Of a stretch of 64,000 bases of DNA, positions 1 through 64,000 are shown piece by piece. Where the stretch lies: positions 21,540 to 85,539 of the forward strand of contig JBHHVL010000002.1 in the NCBI GenBank assembly GCA_046754245.1. Direction: 5' to 3'. The translations under genes and the position numbers were made by a program. Origin of the DNA: Candidatus Binatia bacterium (GTDB lineage: Bacteria; Desulfobacterota; Binatia; UBA1149). Within the stretch, counting starts at the first letter, position 1. The number at the start of each line of letters is the position of its first letter. Below the pieces are notes generated by a model that did not search any database, was not told the DNA's origin, and saw nothing but the letters and a program-made list of their open reading frames with translations.

Positions 1-2
1 CC

Positions 3-716
3 GAGGAGGCCCGCCTGTCCGTCTACAGGGTAGCCGGGGGGGTCGAAGAAGTCGCCAGGTTGACGCCAGGCGAATTTCGGGTGCCGGCCTGGTCACCGGA
101 CGGTAGACGGATCGCGTACGTGGACGCCAGCGGCGGGGACACCGAATATCTCGCGCTGTACCGTCTCGACGATGGTCGGAGTGAGATCGTTTGTGAGCTG
201 GAGGGGCATACGGTGATGCTCTGGTCTCCCGATGGCAGGATGCTCGCGACCTCCCAGGCTGTTGGGGATAGTCCTCACGTGTTCACCGGTGTAACCCTGA
301 TCGACGTCCTCAGCGGTGAAACCCGGGTGGTCAAAGACAGCAAGCTCGTGAGCTTCTTCTGGGCTCCGACCTCGAATCGGTTGGTTTCCATGAGCGTCGA
401 GGATGACCGCGGAATGGAGGTATCGGTCTTCGACCTGCACGGGCAGACTCAAGACCTTAGCCTGCGGTTTTTCCCGACCCGGGAGCTGGTCTACTTCTGC
501 CAGTTCTTCGACCAGTTTGCCTCTTCTCACCCCTTGATTTCTGCGGACGGCACTAGTCTGGTTATCGCCGGCCACGTCGCCGACACCGGAGCCGCGGCGG
601 TAGAGGGAGAGAGCGTGGTCTACCTTGCCTCGCTCATCGACGGTTCGCCGGTAGAGAGGGTGGCGCCGGGCTACTTCGGCTGTTGGGACGCTCGGGTGCG
701 GGAAAACGGCTCTTGA
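3..716 (+). CDS. PD40/WD40-like beta-propeller repeat protein (TolB-like), 5' partial
   Basis: The reading frame is open from the window edge (EEARLSVYRVAGG...). Repeated WSPDG blades (AWSPDGRRIAYV, LWSPDGRMLATS) are typical of PD40 propellers. Confidence 0.6.
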   Translation, partial: EEARLSVYRVAGGVEEVARLTPGEFRVPAWSPDGRRIAYVDASGGDTEYLALYRLDDGRSEIVCELEGHTVMLWSPDGRMLATSQAVGDSPHVFTGVTLIDVLSGETRVVKDSKLVSFFWAPTSNRLVSMSVEDDRGMEVSVFDLHGQTQDLSLRFFPTRELVYFCQFFDQFASSHPLISADGTSLVIAGHVADTGAAAVEGESVVYLASLIDGSPVERVAPGYFGCWDARVRENGS

Positions 717-1315
717 CGGCGACGGCGGTGCACAAGCCGCAGAATCTACTCGGCTTCGGTCGAGTCCTGCTCGGGGTGTTTGTCTTCGTCGAACTGTCGC
801 GGTCGGGGTCGTCGTGGTACGTGCTGCCAGCGGTGGTACTCGCCGCCGCGACGGACTGGCTTGACGGTCGACTGGCGCGAAGCCGGTCTGAACAGAGCGA
901 GGCCGGAAGGTTGACCGACAACGTCGCCGACGCGGTGTTCCTCGCCTTCTCTTTCTCGGGGTTCGCGTTGACGGCGACCTGGACCCATCCCCCCTTGGGG
1001 TCTGCCATAAGGTACAGTCCATACGCGAACTGGCTGCCACTGGCGGCTCTGGCGGCCTCCTTTGGCTCCTACCTCCTGCGTTGGAGCCGTTCCACGCGTT
1101 CTTCCCATCCGATCCCGTTTCGGTCCGTTCGCGGGCATTCTGCGGGGGTCGCGAACTACGCTTTGGCGATCATTGGCGGCGTGGCCGTCTTGCCGGCGGT
1201 GTACGTGACGCGCTGGTTTCTGGAGCCGGCCTTTGTCACTGTAGCCTTGCTGAACCTGACGGCGACGGCCGACAACCTGGCTGCCGTCGCAGGGTTGAGA
1301 AGAGGTCGAGTGTGA
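683..1315 (+). CDS. CDP-alcohol phosphatidyltransferase family membrane protein
   Basis: Carries the family signature D-G-x2-A-R-x8-G-x3-D-x3-D (DGRLARSRSEQSEAGRLTDNVAD) and several hydrophobic helices. The start is uncertain: 683 overlaps the upstream gene, and an in-frame GTG lies at 728. Confidence 0.75.
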   Translation: MGRSGAGKRLLTATAVHKPQNLLGFGRVLLGVFVFVELSRSGSSWYVLPAVVLAAATDWLDGRLARSRSEQSEAGRLTDNVADAVFLAFSFSGFALTATWTHPPLGSAIRYSPYANWLPLAALAASFGSYLLRWSRSTRSSHPIPFRSVRGHSAGVANYALAIIGGVAVLPAVYVTRWFLEPAFVTVALLNLTATADNLAAVAGLRRGRV

Positions 1316-2295
1316 ATACGCACGCCGGGCTTACACGCGGAGTAGGACTGGCATTGTCTGTTCTGCTGGCGTCGTGCACGCCGGTGTCGCGGTACTACGA
1401 GATCCACACCGGGGAGCTCAGCTGCGAAGAGGCCAATCGTTTCGTTCACGATGCTCTGATCGCAATGAAGATGCGCATCACCGCGTTTCGGCTGGCGACG
1501 CCGGGTCGACCCGGGTATCTGAGGGCCACCCGCACGGGCCCCACCGGAACGATCAGTGGAGAGGTGAAGATAAACTGTGACCCCGACGGCGTGCACATCG
1601 TGCCACGGGAGGACGGGCTAGGGGGAGAGCAGTATTTCGCCAGGGGCATCTTCCTCTCCGTGACCGGGAGGTCCGGCATATCGGTAGCTTCGATCAAGCG
1701 CGGTTCGCAAGGAGACGCAAGTCCACAGGCCCCTGCCCCGACTCGATCCGCGCCACCCGGCGGGCCCAGCTCGTCGCAGGCGAACAGACGCCGCGCGGTC
1801 GAGAAGAAAGTCGTCGGCGTATCGGTGAAACTCGAACCGATCTACGGGTTCGCGACGGTACTCGATTTCGAGGCCAACCTCGGGGCCGTAGGCCTGCTAC
1901 CCGTGAGGGTGTCACTGGTAAACGGTACCGAGCGCTACTACCTCTTCGATCCGGCCGACCTGGTGTTGCGCCGCGGCGGTTCGCGACTTCGGGCCTACCC
2001 GCTCAGCGCTGCTCAGGCCATAGGCAGGCTCCGGAGCCGCGCGGCGGCTTCTGTCGGTGACGGTGGGGATTCTCAGCCGCAGGGCGAGGAATCCGCGGCG
2101 ATCGGCGACGTCGCGGCGGCAGCCGCGACGATCAAGCGCGAACAGCTAGGTGCGGCGCGGCTCGCTCCCGGACAGAAGCTATCGGGGTTCGTCTACTACG
2201 ACCTCGGGCGTTATGACCGCGCGCGCTTGACGCTCGTCGACGTGGCGACGGGCGAGACCGAAGGCTTCATCGTCGAACTCGAGGCGATGGAGTGA
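1312..2295 (+). CDS. Hypothetical lipoprotein
   Basis: Lies inside ORF 1081..2295. The GTG at 1312 overlaps the upstream stop (GTGA). The N-terminus VNTHAGLTRGVGLALSVLLASC has a signal peptide plus lipobox. No family recognised. Confidence 0.55.
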   Translation: MNTHAGLTRGVGLALSVLLASCTPVSRYYEIHTGELSCEEANRFVHDALIAMKMRITAFRLATPGRPGYLRATRTGPTGTISGEVKINCDPDGVHIVPREDGLGGEQYFARGIFLSVTGRSGISVASIKRGSQGDASPQAPAPTRSAPPGGPSSSQANRRRAVEKKVVGVSVKLEPIYGFATVLDFEANLGAVGLLPVRVSLVNGTERYYLFDPADLVLRRGGSRLRAYPLSAAQAIGRLRSRAAASVGDGGDSQPQGEESAAIGDVAAAAATIKREQLGAARLAPGQKLSGFVYYDLGRYDRARLTLVDVATGETEGFIVELEAME

Positions 2296-2311
2296 CCCCC
2301 GGCCGCTGGCG

Positions 2312-4387
2312 TTACTCCCGGCTCTGCCCACGAAGGTCGACGACGAGTTTTTCGAGGCCGTCGCGCGCGCGGTCATCCTCTGCTATCGACTCCAGAAGGC
2401 TTTCGTAGAGGCGCAGAGCGATTCGCCTGCAACGCACCGCCCCTTGCGGGTCTCCGGAGTCGTCACGGCTGGCGGCTTCCTTCAAGAAAGCAACGCCGAG
2501 TTTCTTGAACTTCGATCTCTGCCCGCCGTCTTCCAGCGCGATGAGGCGATCGACATCGTCACCGGCGGCGTCGAGCTGCCCGGCCTGGCGGTACCAGTTG
2601 ATGCGCATGGCCAGCACGGCGGCGAACAATTCTGTCTGATCGGGGTAGCGATCTTCGAAACCCTCGAGGCGCGCCATGACGCCGCCGGAGGGCTGCGATT
2701 CATCGCTGGTATACGCGGCCGCGAGCCTGGCCGCGAGATCCGCGGACATCACCACGGCCCTGGCCTCCAGCGGGTCGAGGAGCTTCTCGGTGGCGCGCCC
2801 GGCTGGCCTGAGGGAACGGAAACGTTGCGCTTCCTCCAAGAAGCCGTCTATACCGGCGAGCGCTTGAACGAGCCGTGGTCGAGGGGCCTCGGACCCGGGT
2901 CCCTCCTGGTTTACGGCCTGGTACCCGCACTGCGCCGACTGAAAGGAGGCCTTCAGGTGAAAGGCCGGATCACCGGCGACGCGGCTGAACGCCTCGGCGC
3001 AACCGATGAAGTCGTGTTGGGAGAGCTGCCACTCTCCGAGCCGGAACCAGGCTTCGTGGGCGTTGGGGTGATCCGGGCTCAGCCGGAGGAAGTCTCTCAA
3101 CAGTTCCAGATACATCGTTTCGCTGTCTGCACTGCCGTCGTCGCCTAGCCAGAGTGATTCCGCTGCCTTGAATCGAAGCCACGCGGCCTGTCCGGAATCG
3201 GGGTCCTTCGCGCGTGCCAGTTCCAGAAAAGAACCCAGCTCGGCGATAGACTCGAGGTAGGACCCGGTGTGAAACGCGCACAGACCCCGGCCGTAGTGGG
3301 ACTCGGCGACGTAATCGTGGCGTTCGATGAGTACGCTGAACAGCGGCAAGGCTTCGTCGCATTGCCCGCGTCGGCGAAGCGAATCGGCGATCAGGAAGGT
3401 GACGAAGGTGCTGGCGCCCGAGGCAGCCCACTCTACGGTGTCTTCGACCCCGGCGTCGACGAGCTGGCGCACCTTGGCCTGCCAGTACGTGCCGCGGGCG
3501 TGTAGCTTTTCCATGATCCTCGCTGCTTCCCGCCTGAACTTACCGCGCGTACCGTTGTCGAACGCCGAGCGGTACTTGCCGATCGCGAGTAGAAGAACCT
3601 TCGCTCTGAGGAACATCACCTGCGCGCCGAATTCTCCGGTCGGCACTTTCGCTGCCAGCAAACGGCTCTGCTCGAGAGCGGTGCGGATGTTTCCCAGCGA
3701 CAACTCGGTGTCGCAGAGCGCGAACCGTACCCGCGACGCGATCTCACTGTCGGGATCGTAGTCGAGCGCAGCGCGCAGATCATCGGCCGCCGCCCGGTAC
3801 TGCCGCTGCGCCTTGAGAGCCAAACCGTGCCCGTAAAGACTCTCCGCTGTCAATTCGGAATCACCGCCAGCCATGAATTCGACGAAGCCTTCCGCAGCCT
3901 GCTCGAGCAGGCGCGTGCGCTTGGCCGTGCCGGTTTCAAAGCGCATCGCAATTTCGTAGCGTACCCAGTTCAGACGGTACAGGAGTCGAAGCGCCAGCAA
4001 CTCTCGATCTTGCCAGGCACGACTGTCCTGTACAGCCTCGAGGTCTCCGTCAACACGAATCACCTCGTCCTGCATCTCTTGCAGAGCCGCCGTGTAGACT
4101 CCGCGTACGTTTTCGACGAGGGCCAGAAAGGCGTGGGCTGTAGAAGAAGAAGCCTCGCCGCTGGAAGCAAGCGCGTGGAAGTCGTCGGCCAGGGCCTCAA
4201 TATCCTCGACCAGTCGGCGCTGATCCTGGAATTTCCAGCTCTCTTTGGCCAGGCGCGCGGCGCGGCCACGAACCCGCTGGATCGCGGAGTCGAGCTGCGC
4301 CGGCGAAGCCGAGGCCGCCGCGCTCGGCGGGGAGACGAGCCCGATGAGTAGCAGGGAAGAGACGATGAAGCTGCTGGCGGCTTTCAC
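2312..4387 (-). CDS. Secreted TPR-repeat protein (last gene of the VWA-exbB-exbD-exbD operon)
   Basis: Has a signal peptide (MKAASSFIVSSLLLIGLVSPPSAAASA) and long helical TPR-like repeats. Its GTG start overlaps the exbD stop (GTGA at 4384..4387). Confidence 0.7.
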   Translation of the reverse strand: MKAASSFIVSSLLLIGLVSPPSAAASASPAQLDSAIQRVRGRAARLAKESWKFQDQRRLVEDIEALADDFHALASSGEASSSTAHAFLALVENVRGVYTAALQEMQDEVIRVDGDLEAVQDSRAWQDRELLALRLLYRLNWVRYEIAMRFETGTAKRTRLLEQAAEGFVEFMAGGDSELTAESLYGHGLALKAQRQYRAAADDLRAALDYDPDSEIASRVRFALCDTELSLGNIRTALEQSRLLAAKVPTGEFGAQVMFLRAKVLLLAIGKYRSAFDNGTRGKFRREAARIMEKLHARGTYWQAKVRQLVDAGVEDTVEWAASGASTFVTFLIADSLRRRGQCDEALPLFSVLIERHDYVAESHYGRGLCAFHTGSYLESIAELGSFLELARAKDPDSGQAAWLRFKAAESLWLGDDGSADSETMYLELLRDFLRLSPDHPNAHEAWFRLGEWQLSQHDFIGCAEAFSRVAGDPAFHLKASFQSAQCGYQAVNQEGPGSEAPRPRLVQALAGIDGFLEEAQRFRSLRPAGRATEKLLDPLEARAVVMSADLAARLAAAYTSDESQPSGGVMARLEGFEDRYPDQTELFAAVLAMRINWYRQAGQLDAAGDDVDRLIALEDGGQRSKFKKLGVAFLKEAASRDDSGDPQGAVRCRRIALRLYESLLESIAEDDRARDGLEKLVVDLRGQSRE

Positions 4388-4845
4388 AGGCGGGGCGCCG
4401 TTCCCGTCAACCCGCTGCTGCCGGAGATGGGGAAGACCACTTCGTCGAGCTTCAGTCGCAAGCAGTGGTTGTAGATCCTGATGACGTTCTCGTAGGCTAC
4501 CGAGGCCGACGCATCGATCACGACCAGAGAGTCCTTTGGCACTTGCGCGAGGTGGTCGGCGACACTGCCGAAGTCCACCGCCGGCCAGTCGTCCACGAAG
4601 TACTGAACGCGTTTTCCCGTCTGGACAACGCGGATCACGACCTCACGGTCATTCTCCTTCATATCGAGTTGTTTTTCCTCGATCTCGCCGCCCATGGCGA
4701 GTTCGGAGGGCAGGAGCCCTTCGATCGTCGCAAGCGAGATCGTGAACAGGAAATAGGTCAGCAGTAGAAAGACGCAGTCGATCAGCGGCGCCATGCGCAG
4801 GTCTCCCTCGGGGGGGACTGGTCTAGATTTCCTCGGGCTTCGCAT
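4384..4845 (-). CDS. exbD: Biopolymer transport protein ExbD/TolR
   Basis: About 150 aa. Single N-terminal TM with the ExbD/TolR hallmark (MAPLIDCVFLLLTYFLF) followed by a periplasmic domain. Confidence 0.85.
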   Translation of the reverse strand: MRSPRKSRPVPPEGDLRMAPLIDCVFLLLTYFLFTISLATIEGLLPSELAMGGEIEEKQLDMKENDREVVIRVVQTGKRVQYFVDDWPAVDFGSVADHLAQVPKDSLVVIDASASVAYENVIRIYNHCLRLKLDEVVFPISGSSGLTGTAPRL

Positions 4846-4867
4846 GGCGGTGGGCGGAGCGCGGTCC

Positions 4868-5299
4868 TTAGCCCCCCTCGTCCGCGGTCTGCAGCGCAGC
4901 CAGACTCACGTCTCGGATCCCGGCTTCGGCACTCAAGCGCATGACCCTCTTGATCGCACTGAATTCGCTGCGTCGGTCGCCACGGACAACTACCTCCAGC
5001 TTGCCGCGCTCGAGCTGCTCCTTGCGCGTCTGAAGGTAGGAGTAAAGCTGTCCGGCCGACTTCTGTATGCCACCGACAACGTACAGGCCGTCGCGGGAAA
5101 CATTGATGGATACGAGTTCCACCCGCTCGTCGGTGATTTCCTTGGCCTGATCGGCGCTGGGAAGCTCGACGATCTCTTCACCAGCTTGGCCGAAGCGGAT
5201 CGACATGATGAAGAACGTGATCAACAGAAAAGCCATGTCGATCATCGCCGTGGCACGAAACGAAACCGATCGGGGCCGGTGGGAACGAGCCGATCGCAA
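4868..5299 (-). CDS. exbD: Biopolymer transport protein ExbD/TolR (second copy)
   Basis: 143 aa with the N-terminal TM motif TAMIDMAFLLITFFIM. Sits 2 nt downstream of exbB. Confidence 0.85.
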   Translation of the reverse strand: MRSARSHRPRSVSFRATAMIDMAFLLITFFIMSIRFGQAGEEIVELPSADQAKEITDERVELVSINVSRDGLYVVGGIQKSAGQLYSYLQTRKEQLERGKLEVVVRGDRRSEFSAIKRVMRLSAEAGIRDVSLAALQTADEGG

Positions 5300-5301
5300 T
5301 A

Positions 5302-6096
5302 CTAGAAAACCCCCTTTTCCTTGAGAGGCTCGATCAGATCTTCCGCGCGAGCGACGGCGGCGGAAACCAAAGAATCTATGCGGTTTCGCAGCATGCCGAA
5401 AGCGTAGAGCGTGGGGATGGCGACTATCAACCCCATTACCGTGGTCATCAGGGCTTCGAAGATGCCGCCGGCCAGACGTCTGGGATCCACGCCACCGACG
5501 GCGACCGAAATCTGGTTGAACGAATTCACCATCCCCATCACCGTACCGAGCAAGCCGAGCATGGGTGCTATGTTCGCGATGATGTTGAGGTGCTCGACCT
5601 TTCGAAGTAGACGGCCCGTGAGTTCGTCGGCGCGGTCTTCCATGGCCTTGACGACGGCGTCGTAACCCCGGCCCCTTTCCTTGACGCCGCTGGCGACGAC
5701 GCAGGTGAGGAACGACGGGCTCCCGTCATGCAGCTTGGCGACCACGTGGTCGTACTGTTCACGGTCGAGCAGCGACCGTAGCTGTTTCGTCTCTTCTTCG
5801 GGCATGAGCGCCTTGCGGCGAATCGAGAGCATGTACTCGACGACCAAGGCAACAGAAATAACCGACAACAACAGGATGATGTAGCCCACCCAGCCCCCAA
5901 ACTTTATCAAATCGATGAGGCTGTAGTTCAACGCTTCATTCGACGCCCGGGCAGTCTGCGCCAGCGCCGCTGGTGCGGCCAACAGGACGATTGCGGTCGC
6001 ACCCAGGCCCAGCAGGGCTCCGAGTAGGGCCGTCGACGACCTCCGCGAAAGAGCCGTGCCTGGCAGTGGCCGGCCCGCTTTGTTTTGGGGATTCAT
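5302..6096 (-). CDS. exbB: MotA/TolQ/ExbB proton-channel protein
   Basis: Has TM helices and the conserved C-terminal channel region (IAPMLGLLGTVMGMVNSF ... GIFEALMTTVMGLIVAIP), plus an N-terminal signal-like segment. Confidence 0.85.
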   Translation of the reverse strand: MNPQNKAGRPLPGTALSRRSSTALLGALLGLGATAIVLLAAPAALAQTARASNEALNYSLIDLIKFGGWVGYIILLLSVISVALVVEYMLSIRRKALMPEEETKQLRSLLDREQYDHVVAKLHDGSPSFLTCVVASGVKERGRGYDAVVKAMEDRADELTGRLLRKVEHLNIIANIAPMLGLLGTVMGMVNSFNQISVAVGGVDPRRLAGGIFEALMTTVMGLIVAIPTLYAFGMLRNRIDSLVSAAVARAEDLIEPLKEKGVF

Positions 6097-6143
6097 TGGT
6101 CGTTCTCCTCAGGGCTACTGGTATGAATTACGCCGCCTGGCGC

Positions 6144-7250
6144 TCAGTGGCGAACCGTGTAGCGCGACACCTCTTTTTGCCATCGCGAGCCGAACGCGAA
6201 GAACAGGATCTGCTCGGTAAGCTCGGCGTCGGTGCCGAGCGCAGCCATTTCGCCACCACCTTCGTCGGCTATGGCGCGGAAGGCCCGTCTGACATCCTGG
6301 TAGAACGGGGGCAGGGGTGAGATCTTCTCCGGCGGTTTGCCGTAAAGCCAGGTATGGAGTCGCGTTTCATACTCCTCGTGCATTCGTCTGGTGAGGTCTA
6401 TGGTGCTCATGACTCCGCCCGTATCACGAAATTCTGCGGCGAGGGCTTCGATGGCTTCCATGTCCTTGCGATGAGGTGGCGAACTGCCCACCACGATGAT
6501 TACGCGTTTCGAACGGCGCCGCCAGCTCAGCTCGTCCATTGCTGCTTCGATTCCTTGACGGACGCCCTCTTCCCAATCACCGCCTCCGTCGGCCTCGAGG
6601 TCGTTGATAAAAGCTCTGATCTTGCTAGCGTGGAAGCTCAGATCAGACCAGCGCACGACAAAATCCTCGCCTCGGTCTCGAAAGGCCACGACTCCTACTC
6701 GCGCGATGGGAACCAGGTGCTGGATCCTTTCCACCAGCCCCAGAGCGTTGGCCTTTATGTCGTCTATGACGTGCTGCATACTGGCGGTCGCGTCAATCAC
6801 AACGGCGATGTCGAGGCCGCTCTTGCGCAGCCCGCCGATGAAACTACCAAACTGCGCCGAGAGGCTTCCGGTAACCGTCGTTGGTGAGTACCGAGACTTG
6901 AGGTTGGTGAGGCGCTTGGAACTGGGGCGTGGCGCGGCGAAGCTGCTGAGCTCGGGTAGCCGGACGTCGCGCCGCCGCAGCTGAGGAACCTCGAGTGGTT
7001 TGACCTCGACGTTTTCGATGAGGTTCTCGAGGCTGGTCTGTTCGACCGATTCCGCGGCCAGTGAGATTTGCACCTTCGTTGAACGCGAGCCCGGTACGAG
7101 GCCAAAACCCTCGCCACCGGCGGAAATCGTGATGGTCGCGAGGAGCAAAATGAGAAGAAGATGGAACAGCGCCGATACGGTGAGGCCTTCGAGCCTCCGA
7201 CGGAGCCCCACGTGGTACCGCAGCGCGTCGAAGAAAGTCTTAAGAAACAA
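6144..7250 (-). CDS. Membrane-anchored von Willebrand factor A (VWA) domain protein with TonB-like anchor
   Basis: N-terminal TM LTVSALFHLLLILLLATITIS. VWA domain with a MIDAS-like motif (DIAVVIDATASM ... VVAFRD ... IIVVGSSPPH). First gene of the exbBD operon. Confidence 0.75.
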   Translation of the reverse strand: MFLKTFFDALRYHVGLRRRLEGLTVSALFHLLLILLLATITISAGGEGFGLVPGSRSTKVQISLAAESVEQTSLENLIENVEVKPLEVPQLRRRDVRLPELSSFAAPRPSSKRLTNLKSRYSPTTVTGSLSAQFGSFIGGLRKSGLDIAVVIDATASMQHVIDDIKANALGLVERIQHLVPIARVGVVAFRDRGEDFVVRWSDLSFHASKIRAFINDLEADGGGDWEEGVRQGIEAAMDELSWRRRSKRVIIVVGSSPPHRKDMEAIEALAAEFRDTGGVMSTIDLTRRMHEEYETRLHTWLYGKPPEKISPLPPFYQDVRRAFRAIADEGGGEMAALGTDAELTEQILFFAFGSRWQKEVSRYTVRH

Positions 7251-7387
7251 GGCGTTAGAACCTTACCGCCAATGCGAGCAGCAGACAAGACGCTTTTTGC
7301 CGCCGGTCGTCGGCTTTTGGCCTTCGGCGCTTGTATAAGGACGATCAGCGTTGAGTTTTCCGCGCAGGCTCGCAAGAATCAACAGAT

Positions 7388-8182
7388 ATGGCTACAAAAA
7401 TCACAGAAGACTGTATCAACTGTGGGGCGTGTGAGCCGGAATGCCCGAACACGGCTATCTACCAGGGGGGGGTAGGCTACGAGTCGGGGGGAGCGAAGCA
7501 CCCGGCTCTCTCGGAGGACTTTTTCTATATAGTCCCGGAGCTGTGCACAGAATGTGTGGGCTTCTTCGAGCAGGAGGCCTGCGCGGTCGTGTGTCCGGTG
7601 GATTGTTGCGTGCCGGACCCCCAGCAGGTGGAAAGCGAGGAGCTACTCATCGGCCGGGCGAAGAGCCTACACCCGGACACGGATTTTGGCTCCGAGTACC
7701 CTTCTCGCTTCAAGGCCGGTGCCGCGGTCGCGGCGGCTCCGGCCGCGAAGGGGGAGGGTGCCACGCAGGCGGATGGCCAATACCAGGAAGCGTCGGAAGT
7801 GGTTGGTAGCGTCACGGAGTCCGATGAAGACCAGGCAGGGGGGAGATCCGTCGCCGAGTTTCCGATACCGCTTCGGTGTCAGAGCTGCGAGGGCGAATAC
7901 GAAGTCCGGTTTGAATTCTTCACGCCGGGCACGGTTCTGCGCTGTCCGTACTGCCAGTTCTCCTTCAGCCCAGGACAGCGCCTGTACCTGGAGCTGGCCG
8001 GTCGGATCGACGCTTACGCGGACCGTATGAACGCCGAAATCGATCGTCACCGGGAAGCGATCGAAGTGGAAGCGGCCGATCATGCGAGAAACACCGACGC
8101 GATCGAGGCGTCGGTCTCGGGGGATATTCGTGACATTGTGCGCAGCCTGACCGAAATTCCGAAGAAATCGGTCTTCGGCTGA
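7388..8182 (+). CDS. 2x[4Fe-4S] ferredoxin (YfhL/Alvin-like) with a long C-terminal zinc-ribbon/coiled-coil extension
   Basis: N-terminus CINCGACEPECP ... CTECVGFFEQEACAVVCPVDCC, then an Ala-rich linker, then CQSCEGEY ... RCPYCQF. Confidence 0.8.
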   Translation: MATKITEDCINCGACEPECPNTAIYQGGVGYESGGAKHPALSEDFFYIVPELCTECVGFFEQEACAVVCPVDCCVPDPQQVESEELLIGRAKSLHPDTDFGSEYPSRFKAGAAVAAAPAAKGEGATQADGQYQEASEVVGSVTESDEDQAGGRSVAEFPIPLRCQSCEGEYEVRFEFFTPGTVLRCPYCQFSFSPGQRLYLELAGRIDAYADRMNAEIDRHREAIEVEAADHARNTDAIEASVSGDIRDIVRSLTEIPKKSVFG

Positions 8183-8210
8183 TTCGAGGGTAGCATCCTG
8201 GGTATGGCTA

Positions 8211-10058
8211 TTGCGGGATAAACTGTACAAGCACCTGCTCTCCCGCCCTGAGGAAGGCGATCCGGCGGGCCTCCTCGAGCTGATTTTTCCCGGTTCCTCT
8301 TCGCCATCAGAGTTCGGAAAGGAGTTTCTCCGCGGGTTGCTCTCCGATGATCCCCGTTTCTTGGAAGACAGCGCCACGGGCGAGTGGCGCCTGGTCGACG
8401 ACCACCTGTTTGCCGTCGACATCAGCGAAGTACCCTTCGTGGTGGTCGACCTGGAAGGCACCGGCAACAGTCCCGGTCGTGGTGGTATCACCGAGATCGG
8501 CGCGGTGCGGCTCGAGGATGGCCGGATCCTCGATACCTTTGAGACCTTCGTGAATCCGGAACGCCGGATTCCGTCCTACGTGGCGAAAATGACGGGAATC
8601 ACCGATGAGATGGTGACCGGCGCTCCGACGATATCGGAGGTGATAGGCGATTTTCTCGCCTTTGCCGAGGGCTCGGTACTGGTTGCCCACAACGCGTCTT
8701 TCGACATCATTTCCCTCGACATAGCGTGCCAGAGGCATCTTGGCCGACCCCTCGGTATACCCTGGCTGTGCACCGTCGAAATGGCGAGGCGAGCGTGGCC
8801 CCATCTTCAAAAGACCTCCCTGGACGCCCTTGCCGAGCATTTCGACCTTCACGCCGATACCCGGCATCGGGCTTTGGCGGACGCGGAACTCACGGCCCAG
8901 ATCCTGGGCCGGTTGTTTGATGAGCTCCGCGAACGCGGCGCGACGACGATCGCGGAAGTGACTTCGGTCCTCGAGGGCGATGAACCCAGACGGAGTCTGG
9001 AAATTCACGTGAGTCAGGACGCCCTGGAGCGAATTCCGGAATCACCCGGTAGCTATCGTCTCATCGATGGCAACGGTAGCACCCTTCTCGTGAGCCGGGC
9101 GTCAAACCTCAGGGAAGCGGTCTTGCCTTACTTCCTCGGCGCGGCCCATCTCAGCGACCGTCAGGTCGGGATGGTCGCGGGCGTACACGACGTACGTTTT
9201 ATCGCGACCGGTTCGGAGCTGGAGGCGGCCCTGGTCGAGGCCAACGACGTTCGTAGGCACGAGCCGACCTTCAATCGAGGCAACAGGCACCTGCCGAGGC
9301 TTCACTTCTTGCGTTTCACCGTCAGTGACGAATTCCCCGCGGTATACGTCTCACCGCGACTGAGAGCCGACGACGCGCTCTACCTCGGTCCTCTCGGTAA
9401 CGGCGCTTTGGCCGACGAAGCGGCGAGGGCGTTTTCCAGACGCTTTCGGCTCCGAACCTGTCCAGGATTGCTCGTTCCGGCCCCTGGTTTTGAAGCCTGT
9501 TCGCTGGGTCGGGAGGGCTGGTGCAGCAGCCCCTGCGACCAGACCGTCTCAAGCGCCGAGTACGCGGAGCAGGCGCGACAACTGCAAGACGCGCTCGACA
9601 GCGCTGACGTGGATTTCGAGAAACTTCTCTCGACGGGCGACGCTAGCTCGGACTCGGGAGACCGGCGGGTTGCCAGGGTAGCCGGCCGCCTGGCGCGGCT
9701 CCACGACCGTCAGTCCCTTCTATGGCATCGCCAGCACTACATCGCCGTCTTGCCTGGGAGGCCCGGCAACAAACACGTTTTTGCCGTCGTCCGCGGCCGC
9801 CTCTACCGTGATTTCGAGCTCGAGCGGCGCGAGCAAGTGGATGAACTGGTTGAGTTGCTGGCGCAGTCCTTGGACGATCGGCCCTGCCAACGCATGAGTG
9901 GCCGTGTAGCGGTGGAGAGCAGCATCATGGCTAACTGGCGAAGCCGATATCCCCAGCCTGACGCCGCGTCGTCCGAAGGCATGCTACTCAACCTCGACCT
10001 CGACGGGGCCTCGTTGCGCGCCGCGGCTGCCGCTCTGGCGGCGGTGGTATCGCGTTGA
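8211..10058 (+). CDS. DnaQ-like DEDDh 3'-5' exonuclease fused to a GIY-YIG (UvrC/Cho-like) domain
   Basis: Exo motifs VVVDLEGTG, VAHNASFD and HRALADAE. The downstream GSYRLIDGNGSTLLVSRASNLREAVLPYF resembles the UvrC N-terminal GIY-YIG domain. TTG start. Confidence 0.7.
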   Translation: MRDKLYKHLLSRPEEGDPAGLLELIFPGSSSPSEFGKEFLRGLLSDDPRFLEDSATGEWRLVDDHLFAVDISEVPFVVVDLEGTGNSPGRGGITEIGAVRLEDGRILDTFETFVNPERRIPSYVAKMTGITDEMVTGAPTISEVIGDFLAFAEGSVLVAHNASFDIISLDIACQRHLGRPLGIPWLCTVEMARRAWPHLQKTSLDALAEHFDLHADTRHRALADAELTAQILGRLFDELRERGATTIAEVTSVLEGDEPRRSLEIHVSQDALERIPESPGSYRLIDGNGSTLLVSRASNLREAVLPYFLGAAHLSDRQVGMVAGVHDVRFIATGSELEAALVEANDVRRHEPTFNRGNRHLPRLHFLRFTVSDEFPAVYVSPRLRADDALYLGPLGNGALADEAARAFSRRFRLRTCPGLLVPAPGFEACSLGREGWCSSPCDQTVSSAEYAEQARQLQDALDSADVDFEKLLSTGDASSDSGDRRVARVAGRLARLHDRQSLLWHRQHYIAVLPGRPGNKHVFAVVRGRLYRDFELERREQVDELVELLAQSLDDRPCQRMSGRVAVESSIMANWRSRYPQPDAASSEGMLLNLDLDGASLRAAAAALAAVVSR

Positions 10059-10107
10059 ATTTGCGCTCGCAGTGGGGCGTTTCACGGGCAATCTGGGCTA
10101 AGGGCGT

Positions 10108-11943
10108 GTGTTCTCGGTGACAGCTCCTCTCGACCAAACCAGCAGGATAGACGAAGAGACGACGGAGGCGCGCTGGCGTCGTGTAATCTCGGAGAGCAAC
10201 GCGTGGTTACTCGCGGCCGCCATAGCCATAGGGGCGGTCACCGCTTTGGCGAACGTAGCTTTTCACTGGGCGATCGACGGCGCGCACGAGTTCTTCTGGA
10301 ATGACTTCGGAGGGGCTCTCGAGATCGGCAGCCGTCCTCCGGCCTACAGCGTCTACGAAACTGGCTTCGCCGGCCTGCCAGGCCACTGGTGGCTCATACC
10401 CTTGATTCCAACCGTCGGGATGGCTGCCCTCGTCCTGCTGGATCGCTTTTTCCCCGGTGAGGTAAAGGGCTATGGGCTGCCAAATTTTCTGGAAAAGGTG
10501 AACGTCAAGGGTGGGTACATACGCAGGCGATGGATCACGCTCAAGACCCTGTCGAGTGCCATTACCCTGGGATCGGGTATGAGCGCGGGCATCGAGGGCC
10601 CGATAGCGTCGATCGGCGGATCCATAGGATCGACGGTCGCCCGCGCGATCAGGCCTGCGGCCGAACGCTTGAGGATGCTCATTGCCTGTGGCTCCGCCGC
10701 GGCGATCGCGGCGACCTTTTCCAGTCCCATTGCGGGCGTGTTCTTCGCGCAGGAGATAGTGTTACTAGGGGAATTCCAGGCGCAGTCCTTCGCCCTGATA
10801 GTGCTGGCGTCGGGGACCTCGACCGTCGTGTCCCAGTACCTTCGGGGAGACCACCAGATTCTCCACGCGCCTGCCTTCGACTTCCCGGTCAATCACGAAC
10901 TGCTCTTCTACGTATTGATGGGAATGCTGTGTGGCTTGGTAGCGGTATTCTATATTCGCTCTTTTTACGTGATCCGAGACTGGTTCGAGCGGTCGAGTAT
11001 AGCGGGAGCGATTCAGCCAATCGCCGGGGGTGTGGTAGTCGGACTCGCGTTGATCGTGTTCCCTCAGGTGAGTTCCAGCGGGTACGAGACCATGAACGAG
11101 GTGTTCCGCGGCAACATGACGGCGGGCCTGCTCATGTCGCTGGTGTTGGTCAAGATACTCATGACCGGCGTCACCATGGGCTGTGGCGGGTCGGGTGGCG
11201 TGTTCGCGCCGGCCATGTTCATAGGCGCCGTGTTCGGCGGTGGGTTCGCGTCGCTCGTGAACCTCCTTATTCCCGGCACCCTAGGCGCTACCGGCAGCTT
11301 CGCGTTGATCGGTATGGGCGCGTTCCTTTCCGCTTCGACCCACGCGCCGATGACCGCGATCTTCCTCCTCTGGGAGCTGACCCGGGACTACAACGTGGTA
11401 CTCCCGATCATGATAACCGCTATCTCGGCTACGCTAGTGGCGCGGCGAGTATTTCCCGACAGCATCGACAGTTACGATCTGAGCCGGCGTGGATTCGACA
11501 TTCACGCGGGGAGCGAGGCCAACATACTCCGCGGCCTGTTTGTCCGCGGTCTGGTGAGCAAGGATTTTCAACAGATACCGGAGTCGATGGCGGTGACGGA
11601 TTTCGTTCGTTACGTCACGAATAGTCACCACGTGTATTTCCCTGTAGTTAACGAGGACAACGAACTTACCGGCATCATCAGCATGCAAGATCTCAAAGGG
11701 GTGTTGCTTGACAGGGACGCTTGGCCCTATCTGGTCGTCGGGGAGTTGGCCAATAGCGACGTTCTGACGGTATCCGGTTCCGATAGTCTCTACGACGCGA
11801 TGAAGGTCATCTCAACTCGTGGTTTCGAGCAGATTCCGGTCATGGACGAGGATAATCCCAAGCGGGTCGTGGGGATGCTCAAGCGTTCGGATCTGCAGAA
11901 CTTTTATCAGAAACGGCTGCTCGCCAAGGAGCTGCATCGCTGA
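10108..11943 (+). CDS. ClC-family chloride channel/antiporter with a C-terminal CBS pair
   Basis: Selectivity motifs GSGMSAGIEGP (gating Glu present) and GGVFAPAMFIG, about 10 TM helices, and a C-terminal tandem CBS region. Confidence 0.85.
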   Translation: MFSVTAPLDQTSRIDEETTEARWRRVISESNAWLLAAAIAIGAVTALANVAFHWAIDGAHEFFWNDFGGALEIGSRPPAYSVYETGFAGLPGHWWLIPLIPTVGMAALVLLDRFFPGEVKGYGLPNFLEKVNVKGGYIRRRWITLKTLSSAITLGSGMSAGIEGPIASIGGSIGSTVARAIRPAAERLRMLIACGSAAAIAATFSSPIAGVFFAQEIVLLGEFQAQSFALIVLASGTSTVVSQYLRGDHQILHAPAFDFPVNHELLFYVLMGMLCGLVAVFYIRSFYVIRDWFERSSIAGAIQPIAGGVVVGLALIVFPQVSSSGYETMNEVFRGNMTAGLLMSLVLVKILMTGVTMGCGGSGGVFAPAMFIGAVFGGGFASLVNLLIPGTLGATGSFALIGMGAFLSASTHAPMTAIFLLWELTRDYNVVLPIMITAISATLVARRVFPDSIDSYDLSRRGFDIHAGSEANILRGLFVRGLVSKDFQQIPESMAVTDFVRYVTNSHHVYFPVVNEDNELTGIISMQDLKGVLLDRDAWPYLVVGELANSDVLTVSGSDSLYDAMKVISTRGFEQIPVMDEDNPKRVVGMLKRSDLQNFYQKRLLAKELHR

Positions 11944-11987
11944 GCCGGGCGCGGCTGGACTGGGCTACGGTCGAAGGAGAGAACGAA

Positions 11988-12830
11988 TTGGTTTCCAGCG
12001 CGGTGATAATTACGTCGGATGACCTTGGCCGCTGGCCGGAAGTCAACGACGCCGTGATGGCTGGTTACGACGCCGGGGTGATTTCGAGTGCGGGGCTGCG
12101 CGTGAACGGACAAGCCGCCCGTTCTGCGATCGTCTCGGCGTCGATGAGGTCTGGTCTCGGAGTGGGTCTGCATCTCGTTCTTTGCGAAGGTTCGTCCACC
12201 CTGCCGCGGCACGACATACCGAACCTGGTCGACGCCGGGGGGCGTTTCGTTTCGCGGCCGCTCGAGGCCGCATGGCTCTACAGACGTGGCGGCGGCCTGC
12301 GAGACGAACTCGCGGCGGAGATCCGGGCTCAGGTCGAACGGTTCCTCTCCAGCGGACTGTATCTAACGCACGTCTCGAGCACCTACGATCTACATCTGCA
12401 TCCGACGATCCTCGGAATACTGAAGGATCTGGCGCTCGAGTACCCGCTGTGGGCGATTCGAAAGCCCTGCGGCAAGGCGTGGAAATGGTCCCGCCGTTAT
12501 AATACTCCAGGCTGGCAGACAGCCCTGGAAAACTCGGTTATGCGACCTGTCCTGGGTTACGGGCGGCTACGTTCGCGGTGTTTCAAGGGTCCGGACCGCG
12601 TCGAGCCTCTCTCACGTACGCGCCCGATAACAGAGCATTCGGTGGTCGAGAGGCTCAACTCGCTGAAATCCGGTGTCACCGAATTCGTTTGCCACCCGGG
12701 CTCTTTTCTCCGCCGTTACGACGGAATCGGGGAGGCGGCTGTGCTGACGAGTCCTATGGTGCGCGCGAGTCTCGAAGCGAACGACGACGTCGATCTGATT
12801 TCCTACAGGGAAGTAACCGAGGGGAACTGA
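11988..12830 (+). CDS. YdjC/ChbG/HpnK-family carbohydrate deacetylase-like protein
   Basis: N-terminus VIITSDDLGRWPEVNDAVMAGYDAGVISSAGLRVNG and the internal HLHLHP-like segment (YDLHLHPTIL) are typical of YdjC-like proteins. Confidence 0.65.
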   Translation: MVSSAVIITSDDLGRWPEVNDAVMAGYDAGVISSAGLRVNGQAARSAIVSASMRSGLGVGLHLVLCEGSSTLPRHDIPNLVDAGGRFVSRPLEAAWLYRRGGGLRDELAAEIRAQVERFLSSGLYLTHVSSTYDLHLHPTILGILKDLALEYPLWAIRKPCGKAWKWSRRYNTPGWQTALENSVMRPVLGYGRLRSRCFKGPDRVEPLSRTRPITEHSVVERLNSLKSGVTEFVCHPGSFLRRYDGIGEAAVLTSPMVRASLEANDDVDLISYREVTEGN

Positions 12831-12847
12831 GCGGCCCGGAGACCCGG

Positions 12848-14200
12848 TTACACCAGGGTCGTCAGCAAACCCAGGAATATGAAGAACCCGAGAACGTCTG
12901 TTCCGGCGGTGACGAAAACCGGCGATGACAGCGCGGGGTCGGCTCCGAGGCGGCGAATGCTCAGGGGAATGAGCGTGCCGAGCACCGCTGCGACGATCAG
13001 GTTGATGATCATGGCGAAACCCATGACCAGGGCCAGGCCCAGGTTTTCGCGCCAGAGGTAGACCGTAACACCGGCGACGACGCCGAGCACCGCGCCATTG
13101 CTCAGCGCTATGAGGAACTCGCGACTCAACATGCGCCGGGCGTTTCGCGACCGTACCTCACCGAGCGCCAAACCTCGCACCACCAGGGTCATCGTTTGAA
13201 CGCCCGCGTTTCCTCCTTGGCTCGCGACGATGGTCATGAAGGCCGCTGCTATCGCCAGTGTTTGGATGGTGTGCTCGAACAATGAGATGGTCGCGGCACT
13301 CACCGTCGCGGTCAGCAAGTTGACTCCGAGCCACGGCAACCGCGACCGAACCGCGGTCAGCGGCCCCGGTAAACCCAGTGGTTCGTCGCCGACGCCGGCG
13401 AGCTTGAGCATGTCCTCCGTGGCCTCTTCTTCGATGACGTCCACCACGTCGTCGATGGTGATGCGCCCTACAAGCGTTCGTTCTTCGTCGATGACGGGAA
13501 GGGACAGTAGGTCGTACTTCTCGAACAGGTGGGCGACTTCTTCCTGGTCGACGTACGCACTTACCGAGACGAATTCGGATTCGATGATTTCATCTACCGG
13601 GGTCTTGTCCTCCGCCAGGACGAGTTCCCTGACTGGGACGTAACCGATCAGGCGGCCTTCGTGATCGGTTACGAAGACGTTGTGAATGTCGTGAAAATCA
13701 TCGCGGTGGCGTCGCAGGTAGGTGCGAATCTGAAGTACCGACGTACCAGTGGTCACAGACGCGACCTCGGTCTTCATGATCCCGCCGGCGCTGTCAGCGG
13801 GGTAGGAGAGTAAATCCTCGACCTCTCGCCGCGTTTCGGGGGTCGCCCGGTAGAGAAGAAGCCTCTGCCGTTGTTGCGGCAACTGACCAACGATGTCGGC
13901 CGCGTCGTCGGTGTCGACGCCCTCTATGACGGCCGTTATCCGCGAATCGGCGAGGTTGTCCAGCAGGACCCCACGGGTAAGGTCGCTTACGTCACGTATG
14001 ACCTCACCGGCCTTGTCGTCGGAGAGGACCCCGAAGAGCCGAAGTTTTTCGGCATCGGATTCCAGTCGATCGAGTATCTCGGCTAGGTCGGCGGGGTGAA
14101 CGTCGGCGATTTCGCGGCGAAGCCGCTGACTGTCGCCAGCGCGGGCGAGCTCGAAAATGACTTCGCGTTGCAGGCGGTCGCTTTCAGCCAGGTTGCTCAT
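12848..14200 (-). CDS. mgtE: Magnesium transporter MgtE
   Basis: MgtE N-domain, two CBS domains, and a C-terminal TM domain with the SQGGNAGVQT motif. Confidence 0.9.
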   Translation of the reverse strand: MSNLAESDRLQREVIFELARAGDSQRLRREIADVHPADLAEILDRLESDAEKLRLFGVLSDDKAGEVIRDVSDLTRGVLLDNLADSRITAVIEGVDTDDAADIVGQLPQQRQRLLLYRATPETRREVEDLLSYPADSAGGIMKTEVASVTTGTSVLQIRTYLRRHRDDFHDIHNVFVTDHEGRLIGYVPVRELVLAEDKTPVDEIIESEFVSVSAYVDQEEVAHLFEKYDLLSLPVIDEERTLVGRITIDDVVDVIEEEATEDMLKLAGVGDEPLGLPGPLTAVRSRLPWLGVNLLTATVSAATISLFEHTIQTLAIAAAFMTIVASQGGNAGVQTMTLVVRGLALGEVRSRNARRMLSREFLIALSNGAVLGVVAGVTVYLWRENLGLALVMGFAMIINLIVAAVLGTLIPLSIRRLGADPALSSPVFVTAGTDVLGFFIFLGLLTTLV

Positions 14201-15971
14201 CTTTACCGTGCGCGGTTACGTAGAGAAGTACGAGGGGCTCTCTTCTTTGGTTATCCCCGTAGGTATAGCGCATAACCTCCTCGAAATGATAGTTGAGGGC
14301 CGCCGAGAGGTCCGCGACCGAGCCTTCGCGCGCGAGAATCCACAGTTTCTTCTCGTCCTCCCCGCTGTCGTCGAGGAGGGCGGGTTCGGGCAACGGCGGT
14401 AGATCGCGGCCCGCGTAGAATACGGCGCCGTAGTCGAAGAAACCGAAAAGATAGAGGGGATCGTCTCCGGGCACCGCGGACACGACCCGTTGCATGAAAC
14501 CCTTCAGTCCCTGGGAGCGGCCGATGTCTTGCTGGAAGGTGATCGGAAGGCTCAGCTGGGACGCTGCGACCAGCAGAGAGACGCAGCAAAAGACCGTAAG
14601 GCGCCGCCCGCGCATCGACGCTGCGGTCGTCGCGAGCACCAGCAGCAACACCGACACGGACCAGGCGAGAACCAGCCAGGGGCTCGCGTCGAGGGTGGCC
14701 GCGACGGCGGGGAGGTTGGCGGCGTCGGTGCGGCTGAGCAGGGGTTCAACGAAGAAGACCGCCTGGATACCGGCTGCATGAAGCAGGGCGATCAAGACCG
14801 GAACCACCGCCAGCGCGGCGACGAGGCTCCCGGACCACGAGAGCAACCTGCGGGCAGCGTCTCCTGGGGGAAGACTCGCCGAGGCCTGACGCGACCACCA
14901 GTGCCCACACATCAGCGCAAGCGCCGGGTAGGCACTCAGCAGGTAGACACCGCGTTTCGAGCTGGCCACGGAAAACAAGGCCAGCGTCACCAATAGCCAG
15001 CAGAGCATGAACAGGGTTCGGTCTGGCCGTAGCTCGAGGCGGCGGCGCCAGAGGTCGGTCGCGATTCCCGGTATGAACAGGCTCCAGGGTGCAAAACCGG
15101 CCAGCAGGGCGGGCAGGTAGTACCACGCCGAATGAACGTGCCCAGCGCTGACGGCGTTGGCGTCTATGACCCTGAACACGTTTTCCTTGAATACGAGCTT
15201 GTCGATGAAGGCTGAGCCCCCCTTCCAGGTCGCCAGAGCGTACCAGATCACGGCGAACCCGAGCACCGCGGAGCCCGCTCTCGGACGCAGCTTCTTGAAA
15301 TAGGCCAGGTCGCTCTCGACGAGCAGGAACGTAGCCACGACCGCGACCGGTAGCACAAGCCCCACGGGTCCCTTGGTCAGTACCGCGGCGCTGCAGAAGA
15401 CGTAGAAGAGCAAGCTCAGAGGTCGCCTGCCGGCGCGATAACAGGAGAGAAAGGTCAGCAACGCGGCGCTTATGAAAGCCGCGAGGAGCATGTCGACCCT
15501 GGCTGTTGTGGCCGACACCGTCCACTGCAGGCTGGTGAGCAGCACTATTGCGGCCATCACTCCCGCCGAGCTGCCCCATAGCGCGGCCCCGACGATACCG
15601 ACCGCGGCCGCAGTAGCGAGCGAGGCGACGGCGGAGGGCAAACGTACGCTCCACTCGCTCACGGCGCCGACTGCCAGGCTCGCGCCAGCGCCCAACCAGT
15701 GGAACATGGGAGGCTTTGAAGGAATCTCGTTCCCGTTTCGAAGCGGCAGCACCCACTCGCCGTGATCAACGATGGACTGGACCACGATGGCTTCCCGTGG
15801 CTCTCCTTTGGTGTAGAAGGGCACCTTGGCCAGAGGAGCAACGTACAGGATCGCAGCGGCGCCGAGGACCGCTACCAGCGCCACTGGGACGGGTCCCGGC
15901 CCTCGGCTGGAGCGGGGCTGTTCGTCGGTGGGTGAATCCTCGCAGAGCGGGTTGTCGACCGGAGACTGCAC
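14184..15971 (-). CDS. ArnT/PMT-like (GT39/GT83) membrane glycosyltransferase
   Basis: Polytopic. The N-terminal region YTKGEPREAIVVQSIVDHGEWVLPLRNGNEIPSKPPMFHWL resembles lipid-linked sugar transferases. Overlaps mgtE by 17 nt. Confidence 0.7.
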   Translation of the reverse strand: MQSPVDNPLCEDSPTDEQPRSSRGPGPVPVALVAVLGAAAILYVAPLAKVPFYTKGEPREAIVVQSIVDHGEWVLPLRNGNEIPSKPPMFHWLGAGASLAVGAVSEWSVRLPSAVASLATAAAVGIVGAALWGSSAGVMAAIVLLTSLQWTVSATTARVDMLLAAFISAALLTFLSCYRAGRRPLSLLFYVFCSAAVLTKGPVGLVLPVAVVATFLLVESDLAYFKKLRPRAGSAVLGFAVIWYALATWKGGSAFIDKLVFKENVFRVIDANAVSAGHVHSAWYYLPALLAGFAPWSLFIPGIATDLWRRRLELRPDRTLFMLCWLLVTLALFSVASSKRGVYLLSAYPALALMCGHWWSRQASASLPPGDAARRLLSWSGSLVAALAVVPVLIALLHAAGIQAVFFVEPLLSRTDAANLPAVAATLDASPWLVLAWSVSVLLLVLATTAASMRGRRLTVFCCVSLLVAASQLSLPITFQQDIGRSQGLKGFMQRVVSAVPGDDPLYLFGFFDYGAVFYAGRDLPPLPEPALLDDSGEDEKKLWILAREGSVADLSAALNYHFEEVMRYTYGDNQRREPLVLLYVTAHGKDEQPG

Positions 15972-16086
15972 GGTCTCACATCGTAGCCCGGCGCTGGCGC
16001 CGAATCATTTTGCGCGGGAGTGTCAGGACACAGGGGGCCGCTCCGGCGGTCTGGATGTAGCGGCGAGCGCGGGCTAGTATCCGAAG

Positions 16087-16554
16087 GTGCCAGGTCTCGA
16101 GCCAAGCAAACTCCCTCGCTTGGGGTCCGAGGGTTCCGACGACCTCGTGGGGAGCGATCGGCGTCTGCTGGTCGTGTTCAAGGGATCCTGCCCCACCTGT
16201 CAGCTGGTGCTGCCGCTGCTCGAAGAACTGTACCGGCGTGGGGAGGGTCGGCTGGACGTCGTCGCCGTTTCGCAGGACAGCGAGGTCGACACCGGCGCCT
16301 TCGTAGACAAATACGGCCTCACGATGCCTGTTTATCTGGACTACCCATCGTGGAAGCTCTCGGCGAGCTTGGGTGCGTCGTCGGTTCCGATGTTGATAGA
16401 CCTTCGAAAGGGCCGATTCGATTCGGTAATCGAGGGATTCGACAAGGCGGAACTCGGGCGGCTCGCCAAGAGCCTCGTAGAAGAGCAGGACCTGCCGTGG
16501 GAGCCAACCTCGTTGTTCTTGGATGAGCGGCTTCCCGACCACAAGCCGGGTTGA
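16087..16554 (+). CDS. Thioredoxin-fold (TlpA/redoxin-like) protein
   Basis: CxxC motif in the usual context (LLVVFKGSCPTCQLVLPLLEEL). Preferred over antisense ORF 15976..16566, which is Arg-rich with no motif. Confidence 0.5.
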   Translation: MPGLEPSKLPRLGSEGSDDLVGSDRRLLVVFKGSCPTCQLVLPLLEELYRRGEGRLDVVAVSQDSEVDTGAFVDKYGLTMPVYLDYPSWKLSASLGASSVPMLIDLRKGRFDSVIEGFDKAELGRLAKSLVEEQDLPWEPTSLFLDERLPDHKPG

Positions 16555-16603
16555 GGCAGCCGTCACGTGAAGGGGTAGTTTACCCCCGACCAGGGCAAGG
16601 GGT

Positions 16604-17521
16604 TCAGCTGGCCTGACGGGTGGGTACGGGTTCCTCCGAAGCCTCGCTTTCAGACGCTACATCGCGCGACCACACGATTTCGCGGTAGTCGAAATCCCGC
16701 TTTCCGATAAGGTCGGCCTTCACGATCTCGAAGTACGGCGAGAGATCGAAGTCGCGCGGCGTGACCAAGCTGGGGTTGCATGGCGTGAAGACTCCGCTGG
16801 CAAGAAGGTCTCGCTGGGTCGGGGCCCGTCGGCGCCCGAAGAACCACCCCTTCCTGCGGGGGGCCTCGAGGGGCCCGTTGTCGCCGGCCGTGGTGATCTC
16901 GGGTCGTATGGGGTAGCGGACCTGCTGGAAAGCAAGAGCGATCTGGGCGGAACAGATGACGTCCTTCGACAGCGTTCCGGAGTGTTCAAGCAAGGTCTTG
17001 CGGAAACGTTGGGGAATGAGGCTTACTGGAAAGAAGTAGCGGAGCAGATCGAGGATGTGATCGACGCTATAGGCCGCGCCAATTTGAGACACGACGTTCG
17101 ACAGCACCGAATTGAGATCGCCGGGCCTTAGCTTGTACGGTCGGCAGATGCGGATGTTGTGGTTCAGGTACTTCGACAGCGGCGCGGGCGCGACTCCGTT
17201 CTCCACGGTCGCTTCGACGAGCAGGTACGAGCTCTCGTCCCCGAATCTGTCGACCAGCTCATCGGCAGCGGCGCCTTGGCGTTTGAGGACCGCGTCGCCG
17301 ACGTAGAGCGCGGCGTGAGACCACGAACTCTGGGTGAGATACTTGATTACTTCGCTGATCCGTTGGGAGCCCTCCACCAGCAGCACGTCGCCCGGGCGTA
17401 TGACCTCTTTCAAGCGTTCGAGGCTCTGAGGAAAACGTTGCTCGTATCCGCGGTGTTCCTTGACGAGAAGTGACGTCAGGAAGTCTATGAAGTATTGCCG
17501 TAACCCGCGCCTGGCCCTCAT
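16604..17521 (-). CDS. YiiX/YaeF-like permuted papain-fold (NlpC/P60 superfamily) protein
   Basis: GDVLLVEGSQRISEVIKYLTQSSWSHAALYVG followed by a later Cys segment (DVICSAQIALAF), which matches the permuted His-then-Cys arrangement. Confidence 0.45.
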   Translation of the reverse strand: MRARRGLRQYFIDFLTSLLVKEHRGYEQRFPQSLERLKEVIRPGDVLLVEGSQRISEVIKYLTQSSWSHAALYVGDAVLKRQGAAADELVDRFGDESSYLLVEATVENGVAPAPLSKYLNHNIRICRPYKLRPGDLNSVLSNVVSQIGAAYSVDHILDLLRYFFPVSLIPQRFRKTLLEHSGTLSKDVICSAQIALAFQQVRYPIRPEITTAGDNGPLEAPRRKGWFFGRRRAPTQRDLLASGVFTPCNPSLVTPRDFDLSPYFEIVKADLIGKRDFDYREIVWSRDVASESEASEEPVPTRQAS

Positions 17522-17574
17522 TGGGATAACCTCAGCAACTTACCATTGTAGCCTGCCTCGAAGCGACTGGGAAT

Positions 17575-19083
17575 TCAGCATGAAAGGCTAGGAGCGCATT
17601 TGACCTGACCATTGGGGAGGACTCCATGCGGACGCACAAAGCAAGGCGCAAGCGCCGCGACCGACCCCGACGGACGCAAGTGGGGGGGGCGAGACCCCAG
17701 CAGTCTTCCCCCCACCACGGTCACGGAAACCAGGGCAAAGGCTATGTAGAAGAGGCTCACGATGACGATACCGGCTCGTTGCAGGGGCGAGGGCCGGCAG
17801 TGCGCCGGCAGCAGCCTCGTGTTGATGACGAACAGCAGAGGGCAGTATATCGCCATGGCTATTCCACCGAAGAAGCCGGCCGACAACAGAAACACGAAGG
17901 GTGGAAGGTTGCCCCAGGCCCAGGTAAGGCAGGTCCCGCTTACCATCCAAGCCAGGGCAATGGTCCGATAGCAGCTCCTCAGAGTATAGGAGGACGCCCA
18001 GGCAAAGTTACGTCGGATCAGTTCAGCGCAGCTTCTCGAGACGCCGTCAAGCAGGGTGAGCTGCGTTGAAAAGAGGCAGGCTATGCCGGTCAGCATGAAG
18101 AGCAGTTCGCCCTGTTTGCCCCACGTCGAGCCTAGAATCGTCGCTTCCTCGAGGATCAGCATTTCGCGGGCGGGTACGATCCCAGCCGGTCTGAGGACGA
18201 CCAGAGCGCCGAAGACGAACATCAGAAGCGTGACCAGGTTGGTGAACCAGAAGAAAAGCGTCTGGTCTTTCACCATGTGCGTAAACCAGGCCCGCCAGCG
18301 CAGCCGGTTGCTCTCATCCGCCTGCGGCTGCCACGCGTCTTCCGACTCCATGCGATCGTCGAGGCGACCGGCCATTCCCCAGCCTTTGTCGCGTAGGTAG
18401 TACGAAAACAGCAGATTTGCCGTTCCCCCCGCGCCGGCGAAGACCACCGCGGAAAACAATTCGTAGGCCGGCATGCCGCTGGGCTTGAAGCCAAAGTCGA
18501 GCACGCCGGCGAGAAGGTCCTTCGACGCGGCGAGGTTACCGACGGCGAGCACTATCGTCACCAAACCGGCCAGCATCACCACGGTGAGCGTGACCACGAT
18601 CTTCTCGATCCATCCGTAGATGTTGCGCGGACCCAGCAGAACCAGGCCAACGCAGGCAAAGGTCAAGGCCGTCCAGGCCCATGGCTCACCGGGCCCCCCG
18701 GGGCCCACGGCGAGCGCTTTGACCGCCCCCGCGCAGGTGCGAGCCCAGCCCGGCAGCAGCCAGCCCGCGACGTTGAGCGCTAGAAAAACACCGGCCCAGG
18801 TCGGGCTCAGTCTGCAGAAGGCCGTGTAGGCGCTCTCTCCGGTTGCGAGGGTGTAGCGTCCAACCTCGATGTTGATGAGCAGCTGAAGCGTTATCCCGAG
18901 GACGGCGGCCCAGGTTACCACGGCGCCGAAGCGCGCCGTGGTGATAGGCCAGATGATCAGTTCTCCCGCGCCTATCGCCAGGCCGACCATGACCACGCCG
19001 GGCCCGGCCAGCTTGAAGAAACCGGGGGGTTTGGGGGGCATATCCGCCGGTTGGAAAGCCGCGAAGCGGCCGAAACCGCCCAC
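17575..19083 (-). CDS. Nramp-family divalent metal transporter
   Basis: About 11 TM helices. N-terminal motif GPGVVMVGLAIGAGELIIWP. The C-terminal tail after a C8 tract looks non-membrane, so the 3' end is uncertain. Confidence 0.65.
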   Translation of the reverse strand: MGGFGRFAAFQPADMPPKPPGFFKLAGPGVVMVGLAIGAGELIIWPITTARFGAVVTWAAVLGITLQLLINIEVGRYTLATGESAYTAFCRLSPTWAGVFLALNVAGWLLPGWARTCAGAVKALAVGPGGPGEPWAWTALTFACVGLVLLGPRNIYGWIEKIVVTLTVVMLAGLVTIVLAVGNLAASKDLLAGVLDFGFKPSGMPAYELFSAVVFAGAGGTANLLFSYYLRDKGWGMAGRLDDRMESEDAWQPQADESNRLRWRAWFTHMVKDQTLFFWFTNLVTLLMFVFGALVVLRPAGIVPAREMLILEEATILGSTWGKQGELLFMLTGIACLFSTQLTLLDGVSRSCAELIRRNFAWASSYTLRSCYRTIALAWMVSGTCLTWAWGNLPPFVFLLSAGFFGGIAMAIYCPLLFVINTRLLPAHCRPSPLQRAGIVIVSLFYIAFALVSVTVVGGRLLGSRPPHLRPSGSVAALAPCFVRPHGVLPNGQVKCAPSLSC

Positions 19084-19084
19084 G

Positions 19085-20167
19085 TCAGATCAGCTTCTTG
19101 TGCAGGAGATACTCGGCGACCAGGATCGCACCCCGAGCGGCACCCATCTTGGTGTTGTGCGATACGAGGACGTACTTTACCCCGTGGCGGTACAGCTCTT
19201 CACCGCGCACCCGGCCCACGGACGTGATCATCCCGCCTCCGGCGTTGCGGTCCAGGCGCGGTTGTGGCCGAAAGGGGTCGTCGTGGACGCGGATGAGGGT
19301 CTCGGGCATCGACGGGAGCGGAAGCTTTGCAGCGGTCTTTCCCGCGCTTCGCAAGACCTCCACCACTTCCTGCGGGCCGGCAGCGGCGGATAGCTCCAGA
19401 GAAACGGCCTCCGTGTGGCCTTCCAGTACCGCGGCCCTGGTGCAGGTAGAGGATACCTTGATGTCGGCCTCCTCAATGGAAGAGGAAATCACCCTTCCCA
19501 GGAGTTTTCGCGCCTCGCGAGCGACCTTTTCCTCTTCCGAAGGTATGAAGGGAATGACGTTGTCGATCGCATCGAGCGCTGCAACACCCGGCGAACGGCC
19601 GGCGCCGGAGATTCCTTGCATCGAGACCATGGAGACCCGCTCGACACCGAAACGCTCGTGGATGGGCTTGAGGGTAATGGCCAGACCGGTAACCGTGCAG
19701 TTCGGCTGGGGCAAGATGAAGCCTTTCCAGCCCCTTGTTTCGCGCTGCCGTTTGATCAAGACGGCGTGCTCCATGCTCACCCCAGGCAAGAGCAGCGGAA
19801 CGTCGTCCTCGTATCGGAAGGCCGAAGCGGTGCTGATCACGGGCGTGGTCTGGGCGTAGAGGGGCTCCAGCTCGGCGGCGACCTCAGACTCGACCGCCGA
19901 GAAGACCAGATCAACTCCCCCCAGGTCGAGGCTCGCGCCTTCTTCGACTCGCAGCTCCAAGGCGGCGGCCGGCGGCGCCCCCCCAGCCCACCATCGGAGT
20001 TGCCCGGTGGACGAATCACGCAGCGCGTCAGCGTAGCTCTTGCCAGCGGATTTCGTGGACGCCCCCAAGCGAGACAGCTCGAACCATGGGTGGTCGGCGA
20101 GTGCTGATACGAACTGCTGGCCGGCTATGCCGGTAGCACCTACAACGGCTACGTTCATCTTCTTCAT
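19085..20167 (-). CDS. asd: Aspartate-semialdehyde dehydrogenase
   Basis: Rossmann motif MNVAVVGATGIAGQ, active-site Cys NCTVTGL, and GISGAG. ATG at 20167 is preferred over the TTG at 20185. Confidence 0.9.
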   Translation of the reverse strand: MKKMNVAVVGATGIAGQQFVSALADHPWFELSRLGASTKSAGKSYADALRDSSTGQLRWWAGGAPPAAALELRVEEGASLDLGGVDLVFSAVESEVAAELEPLYAQTTPVISTASAFRYEDDVPLLLPGVSMEHAVLIKRQRETRGWKGFILPQPNCTVTGLAITLKPIHERFGVERVSMVSMQGISGAGRSPGVAALDAIDNVIPFIPSEEEKVAREARKLLGRVISSSIEEADIKVSSTCTRAAVLEGHTEAVSLELSAAAGPQEVVEVLRSAGKTAAKLPLPSMPETLIRVHDDPFRPQPRLDRNAGGGMITSVGRVRGEELYRHGVKYVLVSHNTKMGAARGAILVAEYLLHKKLI

Positions 20168-20347
20168 GTCCAACTGTTCCTTCAATATATCAGAGGCGTT
20201 GCGGGCGACGGACGCTGCTTGGCGCCCCGCGCAACACCATAGCCGGGGGCGATAGTGTTGACGGCCCCTCCAGTAGTATTAGTCGCCTTCCGGTTTCAAT
20301 AATTCGTCTCGCGGCTTGCCCGTACAGTCTTCAGACGGTAGTGTCAT

Positions 20348-20719
20348 TTGGGTATGCCACGTACTTCGGCTTCGACGAAATCGCAACGGGTTGCGACTAT
20401 TCATGGATTCGTTTCCCCCTTCATTCGCCGTGTTCTGGGCTGGAGGGTAGGGCCGAGAGGCGTCCTGTTGGCTCGTTCGTCCAGCGCCGGGGTCATCACC
20501 GTCGTACACCGCTACCGTGACGCGTGTTCTGGCGAAATAGTCGACCATCGTATTGCACAGCTTCGTCCTGACAAGGACAACTACAAGTTGTTCTGGAAGA
20601 AGGGTAACGGCAGGTGGTCGGCTTACTACGATGATCGCGGAGAGCAGGTGGTGGGTTCGCTCGCCAACTGCGTCAGCGAGATCTCGCGTGATCCCTTTGG
20701 CTGCTACTGGCCGACCTGA
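20348..20719 (+). CDS. Hypothetical protein (DUF3024-like C-terminal motif)
   Basis: ORF in an AT-richer patch. The segment YKLFWKKGNGRWSAYYD recalls DUF3024 from memory only. The start is uncertain. Confidence 0.3.
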   Translation: MGMPRTSASTKSQRVATIHGFVSPFIRRVLGWRVGPRGVLLARSSSAGVITVVHRYRDACSGEIVDHRIAQLRPDKDNYKLFWKKGNGRWSAYYDDRGEQVVGSLANCVSEISRDPFGCYWPT

Positions 20720-20784
20720 TGTCTCTGGCTAGCAGGGGCGGTTGCACCGGTTCCGTGGTCGCCTGTCCATTTGACTGAGGTCGC

Positions 20785-21750
20785 GTGCGTCAGGCGAGCG
20801 CCTTGCTACTCTGCTCGCTGCTGGTGCTCGCCGCTGGCGGCTGCGAAAACTATCGTAAGGTCCCTCGCATAGAAGCCCGGCTGTACGGCTGGGATGAACC
20901 CTTCTCCGGGCTAGAGGGGATCAAGCTGCACGTTTTCACCACAGGCAAGATAGTGTCCACCGAAGGCGCCGTCTTTGGCGGGGAGTTGACCCAGCGCATG
21001 GAACTCCCAGTATCGTCGTTTGTAGTCGAACATCCGCGTGCCGGCCTGATAGTGTTCGATACCGGTTTCAATCCAGCGGTCCGCCTCGCGAGCCGGGACT
21101 ATCTTGGATGGTTGCTGGACACCGTGGGTTGCTGCAGCCTGGAAGAGGGCCAGGAACTCGTCTCGCAGATGAGCGCGGTAGGGTTGGACCCGGCCGCCGT
21201 ATCCTACGTGGTGCTGTCGCACCTGCACTTCGATCATAGCGGGGCGGTGGAGAGCTTTCCGGCCGCCACGGTGGTGGTCTCCAGGAACGAACGACGGGCC
21301 GCCGCCGCGGCCAAGGGGCTCAGGGATTGGTTCTTCGAGGGTGATTACGACGAGGTCGGCGACTGGCTGGAGATCGACTACGACCGCAGCGAGCTCTGGG
21401 GAACCTTTGCGGGGCACCACGATCTGCTCGGCGACGGCAGCGTCGTACTGGTGGACCTGCGCGGCCACAGCGCGGGTTCACAGGGGATGGTCCTGCGCGG
21501 AGCAGGCGACACGATCCTGCTGACGGGAGACGCCGCCTACGTTGAACAAAGCTGGCGCTACGCCGCAGAGCCGCTCATCGCCTGGAACATGGATCTGTGG
21601 TGGGAACAGGTCTGGCGGATCAAGAAGTTTGCCCAGCTCTTACCAGGGCTGCTAGTGATTCCCGGTCACGACCAGCGGGGACTGGAGGAAACAGGCCGGC
21701 CCGGGGTGCTGAGACACGTCTGCGCAGACCACGGTGCGGTGGATCAGTGA
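20785..21750 (+). CDS. MBL-fold metallo-hydrolase (lactonase-like), lipoprotein
   Basis: HxHxDH motif (SHLHFDHSG). Signal peptide with lipobox (LVLAAGGC). Confidence 0.8.
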   Translation: MRQASALLLCSLLVLAAGGCENYRKVPRIEARLYGWDEPFSGLEGIKLHVFTTGKIVSTEGAVFGGELTQRMELPVSSFVVEHPRAGLIVFDTGFNPAVRLASRDYLGWLLDTVGCCSLEEGQELVSQMSAVGLDPAAVSYVVLSHLHFDHSGAVESFPAATVVVSRNERRAAAAAKGLRDWFFEGDYDEVGDWLEIDYDRSELWGTFAGHHDLLGDGSVVLVDLRGHSAGSQGMVLRGAGDTILLTGDAAYVEQSWRYAAEPLIAWNMDLWWEQVWRIKKFAQLLPGLLVIPGHDQRGLEETGRPGVLRHVCADHGAVDQ

Positions 21751-22151
21751 TCGGCCGGTGCTATGGACTGGCCGTGTGAAAACTCCACCGAGTTACCGTC
21801 GGGGTCGCTGACGATGCAGAGATAACCCACGATCGGGCCCTCGTCGGCCGGACCGTGGACGAGGATTCCGTCTTCACGGGCGAGGGCGGCCAGACGGTCG
21901 ACTTCGCCGCGGGAGGTCACGGCGTAGCCGAGGTGGGCCAAGGGCGCGGGGCTGGCGGCGTCCTCGTGCGCTGCGCCGAGAAGGACTATCACAAATTCTG
22001 TTCTGCGCGCTTCCTCGCCCATCCAGACCACCGTGACGTCGCCGTCCACGCGCCGGTGGACCTCCCGCAGGCCGGCGTATTTCCGATAGAAATCCACCGC
22101 CCGCTCGACGTCGCGTGCGTGGATAGCGACGTGGGTACAAGCCGCTGCCAT
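21744..22151 (-). CDS. VOC (glyoxalase/bleomycin-resistance/dioxygenase) family protein
   Basis: HVAIHARDVERAVDFY ... DPDGNSVEF. ATG at 22151 is preferred over the GTG at 22187. The 3' end overlaps the convergent MBL gene by 7 nt. Confidence 0.7.
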   Translation of the reverse strand: MAAACTHVAIHARDVERAVDFYRKYAGLREVHRRVDGDVTVVWMGEEARRTEFVIVLLGAAHEDAASPAPLAHLGYAVTSRGEVDRLAALAREDGILVHGPADEGPIVGYLCIVSDPDGNSVEFSHGQSIAPADH

Positions 22152-22250
22152 CGTGCGATTTAACCACAGTTGCGACCGCAAGACCACGAAGGCGCGGCCC
22201 GCGCGGGCCGGTTCAGGCCGTCGGCGCCACGTGCACTGAGGAAGCGCCGG

Positions 22251-23771
22251 TCATCCCCCGCCTGCCCAGGCGGGCAGACCTACAACCCGTATCCCGAGCG
22301 CTGGGACCGCGAGAAGGTAGGTAACGGCGGTCACCAGCAGCACCGCGAGGAGGTTGAGGCCGACGCCGGTTCGAGCCATGAAAGCAACGCTCAGATCACC
22401 TCCGGAGAACACGATCGCGTTGGGCGCCGTCCCCGACGGCATCATGAAGCACAGGGAGGCCGCCAGCGCGCACGGCACCATGAGAAGAAGGGGGTCGCAG
22501 CCGGCCGCGACGGCGCTAGCCGCGAGTATGGGCATCATGATGGTGGTGATGGCGGTGTTGGTCGTGATCTCGGTGAGCAGGCTGATCGTGAGCGATATCA
22601 CGAGAATGCTCACCAGTGGGGGGGAACTACCGACCCAGGCCAGCGTCGTGCCAATCCACACGGCAAGGCCCGACGACTTGATGGCCTCGGCCAGGGCGAA
22701 GCCGCCGCCGAGTAGCACGATCACTCCCCACGGCAGCTTCACCGCCCATTCCCAGTCGAGCAGCCTGGCGCCGCTCCCGTCGCCTGCCGGCACTAGGAAC
22801 AGGATCATCGCCATCGCGATGGCCACCGTGGAATCTCCGACCATGGAAGGGACGGGTAGAAGCGAGGCCCAGCCGGGGACGGTGATTCCGCCGATCAGCA
22901 GCTCCCTCCGCGTGAGCCACAGCGCCGCGGTAGCGCAGAACAGTAGGAGAACCCTTTTCTCGGGCACGCGCATGGAGCCGAGCTCGCGGATGCGCGCGCG
23001 GATCAGTTCCGGGTCGGTGACGGCTTTTTCCGCGCCTATGGAGGTGGCGACACGCACCAGGTAGAACCAGGCCAGCGGTACGAGAACGACTACCAGGGGG
23101 ACGCCGACCATCATCCACTGGAGGAAGCCTATTTCCGGGGCTCGCGGAAAGAGCTGCGCGAAGGCGCCGACGAACACCGCGTTGGGTGGGGTACCGACGA
23201 TGGTCCCCAGGCCGCCTATGGTCGCGGAATAGGCCACCGCCAGCATGAGCGCGGGACCGAGTTCTCGGCCGAGCCGGGGGTCGTGGTCTTTGTAGTGGTC
23301 GACGACGGCAAGCGCGATGGGAAGCATCATCATGGTGGTTGCCGAGTTGGAAATCCACATCGAAATGGCGGCGGTGGCGACCATGAAGCCGAGGACCAGA
23401 GCCGCGACGCTACTACCGAAGGCAGCGATGATGTTGAGCGAAATACGGCGGTGCAGGTCCCAGCGCTCGACGGCGGTTGCGATGATGAGGCCCCCGAGGA
23501 AGAGGAAGTTGGTCTTGTTGGCGTAAGGCGCCGAGATCGCCGCGGCGGGCATAACTCCCAACAAGGGTAGCAGGACCAGCGGGACCAGGCCGGTGACCGC
23601 GACCGGGACCGCTTCGGTGATCCACCAGCAGGCCATCAGGAGAGCGGTCGAAGCGGTGAGCTGCGCGGGTCGTGGCATGTCGCTCAGCGGAGGCGCGACC
23701 GCGAAGAGGGCGAAGACGGTGAGGCCGGCGAAGAAACCCACCCAGCGGGTGGAGAGTCGCTGGGTGGTCAC
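22251..23771 (-). CDS. DASS/SLC13-family anion (sulfate/di-tricarboxylate):Na+ symporter
   Basis: Duplicated hairpin motifs SNSATTMMMLP and MPSGTAPNAIVF. Polytopic. Confidence 0.85.
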   Translation of the reverse strand: MTTQRLSTRWVGFFAGLTVFALFAVAPPLSDMPRPAQLTASTALLMACWWITEAVPVAVTGLVPLVLLPLLGVMPAAAISAPYANKTNFLFLGGLIIATAVERWDLHRRISLNIIAAFGSSVAALVLGFMVATAAISMWISNSATTMMMLPIALAVVDHYKDHDPRLGRELGPALMLAVAYSATIGGLGTIVGTPPNAVFVGAFAQLFPRAPEIGFLQWMMVGVPLVVVLVPLAWFYLVRVATSIGAEKAVTDPELIRARIRELGSMRVPEKRVLLLFCATAALWLTRRELLIGGITVPGWASLLPVPSMVGDSTVAIAMAMILFLVPAGDGSGARLLDWEWAVKLPWGVIVLLGGGFALAEAIKSSGLAVWIGTTLAWVGSSPPLVSILVISLTISLLTEITTNTAITTIMMPILAASAVAAGCDPLLLMVPCALAASLCFMMPSGTAPNAIVFSGGDLSVAFMARTGVGLNLLAVLLVTAVTYLLAVPALGIRVVGLPAWAGGG

Positions 23772-24316
23772 GGATCCTTTCCCGTACAGTGCGCGAATAG
23801 AACGTCCAGCGCGGCCGCACGGAAAACGCCCCAGCTACTCCACGAGGGGATAATGTTTCTGAGCTTCGATGCGTAGGCCGGAAGCTCCTCGGGTCTGGCC
23901 TCGACCCAACTGGAGATTCCTTCCGAGGGGTCGTTGCTGGCGAGCACGCCATCGGTCTCCCTGGCGACGAATACGTAAGTGCGAAACGGAGATTCTTCCC
24001 TCTGGTCTCGATATTTCATGGCCGCGACGAAACTCGCGACCGTTACCGTGAGGTTGGTTTCCTCCCAGATTTCGCGCAGCAGGGCGCTCTCGATATCTTC
24101 GCCGGCGTGGATACCGCCGGTCGGCAACCGCATGACCGAATCCGGGTAGCTCCTCTTGGTCTGGAGCAAGAAGCAACCGTTGGGTCGTTCGATGGCCATG
24201 CAGACCTCGCCGTGACGGCGTTTGCTTACAGGCGGGAAATCCAGTGATGGGAGACGGCAAGTAACCCGCTTCGGCTGGCCGTATTTATCGGCGACCATAT
24301 CGAGGGCGGCGCTCAC
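23768..24316 (-). CDS. NUDIX hydrolase
   Basis: Nudix box GGIHAGEDIESALLREIWEETNL. 4-nt overlaps with both neighbouring genes. Confidence 0.8.
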   Translation of the reverse strand: MSAALDMVADKYGQPKRVTCRLPSLDFPPVSKRRHGEVCMAIERPNGCFLLQTKRSYPDSVMRLPTGGIHAGEDIESALLREIWEETNLTVTVASFVAAMKYRDQREESPFRTYVFVARETDGVLASNDPSEGISSWVEARPEELPAYASKLRNIIPSWSSWGVFRAAALDVLFAHCTGKDP

Positions 24317-25287
24317 CCATCCAGCCTCTGTGCGAGCGCGGCGGCGACGGCGACGGCCATTCCTTCGGAGCGGTCCGGGGGTGCCGCCATTGCGTCACAA
24401 CCCGCTGCTGCGGCGTGGCCGCCGCCACCAAACGCACCAGCGAGGCGCGAAAGATCAACGTCGCAGTCTGGAGTACGACGGAAGCTTACCGCGTCGCTGA
24501 GGCGGTCGTAGATTACGAACACCGCGTTGCTGAACTCAGAGGACCAGCGGTCAGCGATCTCACCGCCGTAACCGTTCGCTTCACAGGCGACGACCGTCAA
24601 GCCACGCTCGTCGACCCGCCGCAGGCAGCGGGTACGTTCGGCGATGTTGAAGGTGACCTCCAGTTTGTCCTTGACGCGTCCCGCGGCGGCTCTGAGCTCC
24701 GGTCCGTAGGTAAGGTTGGAGTCCATGGCGAGGAGGACCTTGAAGGCCTCGTCGTGGTTCATAGCTCGTATCGCCAGTGCCAGATCGCGGGACCCCTCTA
24801 TGTCGAGTATCCACCGATCGACGTCGTCGGCCAACATCACCAGCCTGTGGAGGGCGGCGAGGCCAGGCCGCGGCCTGGCGCCCGAGACCTCGCGCCGCCC
24901 GAGATAATCGTAGAGGAGTCGTGAGGCGGCGAAACTGTCGTCGAGAACGTAGCCGGTGAAGGCGACGTCCAGTTCACCGGCGTTCCGCCGGTCGATCGCG
25001 GACTTGTGATGGTCGATCCAGTAGAGCTCGAGACCTTGGTCCACCAGGTTGTTGAGATGCCGGTCGGTGGACATTTCGTTCCAGGAGATGTCGGTGACCC
25101 AGAGTTCCTCTTCGGAGGGGTTCCGCGGTTGGTAGTGCACGAGGACGTCGTCGATCTCCCGGTTGCTCGCGAACAGCGGCTTGACCTTCCTTCCGGCAAA
25201 ACAACGGGAGATCAGCACCGCACACGTTAGCCCGTCTAGGCAGTTGGGACCGTGACTGACGACGGTGACGCGGCGTTTGGTGGACAT
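24313..25287 (-). CDS. DHH/DHHA1 phosphoesterase (NrnA-like)
   Basis: DHH motif (WIDHHKSA) and DHHA1 GGGH motif (FGGGGHAAAAG). Confidence 0.75.
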   Translation of the reverse strand: MSTKRRVTVVSHGPNCLDGLTCAVLISRCFAGRKVKPLFASNREIDDVLVHYQPRNPSEEELWVTDISWNEMSTDRHLNNLVDQGLELYWIDHHKSAIDRRNAGELDVAFTGYVLDDSFAASRLLYDYLGRREVSGARPRPGLAALHRLVMLADDVDRWILDIEGSRDLALAIRAMNHDEAFKVLLAMDSNLTYGPELRAAAGRVKDKLEVTFNIAERTRCLRRVDERGLTVVACEANGYGGEIADRWSSEFSNAVFVIYDRLSDAVSFRRTPDCDVDLSRLAGAFGGGGHAAAAGCDAMAAPPDRSEGMAVAVAAALAQRLDG

Positions 25288-25366
25288 ATAGAGGAAATAC
25301 TACGCTATACGCGCGATCGGTGACAGCGCCTGATCGAGCGGCGACTATGCGCGCCATCCGCGGGAT

Positions 25367-26386
25367 CTACTCCAGCGCCCGCACGGGTTCGATCATTCCG
25401 CTTCTTGCCGAACGGTAACACGCGTCGGCGATCGCCACGGCCGCCAGGCCATCGCCGTAAGAAATGCAAGGGCTGGTCCCGTTAATGGCGTCTTTCGCGA
25501 ATTGCCTGAGAATCTCGAGTACGGTGTAGCTGGGAGCCGGGGGCGCCAGCGTTTCTACGCCATCCGGACCGATGAAGCTCAGGGTGCCGAGTACGTGATC
25601 GCCGATTAGCTGGCCCTTGTCCCCTGAGATCTCTATCAGTCCGTTGCGGCTGTGCGTGGAACGCGAACAGGTGACGACGGCCAGGGCGTCGCTCCCACGA
25701 AGAGAGAGGTTGGCAACGAAGCTGTCTTCGGTTTTTTTCGTGCAGACGGACCGAGCGAAGCAGCTCACGCTCTCGACTTCGAGATCGCTCAGCCATCTAA
25801 CCAGGTCGAAACAGTGCACACCGGTATGGAGAATATTGCCTCCACCGGAGAGCGCGGGGTCGTCGAGCCATCGCAGCTGGGGTTGAGGCGGGAAGCGCTG
25901 ACTGAACACCAAGGAATCGAGCCTGCCGACCCTGGGAACCGAGTCGCGAATGGCTCTACAGACAGAGTTGAAACGCAGGGTCTGGCCCGCCATGCACCAG
26001 CCCTTCTTTCGGCGCTGGACTTCGAGTATGCGGCGCCCACTCTCCAGGTCGGGCGCAACGGGCTTCTCCACGAGCACCCGCTTGCCGCACTCGAGGGCCG
26101 CCGGCAGTAGTTCCTCGAGTTCCCTCGGGGGAATGACCAACACAACGGCGTCGATCTCACTACTACGGACGAGTTTGGAAGCGTCATCGGTGAAGTCGCA
26201 TCCGAGTCGCGCTGCGAGCTCCTTCCCCGCATCTGCGCTGCGCCTGCATATGGCCCGGAGTTGGATTTCATCGACGTCGCTGGCTGCGTGATGGGCGTAA
26301 CGACTACCGTGCCTCCCGAGGCCAACGACCGCGAGCCTGAGTTTATCCATCGGCCACACCATAGGCAGGCGACTCGAGGCCGTCAA
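25367..26386 (-). CDS. Gfo/Idh/MocA-family NAD(P)-dependent oxidoreductase
   Basis: Rossmann motif LRLAVVGLGRHG and EKP motif (VLVEKPVA). Alternative ATG starts at 26362 and 26350. Confidence 0.8.
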   Translation of the reverse strand: MTASSRLPMVWPMDKLRLAVVGLGRHGSRYAHHAASDVDEIQLRAICRRSADAGKELAARLGCDFTDDASKLVRSSEIDAVVLVIPPRELEELLPAALECGKRVLVEKPVAPDLESGRRILEVQRRKKGWCMAGQTLRFNSVCRAIRDSVPRVGRLDSLVFSQRFPPQPQLRWLDDPALSGGGNILHTGVHCFDLVRWLSDLEVESVSCFARSVCTKKTEDSFVANLSLRGSDALAVVTCSRSTHSRNGLIEISGDKGQLIGDHVLGTLSFIGPDGVETLAPPAPSYTVLEILRQFAKDAINGTSPCISYGDGLAAVAIADACYRSARSGMIEPVRALE

Positions 26387-26398
26387 AAGCCGGCACGT

Positions 26399-27280
26399 TC
26401 AGGACAGCTTTGCCAGCCAATCCGATATCGCTCGGCCTATTTCGTCGGGGGAGTCCTCCTGTACGAAATGCACCCCGTTTACGGTCACCTCTTCTTGGTT
26501 GGGCCAAGTCCTACAGTAGTCTAGAACGGCGCCCCGGATGAGAGCCCCCGGTTCCGCGTTGATCAAGAGCTTCGGCGTCGAACTGTGCTCCATCCAGTCA
26601 CCATAGGAGCTCACGATCTCGGCGACGTCTCCGGGATCTCCGTCAATCGGTATTTCGCGTGGCCAGGTAAGCGTAGGACGCCTCCCTTCCCCTGGCTGGG
26701 AGAAAGGTCGGCGGTACTGTTCCATTTCCGCTTCGGAGAGTTTTCGCAGGACGGCGCCGGGCAACACCTGTTCCACGAACGTGTTCTGCTCAAGGATCAT
26801 CGCCTCTCCTTCCGGAGAGCGAAACGCCTTAAACACCGGCGCCACGGGTTGGGGAAAATCATCCCAGCTTATAGTCTTTACCACGCCCTCCATGTAGGCG
26901 ATCGCTTTTACGGCGTCGCGGTGCTGGTTCGCCCAGTCCAGACCCAGTGCCGCTCCCCAGTCATGGAGAACGAGGGTGACGTTGTCGCTGACGCCGAGTT
27001 CCGACAGGAGTTCGGCGAGGTATCCGCGGTGTTCGACGAAGCGGTAGCTGCCAGGACCGCTATCCGCGAGCTTGTCCGAATCGCCCATTCCGACGAGGTC
27101 CGGTGCTATGCAGCGCCCCTGGTCTTCGAGATAGGGGATGACGTTGCGCCACAGGTAGGAAGAGGTCGGGTTGCCGTGCAAGAAGACGATGGGGTCTCCT
27201 TCACCAGCCTCGATGTATGCCATGCCTACGCCGTCGACGGTTCTGCTGCGTTTCTCGTACTTAAGCTCTGGTGAGATCAT
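26399..27280 (-). CDS. Haloalkane dehalogenase (HLD-II-like alpha/beta hydrolase)
   Basis: IVFLHGNPTSSYLWRNVIPYL and the nucleophile elbow VLHDWG. ATG at 27280 gives about 293 aa. The upstream TTG at 27313 is possible. Confidence 0.85.
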   Translation of the reverse strand: MISPELKYEKRSRTVDGVGMAYIEAGEGDPIVFLHGNPTSSYLWRNVIPYLEDQGRCIAPDLVGMGDSDKLADSGPGSYRFVEHRGYLAELLSELGVSDNVTLVLHDWGAALGLDWANQHRDAVKAIAYMEGVVKTISWDDFPQPVAPVFKAFRSPEGEAMILEQNTFVEQVLPGAVLRKLSEAEMEQYRRPFSQPGEGRRPTLTWPREIPIDGDPGDVAEIVSSYGDWMEHSSTPKLLINAEPGALIRGAVLDYCRTWPNQEEVTVNGVHFVQEDSPDEIGRAISDWLAKLS

Positions 27281-27522
27281 CGCACTGGTTCTCCTCCCCC
27301 CTGGTGTCGCCAAGCATGTTGGTGGCTGTCGTCAGAGCGCCTACCACGACAACGCGCGGGTCGTTTCATATGGGCGTGATCATGTCAACAGCTTCGATCC
27401 CGCAGCGCGGTGGTCGGATACGACGCTACCGCGTTGCTAGGTGGCGTGGTCGCGCGGAGCTCGTCATTGCTCGTGTGAGTGCCGGGGTTGCATTCAGCGA
27501 GGGGGGAAACTATTCGACGGCC

Positions 27523-28203
27523 ATGTCGGGAAAGCCGCCGGGACTACTGACCAACAGGGGGATGCCACACGTCCTTCGGCGCATCCGCGAAGCCTACGGA
27601 AGCTGGAACGCTCCGGTCGTCACCTTGATCGCCAACACCACCCGCGATCCTTACCGGGTGCTGGCTTCTTGCATACTGAGCCTGCGAACCCAGGACGGGA
27701 CCACCACGGAGGCTAGCCAGCGGCTGTTTGCACTCGCGCCGGATGTCTACGCTCTCGCCGCGGCCGATGTGGGCGCGGTCAAGCGAGCCATCTACCCGGT
27801 AGGGTTTTACAACACCAAGGCGCCACAGCTGGTGGAGATGGCTGGACGCATCGTTCGGGATTTTGGCGGCCGCGTCCCCGATGATCTCGATACCCTGCTC
27901 AGCTTCAAGGGGGTGGGGCGCAAGACGGCCAACCTCGTCATCACCGCGGGCTACGGCAAGCTGGGAATCTGCGTAGATACCCACGTCCACCGGATCTCCA
28001 ACCGCTGGGGCTACACCAACACCACGACACCGGAAAAAACAGAGGCGGCCCTGCGGGCGAAGTTGCCCCGCCGATACTGGCTGGAATACAATGACCTGCT
28101 CGTCGCTTTCGGCCAGACCCTGTGCCGGCCCTCGTCGCCCCGCTGTAGCGAGTGTCCGGTGTCGCGCTGGTGTCCGCGCCTAGGGGTCGCCCGGAGCCGC
28201 TGA
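27523..28203 (+). CDS. nth: Endonuclease III (HhH-GPD DNA glycosylase/AP lyase)
   Basis: HhH motif LSFKGVGRKTANLV. [4Fe-4S] ligands C-x6-C-x2-C-x5-C (CRPSSPRCSECPVSRWC). ATG at 27523 gives a typical 226-aa length. Confidence 0.8.
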   Translation: MSGKPPGLLTNRGMPHVLRRIREAYGSWNAPVVTLIANTTRDPYRVLASCILSLRTQDGTTTEASQRLFALAPDVYALAAADVGAVKRAIYPVGFYNTKAPQLVEMAGRIVRDFGGRVPDDLDTLLSFKGVGRKTANLVITAGYGKLGICVDTHVHRISNRWGYTNTTTPEKTEAALRAKLPRRYWLEYNDLLVAFGQTLCRPSSPRCSECPVSRWCPRLGVARSR

Positions 28204-28215
28204 GGGCTAAGGGGG

Positions 28216-31200
28216 CTAGAGTCTGGTCACTCGGCGGTAGATCCGGGTCAGTTCTTCGGGTAGCTCCTCGATATTCTCGATGATCGCGTAGCGGCTTGTC
28301 GGGCACATGTCGCGTAGATAGTCGTGGCCGGCGGGGTCGACGGTGATGCAGAACGACTTTACGCCAAGGTTTTCCACTTCTCGCAATGCGGTTGCGGTGT
28401 CGCGCAGGCCGTAGGTGTTCGACCGGCGGTCGTCCCCGTAGTCGTGGTCTTGGGGAAAACCGTCGCTGAGCAGGATGAGGTGTCGCGAACGAGCGGTTAC
28501 GCGCGAGAGTTTTTCGGCGGAATGGCGAAGCGCGGCGCCCATGCGAGTCGAACGTTTCGGTGTTATGCCCCCGACGCGTGACTTCACACGCGCGGTCAGA
28601 CGTTCGGAGAACGCCTTTACGTGGAAGTACTCGACGTTGTCTCTGCCGTGCCCGGAGAACCCGTACATCGCGTACGAATCGCCGATGTCCTCGAGGACTT
28701 CGGACATCACGACGAGCGTCTCCTTGAACAGATCGATCACGCAGCGAAGCCCTGGATCGTGCGCACCACCCCCCTCGTTCTTTAGGGGCTCGTCGGTAGA
28801 CGCGCTCATGTCGACGAGAAAAAGGGTGGCGACATCACGCTCTTGCCGTCGCCGCGCGACGTAATAACGGTCGGTTGGTGACCGCCGCGAGCGACGTTCG
28901 GCGTGTGCGTCGATCAGCGCGTTGAGGTCAAAGTCTTCACCGTCCTCCATCCCACGTACCTTACGGTACTGGTCCGGCTTCATTCTCTGAAACTCGTGCT
29001 TGATCATCTGGATCAGCTCGCCCGAAGCGGCGAGTACACGGTGGAAGTACTCGCCGCCGTCCCCGTCGACCACGAGTTCCGACAGGCGACACCAATCCTT
29101 GCGGTAGTCGCTTATGAGATAGTCCCACTCGTCGTAACGGTAGCTGGCGCCGCTGCTCTGGAGGTTCAGCCATCTGCGAACGCCAGATACGTCGCCGGCC
29201 GCCAGCTTGGTGCGCAGATCAGCGAGCGTCTGCGCTGGCAACTTGCCGAGCAGGTCCGTGATGTACAATCCCAGGCTCGCCTGTTCCTGGCCGCGAGATT
29301 CCGACAGGAGCAGGTCGTCGGCTTCTTCGAGCAAGCGACGAATCTCTTCCGCGCTGAGCGGCCTGGCACCAGCGCCGGGGTGGTCGTCGGTATCGTCAAG
29401 CCGGACCGAGAGATCCTGCTCCCCCGACACCGATTCGTCGCGGGTGTCTTGACCGCCCTCGTCGTCACCGGCGGTGGGCATGGATCCGCTCCCGCCGTAC
29501 TCGAGGTGCTCGAGGGGGTCTATTACCGTCGCCCCTCCGGCTTCGATGGCCACGGCCTCTTCCTCGTCTACCGCCCGCGCGTCAGCCAGCGACAGCTCGC
29601 TGTAGAAGCCGCAGAACAACGCCGCGCTATCGTAGACCGTAGCTCCCTCGGAGCGGAGCAAGTCGAGGGCCGGCGCGAGGGAACGACCGAAGGCGCGCAA
29701 CCGGGGCGCGAGCCCAGCTGCGCTGCGGCGGCCGACGGTCATGTGGAACAGGGCCTCGAGTAGAGACTCGGCGGGACGGTCGGGGGCCTGCAGTGGCGGG
29801 TTGGCCGCGTAGTGGCGACCCAAACGATCCATGTCTTCGGCCAGACCCGCGAATTCACGCTCAATGCAAGAATCGATGCGGGCTCCCTCGAGCAAGACGA
29901 AGAGCGCCGACGCGAGCAAGGGGTTGGGGTAGGAATTAAGCAGTGAGACGACGTCGTCGCCTTCCGGCTCTTCTCCGGCGCCTCCGGGCGGGCGCCAGCC
30001 CAAGCGCCGAAACCAGTCAAGGTTGAAGTCGTAGGTTCCGTACTCCCAGCGACCCGCGAAATGCGCGGCTGTGAGCTTGTAGAAGAGCTGGTTGTCTTCC
30101 GAATTATCGCAGAGGTCGACCCGCTCTGGCAGCTGCAGAGCCGTATCATCGGGGGCGTAAAGCGGGGGCCTGTACCACACTCCGGGCGAACTGGTCAGCT
30201 GAAAGTGCCGGCGCGACATCATCACGAGATAGCGTTGGATCAGCCCCTCTACTTCTTCGAAAGCGACCGCCGCCGTATGTTGCACGAGCACCTTGTGTGA
30301 GGTCCGGCTCTGGAGGTTGAAGTAAGCCTGTCCGGCGTCCCTGCTGCGCTCACCGAGTTCGGCTCCCTTTCTTACCCAGAGTTCGAAGCCTTCACGGCCC
30401 CCCTCCTCGAGAGCCCGGCACATGGTGCGCAGGTACGCCGGAAGCCCGGACGGAAACCGCGCGGCGACGGCTGGCGCCGACGAGAGCACGAGATCGATGC
30501 TTTCCCCGTCGAGGGCGTGCGTGAGCGCTGGCAACAGGGATACCGATTCGACGAGTCCCTCCGCGGACGGGTCTTGTTCGAGCGCTGAGAGCAGATCGTC
30601 ACCACCGTGACGTGGGAGCGAGGACAGTGACCTCGGTAGACGCGACAGCATGTTGGGAGCGGCGAGGGGGTTGACCGCCGCTAGTCGAGAGCACAGATTG
30701 AGCACCCGCAGTTGATGGTCGGGGGAAAGACCGCCCAGTTCGGCGGGCGGTTCGGGGGCTCGGGCGCGCCGGCCGAGGGAGGACAACAGCTCGACACAGG
30801 TCACCCAGCCGGGGACCGCGGGGGGCGCCAGCGACGCCAACAGGTTGGCGGCGGAAGCGGTGATCGCCTTAGCCGTAAACTCTGAGCGCCAACCGCCGCC
30901 GTCAACCAGGCTGGTCAAAGCCTCGCGCCAGGCCGCGATTTGTTGGCGCTGTGGCGGCCGCTTGGAGCACAGTACGGGTCCGGTAACGGTCACGAACTGA
31001 GCACCGAGTCGCCGCGACCGTCGCGAAAGGTCTCGCGAACAAGCGAGCCATTCCTGCCTGCACTCGGGCGGGAGCGACATGAAGCGGTCCTGGTCAAGCC
31101 CGAAGAAGGCGTCGGCGGCTTCCCTGTACTCGATATCGTCGCCCATCACGTCGAGAGCACAGTGCTTCCACTCCTCGAACCGAGAAGCCGCCGCGCGCAG

Positions 31201-31395
31201 TATACCAACGGCGGCGATTAGGTAGATATGCGAGAGGGTGACTGAACGCTTGGCGATACGATCCCCCAGCGCGAGAACTCGATCACGGCTTTCCGCGTCG
31301 AGACTTGTCACGAAAGCGACGGCGTCTGCCCCGGCGTTACTTCGTGACAGATGTCCACTCGCCAGCCAGCCTCTGTCAGCCGACATCTCAACCAC
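28216..31395 (-). CDS. CbbO/NorD-like VWA-domain protein (1059 aa)
   Basis: NorD/CbbO hallmark YRYDEWDYLISDYRKDWCRL. C-terminal VWA with MIDAS motif LFLVDMSASTDE. Follows a CbbQ/NorQ-type ATPase gene. Confidence 0.8.
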   Translation of the reverse strand: MVEMSADRGWLASGHLSRSNAGADAVAFVTSLDAESRDRVLALGDRIAKRSVTLSHIYLIAAVGILRAAASRFEEWKHCALDVMGDDIEYREAADAFFGLDQDRFMSLPPECRQEWLACSRDLSRRSRRLGAQFVTVTGPVLCSKRPPQRQQIAAWREALTSLVDGGGWRSEFTAKAITASAANLLASLAPPAVPGWVTCVELLSSLGRRARAPEPPAELGGLSPDHQLRVLNLCSRLAAVNPLAAPNMLSRLPRSLSSLPRHGGDDLLSALEQDPSAEGLVESVSLLPALTHALDGESIDLVLSSAPAVAARFPSGLPAYLRTMCRALEEGGREGFELWVRKGAELGERSRDAGQAYFNLQSRTSHKVLVQHTAAVAFEEVEGLIQRYLVMMSRRHFQLTSSPGVWYRPPLYAPDDTALQLPERVDLCDNSEDNQLFYKLTAAHFAGRWEYGTYDFNLDWFRRLGWRPPGGAGEEPEGDDVVSLLNSYPNPLLASALFVLLEGARIDSCIEREFAGLAEDMDRLGRHYAANPPLQAPDRPAESLLEALFHMTVGRRSAAGLAPRLRAFGRSLAPALDLLRSEGATVYDSAALFCGFYSELSLADARAVDEEEAVAIEAGGATVIDPLEHLEYGGSGSMPTAGDDEGGQDTRDESVSGEQDLSVRLDDTDDHPGAGARPLSAEEIRRLLEEADDLLLSESRGQEQASLGLYITDLLGKLPAQTLADLRTKLAAGDVSGVRRWLNLQSSGASYRYDEWDYLISDYRKDWCRLSELVVDGDGGEYFHRVLAASGELIQMIKHEFQRMKPDQYRKVRGMEDGEDFDLNALIDAHAERRSRRSPTDRYYVARRRQERDVATLFLVDMSASTDEPLKNEGGGAHDPGLRCVIDLFKETLVVMSEVLEDIGDSYAMYGFSGHGRDNVEYFHVKAFSERLTARVKSRVGGITPKRSTRMGAALRHSAEKLSRVTARSRHLILLSDGFPQDHDYGDDRRSNTYGLRDTATALREVENLGVKSFCITVDPAGHDYLRDMCPTSRYAIIENIEELPEELTRIYRRVTRL

Positions 31396-31458
31396 CGACC
31401 GTACAGGTCATGAGGGTGGGGGTGGCACGGTTCCACGCTGCGAGATGACGATTCCCAT

Positions 31459-32286
31459 TCAAGACGCCGGGAAGATCGAGAAAGCGAGTTCGGCGATGGC
31501 GTCCTGGGTCGCGGCGTCGTCGGTGAGGGCTCGGATGATCGTGGCTTCGCAGGCCCGCCGGGAAGAGAGCCCGCTGCACACGAGCTGGGCCGCGTATACC
31601 AGCAAGCGGGTGCTCACGCCTTCCTCGAGCCCGCTGGCCTTGAGTTCGCGTACGCGCTCACCCAGATGAGCGAGATCCATCGCGACCTCCATCGATACCC
31701 CGCTTTCGTGGCTGATGATCTCGGCCTCTTTATCACGAGGAGGGTAGGTGAACTCCAGCGTTACAAAGCGTTGTCTCGTCGAGGGCTTGAGGTCCTTGAG
31801 TACGCTCTGATAACCGGGGTTGTAGGACACGACGAGCATGAAACCAGGCGCGGCGGAAATGATTTCCCCGAGCTTGTCGACCGGCAGAATTCGCCTGTGA
31901 TCGGTCAGGGGGTGAACGAGGACCATCGTGTCCTTGCGCGCTTCGACGATTTCATCCAGGTAGCAGATCGCTCCGCTACGAACCGCCTGGGTCAGCGGGC
32001 CATCCATCCAGATGGTTTCGTCCCCGCGAATCAGGTAGCGTCCCACGAGATCGCTGCCAGTGAGGTCCTCGTTACAGGCGACGGTGATGAGGGGAGTCGG
32101 CCGCTGGTCGGTTGCTTCGACGCGCTTCCAGGTCATGTACTCCACGAAGCGGGTTTTCCCACAGCCCGTCGGCCCCTTGAGCAGAACCGGCAACGCGAGA
32201 TCATACGCCGCGTTGAAGACGTCGACCTCGTCTCCGATCGGCAGGTACCAAGGGGCCTCGGCTCCTCCCTGTAGATCTTTGCTCAC
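31459..32286 (-). CDS. CbbQ/NorQ/NirQ-type MoxR AAA+ ATPase
   Basis: Walker [16 protein letters not shown] and Walker [11 protein letters not shown]. The GTG at 32286 overlaps the upstream stop (GTGA). The longer ORF N-terminus is Arg-rich and overlaps the TPR gene. Confidence 0.85.
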
Positions 32287-33512
32287 TGCACCTCGGGTTC
32301 GTCGAAGGCACCGACGAACTCTTTTCCGTCGAGCCTGTCCATCACCGCACCGCCCGGGCGGTCTACGAGTTCCAGATTCACCGCGGCGTCGAGATCGTGG
32401 GTGCGAGACAGCGCCGCGATGCCTTCGTTGATCTTTGCCTTGAACTTGTTTCGTACCACAGCTGGCATTTTGTCCATCGGGAAGCCCTGGAAATAGACGC
32501 GCGCGTTCGCCGGGCCGCTCCACTCCACGGCGGCGATCTTGGGTCCGACTATGGGGTGGTCGAGTAGCAGGGCTTCGACGGAACGCTGGAACGGTGAACC
32601 GGAATTCGTGGAGGGGACCTTGCCCTGGCTGTTCGGCCGCTGCCCAGACGGCCTGGACGCGGGACGCCCTTCGGCCGCGGCGATCATGCCGTCGATCTTG
32701 TCACGCTGACTCGGGTCGTCCGTGAGTTCCCTGGCTCGCTGAAGGTTGCGTAGCGCGCCCTTGGTGTCCCCCTCGCTGTGAAGAATCAGGGCCAGGTTGT
32801 ACCAGGCCTGCATGAACTCGGGGTCGAGTTCTATGACCCGGTTGTAGACGGCTTTCGCCTCATCGAACTTGTCCTGGAACAGGAGCGCGGATCCGAGATC
32901 GGTAAGTACGGCCTCATCGTCGGCGTTCAGCTCGAGGTAGCGGCGGAACAGGGCTTCGGCGTCGGCGAAACGGCTGTTCTCGTACTCGAGGTTTCCCGAA
33001 AGGCGAATCGCTTCCGAATTATCGGCGTCGAGTTCGAGAACGTGCTCCAGTGCGCGCCGAGCGTCGGCGTAGTGCCGGCGATCGAACCGTCCGGCGCGAT
33101 ATCGGGCGCGACCGAGCTGCAACCAGGCCTTGGCATCGTCGGGGGCGTTTTCGGCCTTCTCGGTGAGTTCGTCCAGGAAGGCGATCACCTCCGCCGGGAG
33201 TTCGAGCGGCGGGTGATTCGCCGGAACCGCCGAGGGGTCGCCCATGGCTGCGTTGCCGGGGTTGCCGCTGACCGCTCTCACCGCCGTGGTGGGTCGAGAC
33301 CCGAGGTGGACGAGAACCGCGGCCCCGACGCTCGCGAAGAACACGAAAACCATCAGCGCCTGGGGCGGTACGGAGCGGCGAGCGGCCGCCGGGGTCGGGA
33401 GCCGCGGGCTATTGCCGACGGCGGCGCCGCAGCTGGGACAAAAGGAGGCCGGCCCGCCGAGAGCCGACCCACAAGTGCTACAATAGGAGTTCAGAGGCGA
33501 AGACGCGGTCAT
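32283..33512 (-). CDS. Zinc-ribbon / single-TM / TPR-repeat protein
   Basis: N-terminal [19 protein letters not shown], a TM helix ([17 protein letters not shown]), about 5 TPR repeats, and an unassigned C-terminal ~110 aa. Confidence 0.7.
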
Positions 33513-33653
33513 ATTTGCGCTACCTATCAGGGATTGGCCAAGGGTTTAAGCCCGCGCGGCGGCCAGAGCACCCGAAACAGGATCCTGCAGTCGGAATGCA
33601 GTATAATCTCAGCGACATTTCGCTCGATTAACACAAGGAAACAGCCTGGTTTT

Positions 33654-34772
33654 ATGAATGCCATCAAGAAAGCGTGGAACGGTAGCAATCCGAAAATTCG
33701 TTCGTCCGTCACCACCCTGATCAAGGGCGCACTCACGGTCGGTGCGTTCTACCTGTTACTCAGTCACAAGGTCACCGCCGACGACGGTACGGAGGTCACC
33801 ACGTTCGTGGCCATACGGCGCTACCTTCCCAACATCGACGCTTCGGTATTCTGGAGATTCGTCTTTCTGGCCACCGCCGTGAAATTTATAGGCATCATGG
33901 CGAGTATGTACCGCTGGACGTTGCTGCTCAAGGGCCAGGGCGTGGAGCTGCCGTTTTGGCACATCTTCGGGAGCTTCCTCATTGGACGTTTTCTCGGTAC
34001 CTTCCTGCCGTCTACGGTGGGTCTCGACGGCTATAAGCTCTATGACGCCGCTCGCTTCAGTCACCGCACCGTCGAAGCGACCGCGGCGACCGTCGTTGAG
34101 AAAGTGCTCGGGGTGGTGGGCATTTTCATCACCTTCCTCGTAGCCATGCCGTTCGGATTGTCCGTTCTAGGCAAGAACGCGGGCAAGGTCGCGATGCTCA
34201 CGGTGCCGATATCCCTCGGTGTGATCGTGGGGTTCTTCGCCATACTGTTCCAACCTGGGCTCGCTCGGTGGTTCATAGAGAATTTCCCGCTACCGGCTCG
34301 TCAACGCATCGCAGGATTCATCACGCGTGTATCCGACGCGGCGACGGCGTACAGCCAACACAAGATGGTTCTGGTCAATGCTGCCTTTCAGAGTTTTGTC
34401 GTGCATTTTACCACCGCCGCCATGTACTTCTTCACGGCCCTGGCGATTGGAGCTGTCGGTGCGAGCTTCTGGCAGGTGACCTTCGCGTCGTCGATCCAGA
34501 TCTTCGCGACGGTTGTCTCCCCCTTCACGATCGCCGGCGAAGGCGTACGCGAGATAGTGCAGTCTCTGTTGCTGGCGAAACACATGGGTACCTCGCAGTC
34601 GATCATATCGGCGGCTCTGGGGTTCTGGGCGGCTGAAGCGATGACCCTGACGGGCGCGTTCTTCTGGTGGGGCCGGAAGAGAGACTATCGGCCCGCCTGG
34701 GTACTGGTGGACGGCGAAGAGGTTGAAGCCCCCTTCGAGACTTCCGTGGAGAGTCGGATCAGCGCGGGCTGA
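33654..34772 (+). CDS. Flippase-like / lysylphosphatidylglycerol-synthase TM-region (UPF0104) membrane protein
   Basis: ATG at 33654 preceded by AAGGAAA. Polytopic. Has the family-typical segment FLIGRFLGTFLPSTVGLDGYKLYD. The upstream 290 aa of the ORF is antisense to the TPR gene. Confidence 0.7.
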   Translation: MNAIKKAWNGSNPKIRSSVTTLIKGALTVGAFYLLLSHKVTADDGTEVTTFVAIRRYLPNIDASVFWRFVFLATAVKFIGIMASMYRWTLLLKGQGVELPFWHIFGSFLIGRFLGTFLPSTVGLDGYKLYDAARFSHRTVEATAATVVEKVLGVVGIFITFLVAMPFGLSVLGKNAGKVAMLTVPISLGVIVGFFAILFQPGLARWFIENFPLPARQRIAGFITRVSDAATAYSQHKMVLVNAAFQSFVVHFTTAAMYFFTALAIGAVGASFWQVTFASSIQIFATVVSPFTIAGEGVREIVQSLLLAKHMGTSQSIISAALGFWAAEAMTLTGAFFWWGRKRDYRPAWVLVDGEEVEAPFETSVESRISAG

Positions 34773-34774
34773 TG

Positions 34775-34812
34775 AAAAAAGAGGCCGATTCCTCACGGAA
34801 TCGGCCTCTTGC
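34775..34812. terminator. Bidirectional rho-independent terminator
   Basis: Perfect 14-bp stem AAGAGGCCGATTCC-tcac-GGAATCGGCCTCTT (34779..34810). On the minus strand it is followed by a T6 run. Lies between the convergent flippase-like and DsbA genes. Confidence 0.8.
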
Positions 34813-34849
34813 GATCAGATACCTTCGGTCACAGAGGACCCTGCGGATA

Positions 34850-35614
34850 TCAGCCTTTCTTCTTCGCTTTGATGGCGTCCTCGATGAGGCCTTTCCAGAG
34901 TTCGAAGGAGCGGCCCGCGGGTTTCTTGCCGTTGATGAAGAAGGTCGGGGTACCGCGAACGCCGACACTGCCAGCCTGTTTCATCTCGTCGACGATCAGG
35001 GCCTGGGTCGACGGATCGTTCATGTCGCTTTTGAACTTTTCGACGTCGAGACCGATTTCACCCGCGACCTTGACGTAAAGGTCATCGCTCAGAGTGCGGT
35101 AGTTTTCGAACAGCTTATCGTGCATCTCCCAGAACTTGCCCTGCTTACCCGCAGCCACCGCCGCTTTGGCAGCGGGCATGGCGTTCTTGTGGAAGGGTAA
35201 GGGATAGTTCTTGAACACGAACTGTACGTCGTTGGGGAAGGCTTCGACTATCTTTTCTACCAAACTGGTAGCTTGAGCGCAGAACGGTCATTGAAAGTCC
35301 GAGAACTCGACCAGCGTCACGGTCGGTTTCTCGGCGCCCTTCGCAAACGAGTTGCCCTTGGGTATGGTGTAGACCTTGTTGGGGTCCTCGGCCGGTCTCG
35401 AGGGTCTAGCGGCGGCTGGGGCCTTCGCAAGGATCTGCTTCTGACCCGATTTGATACCATCGAGCTTCGAAATAATGTCTTTTTGCTGTGCCTGGATCTC
35501 GTCGACCTTCGTCTTGATATCGCTGATCTCCTGCGGGTCTACGCAGGCTGCGAAATAAAGCGCGAAGACGGCGACCAGCACAGACAAGCGTCTGGCGGTA
35601 CGTCCCGTTACCAT
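34850..35614 (-). CDS. DsbA-family thiol:disulfide oxidoreductase lipoprotein, putative selenoprotein (in-frame TGA at 35288..35290 read as Sec, UPFC motif)
   Basis: ORFs 35288..35614 and 34850..35263 share one frame. The joined sequence ...VTLVEFSDFQ-TGA-PFCAQATSLVEKIV...FKNYPLPFH...GKFWEMHDKLF...GTPTFFINGK is a complete DsbA-like domain with the TGA in place of the first CxxC Cys. Signal peptide plus lipobox (LYFAAC). AGGAGG lies 11 nt upstream of the ATG. Confidence 0.7.
35257..35271 (-). promoter_or_regulatory. Candidate bacterial SECIS hairpin
   Basis: On the mRNA, CUACCA-GUU-UGGUAG (6-bp stem, G-first apical loop) begins 16 nt after the UGA. Confidence 0.4.
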
Positions 35615-35637
35615 TAAATCCCTGTCCTCCTGGGTGT

Positions 35638-36753
35638 ATGGATAGATTCGATCCTATTCTTGCGACACCGTGGCCAAGTGTCAAGGCGGTGGCCGCGGGC
35701 AGGCGGGCGCAGGCACCCCCTTGTGGGCTTCGATCATGGCTGGTATTGAGAGCTGCAGTGGCCGAGGGGGAACCAGAATCGCGACGCGGGGGCGCCTTCG
35801 CGTGGAGGGGGTGGTCCGGCGTTCTCAAGATTTCGGTTTCGGTCTTGGCTGGATGGCTGCTCTGGATACAGGTCGAGGATCCCGCTGAGCTGCTCGAAGC
35901 GCTGCTACGTGTGGAACCGGCGATCGTGGGGTTCGCCGTATTGCTCTACCTGGTCGGTCAGGTCCTGACGGCCTACCGCTGGCAGGTTATCGCCGCCAAG
36001 GTCGGTTTTTCCAGTTCCTTTTCCGAGATCACCCGCTTCTACTTCATAGGCATGTTCTTCAATCTTTTCGGGCCGAGCACGCTGGGCGGCGACGTGGTAC
36101 GTTCCCTCTACCTCGGGCGAACCGATGGCCGGCGGGCGGTTGCGCTGAACACGGTGATCTTTGACCGGCTCTCCGGCTTGGGCATGCTCGTTGTCGTTGC
36201 GGTCGTGGCCATGCTGTTCTTCGGTAGCTTCAACTTGCCGGCGTGGGTGGTTTACCTGAGCTGGTCTCTGGGAATCTTGATGGTGGCGGGATGGTGGCTC
36301 GTTCCGGCCGTCACGCGGTTCACGCTCGCCGATGGCAACCGGGTGAGGACACTGGTGGAAGAGGAACTCGCCCCGTTTTGGTACGACGCCGCCTTGCTGT
36401 TCAAGGCCGCCTGGGTGTCGGTCGGATTCCACGTCCTGCAGATACTGACCTTGGTGCTACTCGGTAGCGCGCTCGGGCTCGAGCTCCCGTGGCAGTACTA
36501 CTTCGTCTTTCACCCTCTCGTGACGATCTTCTCGGCGTTGCCGATCAGCGTCGCCGGTCTTGGCATCCGCGAGATGGGCTACCTCTGGTTTCTGGCCCGT
36601 TCTCAGGTACCGAGCGAGCTGTCGGTCGCCTTCGGGCTTCTCTGGTTGACGGTGCTGCTCGCGTCGTCAGCGGCCGGTGGACTGGTATTCCTCTGGGATG
36701 ATTCGGGACTACCGTCTCTTCGTGGGCGCGAGGGCTTCCACGGCAGCGGCTGA
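35638..36753 (+). CDS. Flippase-like / LPG-synthase TM-region (UPF0104) membrane protein, second copy
   Basis: Polytopic, with the family-like segment FYFIGMFFNLFGPSTLGGDVVRSLYLG. The start is uncertain: ATG 35638 lies 23 nt from the divergent DsbA start, and in-frame TTG 35746 and GTG 35758 are alternatives. Confidence 0.65.
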   Translation: MDRFDPILATPWPSVKAVAAGRRAQAPPCGLRSWLVLRAAVAEGEPESRRGGAFAWRGWSGVLKISVSVLAGWLLWIQVEDPAELLEALLRVEPAIVGFAVLLYLVGQVLTAYRWQVIAAKVGFSSSFSEITRFYFIGMFFNLFGPSTLGGDVVRSLYLGRTDGRRAVALNTVIFDRLSGLGMLVVVAVVAMLFFGSFNLPAWVVYLSWSLGILMVAGWWLVPAVTRFTLADGNRVRTLVEEELAPFWYDAALLFKAAWVSVGFHVLQILTLVLLGSALGLELPWQYYFVFHPLVTIFSALPISVAGLGIREMGYLWFLARSQVPSELSVAFGLLWLTVLLASSAAGGLVFLWDDSGLPSLRGREGFHGSG

Positions 36754-36763
36754 GCCGGCGCCG

Positions 36764-38788
36764 TCAGTCGCTCGCGCGGGTCCACGCGCCGGCTTCGTCG
36801 TAAGTCACGCCGAACTGATCCTTCATCAGCTTGCGGAGTTCCGATTCGGATTTTTCTCTTGCCGGCTTGAGGAAATCGGGGTGCTCCGAAACGTACCAGT
36901 TGATGTCCTGGACCAGGTCGTCACCGTGCATCGTGTTTACGACGAAGACGGGGAGGTCAGCCAGGAGGTGTTCGTAGATGTGCACCATCCGTTCGAGCCG
37001 ATCGAGCACGATGGCCCCCAGGGCCTCGTCGCCGTTCATGAGGGCCGCCACATCACCGCGTTTCGCCGCTTCGTAGGCCTCTAGCAGCCGGTCTCCGACC
37101 ACTCCCCGGCTGATGAGCAGGCCGGAAAGATCCGTGTAGTCGCTGTAGAAGGGTTGGTCTGAGCCGAGCGGTCCGCGTCCACGGAGAATGAATTCCATCG
37201 CTTCGGCGGGTTTCACACGGCGCACGGCGAAGTCGAGTTCTTCGTCGTGCTCGAGAAGTATCAGCGCGGAAACGGGATGAACGTCCCTGTCGCAGTAGAA
37301 GTTATCCCAATCGGGGTCATAAAATATTCTTTCGTGGGGATAGTCGTGTGTGCACTGACCGAGTACACCGGCGTTCGCGGAGGCGCCGTAGTCGGCGGTG
37401 GCGTTTTCGACGAAAGGCTCGTTCTCTGCGAGGATCAGGTCACGGCTGGCGAGACCGCGACTGCGAAGGTAGAAAAACCTTTCGGCGGGCCACATGTCCC
37501 AGGCCCCCTCGCCGGCAGGCACGAGGTTGAGCCAGTCGTCCTGGCCTATGAAGCCAACCCCTTTCATGATCTCTGCGGCGTCTTTTCCTTCTTTCGCATA
37601 GCGCCGGGCGAGTTCTTTGCGGCGGCCAGGACTGTTTCTCTCCGACCAAGCCGTAGCCGCCCGCGTTTTGCCCGAAGCTTCCCCGCCGATGAAGATCGTC
37701 GAGGTGCCCTCGCTGTTGAGTATGGCGCTCGAAGCGTGCGCGCAGATGACGTCGGCCATCGACATCACGGCTGCGGTCGAGGAGTGGAGACCACGGGCCT
37801 TGATCTCTCCGTGAAAGTCGGTGTTGATGGTGACGACGAAGATCGTGTCTCCGAGTTCGTCAAGCTTGCAGGCGTTGATGAAGCACGAGGGCACCACCGA
37901 CTTCGACGAACTGTCGAAGAACTGGGAATCACGCAGGCGGCTGGGTAAACCGAGCGACATGGGGTTCGTTTTTTTCTTCTTGAGTTGGTTGACGAATTCC
38001 TTGTACGCCCTTTCGTTGGGAGGGATACCGACCACGGATATCACCCGGACCATCGGCAGGGGCCGTTCGAGAACCTCGAAGCGGTCGTCAAGAACCTTCG
38101 CGAGTTCGAGGTTGAGCGGGTCGTTCATCTGGAAGAAATTTACCTGCGTCGTCTTGTAGAGCTGGGGTATGTTGCCCCTGTGCTCGGCCTGAATCCCCCC
38201 GCTGTAGAAACGGGCACGCAGGGTTTTCCCACCGCTCAGCACGTTCATGGCTTCGAGCCAGGCGCGGGCTTCCTTCACGTCGCGATCGTGAGCCTTCTTG
38301 TCGATGCGGGCTACTATCCGATCGCTCAGTGTTGACTGGATCGTGTTGTAGGAGTTGAGCACCGGTCCGATGGTTGCGTCCTCTGCCGCCGCCGCGTCCA
38401 GCCGGAGGACGACGTCGCCGCGATCGTTAATCCCGAGTTCGTGTATCCCCGGATTGTGCCGGAGGTAGAGGCCGTCGAGCCAGACGAGTCTCCCTATCTG
38501 GGTCTTTGCGATTCCCGACAGGTTAGCAGCGCCCGGCGACATCTCGGTAAGTTCCGATGGGATGACGTAGGAGGCGGTCTGCTTGGTCATGTCGGAGTTG
38601 TAAACCCTGACCCGTCGCCCGAGTTCGGCTACTGTTATGCCCGCGTCCCGTATTCGATCGAGGTCCAGCGCGCTTTCTTCGGCCATGAGCAGGCGACCGT
38701 CCGGGTCACGCGCGAGTTTGCGAGACGAGACTGCCTTTGGCTTCAGGAACTGTTCTATTCTTGTCGAGGGTGGGTTTTCGGTTGCCAT
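36764..38788 (-). CDS. Hypothetical 674-aa protein with a PEP-carboxykinase/HPr-kinase-like P-loop C-terminal region
   Basis: ATG at 38788. IFIGGEASGKT (P-loop), GFIGQDDW and FVENATADYG resemble the PEPCK-type kinase core. The N-terminal ~380 aa is unassigned. Confidence 0.4.
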   Translation of the reverse strand: MATENPPSTRIEQFLKPKAVSSRKLARDPDGRLLMAEESALDLDRIRDAGITVAELGRRVRVYNSDMTKQTASYVIPSELTEMSPGAANLSGIAKTQIGRLVWLDGLYLRHNPGIHELGINDRGDVVLRLDAAAAEDATIGPVLNSYNTIQSTLSDRIVARIDKKAHDRDVKEARAWLEAMNVLSGGKTLRARFYSGGIQAEHRGNIPQLYKTTQVNFFQMNDPLNLELAKVLDDRFEVLERPLPMVRVISVVGIPPNERAYKEFVNQLKKKKTNPMSLGLPSRLRDSQFFDSSSKSVVPSCFINACKLDELGDTIFVVTINTDFHGEIKARGLHSSTAAVMSMADVICAHASSAILNSEGTSTIFIGGEASGKTRAATAWSERNSPGRRKELARRYAKEGKDAAEIMKGVGFIGQDDWLNLVPAGEGAWDMWPAERFFYLRSRGLASRDLILAENEPFVENATADYGASANAGVLGQCTHDYPHERIFYDPDWDNFYCDRDVHPVSALILLEHDEELDFAVRRVKPAEAMEFILRGRGPLGSDQPFYSDYTDLSGLLISRGVVGDRLLEAYEAAKRGDVAALMNGDEALGAIVLDRLERMVHIYEHLLADLPVFVVNTMHGDDLVQDINWYVSEHPDFLKPAREKSESELRKLMKDQFGVTYDEAGAWTRASD

Positions 38789-38836
38789 GGGAACGCCTTT
38801 GGAAAGGAGTCGAATGATAATAAACTGCTGGTTTAT

Positions 38837-39829
38837 ATGGGAACCTCTCGCGGGCGTCAAAACAAGCACACCGCCACGGCGGTCACCAGCAAGGGACCTG
38901 CGCGAATCCTCGTCGCGGGCGCCGGTGCGGTGGGATCGGTTTTTGGATGCTTGCTGGCCGAAGCCGGCGAGGACGTTACGCTGTTTGGGCGGCCTCGCCT
39001 GATGGAGGCCGTCGCGGCGCGCGGGCTGCGAGTCGAGGGGATCTGGGGCCAACACGGCTCTTCGGCACTTGCGGTGGCGGTGACCGCCGAGGAGCTGCGG
39101 CCGCCTTACGACGCGGTACTCATTTGCTGCAAGGCGTATCAAACCGCCGGCATCCTCGAAGACCTGGGCGACTGTGCTTCGCCGACAGGGCTAGCCATTT
39201 CCTTGCAGAACGGGCTCGGAAACTTCGAACAGCTCCAGTCCGTGTACGGTCGCGACAGGGTCATGCTGGGCCGCGTGATTTTTGGAGCCCAGCTGCTAGA
39301 TCCTGGCCGTGTGAAGGTAACCGTAGAGGCCGAGCCGGTGCTTATCGGGGCTCCCCGGGAAGGCGCTGGCGAGCAAGCGCTGCGATGGGCGTCGGTTTTC
39401 GATAGGGCGGGTATTCATTGCCGTGCAACCGACTCGATAATGGGGAGCATCTGGGCCAAGGTCTTTTACAACGCGGCTCTGAATCCGTTGGGAGCGCTGC
39501 TCGGCTTGAATTACGGTGAGCTGGCCGACGACCCCTGTCTCAGGATCTGCATGGTGGAGATCATCGAGGAGGCCTGGGACGTCGCGGTCGCCGAGGGAGT
39601 AGAACTCGAGTGGGACAGCTCGGACCGCTACGTCGAGCATTTCTTTTCCCGCCTCGTTCCCAGTACGGCCGGCCACCGGTCGTCCATGCTGCAGGACATG
39701 GAGAGGAACCGCCCCACCGAGATCGAGGCCATCTGTGGAGAGATTTGTCGCCGCGGCGACGCGCACGGCCTCGGTGTTTCTGCCAACAGGTTGTTGCTGG
39801 GGCTGGTAAGAGCGCGCTCTGGCAAATAA
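38837..39829 (+). CDS. panE: 2-dehydropantoate 2-reductase (ketopantoate reductase)
   Basis: Rossmann motif ILVAGAGAVGSVFG and C-terminal motif SSMLQDMERNRPTEIEAICG. Confidence 0.8.
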   Translation: MGTSRGRQNKHTATAVTSKGPARILVAGAGAVGSVFGCLLAEAGEDVTLFGRPRLMEAVAARGLRVEGIWGQHGSSALAVAVTAEELRPPYDAVLICCKAYQTAGILEDLGDCASPTGLAISLQNGLGNFEQLQSVYGRDRVMLGRVIFGAQLLDPGRVKVTVEAEPVLIGAPREGAGEQALRWASVFDRAGIHCRATDSIMGSIWAKVFYNAALNPLGALLGLNYGELADDPCLRICMVEIIEEAWDVAVAEGVELEWDSSDRYVEHFFSRLVPSTAGHRSSMLQDMERNRPTEIEAICGEICRRGDAHGLGVSANRLLLGLVRARSGK

Positions 39830-39849
39830 TCTCAGAGGGGGTACGGGGA

Positions 39850-40311
39850 GTGAAAGTCATCCTGGAGCAGTCGGCGGTAGATAGCATCAAGGCCCACGCC
39901 GGCGAGTGTTACCCCGACGAATGCTGCGGATTGGTGATTCGCGGTGACGACGGGACCATCGAGGCGGTTGCGATACGCAACGTACAAGACGAAATGCACG
40001 AACAGGACCCGAAGCGCTACCCTCGTACGGCGCGAACGGCTTATGTCGCCGAGCCAGGGGAGCTGCGACGGGCGCTGGAGCGTGGCGAAGCCCCGGGAAA
40101 GAAAGTCGTGGCGTTCTACCATTCGCACCCGGACCACGACGCGTATTTTTCAGACGAGGACCTGGCTCAGGCTACGCCTTTCGGTGAGCCCTCATACCCA
40201 GAGGCGCTTCAGATCGTAGTATCGATACGTGACGGCGTGTGCGAGGACTTCAAGGTTTTCGCGTGGTCACAGGCCGACGCTGCCTACAGAGAGGCGGATC
40301 TGGAGGACTGA
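39850..40311 (+). CDS. JAMM/MPN+ metalloprotease (Mov34 family)
   Basis: JAMM motif HSHPDHDAYFSDED plus the upstream ECCGLV glutamate. GTG start preceded by GAGGGGG. Confidence 0.8.
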   Translation: MKVILEQSAVDSIKAHAGECYPDECCGLVIRGDDGTIEAVAIRNVQDEMHEQDPKRYPRTARTAYVAEPGELRRALERGEAPGKKVVAFYHSHPDHDAYFSDEDLAQATPFGEPSYPEALQIVVSIRDGVCEDFKVFAWSQADAAYREADLED

Positions 40312-40405
40312 TCGCTTCGGATCGTCATCCTTGCCTTGGGGCTCGTTCCCGTGTTAGTTGCGCGTTACCGTTGTTTCGTTTCGCTGAGACGGTTGGGGTG
40401 AGAAC

Positions 40406-40942
40406 ATGAAAAAGCGTTTTGTCGGGCCTGGGCGCGGCCGCTGGGTCGCTCCCTTGGCGATATTGGTTCTGGGAATAGCGGCCAACGCGCAGGCTGGTCG
40501 GGTCGATTTCGAGCTGGGAGGCGGGGTCTTTACAGGCGTCGAGGACGACAACCCGCTAGATTCGGGCTGGTTTGGTGACGTTGGTGCGACCCTCGAGCTC
40601 AGCGATCGCGTGGATCTCGAAATCGCTTTCAGTCGGGTCGAGACACGGGAGACCTCTTCAGATGCCTTCCAGAGCGCGGAACTCTACACCGGGGGTTTGA
40701 GACTCTACTCGAACGCCAAGACCGATTCGATTACCAGGGTGTTCTTGGTAGCGGGCGGGGGTTACGCCAGCGGTCTGGCGCCTGGCGAGTCGACCGAAGT
40801 CATCTATTTCGGACCGGGATTCAGGCTGCGAGCCGGGGAGAGCAGCGGCGCGGTCATCAAGGTTCCTCTGCTGTTCGACGCGGGGGGGAGCCCATCCAAG
40901 GTATCCCTTTATCCGACCCTTAACTTTTTCGTCAGCTTCTAG
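40406..40942 (+). CDS. Small outer-membrane beta-barrel protein
   Basis: Signal peptide (VAPLAILVLGIAANAQA), alternating beta-strand pattern, and a C-terminal aromatic residue (NFFVSF). Confidence 0.6.
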   Translation: MKKRFVGPGRGRWVAPLAILVLGIAANAQAGRVDFELGGGVFTGVEDDNPLDSGWFGDVGATLELSDRVDLEIAFSRVETRETSSDAFQSAELYTGGLRLYSNAKTDSITRVFLVAGGGYASGLAPGESTEVIYFGPGFRLRAGESSGAVIKVPLLFDAGGSPSKVSLYPTLNFFVSF

Positions 40943-41011
40943 ACTCTGCTTCGCTGCGGTATCCCGGGCGGCTGGTCACGCGCGCCGGGATACCGTTGCT
41001 GACATCGTCCC

Positions 41012-41764
41012 GTGCTTGTCCGCGCTAACGAGCTGAATCTGTCGTGTACCCTCAGCGGCCCCGAGGACGGCCTCGCGGTTGTATTCGTTCACGGTCTCGC
41101 GGCGTCGTCGTCGGTGTGGGACGAACAGGCGCGGCGTTTCGAGGTTCGCCACAGGGTGGTGCGGTTCGACCTGAGGTCACACGGTGGCTCCGACGTGGTC
41201 GTGACACCGTGCACCAGGAGCGACCTGGTCGCGGACCTCGTCGGCCTGCTTGACGGACTCAACGTGGAGAGCGCCGTGGTGGTCGGGCATTCTGCGGGTG
41301 GGGTGGTGGCGATGCAGACCGCCATCGAAGCTCCGGGGCGAGTGGCGGGTCTGGTGCTCGTGGGCACCGCCAGCGAGTGCAACGACAAGACCGCCGCGTG
41401 GTACCGGCGTACCGCCGAACAGGCGGAGCGCGAGGGCGGTGAGACCGCCATGAAGGCCATGGGGATAAAGCCAGGGTCGGGCGCCGTACCGGACGGCCCG
41501 GGTCTGGCGCAACTCGCTCGGGCCATGGCGACCCTCAACCAGGAGCCCCTCACCGAACGACTCCGTGAAGTGACCGCTCCAGCGTTGATCATCGTAGGGG
41601 AGAACGACTTCCTCGGCGTCGGGGGTTCTGTGATAGTGAGTCGCGCGATACCGCAGAGCCAGTTCGAGATCGTCCCTGGCCGCGGGCACGGGATATACGT
41701 GGAAGATCCCGACTGGTTCGCTGGCCGGGTGCTCGACTTCCTCGCCGTCATAGAGGGGCGCTAG
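41012..41764 (+). CDS. Alpha/beta hydrolase
   Basis: VVFVHGL oxyanion region and nucleophile elbow VVGHSAGG. C-terminal GHGIYVEDP. Confidence 0.8.
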   Translation: MLVRANELNLSCTLSGPEDGLAVVFVHGLAASSSVWDEQARRFEVRHRVVRFDLRSHGGSDVVVTPCTRSDLVADLVGLLDGLNVESAVVVGHSAGGVVAMQTAIEAPGRVAGLVLVGTASECNDKTAAWYRRTAEQAEREGGETAMKAMGIKPGSGAVPDGPGLAQLARAMATLNQEPLTERLREVTAPALIIVGENDFLGVGGSVIVSRAIPQSQFEIVPGRGHGIYVEDPDWFAGRVLDFLAVIEGR

Positions 41765-41784
41765 CCGGGGCCGACGCCCCTGGT

Positions 41785-43146
41785 CTACGCCACCTCGCGT
41801 CCTTTGAGCGTGTGCGGTCCCGCCGCTTCAACGAGGACCCGCACGGTGTCGCCTCGTGAGGCGCGCAGCGGATCGAAGACGACGGTCTTGTATTGGGGGT
41901 TCTTGCCCGCCAGCCAGCCGGTCTGCTTTTTTGCCGCCGATTCGACGAGGACCTCGGTGACGCTACCGATCAGGCCTCGGTTGATGCGGCTGGCGCGATC
42001 TTCCTGTTCGTCGATGAGCCGCTGGAGACGCCGGCCTTTCTCTTCCTCCTCGACGGTTTCTCGGATCCGCGACGCACGAGTGCCTTCGCGCGACGAATAC
42101 TTGAAAAGGAAGGCGTGATCGAAGCCAACTTCTTCCATCAAAGACGAAGTCGCTTCGAAATCCTCTAGGGTCTCACCGGGATAGCCAACCATGACGTCGG
42201 TAGACAGCGCCAGCTCGGGCACCGCGTCCCTGAGTCGTCCGACCAAGCCCAGGTACTGTGTGCGGTCATGACCACGGTCCATGGCCGCGAGGATTCGATC
42301 GGAACCGGATTGGACAGGGAGATGGAGATAGGGCGCGATCTCGCGGCATTCGGCCATCGCATCGATCGCCGAGTCGGTCATGTCGGCCGGGTGTGGAGAC
42401 GTGAAACGCACGCGTTCTATGCCGTCGACCCCGGCGCAGCGACGCAGCAGATCTCCGAAATCCGCGTCGCCGTCACGATACGAATTCACCGTCTGCCCCA
42501 GCAACACTACCTCCTTGAAACCTTGCTCGGCGACGCTTCGGACTTCGTCGACGACGACCGCCGCCGGGATGCTCTTCTCGCGGCCGCGCACGTAGGGAAC
42601 GACGCAGAACCGACAGAAGCGGTTGCAGCCCCGCATGATCGTAATCCAGGCCCGCACGCCCTCACTCCGCTGCGGGGCGATCCCGGTATAGGTCTCGTCG
42701 CGATCCAGCCGGAGGTCGGCCACTGGTTCCTCGGCTTCGATGAGACTTCCGAGGCGACGATATCCGTCGGGGCCAACGACGAAATCCAGACCAGGGGTTT
42801 CTTCGAGCAATCTCTCACGGTAGTGCTGCGCCATGCAGCCGGCCAGGCCGATACGCACCCGCCTGCCCCGGTTCAAGGCGATGAGCTGGCGTATTCTCCG
42901 GGTAACGCGTTCCTCCGCGTGTTCCCGTATCGCGCAGGTATTGAGCAGGATGACGCTCGCGTCTTCGGGGCTGGGGCTGCGCACGTAGCCCTGCGCGGCG
43001 AGCACGCCAGCGATGAGCTCACTATCCGCGAGATTCATCTGGCAGCCATACGTTTCTATGTAATAGGCCTTCTCGGCGACTATCGCCGCCTGTCTCGCTA
43101 GGCCATCAGACCTGATCATCGAGCCTTTATAGCCTGTAGTACTCAA
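41785..43146 (-). CDS. miaB: tRNA-2-methylthio-N6-dimethylallyladenosine synthase (radical SAM methylthiotransferase)
   Basis: UPF0004 domain YIETYGCQMNLADSE, radical SAM motif CNRFCRFC, and a C-terminal TRAM domain. Confidence 0.9.
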   Translation of the reverse strand: MSTTGYKGSMIRSDGLARQAAIVAEKAYYIETYGCQMNLADSELIAGVLAAQGYVRSPSPEDASVILLNTCAIREHAEERVTRRIRQLIALNRGRRVRIGLAGCMAQHYRERLLEETPGLDFVVGPDGYRRLGSLIEAEEPVADLRLDRDETYTGIAPQRSEGVRAWITIMRGCNRFCRFCVVPYVRGREKSIPAAVVVDEVRSVAEQGFKEVVLLGQTVNSYRDGDADFGDLLRRCAGVDGIERVRFTSPHPADMTDSAIDAMAECREIAPYLHLPVQSGSDRILAAMDRGHDRTQYLGLVGRLRDAVPELALSTDVMVGYPGETLEDFEATSSLMEEVGFDHAFLFKYSSREGTRASRIRETVEEEEKGRRLQRLIDEQEDRASRINRGLIGSVTEVLVESAAKKQTGWLAGKNPQYKTVVFDPLRASRGDTVRVLVEAAGPHTLKGREVA

Positions 43147-43185
43147 CGCTCAAAGCCGCGTCGCCGAAGATCGGTTTGGCCCCGT

Positions 43186-43731
43186 ATGGCAGATATGAGA
43201 AAAACACCTCGCATGGGAGTGCACGAGCATAGACGGCGAGCTGCCGATGAGGTGCGCTGTGCGATCGTTACCGTTTCTGACACCCGAAGCCGCGACAGCG
43301 ACGGTTCTGGCCAGCTACTCGAACTGCTGCTCTCCGAGGCCGGCTACCTCGTGGACAGTCGCGAAATCGTCCTCGATGACCCTGCCGAAGTTCAGCGTCT
43401 GCTCCGGCGCTTGTGTGCCGACCGAAGAATCGACGCGGTGGTAATCAACGGGGGAACCGGCGTCTCGCCAAGAGACGGCACCTTCGAGGCGGTCTCGGAG
43501 TTGCTCGACAAGACCATGGACGGCTTCGGCGAGTTGTTCCGCATGCTGAGTTTCGACGTCATCGGCCCGGCAGCGATGATTTCGAGAGCTACCGGTGGTT
43601 TGATAGGGGACGTGGTCGTGTTCTCGCTTCCGGGTTCTACGGAGGCCTGCCGGCTTGCGGCGCAACGCCTTATAGTTCCGGAGCTCGGCCACGTGGTGGC
43701 CATGGCCAGGCCCTGGCGGGCTAGATCCTGA
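43186..43731 (+). CDS. moaB: Molybdenum cofactor biosynthesis protein B (MoaB/Mog family)
   Basis: AIVTVSDTRS ... INGGTGVSPRD ... FSLPGS motifs. Confidence 0.85.
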   Translation: MADMRKTPRMGVHEHRRRAADEVRCAIVTVSDTRSRDSDGSGQLLELLLSEAGYLVDSREIVLDDPAEVQRLLRRLCADRRIDAVVINGGTGVSPRDGTFEAVSELLDKTMDGFGELFRMLSFDVIGPAAMISRATGGLIGDVVVFSLPGSTEACRLAAQRLIVPELGHVVAMARPWRARS

Positions 43732-44006
43732 TGTCGGAGATCCGGGTCGAGGTGCTGTTTTTCGGCATCCTGCGATACAAGCTGCGACTGACGCGGCAGG
43801 AAGTCCGGCTGGCAGAGGGCGCGACGGTGGGAGACCTCATGGCCGAGCTCGGTCGCCGTTACCAGTTCGAGGAACTCGGCGCCGGAATCCTCAGGGTCGC
43901 GGTCAATCGCGAATACGTTGACTCAACTGCCGTGCTTACCAACAATGCCGAGGTCGCTATCATTCCTCCGGTGAGCGGCGGATGCGGTGTTCGTAATCTC
44001 AGATAA
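43731..44006 (+). CDS. moaD: Molybdopterin synthase sulfur-carrier subunit MoaD with a 7-aa extension after Gly-Gly
   Basis: ThiS/MoaD fold ending IIPPVSGG, followed by CGVRNLR before the TAA. Overlaps moaE by 20 nt. Confidence 0.8.
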   Translation: MSEIRVEVLFFGILRYKLRLTRQEVRLAEGATVGDLMAELGRRYQFEELGAGILRVAVNREYVDSTAVLTNNAEVAIIPPVSGGCGVRNLR

Positions 44007-44436
44007 ACCCATATCCCTCGACGCCGTCGTCGCTGCGGTCGCGAGTTCACAAGCCGGCGCGATTACCGTGTTCGCCGGTACGACGCGCGATAACAGCCGT
44101 GGCCGGCGCGTGCTGCGTCTGGAGTATGAGGCCTACGGCGAGATGGCCACGGTGGAGTTCGAAAAGATCGGCGCAGAAATAAAAGAACGGTGGAACATAA
44201 CGGACGTCGCCATCGTACACCGCACGGGAACCGTCGAAATCGGTGAATCGAGCGTGGTCATTGCCGTTTCTGCGCCGCACCGGCGTGATTCGATAGAGGC
44301 CTGCCACTTCGCGATAGACAGGTTGAAGACCGTCGCGCCGATCTGGAAGAAAGAATACTTCGAGGGAGGGGAGGTGTGGGTAGGATCGCTCGCGGACTGC
44401 GAGCACGGTGACGAGAACGATGTCGAATCGGGCTAG
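43987..44436 (+). CDS. moaE: Molybdopterin synthase catalytic subunit MoaE
   Basis: GAITVFAGTTRD ... HRTGTVEIGESSVVIAVSAPHR ... APIWKKE. GTG start. Confidence 0.85.
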   Translation: MFVISDKPISLDAVVAAVASSQAGAITVFAGTTRDNSRGRRVLRLEYEAYGEMATVEFEKIGAEIKERWNITDVAIVHRTGTVEIGESSVVIAVSAPHRRDSIEACHFAIDRLKTVAPIWKKEYFEGGEVWVGSLADCEHGDENDVESG

Positions 44437-45230
44437 ACCCCCTCTGCGCTTGGCCGGTCCGTCGGGGTTGTCGGACCTGCGATTCCGAGGGCGTTCATCG
44501 CTCTCAGGAAGTAGTCAAAGAATACGGCCTGAGCCGTCAACATGACTATGTGCCAGGCGACGAGGAAGGGGACGTGGAACTCCGGCGGAACGGCGCGTAC
44601 GGTCAGGGGTCCGAGGTGGGTCAGCAAGACGTAGGGGACGATGCGCCACCTGAGGTTTTCTCCCAGCCGGTTACTCACGAAAAGGGGCCACAGCCAGGTC
44701 GCCAGACCCGTTCCCCAGGATGTAGCCGGGTGCAGCCTCTCCAGCAGCGTCTGCCGGTCGCCCAGGACGACGACGAAGGGAACGAAACAAAACCGTATCA
44801 CCACGGCGATGTAGGCAAGTGCGCTGACAAGAGTGGCGAGCCCAGGGAGGTTCTCATTGCCACGGGCGAGTATGGCGACACCGGCGATGGCAAGCGTGGC
44901 GGCTCCGGCGCACAGTCCTCCAGCGGCCAGTCCGTAGAGCACTAGGGGGCCTGCCTTGCGCACGAACACCTCGAAGACTCCGCTCCACGAGAGCTGTACG
45001 CCCCTGTGGGCGGCGTCGAAGAGCACCACGGGCAAGAACATCATCAGCACCGCTACGGGTACCGTGACCAGCACCGCCAGGTTCCCGCTCTCGGCGCCGA
45101 GGTTGGCGGTCGCCGAAGCCAGCGACATCAGCGCGGACAACGAGATCCAAAGCACGAGATCAGGGCGCACGAGCCTGAAGGCCTGCTTCATCTCCCGAGG
45201 GAACACGGTCAATAACCAGTTGATTACCAT
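44433..45230 (-). CDS. Hypothetical polytopic membrane protein
   Basis: ATG at 45230 (MVINWLLTVFPREMK) with about 6 hydrophobic helices. The longer ORF N-terminus overlaps the divergent TPR gene. Confidence 0.5.
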   Translation of the reverse strand: MVINWLLTVFPREMKQAFRLVRPDLVLWISLSALMSLASATANLGAESGNLAVLVTVPVAVLMMFLPVVLFDAAHRGVQLSWSGVFEVFVRKAGPLVLYGLAAGGLCAGAATLAIAGVAILARGNENLPGLATLVSALAYIAVVIRFCFVPFVVVLGDRQTLLERLHPATSWGTGLATWLWPLFVSNRLGENLRWRIVPYVLLTHLGPLTVRAVPPEFHVPFLVAWHIVMLTAQAVFFDYFLRAMNALGIAGPTTPTDRPSAEGV

Positions 45231-45338
45231 CTCGTATCCTGGGAGGGGTAGCGGGTGCGGGATACGCTCGCAAGCGTGCCCCGCACCCGTGACCCAGGCT
45301 CTGGGCCTGTCGTCGGAGTCGTGGTAGTCTGAGAAACC

Positions 45339-47105
45339 GTGCTTGGTTCCTGCTCGACAGTTAGAATGGGTTTGGTTGCGGTGCTGCTGGGCGGTCTCAC
45401 GGCCTGCTCCGTGGGTGGGCTCTACCGTTCCGATGGAGGCTCTTTCTACCGGTCTCCCTTCGGTCGGGGCGCGACCGAGGTCAGTGGAAAAGACGCGGCC
45501 GCCGGACACTTTCTCGTTTCTCTGCTCGCGCGTGAACAGGGGGACTACGAGCGGGCCATGCGCGAACTCCAGCACGCCGTCGCTCTAGACCCAGAGGAGG
45601 CTCTGCTCAGGTCTCGCCTTCTGCAGCTGTACATCAGGACCGGCAGGCTGGAACGGTCCCTTGCCCAGGCCAAGGTCTTGAAGGAGCTGGAGCCTGGCGA
45701 CGACGGGCACGGTCTCCTCGTCGGTGAGCTTCTCATCTCGCTTGGTCGCTACGAGGAAGCGGTAAGGGAATACGAGGAGCTTCTCGAAGTCGCGCCAGAC
45801 AACATCGACGTGCTCGTCGAACTGGGGGGGCTATACACGAGCACGCAGAGGTACGACGACGCCGTGGATATTCTCGAACACGCGACCGAGATCAAACCGG
45901 ATGCGGTCATAGCCTATTCCCTGCTCGGAAGGGCCTACGTGTTCGCCGGACACCCGGACGCCGCCGTCATCGCTTACCGACGAGCTATCGAGTTGAACCC
46001 CTCGTCGGACCAGCTGTACATGGAACTCGGGGTGGTCTACGCGAAGCAGGGACTGATCGATCGGGCCATAGGCGCCTACCGCAAGGCTCTGGAGTTCAAT
46101 CCATCGTCCATAATCGCGCGGCGGCAGCTGGGTGCTCTCTACGTGAGCCGGGGCGAACTCGAAGAGGCCCTGGGGGAATACGAGCAGCTTCTCGAGCACG
46201 AGGCTGATCCAGTCGATACGCAGATCAAGATCGGTTTGATCAGTCTGCAACGGGGTAACTACAAGAGGGCCGCCACGGAATTCGAGATCGCACTAGCGGC
46301 CAGACCGGACGATGGATCTGTACGCTATTACCTCGCCTCTACGTATCTGCACAAGGGGGATCTCGACGACGCCCAAGTCCAGTTCGAGAAGATCGGCGAG
46401 GATTCTGAATACTTCGTAGACGGGAGTGTGCAGCTCGCCCAGATCCATTTCGAACGAGGCGAATCGGCGCGAGCGATCGAGGTTTTGGAACATACGCTCG
46501 ATTCTCATCAAGACAACCCCGAAGTCATCCGCCTGTTGATCTCGGTTCACAGCGAGATGAAGCATTACGACGAGGCCCTGAAGATGGGCCGACGGCTCGT
46601 CGATATCGATCCGGACAACGACGCGTACCTCTACACTCTCGCATTGGTCCTGGATCAGACCGGAGCCGCGGACGAGGTCATCTCTGTTCTGAGGCGTGTC
46701 ATCGAGATCAACCCGGACAACGGGATCGCGCTGAACCACCTCGGCTATATCTTTGCAGAGCGCGGCGTCAACCTTGAGGAGGCGGAGGTCCTCATACGCA
46801 AGGCGTTGAGCCTGCACCCGAACGACGGAGCGATCGTCGATAGCCTTGGGTGGGTGTTTTTCCAGAAGGGGGATTTCGAGGCAGCCGTCGTCGAGCTGGA
46901 AAAAGCGAGCGAGCTACTGGCCGACGATACGGTGGTCAAGGAACATCTGGGGGACGCCTACGCCAGAGTCGGGAGAGTGAAGGAAGCGATGCGCATCTAC
47001 AAGGATTGCCTCGCTCGCAGCGAAGACGATCGGCAAAGGGAGAAGGTGCGCGGGAAACTTCTGAAGCTCGAGGAGATTTCGTCGTCTGCGGCAAACGGGC
47101 TCTGA
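45339..47105 (+). CDS. TPR-repeat lipoprotein
   Basis: Signal peptide plus lipobox (LLGGLTAC). At least 10 canonical TPR repeats (for example AYSLLGRAYVFAGHPDAAVIAYRRAIELNP). Confidence 0.8.
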   Translation: MLGSCSTVRMGLVAVLLGGLTACSVGGLYRSDGGSFYRSPFGRGATEVSGKDAAAGHFLVSLLAREQGDYERAMRELQHAVALDPEEALLRSRLLQLYIRTGRLERSLAQAKVLKELEPGDDGHGLLVGELLISLGRYEEAVREYEELLEVAPDNIDVLVELGGLYTSTQRYDDAVDILEHATEIKPDAVIAYSLLGRAYVFAGHPDAAVIAYRRAIELNPSSDQLYMELGVVYAKQGLIDRAIGAYRKALEFNPSSIIARRQLGALYVSRGELEEALGEYEQLLEHEADPVDTQIKIGLISLQRGNYKRAATEFEIALAARPDDGSVRYYLASTYLHKGDLDDAQVQFEKIGEDSEYFVDGSVQLAQIHFERGESARAIEVLEHTLDSHQDNPEVIRLLISVHSEMKHYDEALKMGRRLVDIDPDNDAYLYTLALVLDQTGAADEVISVLRRVIEINPDNGIALNHLGYIFAERGVNLEEAEVLIRKALSLHPNDGAIVDSLGWVFFQKGDFEAAVVELEKASELLADDTVVKEHLGDAYARVGRVKEAMRIYKDCLARSEDDRQREKVRGKLLKLEEISSSAANGL

Positions 47106-47941
47106 CCGGCCGGCGCCCGTGGACGTTCATCGTCGCCCTGGGCGTGTTGGCGCTTGCGGCTTGGCAACAAGGATGCGCGTCGCAGCCCGGACTTCAGCGT
47201 TCGAGTCTCGCCAAGCTTCGAACGGATTTCGGTTCGAGCCGGACCTGCCCGGCACCGGCGGTTTTTGAAGACCTGCTCGCTCGCCGCTTCGACTCGCTGC
47301 GGACCTTTCGCGGACAGGCTAGGCTCGACTACGAGGGGCCGGACGGTAGCTACCGGGCGTCACAGATGATCACCGTTCGTGCTCCCGACAGCGCCAGAAT
47401 AGAGTTTATGTCGCCGTTCGGGCCCACCTACACGGTGGTTACGGACGACGGCCGTTTGTATGCGTGGGACCGCGGTGAAAAGACGCTGTACAGGGGCCGT
47501 GCGTCGGTGGAAAATCTTGGACGTTTCACCCGTGCCCCGCTTTCGGCGGAGGTGTTGCTGGCCTTGATACGCGGGCTGCCGGCCCATACTGGGAAGAGCA
47601 AAGATGGCGGTCGGGTGCTGGAAGACGAACGACGTTGCGCGTGGGAACGCGGGATAGAAGGGGGGCGTCATTCCGTGATCGTTTTTTCCAAGGAGCGGCT
47701 CGAGCCGCTGTCGCTTGCCGTGTTCGGGCGAAGCGGTGAGCCGGAACTCGGCGCTACCTTTGGTTCCTATGAAGACGTCGACGGCACGCGTCTGCCACAC
47801 CTCGTCACCTTGGAGCTGAAAGGCGGAATCAAGATAAGGCTTTCCTACAGCCGACTGTGGCGCGACATCGGGGCGCAGGGCGGCCTCTTCGATTTGAACA
47901 TCGCTGGTGCCGTGCGCGTGATTGACATGGACCAAGACTAG
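47102..47941 (+). CDS. LolB/DUF4292-like outer-membrane lipoprotein (start codon uncertain)
   Basis: Signal peptide plus lipobox (FIVALGVLALAAWQQGC). LolB-like pattern FRGQARLDYEGPDGSYRASQMITVRAPDSARIEF. The only nearby in-frame initiator is the CTG at 47102, which overlaps the TPR gene stop. Confidence 0.5.
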   Translation: MTGRRPWTFIVALGVLALAAWQQGCASQPGLQRSSLAKLRTDFGSSRTCPAPAVFEDLLARRFDSLRTFRGQARLDYEGPDGSYRASQMITVRAPDSARIEFMSPFGPTYTVVTDDGRLYAWDRGEKTLYRGRASVENLGRFTRAPLSAEVLLALIRGLPAHTGKSKDGGRVLEDERRCAWERGIEGGRHSVIVFSKERLEPLSLAVFGRSGEPELGATFGSYEDVDGTRLPHLVTLELKGGIKIRLSYSRLWRDIGAQGGLFDLNIAGAVRVIDMDQD

Positions 47942-47950
47942 GAGGCGGGG

Positions 47951-49605
47951 ATGCGTAGGCTTGTCAGGTACGGGAGCTTCGCGCTTGGAGTCGGTCTGCT
48001 ATTGGTCTTTATCGGCTGTTCGGGTGGTGATTCGGGACCTAACGAAGACCCGCCAGCGGCCGGCGATGCCGTGCCGGCCTACGGTGACGCGCTGCTGGAG
48101 GGAAGCATAGGTGACGCTTCCAACCTGATTCCGATGCTCGCCGGCGACAGCTCCTCACACTCTGTAGGCGGCTTGATCTTTGATCCACTGCTCTCCTACG
48201 ACAAGAATCAGAGCGAGCTAGAGCCGCGGCTGGTAGAACGATGGGACGTCAGCGAAGACGGTCTCACCCTCACCTTTCATCTACGAACCGACGTGCGGTG
48301 GCAAGACGGTACCCCGTTTACGGCGGCCGACATCGAATTTGGGTTCCGGACGATTACCGCTCCCGGCACTATGACCGCCTACGCGGAGGATTACCGCCAG
48401 GTCGAGAGATTCGAGTTGCTGGACGCTCACAGTTTCCGGGTGAGGTACGAAAAACCGTTTGCCCCCGCGCTGGACAGCTGGGCGAGGAATCTCCTCGTAT
48501 TGCCGCGGCATGTTCTGGAGGGTCGGGATATCAACGAGGCTTCCGATTTTGCCCGCAAGCCTCTCGGCCTCGGCATGTACAAGCTCGAATCGTGGAAGAC
48601 GGGTACCGAGATCTCCCTCCTTTCCAATCACGATTACTACCGGGGGCGCCCGTACATAGAGAAGGTCGTCTACCGCATCATTCCGGATCAACAGACCCAG
48701 TTCCTCGAACTCAAATCGGGTGGTTTGGACCAGATGGGCCTGACGCCTCTCCAGTTCACCAGGCAGACCTCCACGGCGGATTTCGTACGTGACTTCAACA
48801 AGTACAAGTACCTTACGAATTCCTACACCTATCTGGGCTACAATCTGCGCAAGGAAATATTCAAGGATCGGCGCGTACGTCGGGCCCTGACCCACGCCGT
48901 CAACAAGCAAGAGATCGTCGACGCGGTACTGCTCGGACTCGGCGCGCCCACCAAGAGCCCCTACAAACCGGGGACCTACTGGATGAACGAGGAGGTTTCG
49001 GATCTTGTGTTCGATCCGGAAAAGGCGCGTTCTCTGCTCGCGGAGGCCGGTTGGGTGGACAGCGACGGAGACGGGGTGTTGGACAAGGACGGGGCGAGGT
49101 TCGAGTTCAAGATCATGACCAACCAGGGGAACGACCTCCGGCTCAAGACCGCGACGATCATCCAGCGTCGTTTCAAGGAAATCGGCGTCGACGCTTCGGT
49201 GAGGGTCTATGAGTGGTCGGCCTTCATCAACGACTTCGTAGACAAGCGAAAGTTTGACGCGGTCGTGCTCGGATGGAGCCTAGGGCTTGATCCGGATCAG
49301 TACGACATCTGGCATTCGTCGAAGACTTCAACTTCGTATCCTTCGCAAACTCCGAGGTTGACGAGCTGCTCGAAAAGGCGAGGCGATCCTTTGATCGTGC
49401 CGAACGCAAGAGACTCTACGATCGTTTTCAGGAGATATTGATCGAGGAACAACCATACACCTTCCTGTATGTGGCCGAGAGCCTGCCGGCCGTCCACCGC
49501 CGTTTTTTCGGCATCGAGCCCGCACCGGCTGGCATCGGCTACAATTTTGAAAAATGGTTCGTTCCGGCCTCCATGCAGAAGTACGACATCACTCAGGGGC
49601 CATGA
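47951..49605 (+). pseudogene. ABC transporter substrate-binding protein, family 5 (peptide/nickel), interrupted by a frameshift near 49316..49327
   Basis: The family-5 SBP sequence runs in one frame to ...DQYDIWHSSK. The conserved C-terminus FNFVSFANSEVDELLEKARRSFDRAERKRLYDRFQEIL...KWFVPASM continues in another frame to the TGA at 49603..49605. Confidence 0.7.
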
Positions 49606-49612
49606 ACTAGAC

Positions 49613-50587
49613 ATGTTTGCGTACCTAGGCCGTCGTCTCGTGGGGATCGTCCCGCTTCTCATCGGGATAACGTTCATTTCGTTTACGGTAATACACATAG
49701 CACCCGGGTCGCCGATGGACCTGCTCACCGACATGAACCCCGACGCCAGTCCCGAGCTCCGGCAGCGCTTGGCGGAACACTGGGGCCTGGACAGGCCGAT
49801 ATACGTCCAGTACGGCCTATGGTTGAAGAGGATCGCGGTCGGGGATTTCGGTAGGTCGTTGTCGAGGGACGCTCGGCCGGTGATAGACAAGGTAGCCGAA
49901 GCCCTGCCCGTGACACTCACCCTGAATCTCATGTCGCTTTGCATCATCATGGCTGTGGCGATTCCAATCGGCGTCTACTCGGCCACCCGGCCGTATTCTC
50001 TCGCCGACAGGGTCACGACGGTCTTTGTCTTTCTGGGTTTCGCCATGCCGACGTTCTGGCTCGCGCTACTGTGCATGATGCTCTTTAGCGTGGACCTGGG
50101 CTGGCTCCCGGTATCCGGTCTGCGCTCTCTCGACCACGAGAACATGACCCCGGCCATGCAGGCTTGGGATTCGGCGAAGCACCTGATCATGCCCGTGTCG
50201 ATCGCCGCGATCACGAGCCTGGCGGGTATGTCTCGCTACATGCGTTCGAGCATGCTCGAGGTGTTCAGACAGGACTACGTGACGACGGCTCGCGCCAAGG
50301 GCCTGTCGGAAAGAACCGTGATCTATCGTCACGCTCTGCGCAACGCCCTGCTTCCGGTGATCACGCTGCTCGGCTTGTCTATCCCGGGCCTCATAGGCGG
50401 TTCCGTGATTTTCGAAACGATATTCGCGATTCCCGGTATGGGAAGGCTTTTCTTCGGAAGCGTGATGAGTCGGGACTACACGGTGGTTATGGGGATTCTC
50501 GTCATAGGCGCGGTGCTCACGCTGCTAGGCAATCTGCTGGCGGACGTGATGTACAGTGTCGCCGATCCGCGTCTACGAAAACGATGA
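49613..50587 (+). CDS. ABC peptide/nickel transporter permease (DppB/OppB-like)
   Basis: MFAYLGRRLVGIVPLLIGITFISF, with an EAA-like loop (YVTTARAKGLSERTVIYRHALRNA). Confidence 0.9.
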   Translation: MFAYLGRRLVGIVPLLIGITFISFTVIHIAPGSPMDLLTDMNPDASPELRQRLAEHWGLDRPIYVQYGLWLKRIAVGDFGRSLSRDARPVIDKVAEALPVTLTLNLMSLCIIMAVAIPIGVYSATRPYSLADRVTTVFVFLGFAMPTFWLALLCMMLFSVDLGWLPVSGLRSLDHENMTPAMQAWDSAKHLIMPVSIAAITSLAGMSRYMRSSMLEVFRQDYVTTARAKGLSERTVIYRHALRNALLPVITLLGLSIPGLIGGSVIFETIFAIPGMGRLFFGSVMSRDYTVVMGILVIGAVLTLLGNLLADVMYSVADPRLRKR

Positions 50588-51414
50588 GTACACTCGCACG
50601 GGCGCTGCAGAACAAGCTTACGGTCGCCGGAGGCGTGATAGTCGCCCTGCTCTTTCTCGTTGCGGTTCTGGCGCCTGTAATCTCTCCGTACGATCCGGCG
50701 GCGGTGGACACGAGGTCGGTGCTCGAGGCTCCGAGTCCGGATCATCTTCTGGGTACCGACGGAATCGGCAGGGACGTGCTCAGCCGTATGATCTACGGGG
50801 CGCGGGTGTCGCTTCTCGTCGGCTTTGTAGCGGTTGGGATCGCGTGCTCCATAGGCGTCCTGCTCGGTGCCGTCGCCGGCTATTTTGGCGGCTGGGTGGA
50901 TGCTCTCACGATGCGTTTCGTCGACATCATGCTGTGCTTCCCCTCGTTTTTCCTTATTCTTGCCGTCATCACCTTCCTCGACGCCAGCATCTGGAACATC
51001 ATGGTCGTCATTGGCGTTACCTCCTGGATGGGGGTGTGCCGCTTGGTTCGCGCTGAGTTTCTGGCCCTGCGCAGGAGAGAATTCATGATCGCGGCAGAGG
51101 GTCTGGGTCTGCCGGCTTCTACGATCATTCTTCGCCACGGCTTGCCCAACGCGATGGCTCCGGTATTTGTCGCCTTCATCCTTGGGGTAGCTGGCGCTAT
51201 CTTGACCGAGAGCGCGTTGAGTTTTCTCGGTATAGGGGTTCAGCCGCCGGACCCGAGCTGGGGAAACATACTCACCGAGGGGAAGAACACCATCGAGGTA
51301 GCGTGGTGGCTTTCGGTTTGTCCCGGGGTCGCGATTCTAATTACCGTGTTGGGCTATAACCTGCTGGGCGAGGGGCTTCGAGACGTACTCGACCCCCGTC
51401 TTCGGGCAGAATGA
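50584..51414 (+). CDS. ABC peptide/nickel transporter permease (DppC/OppC-like)
   Basis: The ATG overlaps the upstream stop (ATGA). [24 protein letters not shown] is typical of the OppC N-terminal region. Confidence 0.9.
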
Positions 51415-51418
51415 TCGG

Positions 51419-52393
51419 ATGGCAACGATTCTCGAGGTAGAGGGGCTACAGACGGTATTCGATACTTCGTCTGGGCCGGCTCGGGCGGTCGACGGGATCA
51501 GCTTTTCGATAGCCGAGGGCGAGACCCTCGGCATCGTTGGCGAGTCGGGTTGTGGGAAGAGCGTTACCGCGATGTCTATCATGCGCCTGGTGCCTCAGCC
51601 TCCGGGGCGCGTGGCGGGCGGCAGCATCCGTTTTGACGGCCGGGATCTCCTGGGGATCTCGGAAGAGGAAATGCGCCGGGTGCGTGGCAACGAGATCGCG
51701 ATGATTTTCCAGGAGCCCATGACATCGCTGAATCCGGTGTTCACGGTCGGGTATCAGGTGGCCGAGGCCGTGAGGATTCACAGGAAGCTGAGCAAGCGAG
51801 CGGCGTTCGAGGAGGCCGTCCGTATGCTCGAACTCGTCGAGATCCCGGAAGCCCGGGCTCGGGCACGCGACTATCCCCACCAGCTCAGTGGCGGTATGCG
51901 CCAGCGTGTGATGATAGCGATGGCTTTGTCGTGTAGGCCGCGGCTGCTGATCGCCGACGAACCGACGACCGCGCTCGACGTTACCATTCAGGCACAGATC
52001 CTGGATCTGTTGCGGACTCTGCAACGGCGGATGGGTATGGCCCTGATACTGATCACCCACGACCTCGGCGTGGTGGGTGAGTGCGCGGATCGGGTCATGG
52101 TCATGTACGCAGGAAAGATAGTCGAGACGGGCAGCTGCCGCCAGTTGTTTGACAGGCCGACCCATCCCTACACGCTGGGCCTGATGGCGTCCCAACCCCA
52201 GCTCGGCGCTGAGAAGAAGAGGCTCGTCCCGATCCCAGGAATGGTACCCAGACTCACGGAACTTCCGGCGGGGTGCAGTTTTCGCGATCGCTGTAGCTTG
52301 GCGATCGAACGCTGCGCGCTCGGGGACCCGGCGCTCAGGTTCGTAGCCGATGGTCACGGGGTTGCCTGCGTGGTCGTGGACGGGGAAGGGTGA
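51419..52393 (+). CDS. ABC transporter ATP-binding protein (DppD/OppD-like)
   Basis: Walker A GESGCGKS, signature LSGGMRQR, Walker [13 protein letters not shown], and an oligopeptide C-terminal domain. Confidence 0.9.
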
Positions 52394-53373
52394 GCGGCGT
52401 GGTCCAAGAGCTGGCCCTGATGAGTCTGCACGAGGTCACACGCGTGTTTCGTATCGGCGGCGGACTACTTGGCTCGGGTAAGGCCGAGTTACGCGCGGTA
52501 GACGGCGTGGATCTGGAGATTCTTCCTGGAGAGACCCTGGGGATAGTCGGTGAGTCCGGTTGCGGAAAATCCACCCTCGGACGGTTGATGCTGCGTCTGA
52601 TCGAACCGACCAGTGGCAGCGTTCGCTTCGAGGGTACCGACATCACCGCGCTTCCCCAGAACAAACTCAGACAGCTCCGCAGCAGGATGCAGATCGTCTT
52701 CCAGGACCCCTACGCATCCCTCAACCCTCGTATGAAAGTGGGGAAGATCATCGGGGAAGGGATGGCGTTGCACGGTATCGCCCGAGGAGGAGAGTTACGC
52801 GACGCGGTACTCGCGTTGATGGCGCGGGTCGGACTCGGTGCCGAAACCTACGACCGATATCCTCACGAGTTCAGCGGAGGACAGCGGCAGAGAGTAGGTA
52901 TAGCCCGTGCGCTGGCGGTCAAGCCGAGGTTCATCGTCGCAGACGAGCCGGTATCCGCCCTCGACGTTTCTATACAAGCCCAGATACTCAACTTGCTTGC
53001 CGACCTTCAAGAAGAGTTCGATCTTACCTACGCGTTCATTTCCCACGACCTGAGGGTGGTGGAACACGTGAGCCACAGGGTCGCGGTGATGTATCTTGGG
53101 CGTATCGTGGAGATAGCCCCGGCCGACCAAATCTACGCCGACCCTCGACACCCCTACACGAGGGCTTTGTTGTCGGCCCTTCCCGGCGGTGACGGGGCCA
53201 AGGAAAGAGAACGCATCCGTGTTGGTGGTGATGTTCCCAGTCCGATCAACCCACCGAGCGGTTGCTCTTTTCATCCCCGTTGTCCATTTGCCGAAGAGCG
53301 CTGCAGGATCGAGCAGCCCAGGCTGGAGAGTCGGGGCGACGGTCGTCTCGCGGCCTGCCACCTGGCCGCCTAG
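52390..53373 (+). CDS. ABC transporter ATP-binding protein (DppF/OppF-like)
   Basis: Walker [10 protein letters not shown], signature FSGGQRQR, Walker [13 protein letters not shown]. 4-nt overlap with the upstream gene. Confidence 0.9.
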
Positions 53374-53388
53374 GCGCTGGCCGGTGGA

Positions 53389-53763
53389 TTAGTGCTGGTC
53401 GCGCGATCGAATACGGGCGGCCTTGCCCGTGCGGTCGCGCAGATAGTAGAGGCGGCTTCGGCGCACGCGCCCCCTCGCCTTGACTTCGACCTTGTCTATT
53501 CGAGGGGAGTGAAGAGGGAAGGTCCGCTCGACTCCCACGCCGTAAGAGCGCTTGCGAACCGTAAAAGTCGCTCGCGTACCACCCGAGGTACGGCGGATGC
53601 ACACGCCTTCGAAGATCTGGACCCGTTCTTTTTCCCCTTCGACGATCCTGGCGTGGACGCGCAGGGTATCACCGGGACGGAATTCCGGCAGATCACTTCG
53701 CAGTTGAGCCGCTTCAATGCTGTCGATTACGTTGGCCACGGGACTTCTCTTCAAGTGAATCAA
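53389..53763 (-). CDS. rplS: 50S ribosomal protein L19
   Basis: [29 protein letters not shown] ... [15 protein letters not shown]. Confidence 0.95.
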
Positions 53764-53784
53764 GTGAACCTTGAACCAGTCTTC

Positions 53785-54345
53785 TTACCGTGTACCCAGC
53801 AGCCGGTCAAGGATGATCGCGGCCGCGGCTCGAACGGAGAGGTGGTTGTAGTCCGCTGGTCCCGTGATGGGTCTGAGACGGTGGGCGGATCTCGCGATGA
53901 GGTCGTCGGTGAGTCCCCAGCCCGTTCCAAGAACGAGGAGGTGAGGTCCGGATGGTTTGCGCAGGTGGCGAGCCATCTCTTCGTAGCCCTCGCTCTCGGG
54001 CGCGCAACGGGCGCTCGTCGCGACTAACTCGGGCAGGCATCCGCAGCGGGCCTCGATGTCGATCTCGACGCCCTCGAGGGTCCTTTCGAGCCTCACGAGA
54101 TCGAGGGCCTCCTTGCGGTTGACGTTGTAGGTGCTGCCGTAGCCTTCTTGCCAGTGTCGCGTGATCTTGCGCACCAGTCCGCGCAGTGCGTCTACCGGAG
54201 TGACCACATAGAAGGCCTTGACCCCGAAGGTGCGGCAGCTGCGCGCGATGTCGTGGACGTCGATGTTGGTGACCGAGGCGGTGACGACGTTCCTGTTCTT
54301 GTCGTAGACCGGGTGGTGCAGCAGGGCGACGTAGAGATCCGCCAT
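53785..54345 (-). CDS. Predicted SPOUT-type SAM-dependent RNA methyltransferase (TM1570-like)
   Basis: LLHHPVYDKNRNVVTASVTNIDVHDIARSCRTFGV. Sits between trmD and rplS, as recalled for the Thermotoga TM1570 family. Confidence 0.55.
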   Translation of the reverse strand: MADLYVALLHHPVYDKNRNVVTASVTNIDVHDIARSCRTFGVKAFYVVTPVDALRGLVRKITRHWQEGYGSTYNVNRKEALDLVRLERTLEGVEIDIEARCGCLPELVATSARCAPESEGYEEMARHLRKPSGPHLLVLGTGWGLTDDLIARSAHRLRPITGPADYNHLSVRAAAAIILDRLLGTR

Positions 54346-54348
54346 CAG

Positions 54349-55053
54349 CTAGCGCCGGCTTCGCGCGCGATCAAGAAGATCGGGGCGCCGTCGCCGCGTT
54401 CGCTCCTCCGCTTGCTGACGTCGCCACCGTGAGATCTCGGCGTGGTTACCGGACAACAGCACCTGCGGGACCTTCATCCCACGGAACTCGGCGGGTCGCG
54501 TGTACTGCGGATACTCGAGCAGTCCGGCTGAAAAGCTCTCTTCCTCACAAGAGGACTCGCAGCCGAGCACGCCCGGTACTAGCCGCGCGACGGCTTCGAT
54601 CACCACCAAGGCGGCGAGTTCCCCGCCGCTCAACACGTAGTCCCCAATCGAAAGTTCTTCGTCGAAGAGGCAGCGAATCCTCTCGTCTATTCCCTCGTAG
54701 CGGCCGCACAGCATGAGAATATCTGTTTCTTCGGCGAGTTCGCGGGCGCGCTGCTGATCGAGCGGCCTACCCTGGGGGGTCAGCAGTATTCGTCGTGACG
54801 GATGGGACTTTGCCGAGACATCCTCGACCGCGGCAAATACGGGCTCAGGCTTCATGACCATGCCGGGGCCGCCACCGTAGGGTGCGTCGTCGACGGGGTG
54901 GATGCTGCCGCCGGTAAAGTCTCTGAGCTGGTGAGCCACGACCAAGATGAGGCCCAGCGCCCGCGCTTTTCCGGTGACCCCACAAATACGATCCGATGCG
55001 AACATCTCTGGAAAGAGAGAAATAACATCGAACCGTAGCCGCGGGGTCGTCAC
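54349..55053 (-). CDS. trmD: tRNA (guanine37-N1)-methyltransferase
   Basis: [11 protein letters not shown] ... [13 protein letters not shown] ... [11 protein letters not shown] ... [11 protein letters not shown]. Confidence 0.95.
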
Positions 55054-55520
55054 GGCTGCTGTTGCCCGCGGTTGGAGTATTCGAGTCCGGTGGGATCAAC
55101 CACCACGCTTGCCCGTGCCGCGTCTATCTTGAGCACCACACCGCGGATCGCCGGCACGAGGATCTCGCCCTCTTTACCTTCGACGACGTACACGTCATTG
55201 GCGCCGGTAACGATGATGTCCGTGACGCAGCCGAGTTCGTTGCCTTCGGTATCCACGACCCGAGACCCGATGAGCTCGAAGGAGTAGTACTCCCACTCGG
55301 TCTTGTCAGGAAGCCGGTCCATGTCGAGCGACACGTCGCTTCCGACTAGCGCCGCGGCCGCGTCACGGGTGTCTACGCCGTCGAAAGAAACCAGCGATCC
55401 GTTCTTGTGCGGTGCTACGTCGGTGACGGTAAGCCGCTGACTGTGGGTATGGCTTGCCACGGTGGATTCCACGCCGGTTCTCAGGGCCGATGCGACGCTC
55501 GGGTCGGCTCTGACGATCAC
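55050..55520 (-). CDS. rimM: 16S rRNA processing protein RimM (annotated from the first canonical start; the conserved N-terminus continues upstream)
   Basis: PRC-barrel C-terminus. The upstream in-frame sequence VVIGRITRVHGLRGT (55521..55565) is the classical RimM N-terminal motif but has no ATG/GTG/TTG before it. Confidence 0.8.
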
Positions 55521-55619
55521 CGTGCCGCGTAGCCCGTGGACGCGCGTGATCCTGCCGATTACGACCTGCCGGGGGCGGTTCTCGTTAACGTGGGTGTCTG
55601 AGATGGGTAACCGATCTCT

Positions 55620-55952
55620 CTAGTCTTCAACAATCTCCAGCACGGCTCGACAGTTTGCACGTGATGCTGCAGCGTTGAGAATGGTCCGAAGAGACTTGGC
55701 CGTCCGCCCCTGTTTTCCTATCACCCTACCGAGGTCTTGTTTGTCTACGCGGAGTTCGAGCAAGGCCGACTCGTCGCTCTCGGTCTGGGTAACTTCGACG
55801 GCACTGGGGTTCGTGACCAGCTTCTGGGCAAGAAACTCGAGTAGCTCCTTGAGTTCTTTGCCCTGCGCCTTGACTCGTTCTAGATCGTCAGGCCGGTCTT
55901 CTTCATCAGGCTGGCCACTGTCTGCGATGGTTTCGCGCCCTTCTTCATCCAT
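55620..55952 (-). CDS. KH-domain RNA-binding protein (UPF0109/YlqC family)
   Basis: [20 protein letters not shown] ... [24 protein letters not shown]. The only canonical in-frame start is the ATG at 55952, which overlaps rpsP by 73 nt. Confidence 0.7.
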
Positions 55953-56125
55953 TCGCTGATTTTCTCCCCGTCGAGATTCAACTCGGCCGGATCGGTTAGC
56001 GGGTTGTACGTTCCCAACACCGCCAGGTACCTGCCGTCCCTGGGAGAGCGCTCGTCTGCGACTACCACCCTGTAGAAGGGACGCTTCCGGGCCCCGCGTC
56101 TGGTTAATCTTATCGTCACTGCCAT
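55880..56125 (-). CDS. rpsP: 30S ribosomal protein S16
   Basis: [42 protein letters not shown]. Confidence 0.95.
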
Positions 56126-56224
56126 CAAGTAGTTCCCGTTGCTTCAGCGTCCTCGATTTCAGCACTAGCGGGACGCTTTGTAAACACTAAGAGACCCGCG
56201 CCGATGCCCGGTCGGGTCGGGTCG

Positions 56225-56265
56225 AAAAAAAGGCCCTCCGGCCATGAGGAGCCAGAGGGCCTTTT
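56225..56265 (-). terminator. Rho-independent terminator downstream of groEL
   Basis: Stem AGGCCCTC...GAGGGCCT (56231..56238 / 56255..56262). Flanked by A7 on the plus strand, which is a U-run after the hairpin on the minus-strand transcript. TTTT also follows on the plus strand. Confidence 0.7.
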
Positions 56266-56286
56266 GCTGTGCATAAGGGCCGGAGG

Positions 56287-57972
<1,686 letters not shown>

Positions 57973-58263
57973 TTAAGATTCGACTACGCCGAGGATGTCG
58001 TCCTCGCGCATGATGATGTGTTCTACACCGTCGATGTTGATTTCGTTGCCAGCGTACTTTCCGAACAGCACGCTGTCTCCCTTTCTCAGGTCAGGTTTTA
58101 CAAGGGTGCCCCCCTCGGCGATCCGGCCCTTGCCAACGGCAACGACCTTACCTTCTTGGGGTTTTTCTTTGGCGGTATCGGGGATGATGATACCCCCGGC
58201 CGTCTTCTCTTCTTCCTTGATTCGCCTGACGATCACACGATCCTGCAAAGGACGAATGTTCAT
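57973..58263 (-). CDS. groS: Co-chaperonin GroES (Cpn10)
   Basis: [50 protein letters not shown] lies upstream of the ATG at 58263. Confidence 0.95.
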
Positions 58264-58355
58264 TTCTCGTGTCTTGCCTCCTAAAGCCTGATAGTTGAGC
58301 GCCTGCGCGCAACGGCCCGCCCGGGGTGGCCGACGGTCGCGCGTAAACCGAACGA

Positions 58356-58383
58356 AACTTAACGATGCTCCGTCTCTTGTCAA
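58356..58383 (-). promoter_or_regulatory. Candidate sigma70-type promoter for groES-groEL
   Basis: On the minus strand: TTGACA (58383..58378), a 16-nt spacer, then TAAGTT (58361..58356). Lies in the 140-nt gap upstream of groES. The -10 is weak and no CIRCE element is seen. Confidence 0.3.
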
Positions 58384-58403
58384 GGACAACCCTGAAAAAT
58401 GTT

Positions 58404-58673
58404 TCAGCGCCGCCGGGAAAGCTCCTCTTTGTACTGGCGGTAGAGGATATCCCACTCGCTGCTCCCCTCGACCACCGTTCGGCTCAGAGATCTGATGCGC
58501 GATCTTACCGCCCGGTCGAGTTCCGGATCCGACTGGTAGGCGGCCGATAACCGTTCGGATATCAGCCTCGCGGCCCTCCCCTCGTCTCTGACGTTGACTC
58601 CGGGGCAGGCTTTGAGAGCCTTGACGACCGCCAGGACGATGGCCTCGACGCGCTGGTCACCGAGGCGGCTCAC
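58404..58673 (-). CDS. DUF507-like small protein
   Basis: C-terminal [17 protein letters not shown] resembles the DUF507 family, from memory only. Confidence 0.5.
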
Positions 58674-58948
58674 AGCACGAAACCCCGGCGTTTGGCGATC
58701 CTATCGCGAATACCCCTGAGGAGGGTGTCCTTGTCCATTCCCGAGACCGACGACCTCAGCGACGCGAGGGTGGCCTCGGCTTCTCGATTGATCTCGGCTT
58801 CAGTCGCGAAGTTCTGGGCTATGGCCCCGGCTATGGCCGCCGCGACGGTTCGCTGCTCGCCCTCGACGATGGCCGGCGACGCTTTGAGCAACTCGACAGC
58901 TATGGCGGCCGCGAGCTCGGCGAGCTGGCCATCTGCAGCGGAACCCAT
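58670..58948 (-). CDS. DUF507-like small protein (second, tandem)
   Basis: ATG at 58948 (MGSAADGQLAELAAAIAVELLK...). Has a 4-nt overlap with the downstream DUF507-like gene. The longer ORF N-terminus is Arg/Ser/Pro-rich and antisense to ldcA. Confidence 0.4.
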   Translation of the reverse strand: MGSAADGQLAELAAAIAVELLKASPAIVEGEQRTVAAAIAGAIAQNFATEAEINREAEATLASLRSSVSGMDKDTLLRGIRDRIAKRRGFVL

Positions 58949-59060
58949 GGCCGCGACCTTAACCGACGCCGACGATAGAAGCGAGGCTGGGAGGGGACTG
59001 CGTTGAGCCCAGTCCTCATCCCTGATAGCGAAATGGGACAGAACCCGGAGGTGGGCTGAC

Positions 59061-59966
59061 GTGGTAGTCAAAGCGGTTCCATTGGAACCCGGAGATAGGG
59101 TGGCTGTGGTTGCCCCAGCTGGCGTCTGTGACCCCCTGCGCCTTGCCTCGGGCGTTCGGTTGCTCGGGGAATGGGGCCTGGAGGTGGAAGACCTCACCGG
59201 GACCTCACCGGTCCGGTACATGGCGGGCACCGATGGCGAAAGGACATCTCTTCTCGAGCAGGCTTTCTCGCGGCCGGACCTGAGGGCGGTACTCGCGGCC
59301 CGCGGCGGTTTCGGGTCGACCCGCTTGCAGGGGCGCTTCGACATGGCACGGGTCGCCGACAACCCGCGCATGTTCGTCGGTTTCAGCGACCTCTCCATTT
59401 TGCTCAACCGATTCGTCAAAGAGGCGAATTTGGTCTGCTATCACGGACCCATGATCGCCGCCGACCTACTCAGGATTTCGCGCCGTGGACGAGAGAGTTT
59501 CCGGCGTTTTCTTTTCGGTGAATCGGGTTGGTGGGACGGGCGAGCCAGGGAGTGCTGGAGGCCCGGGAGCGCCGAGGGACAGCTCAGGGGGGGCTGCCTG
59601 TCGGTGCTGGTAACCACGCTCGGAACAGCCGCGGAGATCGAAACCGACGGATGCATCCTGTTCCTCGAGGACGTCGCCGAGAAGCCCTACCGCATCGATC
59701 GTATGATGACGCACCTGCGCCAGGCCGGTAAGTTCCGCCGCGTAGCCGGCGTCGTGCTGGGACCGATGACCGATTGCGATGATCACCAGGGGCCGTCCCT
59801 GCTCCGGGACATAGTAATGGAAGCCCTCGACGGGACGGACTGTCCGGTGGTGTGGGGTCTTCAAGCCGGGCACGGCTGCGACAACGTGGTGCTTCCCTTC
59901 GGCTGCCGCGTGAGGCTAGACGCCAGCGCGCCGGGCCTCGAGCTGCTCGAGGAGGCTCTCGCTTGA
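59061..59966 (+). CDS. ldcA: LD-carboxypeptidase (peptidase S66, muramoyltetrapeptide carboxypeptidase)
   Basis: GDRVAVVAPAG ... ARGGFGSTRL ... nucleophile GFSDLS ... C-terminal GHG. Confidence 0.85.
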   Translation: MVVKAVPLEPGDRVAVVAPAGVCDPLRLASGVRLLGEWGLEVEDLTGTSPVRYMAGTDGERTSLLEQAFSRPDLRAVLAARGGFGSTRLQGRFDMARVADNPRMFVGFSDLSILLNRFVKEANLVCYHGPMIAADLLRISRRGRESFRRFLFGESGWWDGRARECWRPGSAEGQLRGGCLSVLVTTLGTAAEIETDGCILFLEDVAEKPYRIDRMMTHLRQAGKFRRVAGVVLGPMTDCDDHQGPSLLRDIVMEALDGTDCPVVWGLQAGHGCDNVVLPFGCRVRLDASAPGLELLEEALA

Positions 59967-61177
59967 TGACCCGGGATTCCTGGGCCCCGGTGGACGGGGT
60001 CCTGGACGAGGCCTTGTCGGCGGCGGTTACACCGGCGGCGGTGCTGCTCGTCGCTCGCGATGAGGAAATCCTTCTTGAGCGTTCGCGGGGACGGATGGGG
60101 CTGGGCGAGGCGGCCGGCGACGATACCGCGACGAGTACCGCCACGGTCTTCGACCTCGCTTCGCTGACCAAGCCACTGGTCACCGTGCCCTGCTTGCTGG
60201 TCCTGATGGCACGCGGCCAGCTCTCGCTGGAAGACCGGGTCGCGGATTATCTGGAGGCCTTTGCCACGGGTTCCCACTCGCCTCGCTGGGACCGAGGCAG
60301 CGTTCGCGTCCGAGACCTCCTCAGCCACAGCTCCGGCTTGCCGGACTGGCGGCCGTACTATCTAGAAATCGAGCTGGGAACTCGTGGCGCTTCGGCTTGT
60401 GTTGTGGACCCACAGGCTCGCGCGAGGGTAATTCGGGCTGTGACTGCAGAGCCCCTGGTTTACCAGCCGGGCACGCGGTCGCTTTACAGCGACCTGGGCT
60501 TCATCCTGCTCGGTCGCATCGTCGAACTGGTCACGGGGCAGAGTCTCGAGGCTTTCGCTCGCGATACCCTGTTTGAACCCTTGGGGTTCGAGGCAACGGG
60601 TTTTGTGCCGAGCTCCCGGGCCGACCAGCCGCCAGCGGCTCCCACGGTGGGCGATGTCGCGCCCTGTGGCCTGTGCCCCTGGAGAGGGATGGTGGTGCGG
60701 GGGCAGGTTCAGGACGAGAACGCCTGGGCGATGGGAGGGGTGGCTGGCCACGCCGGGCTGTTCTCTGTCGCTCGCGAAGTGCACCTCCTGGTTCTCGAGC
60801 ACCTGCGGGCGCTTCGAGGAAAGTCCGCTATACTCGAGGGTGAGTTCGTCGAACTCGCCTGGCGCCGCCGCCGCGACGATCCGCGACGGACCTGGGCTCT
60901 GGGCTGGGATACCCCATCGGCACAGGGCTCGACCGGCGGGGGTTTGATATCGAGGGATTCCGTTGGGCATCTCGGCTACACGGGCTGCTCGCTGTGGGTC
61001 GACCGGGCGCGCGGGGTTCACGTGGTACTGCTCACCAACAGGGTCCATCCACACCCCAAGAATCGGGCGATAGCCAGACTGCGACCACTGTTGCACGACG
61101 CGGTCTTCGGCGTCATCGACGCCGCTGTCGGGCGGGGCGAACCGTACGCGAGGGCAGGGGAGACGACGCGTGTCTAG
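59966..61177 (+). CDS. Beta-lactamase-family serine hydrolase (class C/PBP-like)
   Basis: The ATG overlaps the ldcA stop (TGATG). SxxK motif (FDLASLTKPLVT), YSD(L) second motif, and HLGYTG third motif. Confidence 0.8.
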   Translation: MTRDSWAPVDGVLDEALSAAVTPAAVLLVARDEEILLERSRGRMGLGEAAGDDTATSTATVFDLASLTKPLVTVPCLLVLMARGQLSLEDRVADYLEAFATGSHSPRWDRGSVRVRDLLSHSSGLPDWRPYYLEIELGTRGASACVVDPQARARVIRAVTAEPLVYQPGTRSLYSDLGFILLGRIVELVTGQSLEAFARDTLFEPLGFEATGFVPSSRADQPPAAPTVGDVAPCGLCPWRGMVVRGQVQDENAWAMGGVAGHAGLFSVAREVHLLVLEHLRALRGKSAILEGEFVELAWRRRRDDPRRTWALGWDTPSAQGSTGGGLISRDSVGHLGYTGCSLWVDRARGVHVVLLTNRVHPHPKNRAIARLRPLLHDAVFGVIDAAVGRGEPYARAGETTRV

Positions 61178-62585
61178 GGATCGGATACACATGGTGGCGA
61201 TATGTGGGGTTGGGATGGCGCCGCTCGCGGTCATGCTCAAGGAGGCCGGCTACAGGGTCACCGGCTCGGACAAGGCCGCCTACCCTCCGATGGGCGAGGT
61301 GCTGGCCGAGGCGGACCTGGTGGTCATGGACGGTTTTTCGGCCGCCCACCTCGAACCTTCGCCGGACGTGGTGGTGATCGGAAACGCGGTAACGCGGGAC
61401 AATCCCGAGGCCGTTGCGGTAGAGGAACGTGGCCTGACGAGGCTGTCGTTTCCCGCGGCGGTGGCCCGGTATTTCCTCGCCGACCGTGAGAGCTTGGTCG
61501 TTGCCGGGACCCACGGCAAGACCACGACCACCGGCATGCTGGCGAGGGCCCTGCAACAAGCCGGTCTGGAACCGGGCTATCTCGTCGGCGGCCTGGTGGA
61601 TGATCTGGGCAAGCTCGCCGACGCGGGTTCTGCGGGTTCCTATTTCGTGATCGAAGGCGACGAATACGACTCCGCGTATTTCGACAAGGGGCCCAAGTTC
61701 CTGCACTACCGGCCGCGAGCAGGAATAGTCACGAGCCTGGAGTTCGACCACGCCGACATCTACCGTGACCTCGATCACGTCAAGTCGTCTTTCACCAGGT
61801 TCGGAGAACTCCTTCCCCAGGGGGCCCCGTTGTTGGTATGTGCCGACTACCCGGACCTGATCGACGCCGTCGAAGGGTCGACCCCCGCCTCGGTGGTGAG
61901 CTACGGTATGGGCGACCACGGGCTCTGGAGGCCCTCGGATCTGGTCCACGGTCGCGAGGGGGTTTCGTTCCGACCCCGCTACCGGGCGAGAGCCGAGCCG
62001 CCGATAACAATGCGGCTCCACGGCGAAATGAACGTCCTCAACGCGCTCGCGGTTTACGGCCTGTGCCGTGAACTGGAAGTTGACGCGGACGCCGTCCGGG
62101 AGGCCCTGGCGAACTACCGGGGCGCCGCCAGGCGCCAGCAGCTCCTGGGCGACGTCGCGGGGGTTACCGTCATAGACGATTTCGCCCACCACCCCACCGC
62201 GGTTCAGGCTACGCTCGAGGCCATACGCAAGGCCTATCCCGCGCGACGGATATGGGCTGTGTTCGAGCCGCGTTCCAACACCAGTCGGCGCTCGGTGTTC
62301 CAGACCCACTACGGCGCGGCGCTCGCCACCGCCGACCGCGTCGCTCTCAGCGCGGTCTTCAGCAAGGAAAACGACCCCCTGGATAGAGCCGAGATGCTGT
62401 CGACTGAAGGCCTGGTCGCCGATCTGGGCCTAGCCGGGGTTCCGGCCTGGGAGGCGCAGGGGCCGGACGAGATTCTGGCCGGGTTGCTCGAGGAGGTGGA
62501 GGCGGGCGACGTTGTGGTCCTGATGTCCAACGGCGCCTTCGGTGGCCTCCCGCGTCGTCTCATCGACGCCTTGGCTAGACGTTGA
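61170..62585 (+). CDS. mpl: UDP-N-acetylmuramate:L-alanyl-gamma-D-glutamyl-meso-DAP ligase
   Basis: ICGVGMAPLAVMLKEAGYRVTGSDKAAYPPM (the YPPM motif is typical of Mpl) and the Mur-ligase P-loop GTHGKTTTT. Confidence 0.85.
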   Translation: MSRDRIHMVAICGVGMAPLAVMLKEAGYRVTGSDKAAYPPMGEVLAEADLVVMDGFSAAHLEPSPDVVVIGNAVTRDNPEAVAVEERGLTRLSFPAAVARYFLADRESLVVAGTHGKTTTTGMLARALQQAGLEPGYLVGGLVDDLGKLADAGSAGSYFVIEGDEYDSAYFDKGPKFLHYRPRAGIVTSLEFDHADIYRDLDHVKSSFTRFGELLPQGAPLLVCADYPDLIDAVEGSTPASVVSYGMGDHGLWRPSDLVHGREGVSFRPRYRARAEPPITMRLHGEMNVLNALAVYGLCRELEVDADAVREALANYRGAARRQQLLGDVAGVTVIDDFAHHPTAVQATLEAIRKAYPARRIWAVFEPRSNTSRRSVFQTHYGAALATADRVALSAVFSKENDPLDRAEMLSTEGLVADLGLAGVPAWEAQGPDEILAGLLEEVEAGDVVVLMSNGAFGGLPRRLIDALARR

Positions 62586-64000
62586 ATCGTACAGTCGGCG
62601 GTAGTTCCTGGCGTTCTTGAGCACTTTCTTCACGTAGTTTCGGGTCTCTCGATAAGAGATTCGCTCGATGAATTCGTCTTCCTCGAGGCCTATGAGGCGG
62701 TTTTGCCAGCGGGCGGCCGCGTTCTCCCCGGCGTTGTATCCGGCGAGCATCAGGACGGGGTTCGCGTCGAACTCGGCTGCGAGCTTGGCGAGATAGGCGG
62801 TGCCAAGCGCGATGTTGACCTCCGGTTTGAAGAGGTCGCTGCGTTCAACCGTCGCCAACCCAGCGCGGGGGGCGGTACGTTTTGCGGTGGGCAGGAGTAG
62901 CTGCATCAACCCGAAGGCCGAGGACGGCGAGGTCGCGTTCGGATCGAAGGCGCTCTCTTGTTTCATGAGGCCGTAGATCAACCAGGGATCGAGTCCGTGC
63001 TGGGCGGCTTCGCGCTGGACGATTCCTCGATAGGCTTCAGGGTACAAGAACGCGTAGAGGTGGTTGTCACCCAGGGTCCCCTTTCGGTAAAGGTCCAGGG
63101 CTACGCGCATGGCCCGGTTGTACGCACCCGCTTCGAGGAGAACGGGGAGCAGCGCGAGCCGGGCGTCCTTGCTGGCCGGATAGGGAAGCGCGCCGATTTC
63201 GGCTACGGCGTAGTGGCCGAGCCCGGCCAGCCTCAGGGCCTGCACCCGGTGAACGGCGCGGCGCAGATCCGGCGGCAAGGAGACGGCGCCGGTCTTCAGA
63301 CTCTCGGGCCGTGGCGCAGGCGCCAGGAAGCCACGGTGTTTCTCGACGAGGTAAGCGTAGAAGCCGTCCGGGAACTCTTCGACGAGGGTCGCGTAGACGG
63401 CCCTAGCCTCGTCCAGATGGCCGCCGGCTTTCTCCAGCGACCGGGCACGCCAGTACAGGGCTTCTTCCCTTCCCGACGGCGACGCCGACTTGGCCCTGCC
63501 CGCCGCCCGACTCGGGGGAGGCACCGAGTCAGCGAGGCGCCCGAACTTCCAGGCCGCGCCGCTATAGTTTCCCGCGCGATAGGAGGCCCAGCCGGCTCGC
63601 CAGGCCCCTTGTTTGGCCAGCTCGGGGTCCGGACCCGCTTCGGCGCGCCGGTATTCCGCCGCCGCCTGGTTGTAGCGACGGGCCGATTCGTGAATGCGTC
63701 CGGCGGCGTAGTGCGCCTTCTGCTCCTCGTCGAGCCCCGATCCCAGTTCGAGAAACGAAACGAATCTGTCGAGGGCGCGATCGTTGTCGTGACCGTTCCA
63801 GCTGTAGACCGCCGATTCGTAGACGAGTCTCGCCTTCATCCGAAGAGAAGTCGCCTTGTCTGCCCTGGTCTGGAGCCACCACGCGGCGGCGGGCTTGCCG
63901 TTCTTGTTGGCCAGTGCTCGCGCTCGCTTGATGGTGGCGTCGAGGTATCTTCTGTCCCCGGGGTAGTCTCGCAGGAATTCGTCGAGCGCTCTGATCTGAT
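62430..64000 (-). CDS. Soluble lytic murein transglycosylase (Slt70-like), 5' partial at the window edge
   Basis: Superhelical N-domain and an SLT catalytic domain (MKQESAFDPNATSPSSAFGLMQLL ... AGYNAGENAA). The frame is open through 64000. The 3' tail overlaps mpl by 156 nt. Confidence 0.8.
   Translation of the reverse strand, partial: QIRALDEFLRDYPGDRRYLDATIKRARALANKNGKPAAAWWLQTRADKATSLRMKARLVYESAVYSWNGHDNDRALDRFVSFLELGSGLDEEQKAHYAAGRIHESARRYNQAAAEYRRAEAGPDPELAKQGAWRAGWASYRAGNYSGAAWKFGRLADSVPPPSRAAGRAKSASPSGREEALYWRARSLEKAGGHLDEARAVYATLVEEFPDGFYAYLVEKHRGFLAPAPRPESLKTGAVSLPPDLRRAVHRVQALRLAGLGHYAVAEIGALPYPASKDARLALLPVLLEAGAYNRAMRVALDLYRKGTLGDNHLYAFLYPEAYRGIVQREAAQHGLDPWLIYGLMKQESAFDPNATSPSSAFGLMQLLLPTAKRTAPRAGLATVERSDLFKPEVNIALGTAYLAKLAAEFDANPVLMLAGYNAGENAAARWQNRLIGLEEDEFIERISYRETRNYVKKVLKNARNYRRLYDSTSSQGVDETTREATEGAVGHQDHNVARLHLLEQPGQNLVRPLRLPGRNPG

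Follow-up and report, generated by a model that had tools for sequence, protein, structure and literature searches.

A Candidate Ton/Tol-Type Motor Operon with a Membrane-Anchored VWA Protein in the Transducer Position

The five-gene operon and its motor subunits

The window, a 64,000-nucleotide stretch of DNA from a Candidatus Binatia bacterium, contains five minus-strand genes for a membrane-anchored VWA protein, three ExbB/ExbD-type motor subunits, and a TPR protein. These genes, a convergent neighbor, and the relevant parts of the VWA protein are as follows.

1312–2295, plus strand: convergent lipoprotein gene, outside the operon proper; lipobox LLASC
2312–4387, minus strand: TPR protein gene; 691 aa, Pfam TPR repeats, N-terminal signal-like sequence
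4384–4845, minus strand: gene for ExbD/TolR-like subunit 2 (ExbD2); 153 aa, Pfam ExbD (E 2e-13), transmembrane Asp23
4868–5299, minus strand: gene for ExbD/TolR-like subunit 1 (ExbD1); 143 aa, Pfam ExbD (E 2e-17), transmembrane Asp21
5302–6096, minus strand: gene for ExbB/TolQ-like proton-channel subunit; 264 aa, MotA_ExbB (E 8e-28), N-terminal signal-like extension
6144–7250, minus strand: TM-VWA gene, putative force transducer; 368 aa ORF, Pfam VWA, VWA_2, and VWA_4
6156–6815, minus strand: VWA domain, residues 146–365; Pfam VWA at 147–284 (E 3e-8)
7059–7076, minus strand: candidate "motor box" β-strand K59-V-Q-I-S-L64, 15 residues past the helix, assigned from its alternating hydrophobic pattern
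7119–7187, minus strand: transmembrane (TM) helix, residues 22–44, with a putative SHLS-type motor-docking motif assigned from sequence

Read from the TM-VWA gene onward, the ORFs are separated by 47, 2, and 22 nt, and the last two overlap by 4 nt (GTGA). A sequence-only reading of this locus had described five co-directional, tightly spaced or overlapping genes that encode no TonB or TolA C-terminal domain. The ORFs, their spacings, and their Pfam content bear out the first statement, and the second agrees with the absence of TonB_C and TolA domains from all operon proteins in Pfam searches. Six TonB/TolA queries against all six-frame ORFs detected no TonB- or TolA-like ORF in the 64-kb window, and searches with the operon's own motor proteins found no second motor there. 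A promoter scan found no sigma-70-like promoter. The terminator scan returned only weak hairpins that lie inside coding sequence, a result that is neutral on co-transcription. No Rfam family or tRNA was found in the window. A PD40 protein encoded at 3–716, on the strand opposite to the operon, is conserved in close relatives only.

The motor subunits retain the residues expected of a proton channel. The best NCBIfam match of ExbB is tolQ (76 bits, under the cut-off), and the protein aligns to TolQ and ExbB chains in the PDB over TM2–TM3, where it retains GT(V) and EAL..T..P, the catalytic motifs with Thr in TM2 and Glu/Thr/Pro in TM3. ExbD1 has its motor residue Asp21 in the transmembrane segment 'AMIDMAFLLITFF', and ExbD2 has the equivalent Asp23 in 'APLIDCVFLLLTYF'; neither protein matched a solved structure by sequence. 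Together with ExbB, this pair of different ExbD proteins shows the sequence hallmarks of a proton-driven motor with 5:2 stoichiometry, in which ExbD2 is probably the heterodimer partner of ExbD1. A paralogous ExbD pair also occurs in the same-order relatives L001–L009 and L065, and in the locus of Tichowtungia aerotolerans that served as seed when vWA force transducers were proposed from genome comparisons (Mol Biol Evol 2025;42:msaf138; PMC12204202). Relative L010 shows one ExbD, as do most Binatia relatives in our locus survey.

Conservation of the VWA protein and its gene neighborhood

The TM-VWA protein consists of a short cytoplasmic N-terminus (about 21 residues, without a signaling domain), one TM helix, roughly 87 disordered linker residues, and the VWA domain at the C-terminus. 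The AF2 monomer agrees with this architecture, with a helix at 2–45, low confidence at 45–131, and a confident VWA fold at 129–365. The helix reads S26-ALF-H30-LLLILL-L37-ATI-T41 (S26 codon at 7173–7175, H30 codon at 7161–7163), which had been likened to the SHLS motif of TonB and TolA. S26 and H30 are invariant across 35 homologues with identities down to 34% (alignment A1). For a more distant set we considered the 97 TM-bearing proteins within the best 150 matches from a search of 1.84 billion cluster representatives. Of these 97 proteins, 96 have the helix His and 89 the Ser; position 37 is mostly Leu (73/96). The SHLS assignment stands with respect to the spacing of S26 and H30 and largely to L37, but not to T41, since Thr occupies this position in only 25 of 96 TM-bearing proteins among the best 150. 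All full-length ExbB-linked relatives that we examined carry S-x3-H, and the ORFs without this motif are incomplete. As judged from these alignments, conservation of S-x3-H exceeds chance.

The region behind the helix is less well defined. The motor-box concept originates in PMC12204202. At the corresponding position alignment A1 shows alternating hydrophobic residues (for example RVRLTM, KVQLAF, IRVKV, and INVKI), and this pattern is weaker in the wider set outside the close clade. The AF2 monomer leaves K59–L64 disordered and without a strand. With seven prolines in 87 residues, the linker (45–131) is not proline-rich. An N-terminal FHA domain on the cytoplasmic side, a phospho-threonine reader typical of signaling, is found in roughly one third of the TM-bearing relatives. 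Since these FHA-fused relatives keep S-x3-H with no motor genes nearby, the motif is not always locally paired with a motor.

The C-terminal domain is consistent with the earlier description of a periplasmic VWA domain with a MIDAS-like DATAS motif, which is upheld by the Pfam VWA match, the AF2 fold, and the conservation of the loops. Foldseek matched the predicted fold to the VWA domains of Rpn10, BatB, and integrins (E 1e-9 to 1e-7). Because the VWA profile gave a single, spurious match to solved structures, we mapped the MIDAS residues via predicted secondary structure, and their positions agree with the secondary structure in the AF2 model. Loop 1 (6780–6794) reads D153-A-T-A-S157 and fits the pattern D153-x-T155-x-S157; loop 2 is G223-G224-D225, and loop 3 is S256-S257-P258-P259-H260. 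Among the best 150 representatives, D153 is kept in 143 of 143, T155 in 138 of 143, S157 in 140 of 143, and D225 in 131 of 150; P258, P259, and H260 are conserved as well. Position 256 is Asp in 127 of 148 of these proteins and Ser in the window clade. This replacement of the third-loop MIDAS Asp makes metal binding in the window clade uncertain.

We surveyed gene linkage in 69 reference-genome loci. In 59 of them, the VWA gene shares a strand with neighboring ExbB, ExbD, and TPR genes, in at least four different gene orders and together with two different motor types. The commonest order, found in 35 loci, begins ExbB-ExbD-VWA-TPR and thus places the VWA gene exactly in the tonB/tolA slot. 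Several of the related MAGs are labeled Myxococcales. At 50% identity, the MIDAS-bearing S-x3-H/VWA proteins fall into at least 488 clusters and greatly outnumber the Tichowtungia seed group.

A homologous TPR gene adjoins the VWA and motor genes in 62 of the 69 loci. The TPR protein is the conserved fourth component, perhaps a scaffold or a partner of the transducer. It had been called secreted; the N-terminal signal-like sequence is present, and secretion itself is read from that sequence. It had also been compared to CpoB/YbgF. This parallel applies to the position at the end of the operon but not to the type of protein: since the TIGR02795 score lies below the cut-off (32.7 vs 90.1 bits) and the 691 residues form a TPR solenoid, we rejected a CpoB identity. 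By phmmer, the protein shows no similarity to the TPR protein of Tichowtungia.

The convergent lipoprotein is a possible accessory component. Unbiased clustering of operon neighbors across related loci returned the lipoprotein as the sole recurring family. In 14 loci with two gene-order types, homologues lie on the opposite strand immediately past the TPR gene, and a profile search picked up weaker relatives at a distance of 2.5 kb in a third type. The AF2 model (pLDDT 84.5) comprises an α/β domain and a β-sandwich. Its best fold match (E 6e-4), to the β-sandwich of Bacillus subtilis YcdA-like lipoproteins, is uninformative, and the lipoprotein contains no OmpA/Pal domain.

Proposed mechanism and competing explanations

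A Ton/Tol-like motor with an SHLS-type VWA protein in place of the usual transducer, as first suggested for this locus, is supported by S-x3-H, the gene linkage, the motor residues, and the failure to detect TonB or TolA C-terminal domains in the operon or the window. We consider it fairly probable that these genes specify a Ton/Tol-type envelope machine of a third kind, in which a 5:2 motor pulls on a partner through a membrane-anchored VWA "hand". An ExbB pentamer and an ExbD1–ExbD2 heterodimer would probably assemble in the inner membrane. The TM helix of the VWA protein would use S26 and H30 to dock at the periphery of the ExbB ring, like TonB and TolA, and the candidate linker strand K59–L64 may engage the periplasmic ExbD dimer. 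Proton flow would then cause the motor to pull on the flexible linker of about 87 residues. At its end the VWA domain would serve as the gripping hand, with the MIDAS-like site holding a periplasmic or outer-membrane partner. This partner would most likely be the 691-aa TPR protein or something that it presents; the neighboring lipoprotein is another candidate. Possible outputs include outer-membrane tethering, surface adhesion or gliding, and transport. Several observations count against this mechanism and weaken it, namely the unconserved T41, the few linker prolines, the third-loop Ser, the strandless motor box in the AF2 model, and the FHA-fused relatives without motor genes.

A different view would be a motor-independent complex of the Bat (BatA-E) type in membrane and periplasm, made up of the VWA and TPR proteins, with the adjacent ExbB/ExbD genes serving a conventional TonB or TolA from another part of the genome. 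In its favor, BatB (3ibs, E 3e-8) ranks high among the fold matches to the VWA domain, Bat operons likewise combine TM-VWA and TPR proteins, and in other bacteria tonB often lies apart from exbBD. Bat operons are not known to contain ExbB/ExbD or to have anchors with SHLS. A plain membrane anchor would not need the family-wide conservation of the helix His and Ser, and the linkage to ExbB/ExbD persists over four gene orders and two motor types. Moreover, Pfam shows no BatA N-terminal domain in the VWA protein, and neither the window nor the related loci have MoxR or DUF58 genes as neighbors. We find this explanation very unlikely. Slightly better placed, and still improbable, is the idea that the VWA protein docks on the motor for positioning or signaling and exerts no pulling force on the outer membrane, in the manner of PocAB-TonB3 in polar localization in Pseudomonas or of a trans-membrane signal in the FHA-bearing relatives. 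The FHA domains of about a third of the TM-bearing relatives and the linker, which is short and proline-poor relative to TonB, are consistent with such a role. The roughly 21 cytoplasmic residues of the window protein leave it with no signaling domain, however, and force transduction agrees with the VWA "hand" and the candidate motor-box-like strand; fully extended, an 87-residue linker could still span the periplasm.

The operon might also encode an Agl-Glt-type engine for surface motility or adhesion, with a TolQ-like protein and two TolR-like ones driving a complex in the periplasm and outer membrane, a VWA adhesin included. One ExbB with two different ExbD proteins is the composition of AglRQS, and several related MAGs bear the Myxococcales label. 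VWA domains act as gliding adhesins, as exemplified by CglB (PMC9946355), and a gliding role has been suggested for vWA force transducers (PMC12204202). Against this speak the lack of recurring glt-like genes beside the operon (neighbor clustering gave the lipoprotein only), the tethering of the window VWA protein to the inner membrane rather than to the surface as a lipoprotein, and the single ExbD of most Binatia relatives. We give this possibility little credence.

Returning to the force-transducing VWA machine, we surmise a broader, more tentative scheme that as a whole we regard as rather unlikely. The MIDAS-bearing S-x3-H/VWA proteins might make up the bulk of a third trans-envelope system powered by protons, in which a metal-ion-dependent, integrin-like grip (possibly a catch bond) takes the place of the β-strand augmentation of TonB and TolA, with the TPR protein or the convergent lipoprotein as partner. 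The same transducer would be coupled to two motor types and, in the FHA-fused relatives, maybe to Ser/Thr phospho-signaling. A grip of the MIDAS type would be mechanically interesting, since sites of this kind can become stronger when loaded. For diderm bacteria, textbooks describe two routes, Ton and Tol, that deliver energy from the inner membrane to the outer envelope. If true, a third output module in the form of a VWA domain tethered in TonB fashion would widen this picture.

Relation to known envelope systems

With TonB the window system shares an SHLS-type helix with the key His, ExbB/ExbD proteins with a transmembrane Asp, and a flexible linker with a candidate strand soon after the helix. 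In contrast to TonB, it has a VWA domain instead of a β-strand-augmenting TonB_C domain, a linker that is not proline-rich, and no TonB-dependent receptor near the operon. The resemblance to Tol-Pal includes an ExbB that NCBIfam and PDB searches place closer to TolQ than to ExbB, an ExbB-ExbD-X-TPR order in 35 loci that echoes tolQ-tolR-tolA...cpoB, and an adjacent lipoprotein gene. The window operon differs by the absence of TolA domain III, of tolB-pal, and of Pal/OmpA domains. Bat operons share the co-encoding of a membrane-anchored VWA protein with a TPR protein, and BatB provides one of the top VWA fold matches; identity with a Bat operon was rejected on the domain and neighbor evidence given above. 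An anti-phage defense system, for example of the Zorya type with MotAB-like subunits, was rejected as well, since six proteins gave no PADLOC match.

The statement that the arrangement matches no described system did not hold. PMC12204202 describes exactly such a class, vWA force transducers, as inner-membrane-tethered vWA proteins encoded with tolQ-like, two tolR-like, and TPR genes, and its AF3 models put the helix His on the motor. That paper contains no experimental characterization of these proteins, and we found no follow-up in the literature. A second family in the same paper, the TPH-vWA proteins (seed Idiomarina), also couples a VWA domain to a TolQ-like pentamer. These proteins are paired with tolQ only and have an ExbD-like trans-pore helix with an Asp and no tolR/exbD genes, whereas the window protein has Ser and His, no helix Asp, and two ExbD partners.

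Relative to the Tichowtungia seed, the window locus differs in gene order (vWA first and TPR last vs TPR-X-tolQ-tolR-tolR-vWA-vWA) and in the number of transducers, one as opposed to two to three paralogues. The window family has D-x-T-x-S and is recognized by Pfam VWA, whereas the seed MIDAS is degenerate (consensus D-A-S-K-x-M) and has no Pfam match. PMC12204202 makes no mention of Binatia and the related MAGs that form the window lineage. What we add to the class is a large branch, in Binatia and uncultured relatives, that retains a MIDAS-like site and has a single transducer, strong statistics on how well the docking Ser and His are conserved, the association of the transducer with two distinct motor types, and a candidate lipoprotein partner. 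These additions guide the choice of constructs and mutants and do not reveal function.

The common features are a TM helix with S-x3-H, a disordered linker with a candidate motor-box-like strand, and a vWA domain that replaces the TonB/TolA domain. The partners also agree, with a single ExbB/TolQ, a pair of different ExbD/TolR, and a large TPR protein, as in the seed locus itself. The window and seed ExbB proteins both have a signal peptide and match over nearly full length (98 bits, E 2e-31), which indicates a specific relation. The VWA families (A1 vs A3, the seed family) align by hhalign with 94.3% probability over 124 columns (E 1e-7), and the A1 profile against the single seed VWA sequence reaches only 43%, which points to a remote relation. 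Both families share an unusual F-x-G-x-[RK]-x-x-G motif ahead of strand 1. Judged by its genes and motifs, the operon belongs to the computationally proposed class of vWA force transducers.

Genes of the operon and conserved residues of the VWA protein

A sequence-only reading of this DNA had described an operon of five genes, and all five are present with the spacings, overlap and domains it gave. Gaps of 47, 2 and 22 nt lie between the first four open reading frames (ORFs), and the fourth and fifth share a 4 nt GTGA overlap.

Genes of the operon and Pfam domains of their products
6144–7250, minus strand: TM-VWA protein, 368 aa; VWA at residues 147–284, E 3e-8
5302–6096, minus strand: ExbB-like protein, 264 aa; MotA_ExbB, E 8e-28
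4868–5299, minus strand: ExbD-like subunit 1, 143 aa; ExbD, E 2e-17
4384–4845, minus strand: ExbD-like subunit 2, 153 aa; ExbD, E 2e-13
2312–4387, minus strand: TPR protein, 691 aa; TPR repeats

Taken with the helix motif, the MIDAS loop and the motor residues, these ORFs, spacings and domains bear out the observation as written. Pfam detected no TonB_C or TolA domain among the five proteins. In NCBIfam, the ExbB-like protein is nearest to TolQ with 76 bits, far under the equivalog cut-off. Its helices TM2–TM3 align to TolQ and ExbB chains in the PDB, and the Thr and Glu/Thr/Pro motifs are retained. The transmembrane Asp is present in each of the ExbD proteins, as D21 and D23. A suggested parallel with CpoB/YbgF holds in that the TPR gene ends the operon, but the TPR protein itself is not CpoB (32.7 bits, against an NCBIfam cut-off of 90.1).

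The helix of the VWA protein reads S26-ALF-H30-LLLILL-L37-ATI-T41, and its first MIDAS loop reads D153-A-T-A-S157. We found at least 129 homologues of this protein, which are unnamed and come without exception from metagenomes or metagenome-assembled genomes (MAGs); S26 and H30 are invariant across 35 aligned homologues with identities down to 34%. A profile built from this alignment (A1), searched against 1.84 billion cluster representatives, recovered 488 at E ≤ 1e-30. Among the 97 best matches with an alignable TM region, the helix His occurs in 96 and the Ser in 89 (Ala in 7), while Leu37 is found in 73 of 96 and position 41 is Thr in no more than 25 of 96. S-x3-H therefore characterises the family, unlike the last position of the SHLS motif (S-x3-H-x6-L-x3-S): of the S/H/L/T spacing first proposed, the S-x3-H part is near-fixed and L37 frequent, but T41 is not conserved.

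The MIDAS-like motif noticed in the same reading stands. Among up to 150 best matches, D-x-T-x-S is near-fixed (D153 in 143/143, T155 in 138/143, S157 in 140/143), and D225 is present in 131/150. Position 256 in the third loop is Asp in 127 of 148 relatives and Ser in the window's clade. This loop (window 6480–6485, codons S256–S257) reads G-S-S-P-P-H in that clade and typically G-D-A-P-P-H in relatives; the Pro-Pro-His following position 256, which lies outside the canonical MIDAS, is kept throughout.

AlphaFold2, run on the VWA alignment, returned a model (mean pLDDT 71.7) with a long N-terminal helix (residues 2–45), a low-confidence disordered region (45–131) and a confident alpha/beta domain (129–365). 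Foldseek matches the latter to the VWA domains of Rpn10, BatB (3ibs), integrin beta I and anthrax-receptor with E between 1e-9 and 1e-7, and the three MIDAS-type loops coincide with strand-to-helix turns of the model. Fifteen residues past the helix, the linker contains an alternating-hydrophobic stretch, K59-V-Q-I-S-L64, which is conserved in A1 and modestly so in the wider family. It resembles the "motor box" strand of TonB and TolA, and is unfolded in the AlphaFold2 monomer model.

Gene linkage and neighbouring genes

A scan at one genome per species yielded 547 relatives, the closest being 75% identical. The loci of 80 were read, mostly from Candidatus Binatia or from MAGs labelled Deltaproteobacteria, Myxococcales or Proteobacteria. 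At 69 loci with close relatives, we counted neighbours of the VWA gene on the same strand within 6.5 kb: ExbB at 65, ExbD at 67, a homologous TPR gene at 62, and all three at 59.

Gene orders and number of loci
ExbB-ExbD-VWA-TPR: 32, plus 3 with an extra motor gene or pair downstream
VWA-ExbB-ExbD-ExbD-TPR (order of the window): 10
VWA-ExbB-ExbD-TPR: 9
VWA-TPR-ExbB-ExbD: 4

The gene set thus recurs at 59 of 69 loci, but the order in the window, whose conservation had been proposed as a check, is one of several. Retention of the same parts through rearranged gene orders is strong evidence that VWA, ExbB, ExbD and TPR proteins work together. In the commonest order the VWA gene occupies exactly the tonB/tolA slot, in agreement with the earlier suggestion that it fills the TonB position. 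All but a few linked VWA proteins carry the S-x3-H helix, the exceptions being ORFs truncated at a contig end or in ORF calling; the proteins read by eye included some from alphaproteobacterial loci with two ExbD genes. At many Binatia loci, another ExbB-ExbD pair lies downstream of VWA-TPR, a few kb away (L036, L040, L041, L043, L047–L051, L054, L055, L062 and L081). No TonB-like gene lies beside this pair at L081, the sole such locus with called genes.

Unbiased clustering of the remaining neighbour ORFs revealed only one further recurrent gene, coding for a lipoprotein.

Plus-strand genes beside the TPR gene in the window
3–716, plus strand: PD40 beta-propeller protein, cut by the window start
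683–1315, plus strand: CDP-alcohol phosphatidyltransferase, GTGA overlap with the lipoprotein gene
1312–2295, plus strand: lipoprotein, lipobox LLASC, no Pfam family

The lipoprotein and TPR genes are convergent, with stop codons 17 nt apart. This position is taken by homologues at 14 loci, which represent two gene-order types; in Binatia loci with a third type of order, a profile search picked up weaker relatives some 2.5 kb away. The C-terminal sequence D..TGETEGF does not vary; the AlphaFold2 model is confident (pLDDT 84.5), and its fold matches are weak and uninformative. This lipoprotein may be a partner of the motor-VWA system. The other two genes of this plus-strand string are kept only in the closest relatives (L001–L007).

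Divergent from the operon lies a gene at 7388–8182 (plus strand) whose product resembles a 4Fe-4S ferredoxin at its N-terminus and continues through an acidic linker into a Cys-rich C-terminal part; the gene is conserved only in close relatives. A 1059-aa ORF at 28216–31395 (minus strand) is a possible second VWA protein, judging from its sole Pfam signal, a weak C-terminal VWA match below the cut-off (21.8 bits). The 64-kb window (1–64000) contains no tRNA genes and no Rfam families at gathering threshold.

A proposed mechanism and its rivals

The conserved residues, the co-inherited genes and the VWA fold provide the observed parts from which a mechanism can be drawn. ExbB would form a proton-driven 5:2 motor with the two ExbD proteins, the latter as a heterodimer, and the VWA protein would dock on this motor through S26 and H30. 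We infer that the motor would then pull the 87-residue linker, and that the VWA domain would grip a partner through its MIDAS-like face. Candidate partners are the TPR protein, something that the TPR protein presents, or the neighbouring lipoprotein.

We consider this mechanism as a whole probable, with a substantial share left to rival readings. The VWA protein could belong to an independent Bat-like complex; BatB is among its structural matches, but the persistent linkage to motor genes argues against this reading. The same components could instead serve a positioning or signalling role, or constitute a gliding or adhesion engine. The linkage data speak for concerted function of the four components, and pulling by an ExbB-ExbD motor is the reading that we prefer.

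Relation to known systems

TonB was ruled out by the lack of TonB_C and of a proline-rich spacer, and TolA/Tol-Pal by the lack of TolA domain III and of tolB-pal, and because the TPR protein is not CpoB. The system is neither a Bat operon nor a defence system, and its VWA protein is not a member of the Asp-bearing TPH-vWA family.

The sequence-only reading, a Ton/Tol-like motor with an SHLS-VWA transducer, is supported by motif conservation, gene linkage and membership comparison. Its claim to match no described system fails, since this class was proposed in 2025 (PMC12204202; Mol Biol Evol 2025;42:msaf138). This computational proposal, the one directly relevant paper that a full-text search returned, comes with no known phenotype. 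It deals with proteins tethered to the inner membrane that combine an SHLS helix, a disordered linker containing a motor box, and a C-terminal vWA domain; its AF3 models put the helix His on the motor.

For comparison, we took the seed proteins of Tichowtungia aerotolerans from the supplement of that paper and the protein collection. The seed locus reads vWA(781 aa)-TPR(938)-262 aa-ExbB-ExbD-ExbD-vWA(476)-vWA(474). The A1 profile matches a single seed sequence with only 43% probability, and the seed-family profile with 94.3% (E 1e-7, 124 columns). Both VWA families share F-x-G-x-[RK]-x-x-G before the first strand. The window ExbB matches seed ExbB over nearly its full length (98 bits, E 2e-31; 39–43 bits against TolQ structures), and both have a signal peptide and L-[IL]-K-x-GGW before TM1. 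The profile-profile and ExbB matches therefore place the window system, by sequence, in the class of the Tichowtungia vWA force transducers. Its VWA family forms a distinct branch, which keeps D-x-T-x-S and is recognised by Pfam. In the seed family, by contrast, the site is degenerate (consensus D-A-S-K-x-M) and Pfam finds no match.

About one third of the TM-bearing VWA relatives (500–730 aa) have a cytoplasmic N-terminal FHA domain, an S-x3-H helix and a VWA domain (7200–8999 in locus L070, 8001–10019 in locus L082, and proteins P0168, P0181 and P0192). No ExbB/ExbD genes lie near such genes at the two loci inspected, and we found no mention of this architecture in PMC12204202.

The window system is a further member of a known, computationally proposed class, and the comparison extends PMC12204202, besides these FHA-bearing proteins, in three respects. 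At 488 clusters (50% identity), the MIDAS-bearing branch is large, and it predominates in Binatia and related uncultured lineages. A convergent lipoprotein gene recurs next to the TPR gene. Finally, one VWA family is found alongside two motor types (loci L001–L069 and L083) that match each other with only 40–62 bits: an ExbB of 214–216 aa without signal peptide plus one ExbD in most Binatia, and an ExbB of 240–270 aa with signal peptide plus two ExbD in the window and in Alphaproteobacteria, the type nearest to Tichowtungia.

What the first reader, a model, noticed from the sequence alone, without database searches (positions are those of the whole stretch)
34850..35614. DsbA-family lipoprotein with TGA in place of the first CxxC cysteine: probable selenocysteine (UxxC) oxidoreductase
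Two minus-strand ORFs (35288..35614 and 34850..35263) share one reading frame. They are separated only by a TGA (35288..35290) and 8 sense codons. Read through, the product is ...KGAEKPTVTLVEFSDFQ-[TGA]-PFCAQATSLVEKIVEAFPNDVQFVFKNYPLPFHKNAMPAAKAAVAAGKQGKFWEMHDKLF...GVRGTPTFFINGKKPAG. This is one uninterrupted DsbA-like thioredoxin-fold domain. Cys-containing family members read FSDFQ-C-PFC at this position, so the TGA sits exactly at the N-terminal redox cysteine. That is the classic signature of a Sec/Cys pair. Neither half-ORF would be a functional domain alone: the first lacks the helical insert and cis-Pro loop, and the second lacks the CxxC. The N-terminus has a signal peptide and lipobox (LYFAAC), which implies an exported selenoprotein. 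Gene callers would report two fragments or a pseudogene.
Basis: partly seen in the sequence, partly recalled or inferred. Interest (0 to 1): 0.8.

Follow-up and report, generated by a model that had tools for sequence, protein, structure and literature searches.

The report
Selenocysteine DsbA-like lipoprotein gene
The apparent pair of gene fragments is almost certainly one intact gene for an exported disulfide-exchange enzyme whose active-site cysteine is replaced by selenocysteine. This is a known kind of selenoprotein that gene callers routinely split in two.

Summary
On the minus strand, ATG 35614 to TGA 34850 is one 254-codon frame. It is interrupted only by TGA 35290..35288, which falls on the first Cys of the CxxC motif of a DsbA/Thioredoxin_4 domain.

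The selenocysteine reading is well supported:
- The identical gene, TGA included, was assembled independently from four sequencing runs.
- 61 of 69 database relatives of the N-terminal fragment end exactly at ...SDFQ.
- All ten related loci with DNA carry TGA there, although their true stop codons vary.
- The sequence after the TGA is under the same purifying selection as the sequence before it (dN/dS about 0.2).
- A 6-7 bp hairpin with a GUU/GUC loop lies 22 nt after the UGA in all ten. It shows compensatory changes and is missing from Cys paralogues.

The main gap is that selA, selB, selC and selD could not be checked. None lies in the window, and the rest of the genome is not available.

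UxxC DsbA-like selenoproteins have been described since 2005, and a thioredoxin-like selenolipoprotein family (NF041057) exists. This is therefore a new member of a known kind. It belongs to a large clade attributed to Candidatus Binatia that public records annotate as fragments. Some relatives carry a Cys copy in tandem.

The parts
35656..35684 (-). sigma-70-like promoter candidate (TTGACA, 17-nt spacer, AAGAAT), about 40 nt upstream of the ATG
   Evidence: Consensus scan, 10 of 12 matches. This is a pattern match only.
35626..35631 (-). Shine-Dalgarno AGGAGG, 11 nt before the ATG at 35614
   Evidence: Read from the sequence. There is no comparable motif before the TTG at 35263.
34850..35614 (-). 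Complete selenoprotein gene: 254 codons including Sec109, with terminal stop TGA 34852..34850
   Evidence: Translation. A single Pfam domain spans the TGA. Orthologues carry the same in-frame TGA.
35543..35614 (-). Lipoprotein signal peptide and lipobox (residues 1-24, ...LYFAAC; Cys24 is the predicted lipidation site)
   Evidence: Pattern seen in the sequence. A lipobox Cys at about residue 22 is present in nearly all 69 N-terminal relatives. The whole-length sub-threshold match to the NF041057 (seleno)lipoprotein model starts at residue 14.
35420..35542 (-). N-terminal helical (coiled-coil-like) stalk, residues about 25-65, followed by a Pro/Ala-rich linker
   Evidence: The AlphaFold model of the 69%-identical Cys homologue P0001 has one long helix at residues 25-62. 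There is a weak hit to the Lpp/OprI alanine-zipper model (E 0.006). Foldseek gives full-length matches to trimeric ScsC and BcfH.
35288..35290 (-). In-frame UGA read as selenocysteine (residue 109; first position of the U-P-F-C redox motif)
   Evidence: The codon aligns to the first Cys of CxxC in 119 of the 120 top-scoring homologues; one lacks the motif. TGA is present at this column in all 10 Sec-form loci. 61 of 69 fragment clusters end at ...SDFQ.
35257..35271 (-). SECIS-like hairpin CUACCA-GUU-UGGUAG; the loop begins 22 nt after the UGA
   Evidence: z = -3.7 against shuffles. The 6 bp are paired in 10 of 10 orthologues, with compensatory changes (CG x8, GC x1, UA x1 at one pair). 92.9% of cells are paired, against 26-54% when the partner is slid. 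The hairpin is absent at the same place in Cys paralogues (z about 0).
34877..35350 (-). DsbA/Thioredoxin_4 catalytic domain (residues 89-246), including the UxxC motif, the helical insert and the cis-Pro loop (R-G-T222-P223)
   Evidence: Pfam PF13462 at 90.6 bits and PF01323 at 86.7 bits. PDB sequence matches to 3gyk, 4pwo, 7rgv, 4gxz and 3eu3. T222 and P223 are invariant. The model of the homologue has pLDDT above 95 over the domain.
34779..34810 (-). Intrinsic terminator (14-bp stem, 4-nt loop, T-run), about 40 nt after the stop codon
   Evidence: Terminator scan. The sequence is shown.

Best explanation
35614..34850 (minus strand) is one monocistronic gene for a membrane-anchored, exported DsbA/ScsC-type thiol-disulfide oxidoreductase. 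Its N-terminal, nucleophilic active-site residue is selenocysteine, giving the motif U109-P-F-C112.

Inferred from the standard bacterial mechanism: the hairpin at 35271..35257, whose GUU loop starts 22 nt after the UGA, recruits SelB-GTP-Sec-tRNA(Sec) to the ribosome. UGA 35290..35288 is then read as Sec rather than as a stop.

Inferred from sequence patterns: the precursor is exported, lipidated at Cys24 and anchored to a membrane facing the periplasm.

Inferred from a model of a Cys homologue: a long N-terminal helix holds the catalytic domain away from the membrane and may oligomerise, as in ScsC.

Inferred function: the U-x-x-C pair cycles between selenol/thiol and selenenylsulfide to exchange disulfides with envelope proteins. 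From general selenium chemistry, Sec should make exchange faster and the couple more reducing. That favours an isomerase/reductase (ScsC-like) role over a DsbA-like pure oxidase role.

Shown here: gene continuity, the position of the TGA, its evolutionary conservation, selection on the downstream part, and the conserved hairpin.
For: (1) One Pfam domain spans the TGA, and the TGA column is the first Cys of CxxC.

(2) The gene with its TGA is identical in four separately assembled runs.

(3) A search with the 108-aa fragment returned 69 clusters. 61 of them end exactly at [FWY]SDFQ. All but a few carry a lipobox.

(4) Ten loci with DNA, 51-89% identical in protein, all have TGA at the site. Their real stop codons are TGA, TAG or TAA. 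All keep 142-146 open codons after the site.

(5) Nei-Gojobori dN/dS downstream of the TGA has a median of 0.22 over 45 Sec-Sec pairs, equal to the upstream value. For pairs that include the window it is 0.10-0.22.

(6) The hairpin lies at a fixed position in 10 of 10 loci, has compensatory and G-U/A-U changes, and has a GUU/GUC loop. 0 of 500 shuffles reach the observed covariation score. Fold z-scores are -2.5 to -4.5 in Sec forms and about 0 in four Cys forms.

(7) There is no SD before the internal TTG, and gene callers pick different internal starts in different orthologues. The 8 codons between the TGA and the TTG, including P-F-C, are conserved.

(8) A promoter-like site, an SD and a strong terminator bracket the whole unit.

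(9) There is precedent for UxxC DsbA-like selenoproteins (PMC1088965, PMC1794560, PMC13188914) and for the NF041057 (seleno)lipoprotein family.
Against: No selA, selB or selD homologue and no tRNA-Sec lies in the window or in any of the fetched loci (about 1 Mb in total). Whether this genome can decode Sec is therefore untested.

No Rfam SECIS family matches, and bSECISearch was not available. The whole-region folding energy after the codon does not separate Sec forms from Cys forms; only the position-specific hairpin does.

dS is saturated (above 1), so the dN/dS values are approximate. The window's hairpin is short: 6 bp, -6.4 kcal/mol. No other in-frame-TGA gene that would independently show Sec use was found in the window.

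Confidence: 0.88

Rival explanations
1. Pseudogene. A recent TGC/TGT-to-TGA nonsense mutation killed a normal Cys-type DsbA-like gene, so only the 108-aa N-terminal stub is made.
For: TGC to TGA is a single-base change. All 119 motif-bearing proteins among the 120 top-scoring homologues, all called as single genes, have Cys. The Sec machinery was not found.
Against: The TGA is shared by at least 61 clusters and by 10 loci of 51-89% identity. It is never TAA or TAG. The downstream frame stays open and has dN/dS about 0.2. A covarying hairpin accompanies the TGA. The gene is identical in four assemblies.
Confidence: 0.02
2. Two real, separately translated genes: an Lpp-like coiled-coil lipoprotein of 108 aa, and a cytoplasmic CxxC-less DsbA-like fragment of 137 aa.
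For: Gene callers and public records annotate them this way, for example 'outer membrane murein-binding lipoprotein Lpp' or 'hypothetical protein' plus a DSBA fragment. There is a weak hit to the Lpp/OprI alanine-zipper model.
Against: There is no SD before the TTG, and the internal start is not conserved: called fragments are 131-137 aa. The 8 codons between the TGA and the TTG encode the conserved P-F-C-x-Q of the redox motif. The first fragment would end inside beta-strand 1 and the active-site turn of the domain. The second would lack a signal peptide and the catalytic motif.
Confidence: 0.03
3. The UGA is recoded, but not to selenocysteine. It could be read as Cys by a tRNA(Sec)-like Cys-accepting tRNA with a SelB paralogue, or read through at low level by a near-cognate tRNA such as Trp.
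For: Sec machinery genes were not observed. The UGA-C context is a leaky one.
Against: A SelB-type hairpin at canonical spacing with a G-first loop is conserved. Sec/Cys pairs at this exact site are the documented pattern for thioredoxin-fold selenoproteins. Genomes that keep a Cys paralogue next to the TGA copy (L166, L171, L172) would gain little from a second Cys form. Trp at the nucleophile position would be inactive.
Confidence: 0.05
4. Sequencing or assembly error at 35288..35290.
For: None beyond the prior that metagenome assemblies contain errors. A probable 1-nt frameshift elsewhere in the window, near 49325, shows that such errors or pseudogenes do occur here.
Against: Four independently assembled runs give the identical gene. 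Orthologues from unrelated samples have the same TGA.
Confidence: 0.01

Closest known systems
DsbA-like selenoprotein, 'form 1' (PF01323, UxxC). Zhang & Gladyshev 2005 Sargasso Sea (PMC1088965); Zhang et al. 2006 (PMC1794560; Anaeromyxobacter dehalogenans, Desulfovibrio desulfuricans, Desulfotomaculum reducens); 2026 review (PMC13188914)
   Same: It has the DSBA Pfam domain. Sec replaces the first Cys of CxxC (UxxC). Cys homologues are widespread. A bacterial SECIS hairpin with a G in the apical loop lies just downstream of the UGA.
   Different: The original Sargasso set was assigned to COG2761 (FrnE-like). The protein here scores best with Thioredoxin_4 (BdbD/ScsC-type) and carries a lipoprotein signal plus a long N-terminal helix. 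No sequence of a described member was available here, so direct orthology was not tested.
NCBIfam NF041057, Rcas_1661 family thioredoxin-like (seleno)lipoprotein (the 'DsbG-like' selenoprotein of Kryukov & Gladyshev 2004, as listed in PMC13188914)
   Same: The architecture is the same from end to end. The model aligns over positions 2-246 of 247 with protein residues 14-246: a lipoprotein N-terminus, an N-terminal region, and a thioredoxin-like domain with UxxC.
   Different: The score is 98.4 bits against a curated cut-off of 190, so it is a relative and not a member. This probably explains why NCBI records list the fragments as hypothetical proteins.
ScsC / BcfH / BdbD-type DsbA-family oxidoreductases (PDB 7rgv, 4xvw, 5idr, 4gxz, 7jve, 3eu3, 3gyk)
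   Same: It shares the DsbA fold with a CP[FY]C-type motif and a cis-Pro T-P loop. The sequence E-values are 5e-21 to 1e-10. The model of the Cys homologue superposes on these at TM 0.75-0.84, normalised to the target. An N-terminal helix precedes the domain, as in trimeric ScsC and BcfH.
   Different: Those proteins use Cys, are soluble periplasmic proteins rather than lipoproteins, and work with ScsB or DsbD-type partners. No such partner gene lies nearby here. Oligomerisation is only inferred.
Sec/Cys isoenzyme pairs (for example Sec and Cys hydrogenases and formate dehydrogenases of Methanococcus; from my own knowledge)
   Same: Some relatives (L166, L171, L172) carry a TGA copy and a Cys copy side by side.
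   Different: The window has only the Sec copy. No regulation by selenium has been shown.

Membership tests
Bacterial selenoprotein gene (UGA-Sec recoding) | In-frame UGA aligned with a redox-active Cys in homologues | tested here: met
   TGA 35290..35288 aligns with the first Cys of CxxC in the PDB, Pfam and homologue alignments.
Bacterial selenoprotein gene (UGA-Sec recoding) | Conservation of the UGA and of the coding sequence on both sides across orthologues | tested here: met
   61 of 69 fragment clusters end at SDFQ. 10 of 10 loci have TGA. dN/dS is about 0.22 both upstream and downstream.
Bacterial selenoprotein gene (UGA-Sec recoding) | bSECIS stem-loop immediately downstream (in the published bSECIS model, recalled from memory, the apical loop lies about 16-37 nt from the UGA and has a G at its start) | tested here: met
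   A 6-7 bp stem with a GUU/GUC loop starts 22 nt after the UGA. It is conserved with compensatory changes and is absent in Cys forms. bSECISearch itself was not run, and there was no Rfam hit.
Bacterial selenoprotein gene (UGA-Sec recoding) | selA, selB, selC (tRNA-Sec) and selD present in the genome | not testable with these tools
   None was found in the 64-kb window or in about 1 Mb of fetched loci.
Bacterial selenoprotein gene (UGA-Sec recoding) | Selenium actually incorporated (75Se labelling or mass spectrometry) | not testable with these tools
   This requires an experiment.
DsbA-like selenoprotein form 1 (PF01323, UxxC) | DSBA domain above Pfam's gathering score | tested here: met
   PF01323 scores 86.7 bits against a cut-off of 25.6. 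PF13462 scores 90.6 bits against 23.2.
DsbA-like selenoprotein form 1 (PF01323, UxxC) | UxxC redox motif at the N-terminus of helix alpha-1 | tested here: met
   The motif is U109-P-F-C112. In the model of the homologue the motif starts helix 108-123.
NF041057 Rcas_1661 family (seleno)lipoprotein | Score at or above the curated equivalog cut-off (190 bits) | tested here: not met
   The score is 98.4 bits, with E 4.7e-28 and full-length coverage.
Bacterial lipoprotein | Signal peptide ending in a lipobox with an invariant Cys | tested here: met
   The window has ...LYFAAC24. A lipobox Cys at about residue 22 is found in nearly all relatives. C24 is invariant in alignments A1 and A3. This is a pattern check only; no LipoP or SignalP was available.
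ScsC-type oligomeric disulfide isomerase | N-terminal oligomerisation helix and a dedicated membrane reductase partner (ScsB or DsbD-like) | tested here: inconclusive
   A long helix (residues 25-62) is predicted in the Cys homologue, which also gives full-length Foldseek matches to ScsC and BcfH. No ScsB, DsbD, DsbB or VKOR gene lies among the neighbours.

The most novel reading that the evidence does not exclude
The most novel reading not excluded has two parts. First, this could be a previously undescribed, lineage-wide clade of selenocysteine-containing, helix-stalked DsbA/ScsC-like lipoproteins in the group labelled Candidatus Binatia, hidden in databases as 'hypothetical' or 'Lpp' fragments. 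Second, in genomes that carry a Cys copy in tandem, the two copies could act as a selenium-dependent isoenzyme pair for envelope disulfide or copper-stress handling. On that reading, organisms like the one in the window keep only the Sec copy and depend on selenium for this function.
Probability: 0.25. Interest if true: 0.5.

Novelty: new member of a known kind. Interest (0 to 1): 0.35.

Why it matters
It corrects an annotation. Two 'genes' ('hypothetical' or 'Lpp-like' plus a truncated DsbA) are one selenoprotein. The same error affects at least 61 protein clusters in public databases, including NCBI MAG records, probably because the nearest curated selenoprotein model (NF041057) scores below its cut-off.

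It implies that organisms of this little-studied lineage, labelled Candidatus Binatia or 'Deltaproteobacteria' in MAG records, use selenocysteine in the cell envelope.

The side-by-side Sec and Cys copies in some relatives offer a natural system for asking what selenium adds to a DsbA-type active site.

The principle is not new: UxxC thioredoxin-fold selenoproteins, including exported ones, are textbook cases.

Tried and rejected
- **Whole-region folding energy.** The energy of the 48 nt after the codon does not differ between Sec and Cys sites (Mann-Whitney p 0.39). Folding 81 nt of the window gave z = +0.59. Only the position-specific hairpin is informative.
- **Rfam.** There were no hits at gathering scores over the whole window, and none relevant at E up to 10 on 35150..35350.
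- **Sec machinery.** ARAGORN found no tRNA in the window or in 11 loci. tblastn with E. coli SelA, SelB and SelD (taken from NC_000913.3) found nothing in the window. In the fetched loci it found only a SelB C-terminal fragment, in an unrelated Cys-type locus, L164.
- **A second selenoprotein gene in the window.** I screened 125 TGA-separated same-frame ORF pairs by codon-position GC and inspected 20 read-through translations. None looked like a domain interrupted by TGA. They were adjacent genes or antisense shadows.
- **Metagenome scan.** It was of little use for close orthologues, though it revealed two more Sec-type DsbA-like lineages.
- **Structure prediction.** I used the 69%-identical Cys homologue P0001 instead.
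- **PrdB/GrdB-like 'LVPV-TGA-PNC' fragment on L173.** It might have been an independent witness of Sec use in the clade, but the gene looks frameshifted, so I do not rely on it.
- **Literature.** Searches for Binatia or Binatota together with selenocysteine found nothing relevant.

Full report
**1. The observation**

On the minus strand, an ATG at 35614 is preceded by AGGAGG 11 nt upstream. It opens a frame that reaches TGA at 35290..35288 after 108 codons. The frame then continues through 8 sense codons into the 137-codon ORF that ORF lists start at TTG 35263, and it ends at TGA 34852..34850.

With Cys placed at the TGA, a single Thioredoxin_4 match covers residues 89-246 (profile positions 5-165 of 165, E 1.7e-25). 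A DSBA match scores E 2.2e-24. The domain therefore runs straight across the stop codon. In alignments with solved structures (3gyk, CPYC; 4pwo, CPFC) and with close homologues, the TGA column is the first Cys of CxxC. The N-terminus is a lipoprotein signal peptide (…LYFAAC24).

A promoter-like site (35684..35656) and a strong intrinsic terminator (34810..34779; 14-bp stem and a T-run) bracket the unit.

**2. Not an artefact**

The 137-aa fragment is found on contigs assembled separately from four sequencing runs: SRR29324588, SRR29324589, SRR29324590 and SRR29324594. In all four the whole 765-nt gene, TGA included, is identical to the window. Two of the contigs differ from the window by a few SNPs elsewhere.

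**3. Not a pseudogene**

The 120 best-scoring homologues of the C-substituted product, all called as single genes, come from MAGs labelled Candidatus Binatia, 'Deltaproteobacteria' and Candidatus Limnocylindrales. 119 of them have Cys at this column, and one lacks the motif.

Searching with the 108-aa N-terminal fragment returned 69 clusters. 61 of them are proteins of about 105-113 aa that end exactly at [F/W/Y]SDFQ, which means they stop at the same column. All but a few carry a lipobox.

I obtained DNA for ten such loci:
- the window;
- L005 and L006, from deep-ocean MAGs;
- L166, L171, L172 and L174;
- L169, on an 8.1-Mb contig;
- L170, on a 564-kb contig fully syntenic with the window;
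- L173, on a 721-kb contig.

Their proteins are 51-89% identical. All ten have TGA at the site, although their real stop codons are TGA, TAG or TAA. All keep 142-146 open, well-conserved codons after it.

Nei-Gojobori dN/dS for the part after the TGA has a median of 0.22 over 45 Sec-Sec pairs. For pairs that include the window it is 0.10-0.22. The median is the same for the part before the TGA, and the values are similar to those for Cys-Cys pairs. dS is saturated, so these values are approximate. A stop codon kept at one column across this much divergence, with a downstream half still under selection, is the standard comparative signature of a selenoprotein gene.

**4. The recoding signal**

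In all ten TGA forms, the codons for A-[T/A/S]-S-L-V form a hairpin at a fixed position. In the window it is CUACCA-GUU-UGGUAG (35271..35257). In relatives it reads CCGCCA-GUU-UGGUGG, GCGGCCA-GUC-UGGUCGC, and so on.

On the alignment:
- Six pairs are formed in 10 of 10 sequences.
- One pair shows CG x8, GC x1 and UA x1.
- Another pair alternates between GU and AU.
- 92.9% of cells are paired, against 26-54% when the partner is slid.
- 0 of 500 shuffles reach the observed covariation score.

The loop is GUU or GUC and starts 22 nt after the UGA. From memory of the published bacterial SECIS model, that model requires the apical loop to lie about 16-37 nt from the UGA with a G at its start, so this hairpin fits.

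Folded alone, the 26-nt segment has z = -3.7 in the window, -2.5 in L005 and -4.5 in L170. The homologous segment of four Cys-type genes has z about 0 and no hairpin. The Sec forms also use AGU (Ser) and UUG (Leu) here in GC-rich genomes, whereas the Cys forms have other residues and codons at these positions. That points to a constraint at the RNA level.

Two more distant Sec-type DsbA-like lineages turned up: WSDFQ-TGA-PFCKR and FSD[YF]Q-TGA-PYCA. Each has its own hairpin after the TGA, also with compensatory changes.

**5. What is missing**

The Sec machinery could not be checked:
- There is no tRNA in the window or in 11 related loci.
- There is no SelA, SelB or SelD homologue in the window. 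In about 1 Mb of fetched loci there is only a SelB C-terminal fragment, in an unrelated locus.
- No Rfam SECIS model matches.
- I found no second in-frame-TGA gene in the window.

The claim therefore rests on comparative evidence, which is strong. Direct proof needs the rest of the genome, or protein data.

**6. The protein and how it probably works**

An AlphaFold model of the 69%-identical Cys homologue P0001 has mean pLDDT 87, and above 95 over the catalytic domain. It shows a signal-anchor helix, one long helix (residues 25-62), a flexible linker, and a complete DsbA fold in which the CxxC motif starts helix alpha-1.

The best structural matches are 3gyk, BdbD, the Corynebacterium diphtheriae DsbA and TsdA, and Wolbachia DsbA. 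ScsC of Caulobacter and Proteus, and BcfH, match over the full length, N-terminal helix included. From memory of their published structures, ScsC and BcfH are trimers assembled through that helix.

I infer a lipid-anchored, possibly oligomeric, periplasm-facing thiol-disulfide oxidoreductase that uses a selenol/selenenylsulfide couple. General selenium chemistry (lower pKa, faster exchange, lower potential; my own knowledge) favours an isomerase/reductase role. This was not tested, and no ScsB, DsbD or DsbB-type partner gene lies nearby.

The gene sits between two PF03706 (LPG_synthase_TM) membrane-protein genes. These are followed by a TPR protein, a MoxR/CbbQ-type AAA protein and a protein of about 1050 aa. 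This synteny is conserved in L170, L172, L174, L166 and L171.

**7. Sec and Cys copies**

In L166, L171 and L172, a Cys-type copy follows the TGA copy directly.

In a neighbour-joining tree, the Sec and Cys forms are interleaved. The two copies from L166 pair as sisters. In L171 and L172 the Sec forms pair with each other and the Cys forms with each other, and these two pairs are sister groups. This pattern indicates repeated duplication, Sec/Cys switching, or gene conversion, and it matches the 'dynamic' Sec/Cys evolution described in PMC1794560.

The window, L005, L006, L169, L170, L173 and L174 carry only the Sec copy at the locus. The window has no other DsbA-like gene.

**8. Comparison with what is known**

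'DsbA-like protein' with UxxC was reported as a new selenoprotein family from the Sargasso Sea in 2005 (PMC1088965). It was then found in Anaeromyxobacter, Desulfovibrio and Desulfotomaculum (PMC1794560). A 2026 review lists it as 'DsbA-like protein form 1, PF01323, UxxC' (PMC13188914).

The same review equates the 'DsbG-like' selenoprotein with NCBIfam NF041057, the Rcas_1661 family thioredoxin-like (seleno)lipoprotein. The window protein aligns with that model over its full length but scores 98 bits against a cut-off of 190. It shares the architecture but is not a member by the curated threshold. That probably explains why NCBI and JGI records list the halves as 'hypothetical protein', 'Lpp' or 'protein-disulfide isomerase' fragments.

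No paper in the searchable library links Binatia or Binatota with selenocysteine.

**9. Verdict**

I put the probability that this is a real Sec-encoding gene at about 0.88.

The kind is known, so novelty is 'new member of a known kind' and interest is moderate. The useful products are:
- a corrected annotation for a large clade;
- evidence that this lineage uses selenocysteine in the envelope;
- natural tandem Sec/Cys pairs that could be studied.

Noticed in passing
window 49300-49440 (+): An SBP_bac_5-type ABC substrate-binding gene changes reading frame near 49320-49330. One frame reads '...DIWHSSK|TSTS...' and the next continues '...EDFNFVSFANSEVDELLEKARRSFDRAERKRLYDRFQEILIEEQPYTFLY...'. 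This looks like a 1-nt indel, so the gene is either a pseudogene or carries an assembly error.
   Followed up: partly
L173 18675-18914 (-): A PrdB/GrdB-family fragment ends '...AVCLVPV-TGA-PNCTR', a UxxC-type Sec site. It lies on the same 721-kb marine contig as a Sec-type DsbA orthologue. The gene appears to be frameshifted, so I did not use it as evidence for Sec decoding.
   Followed up: partly
L011 3367, L029 3277, L046 3292, L134 3277; L098 2780, L101 928: Two further lineages of DsbA-like genes (about 40-47% identical to the window protein) also have TGA at the first CxxC position. Their motifs are WSDFQ-TGA-PFCKR and FSD[YF]Q-TGA-PYCA. Each has its own downstream hairpin with compensatory changes.
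   Followed up: partly
L166 1174-2940; L171 10001-11660; L172 10001-11657: Tandem pairs: a TGA (Sec) copy is followed directly by a full-length Cys copy of the same lipoprotein. In the tree the Sec and Cys forms are interleaved rather than forming separate clades. This suggests repeated duplication, conversion or Sec/Cys switching.
   Followed up: partly
window 32700-36760, and L170, L172, L174, L166, L171: The Sec-DsbA gene lies between two PF03706 (LPG_synthase_TM) membrane-protein genes. A TPR protein, a MoxR/CbbQ AAA protein and a protein of about 1050 aa follow. The order is conserved across the clade; any functional link is unknown.
   Followed up: no
L164 5476-5937 (-): A SelB C-terminal-like ORF (33% identical to E. 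coli SelB residues 318-466) lies about 2 kb from a two-domain Cys-type DsbA gene in an unrelated metagenome contig.
   Followed up: no
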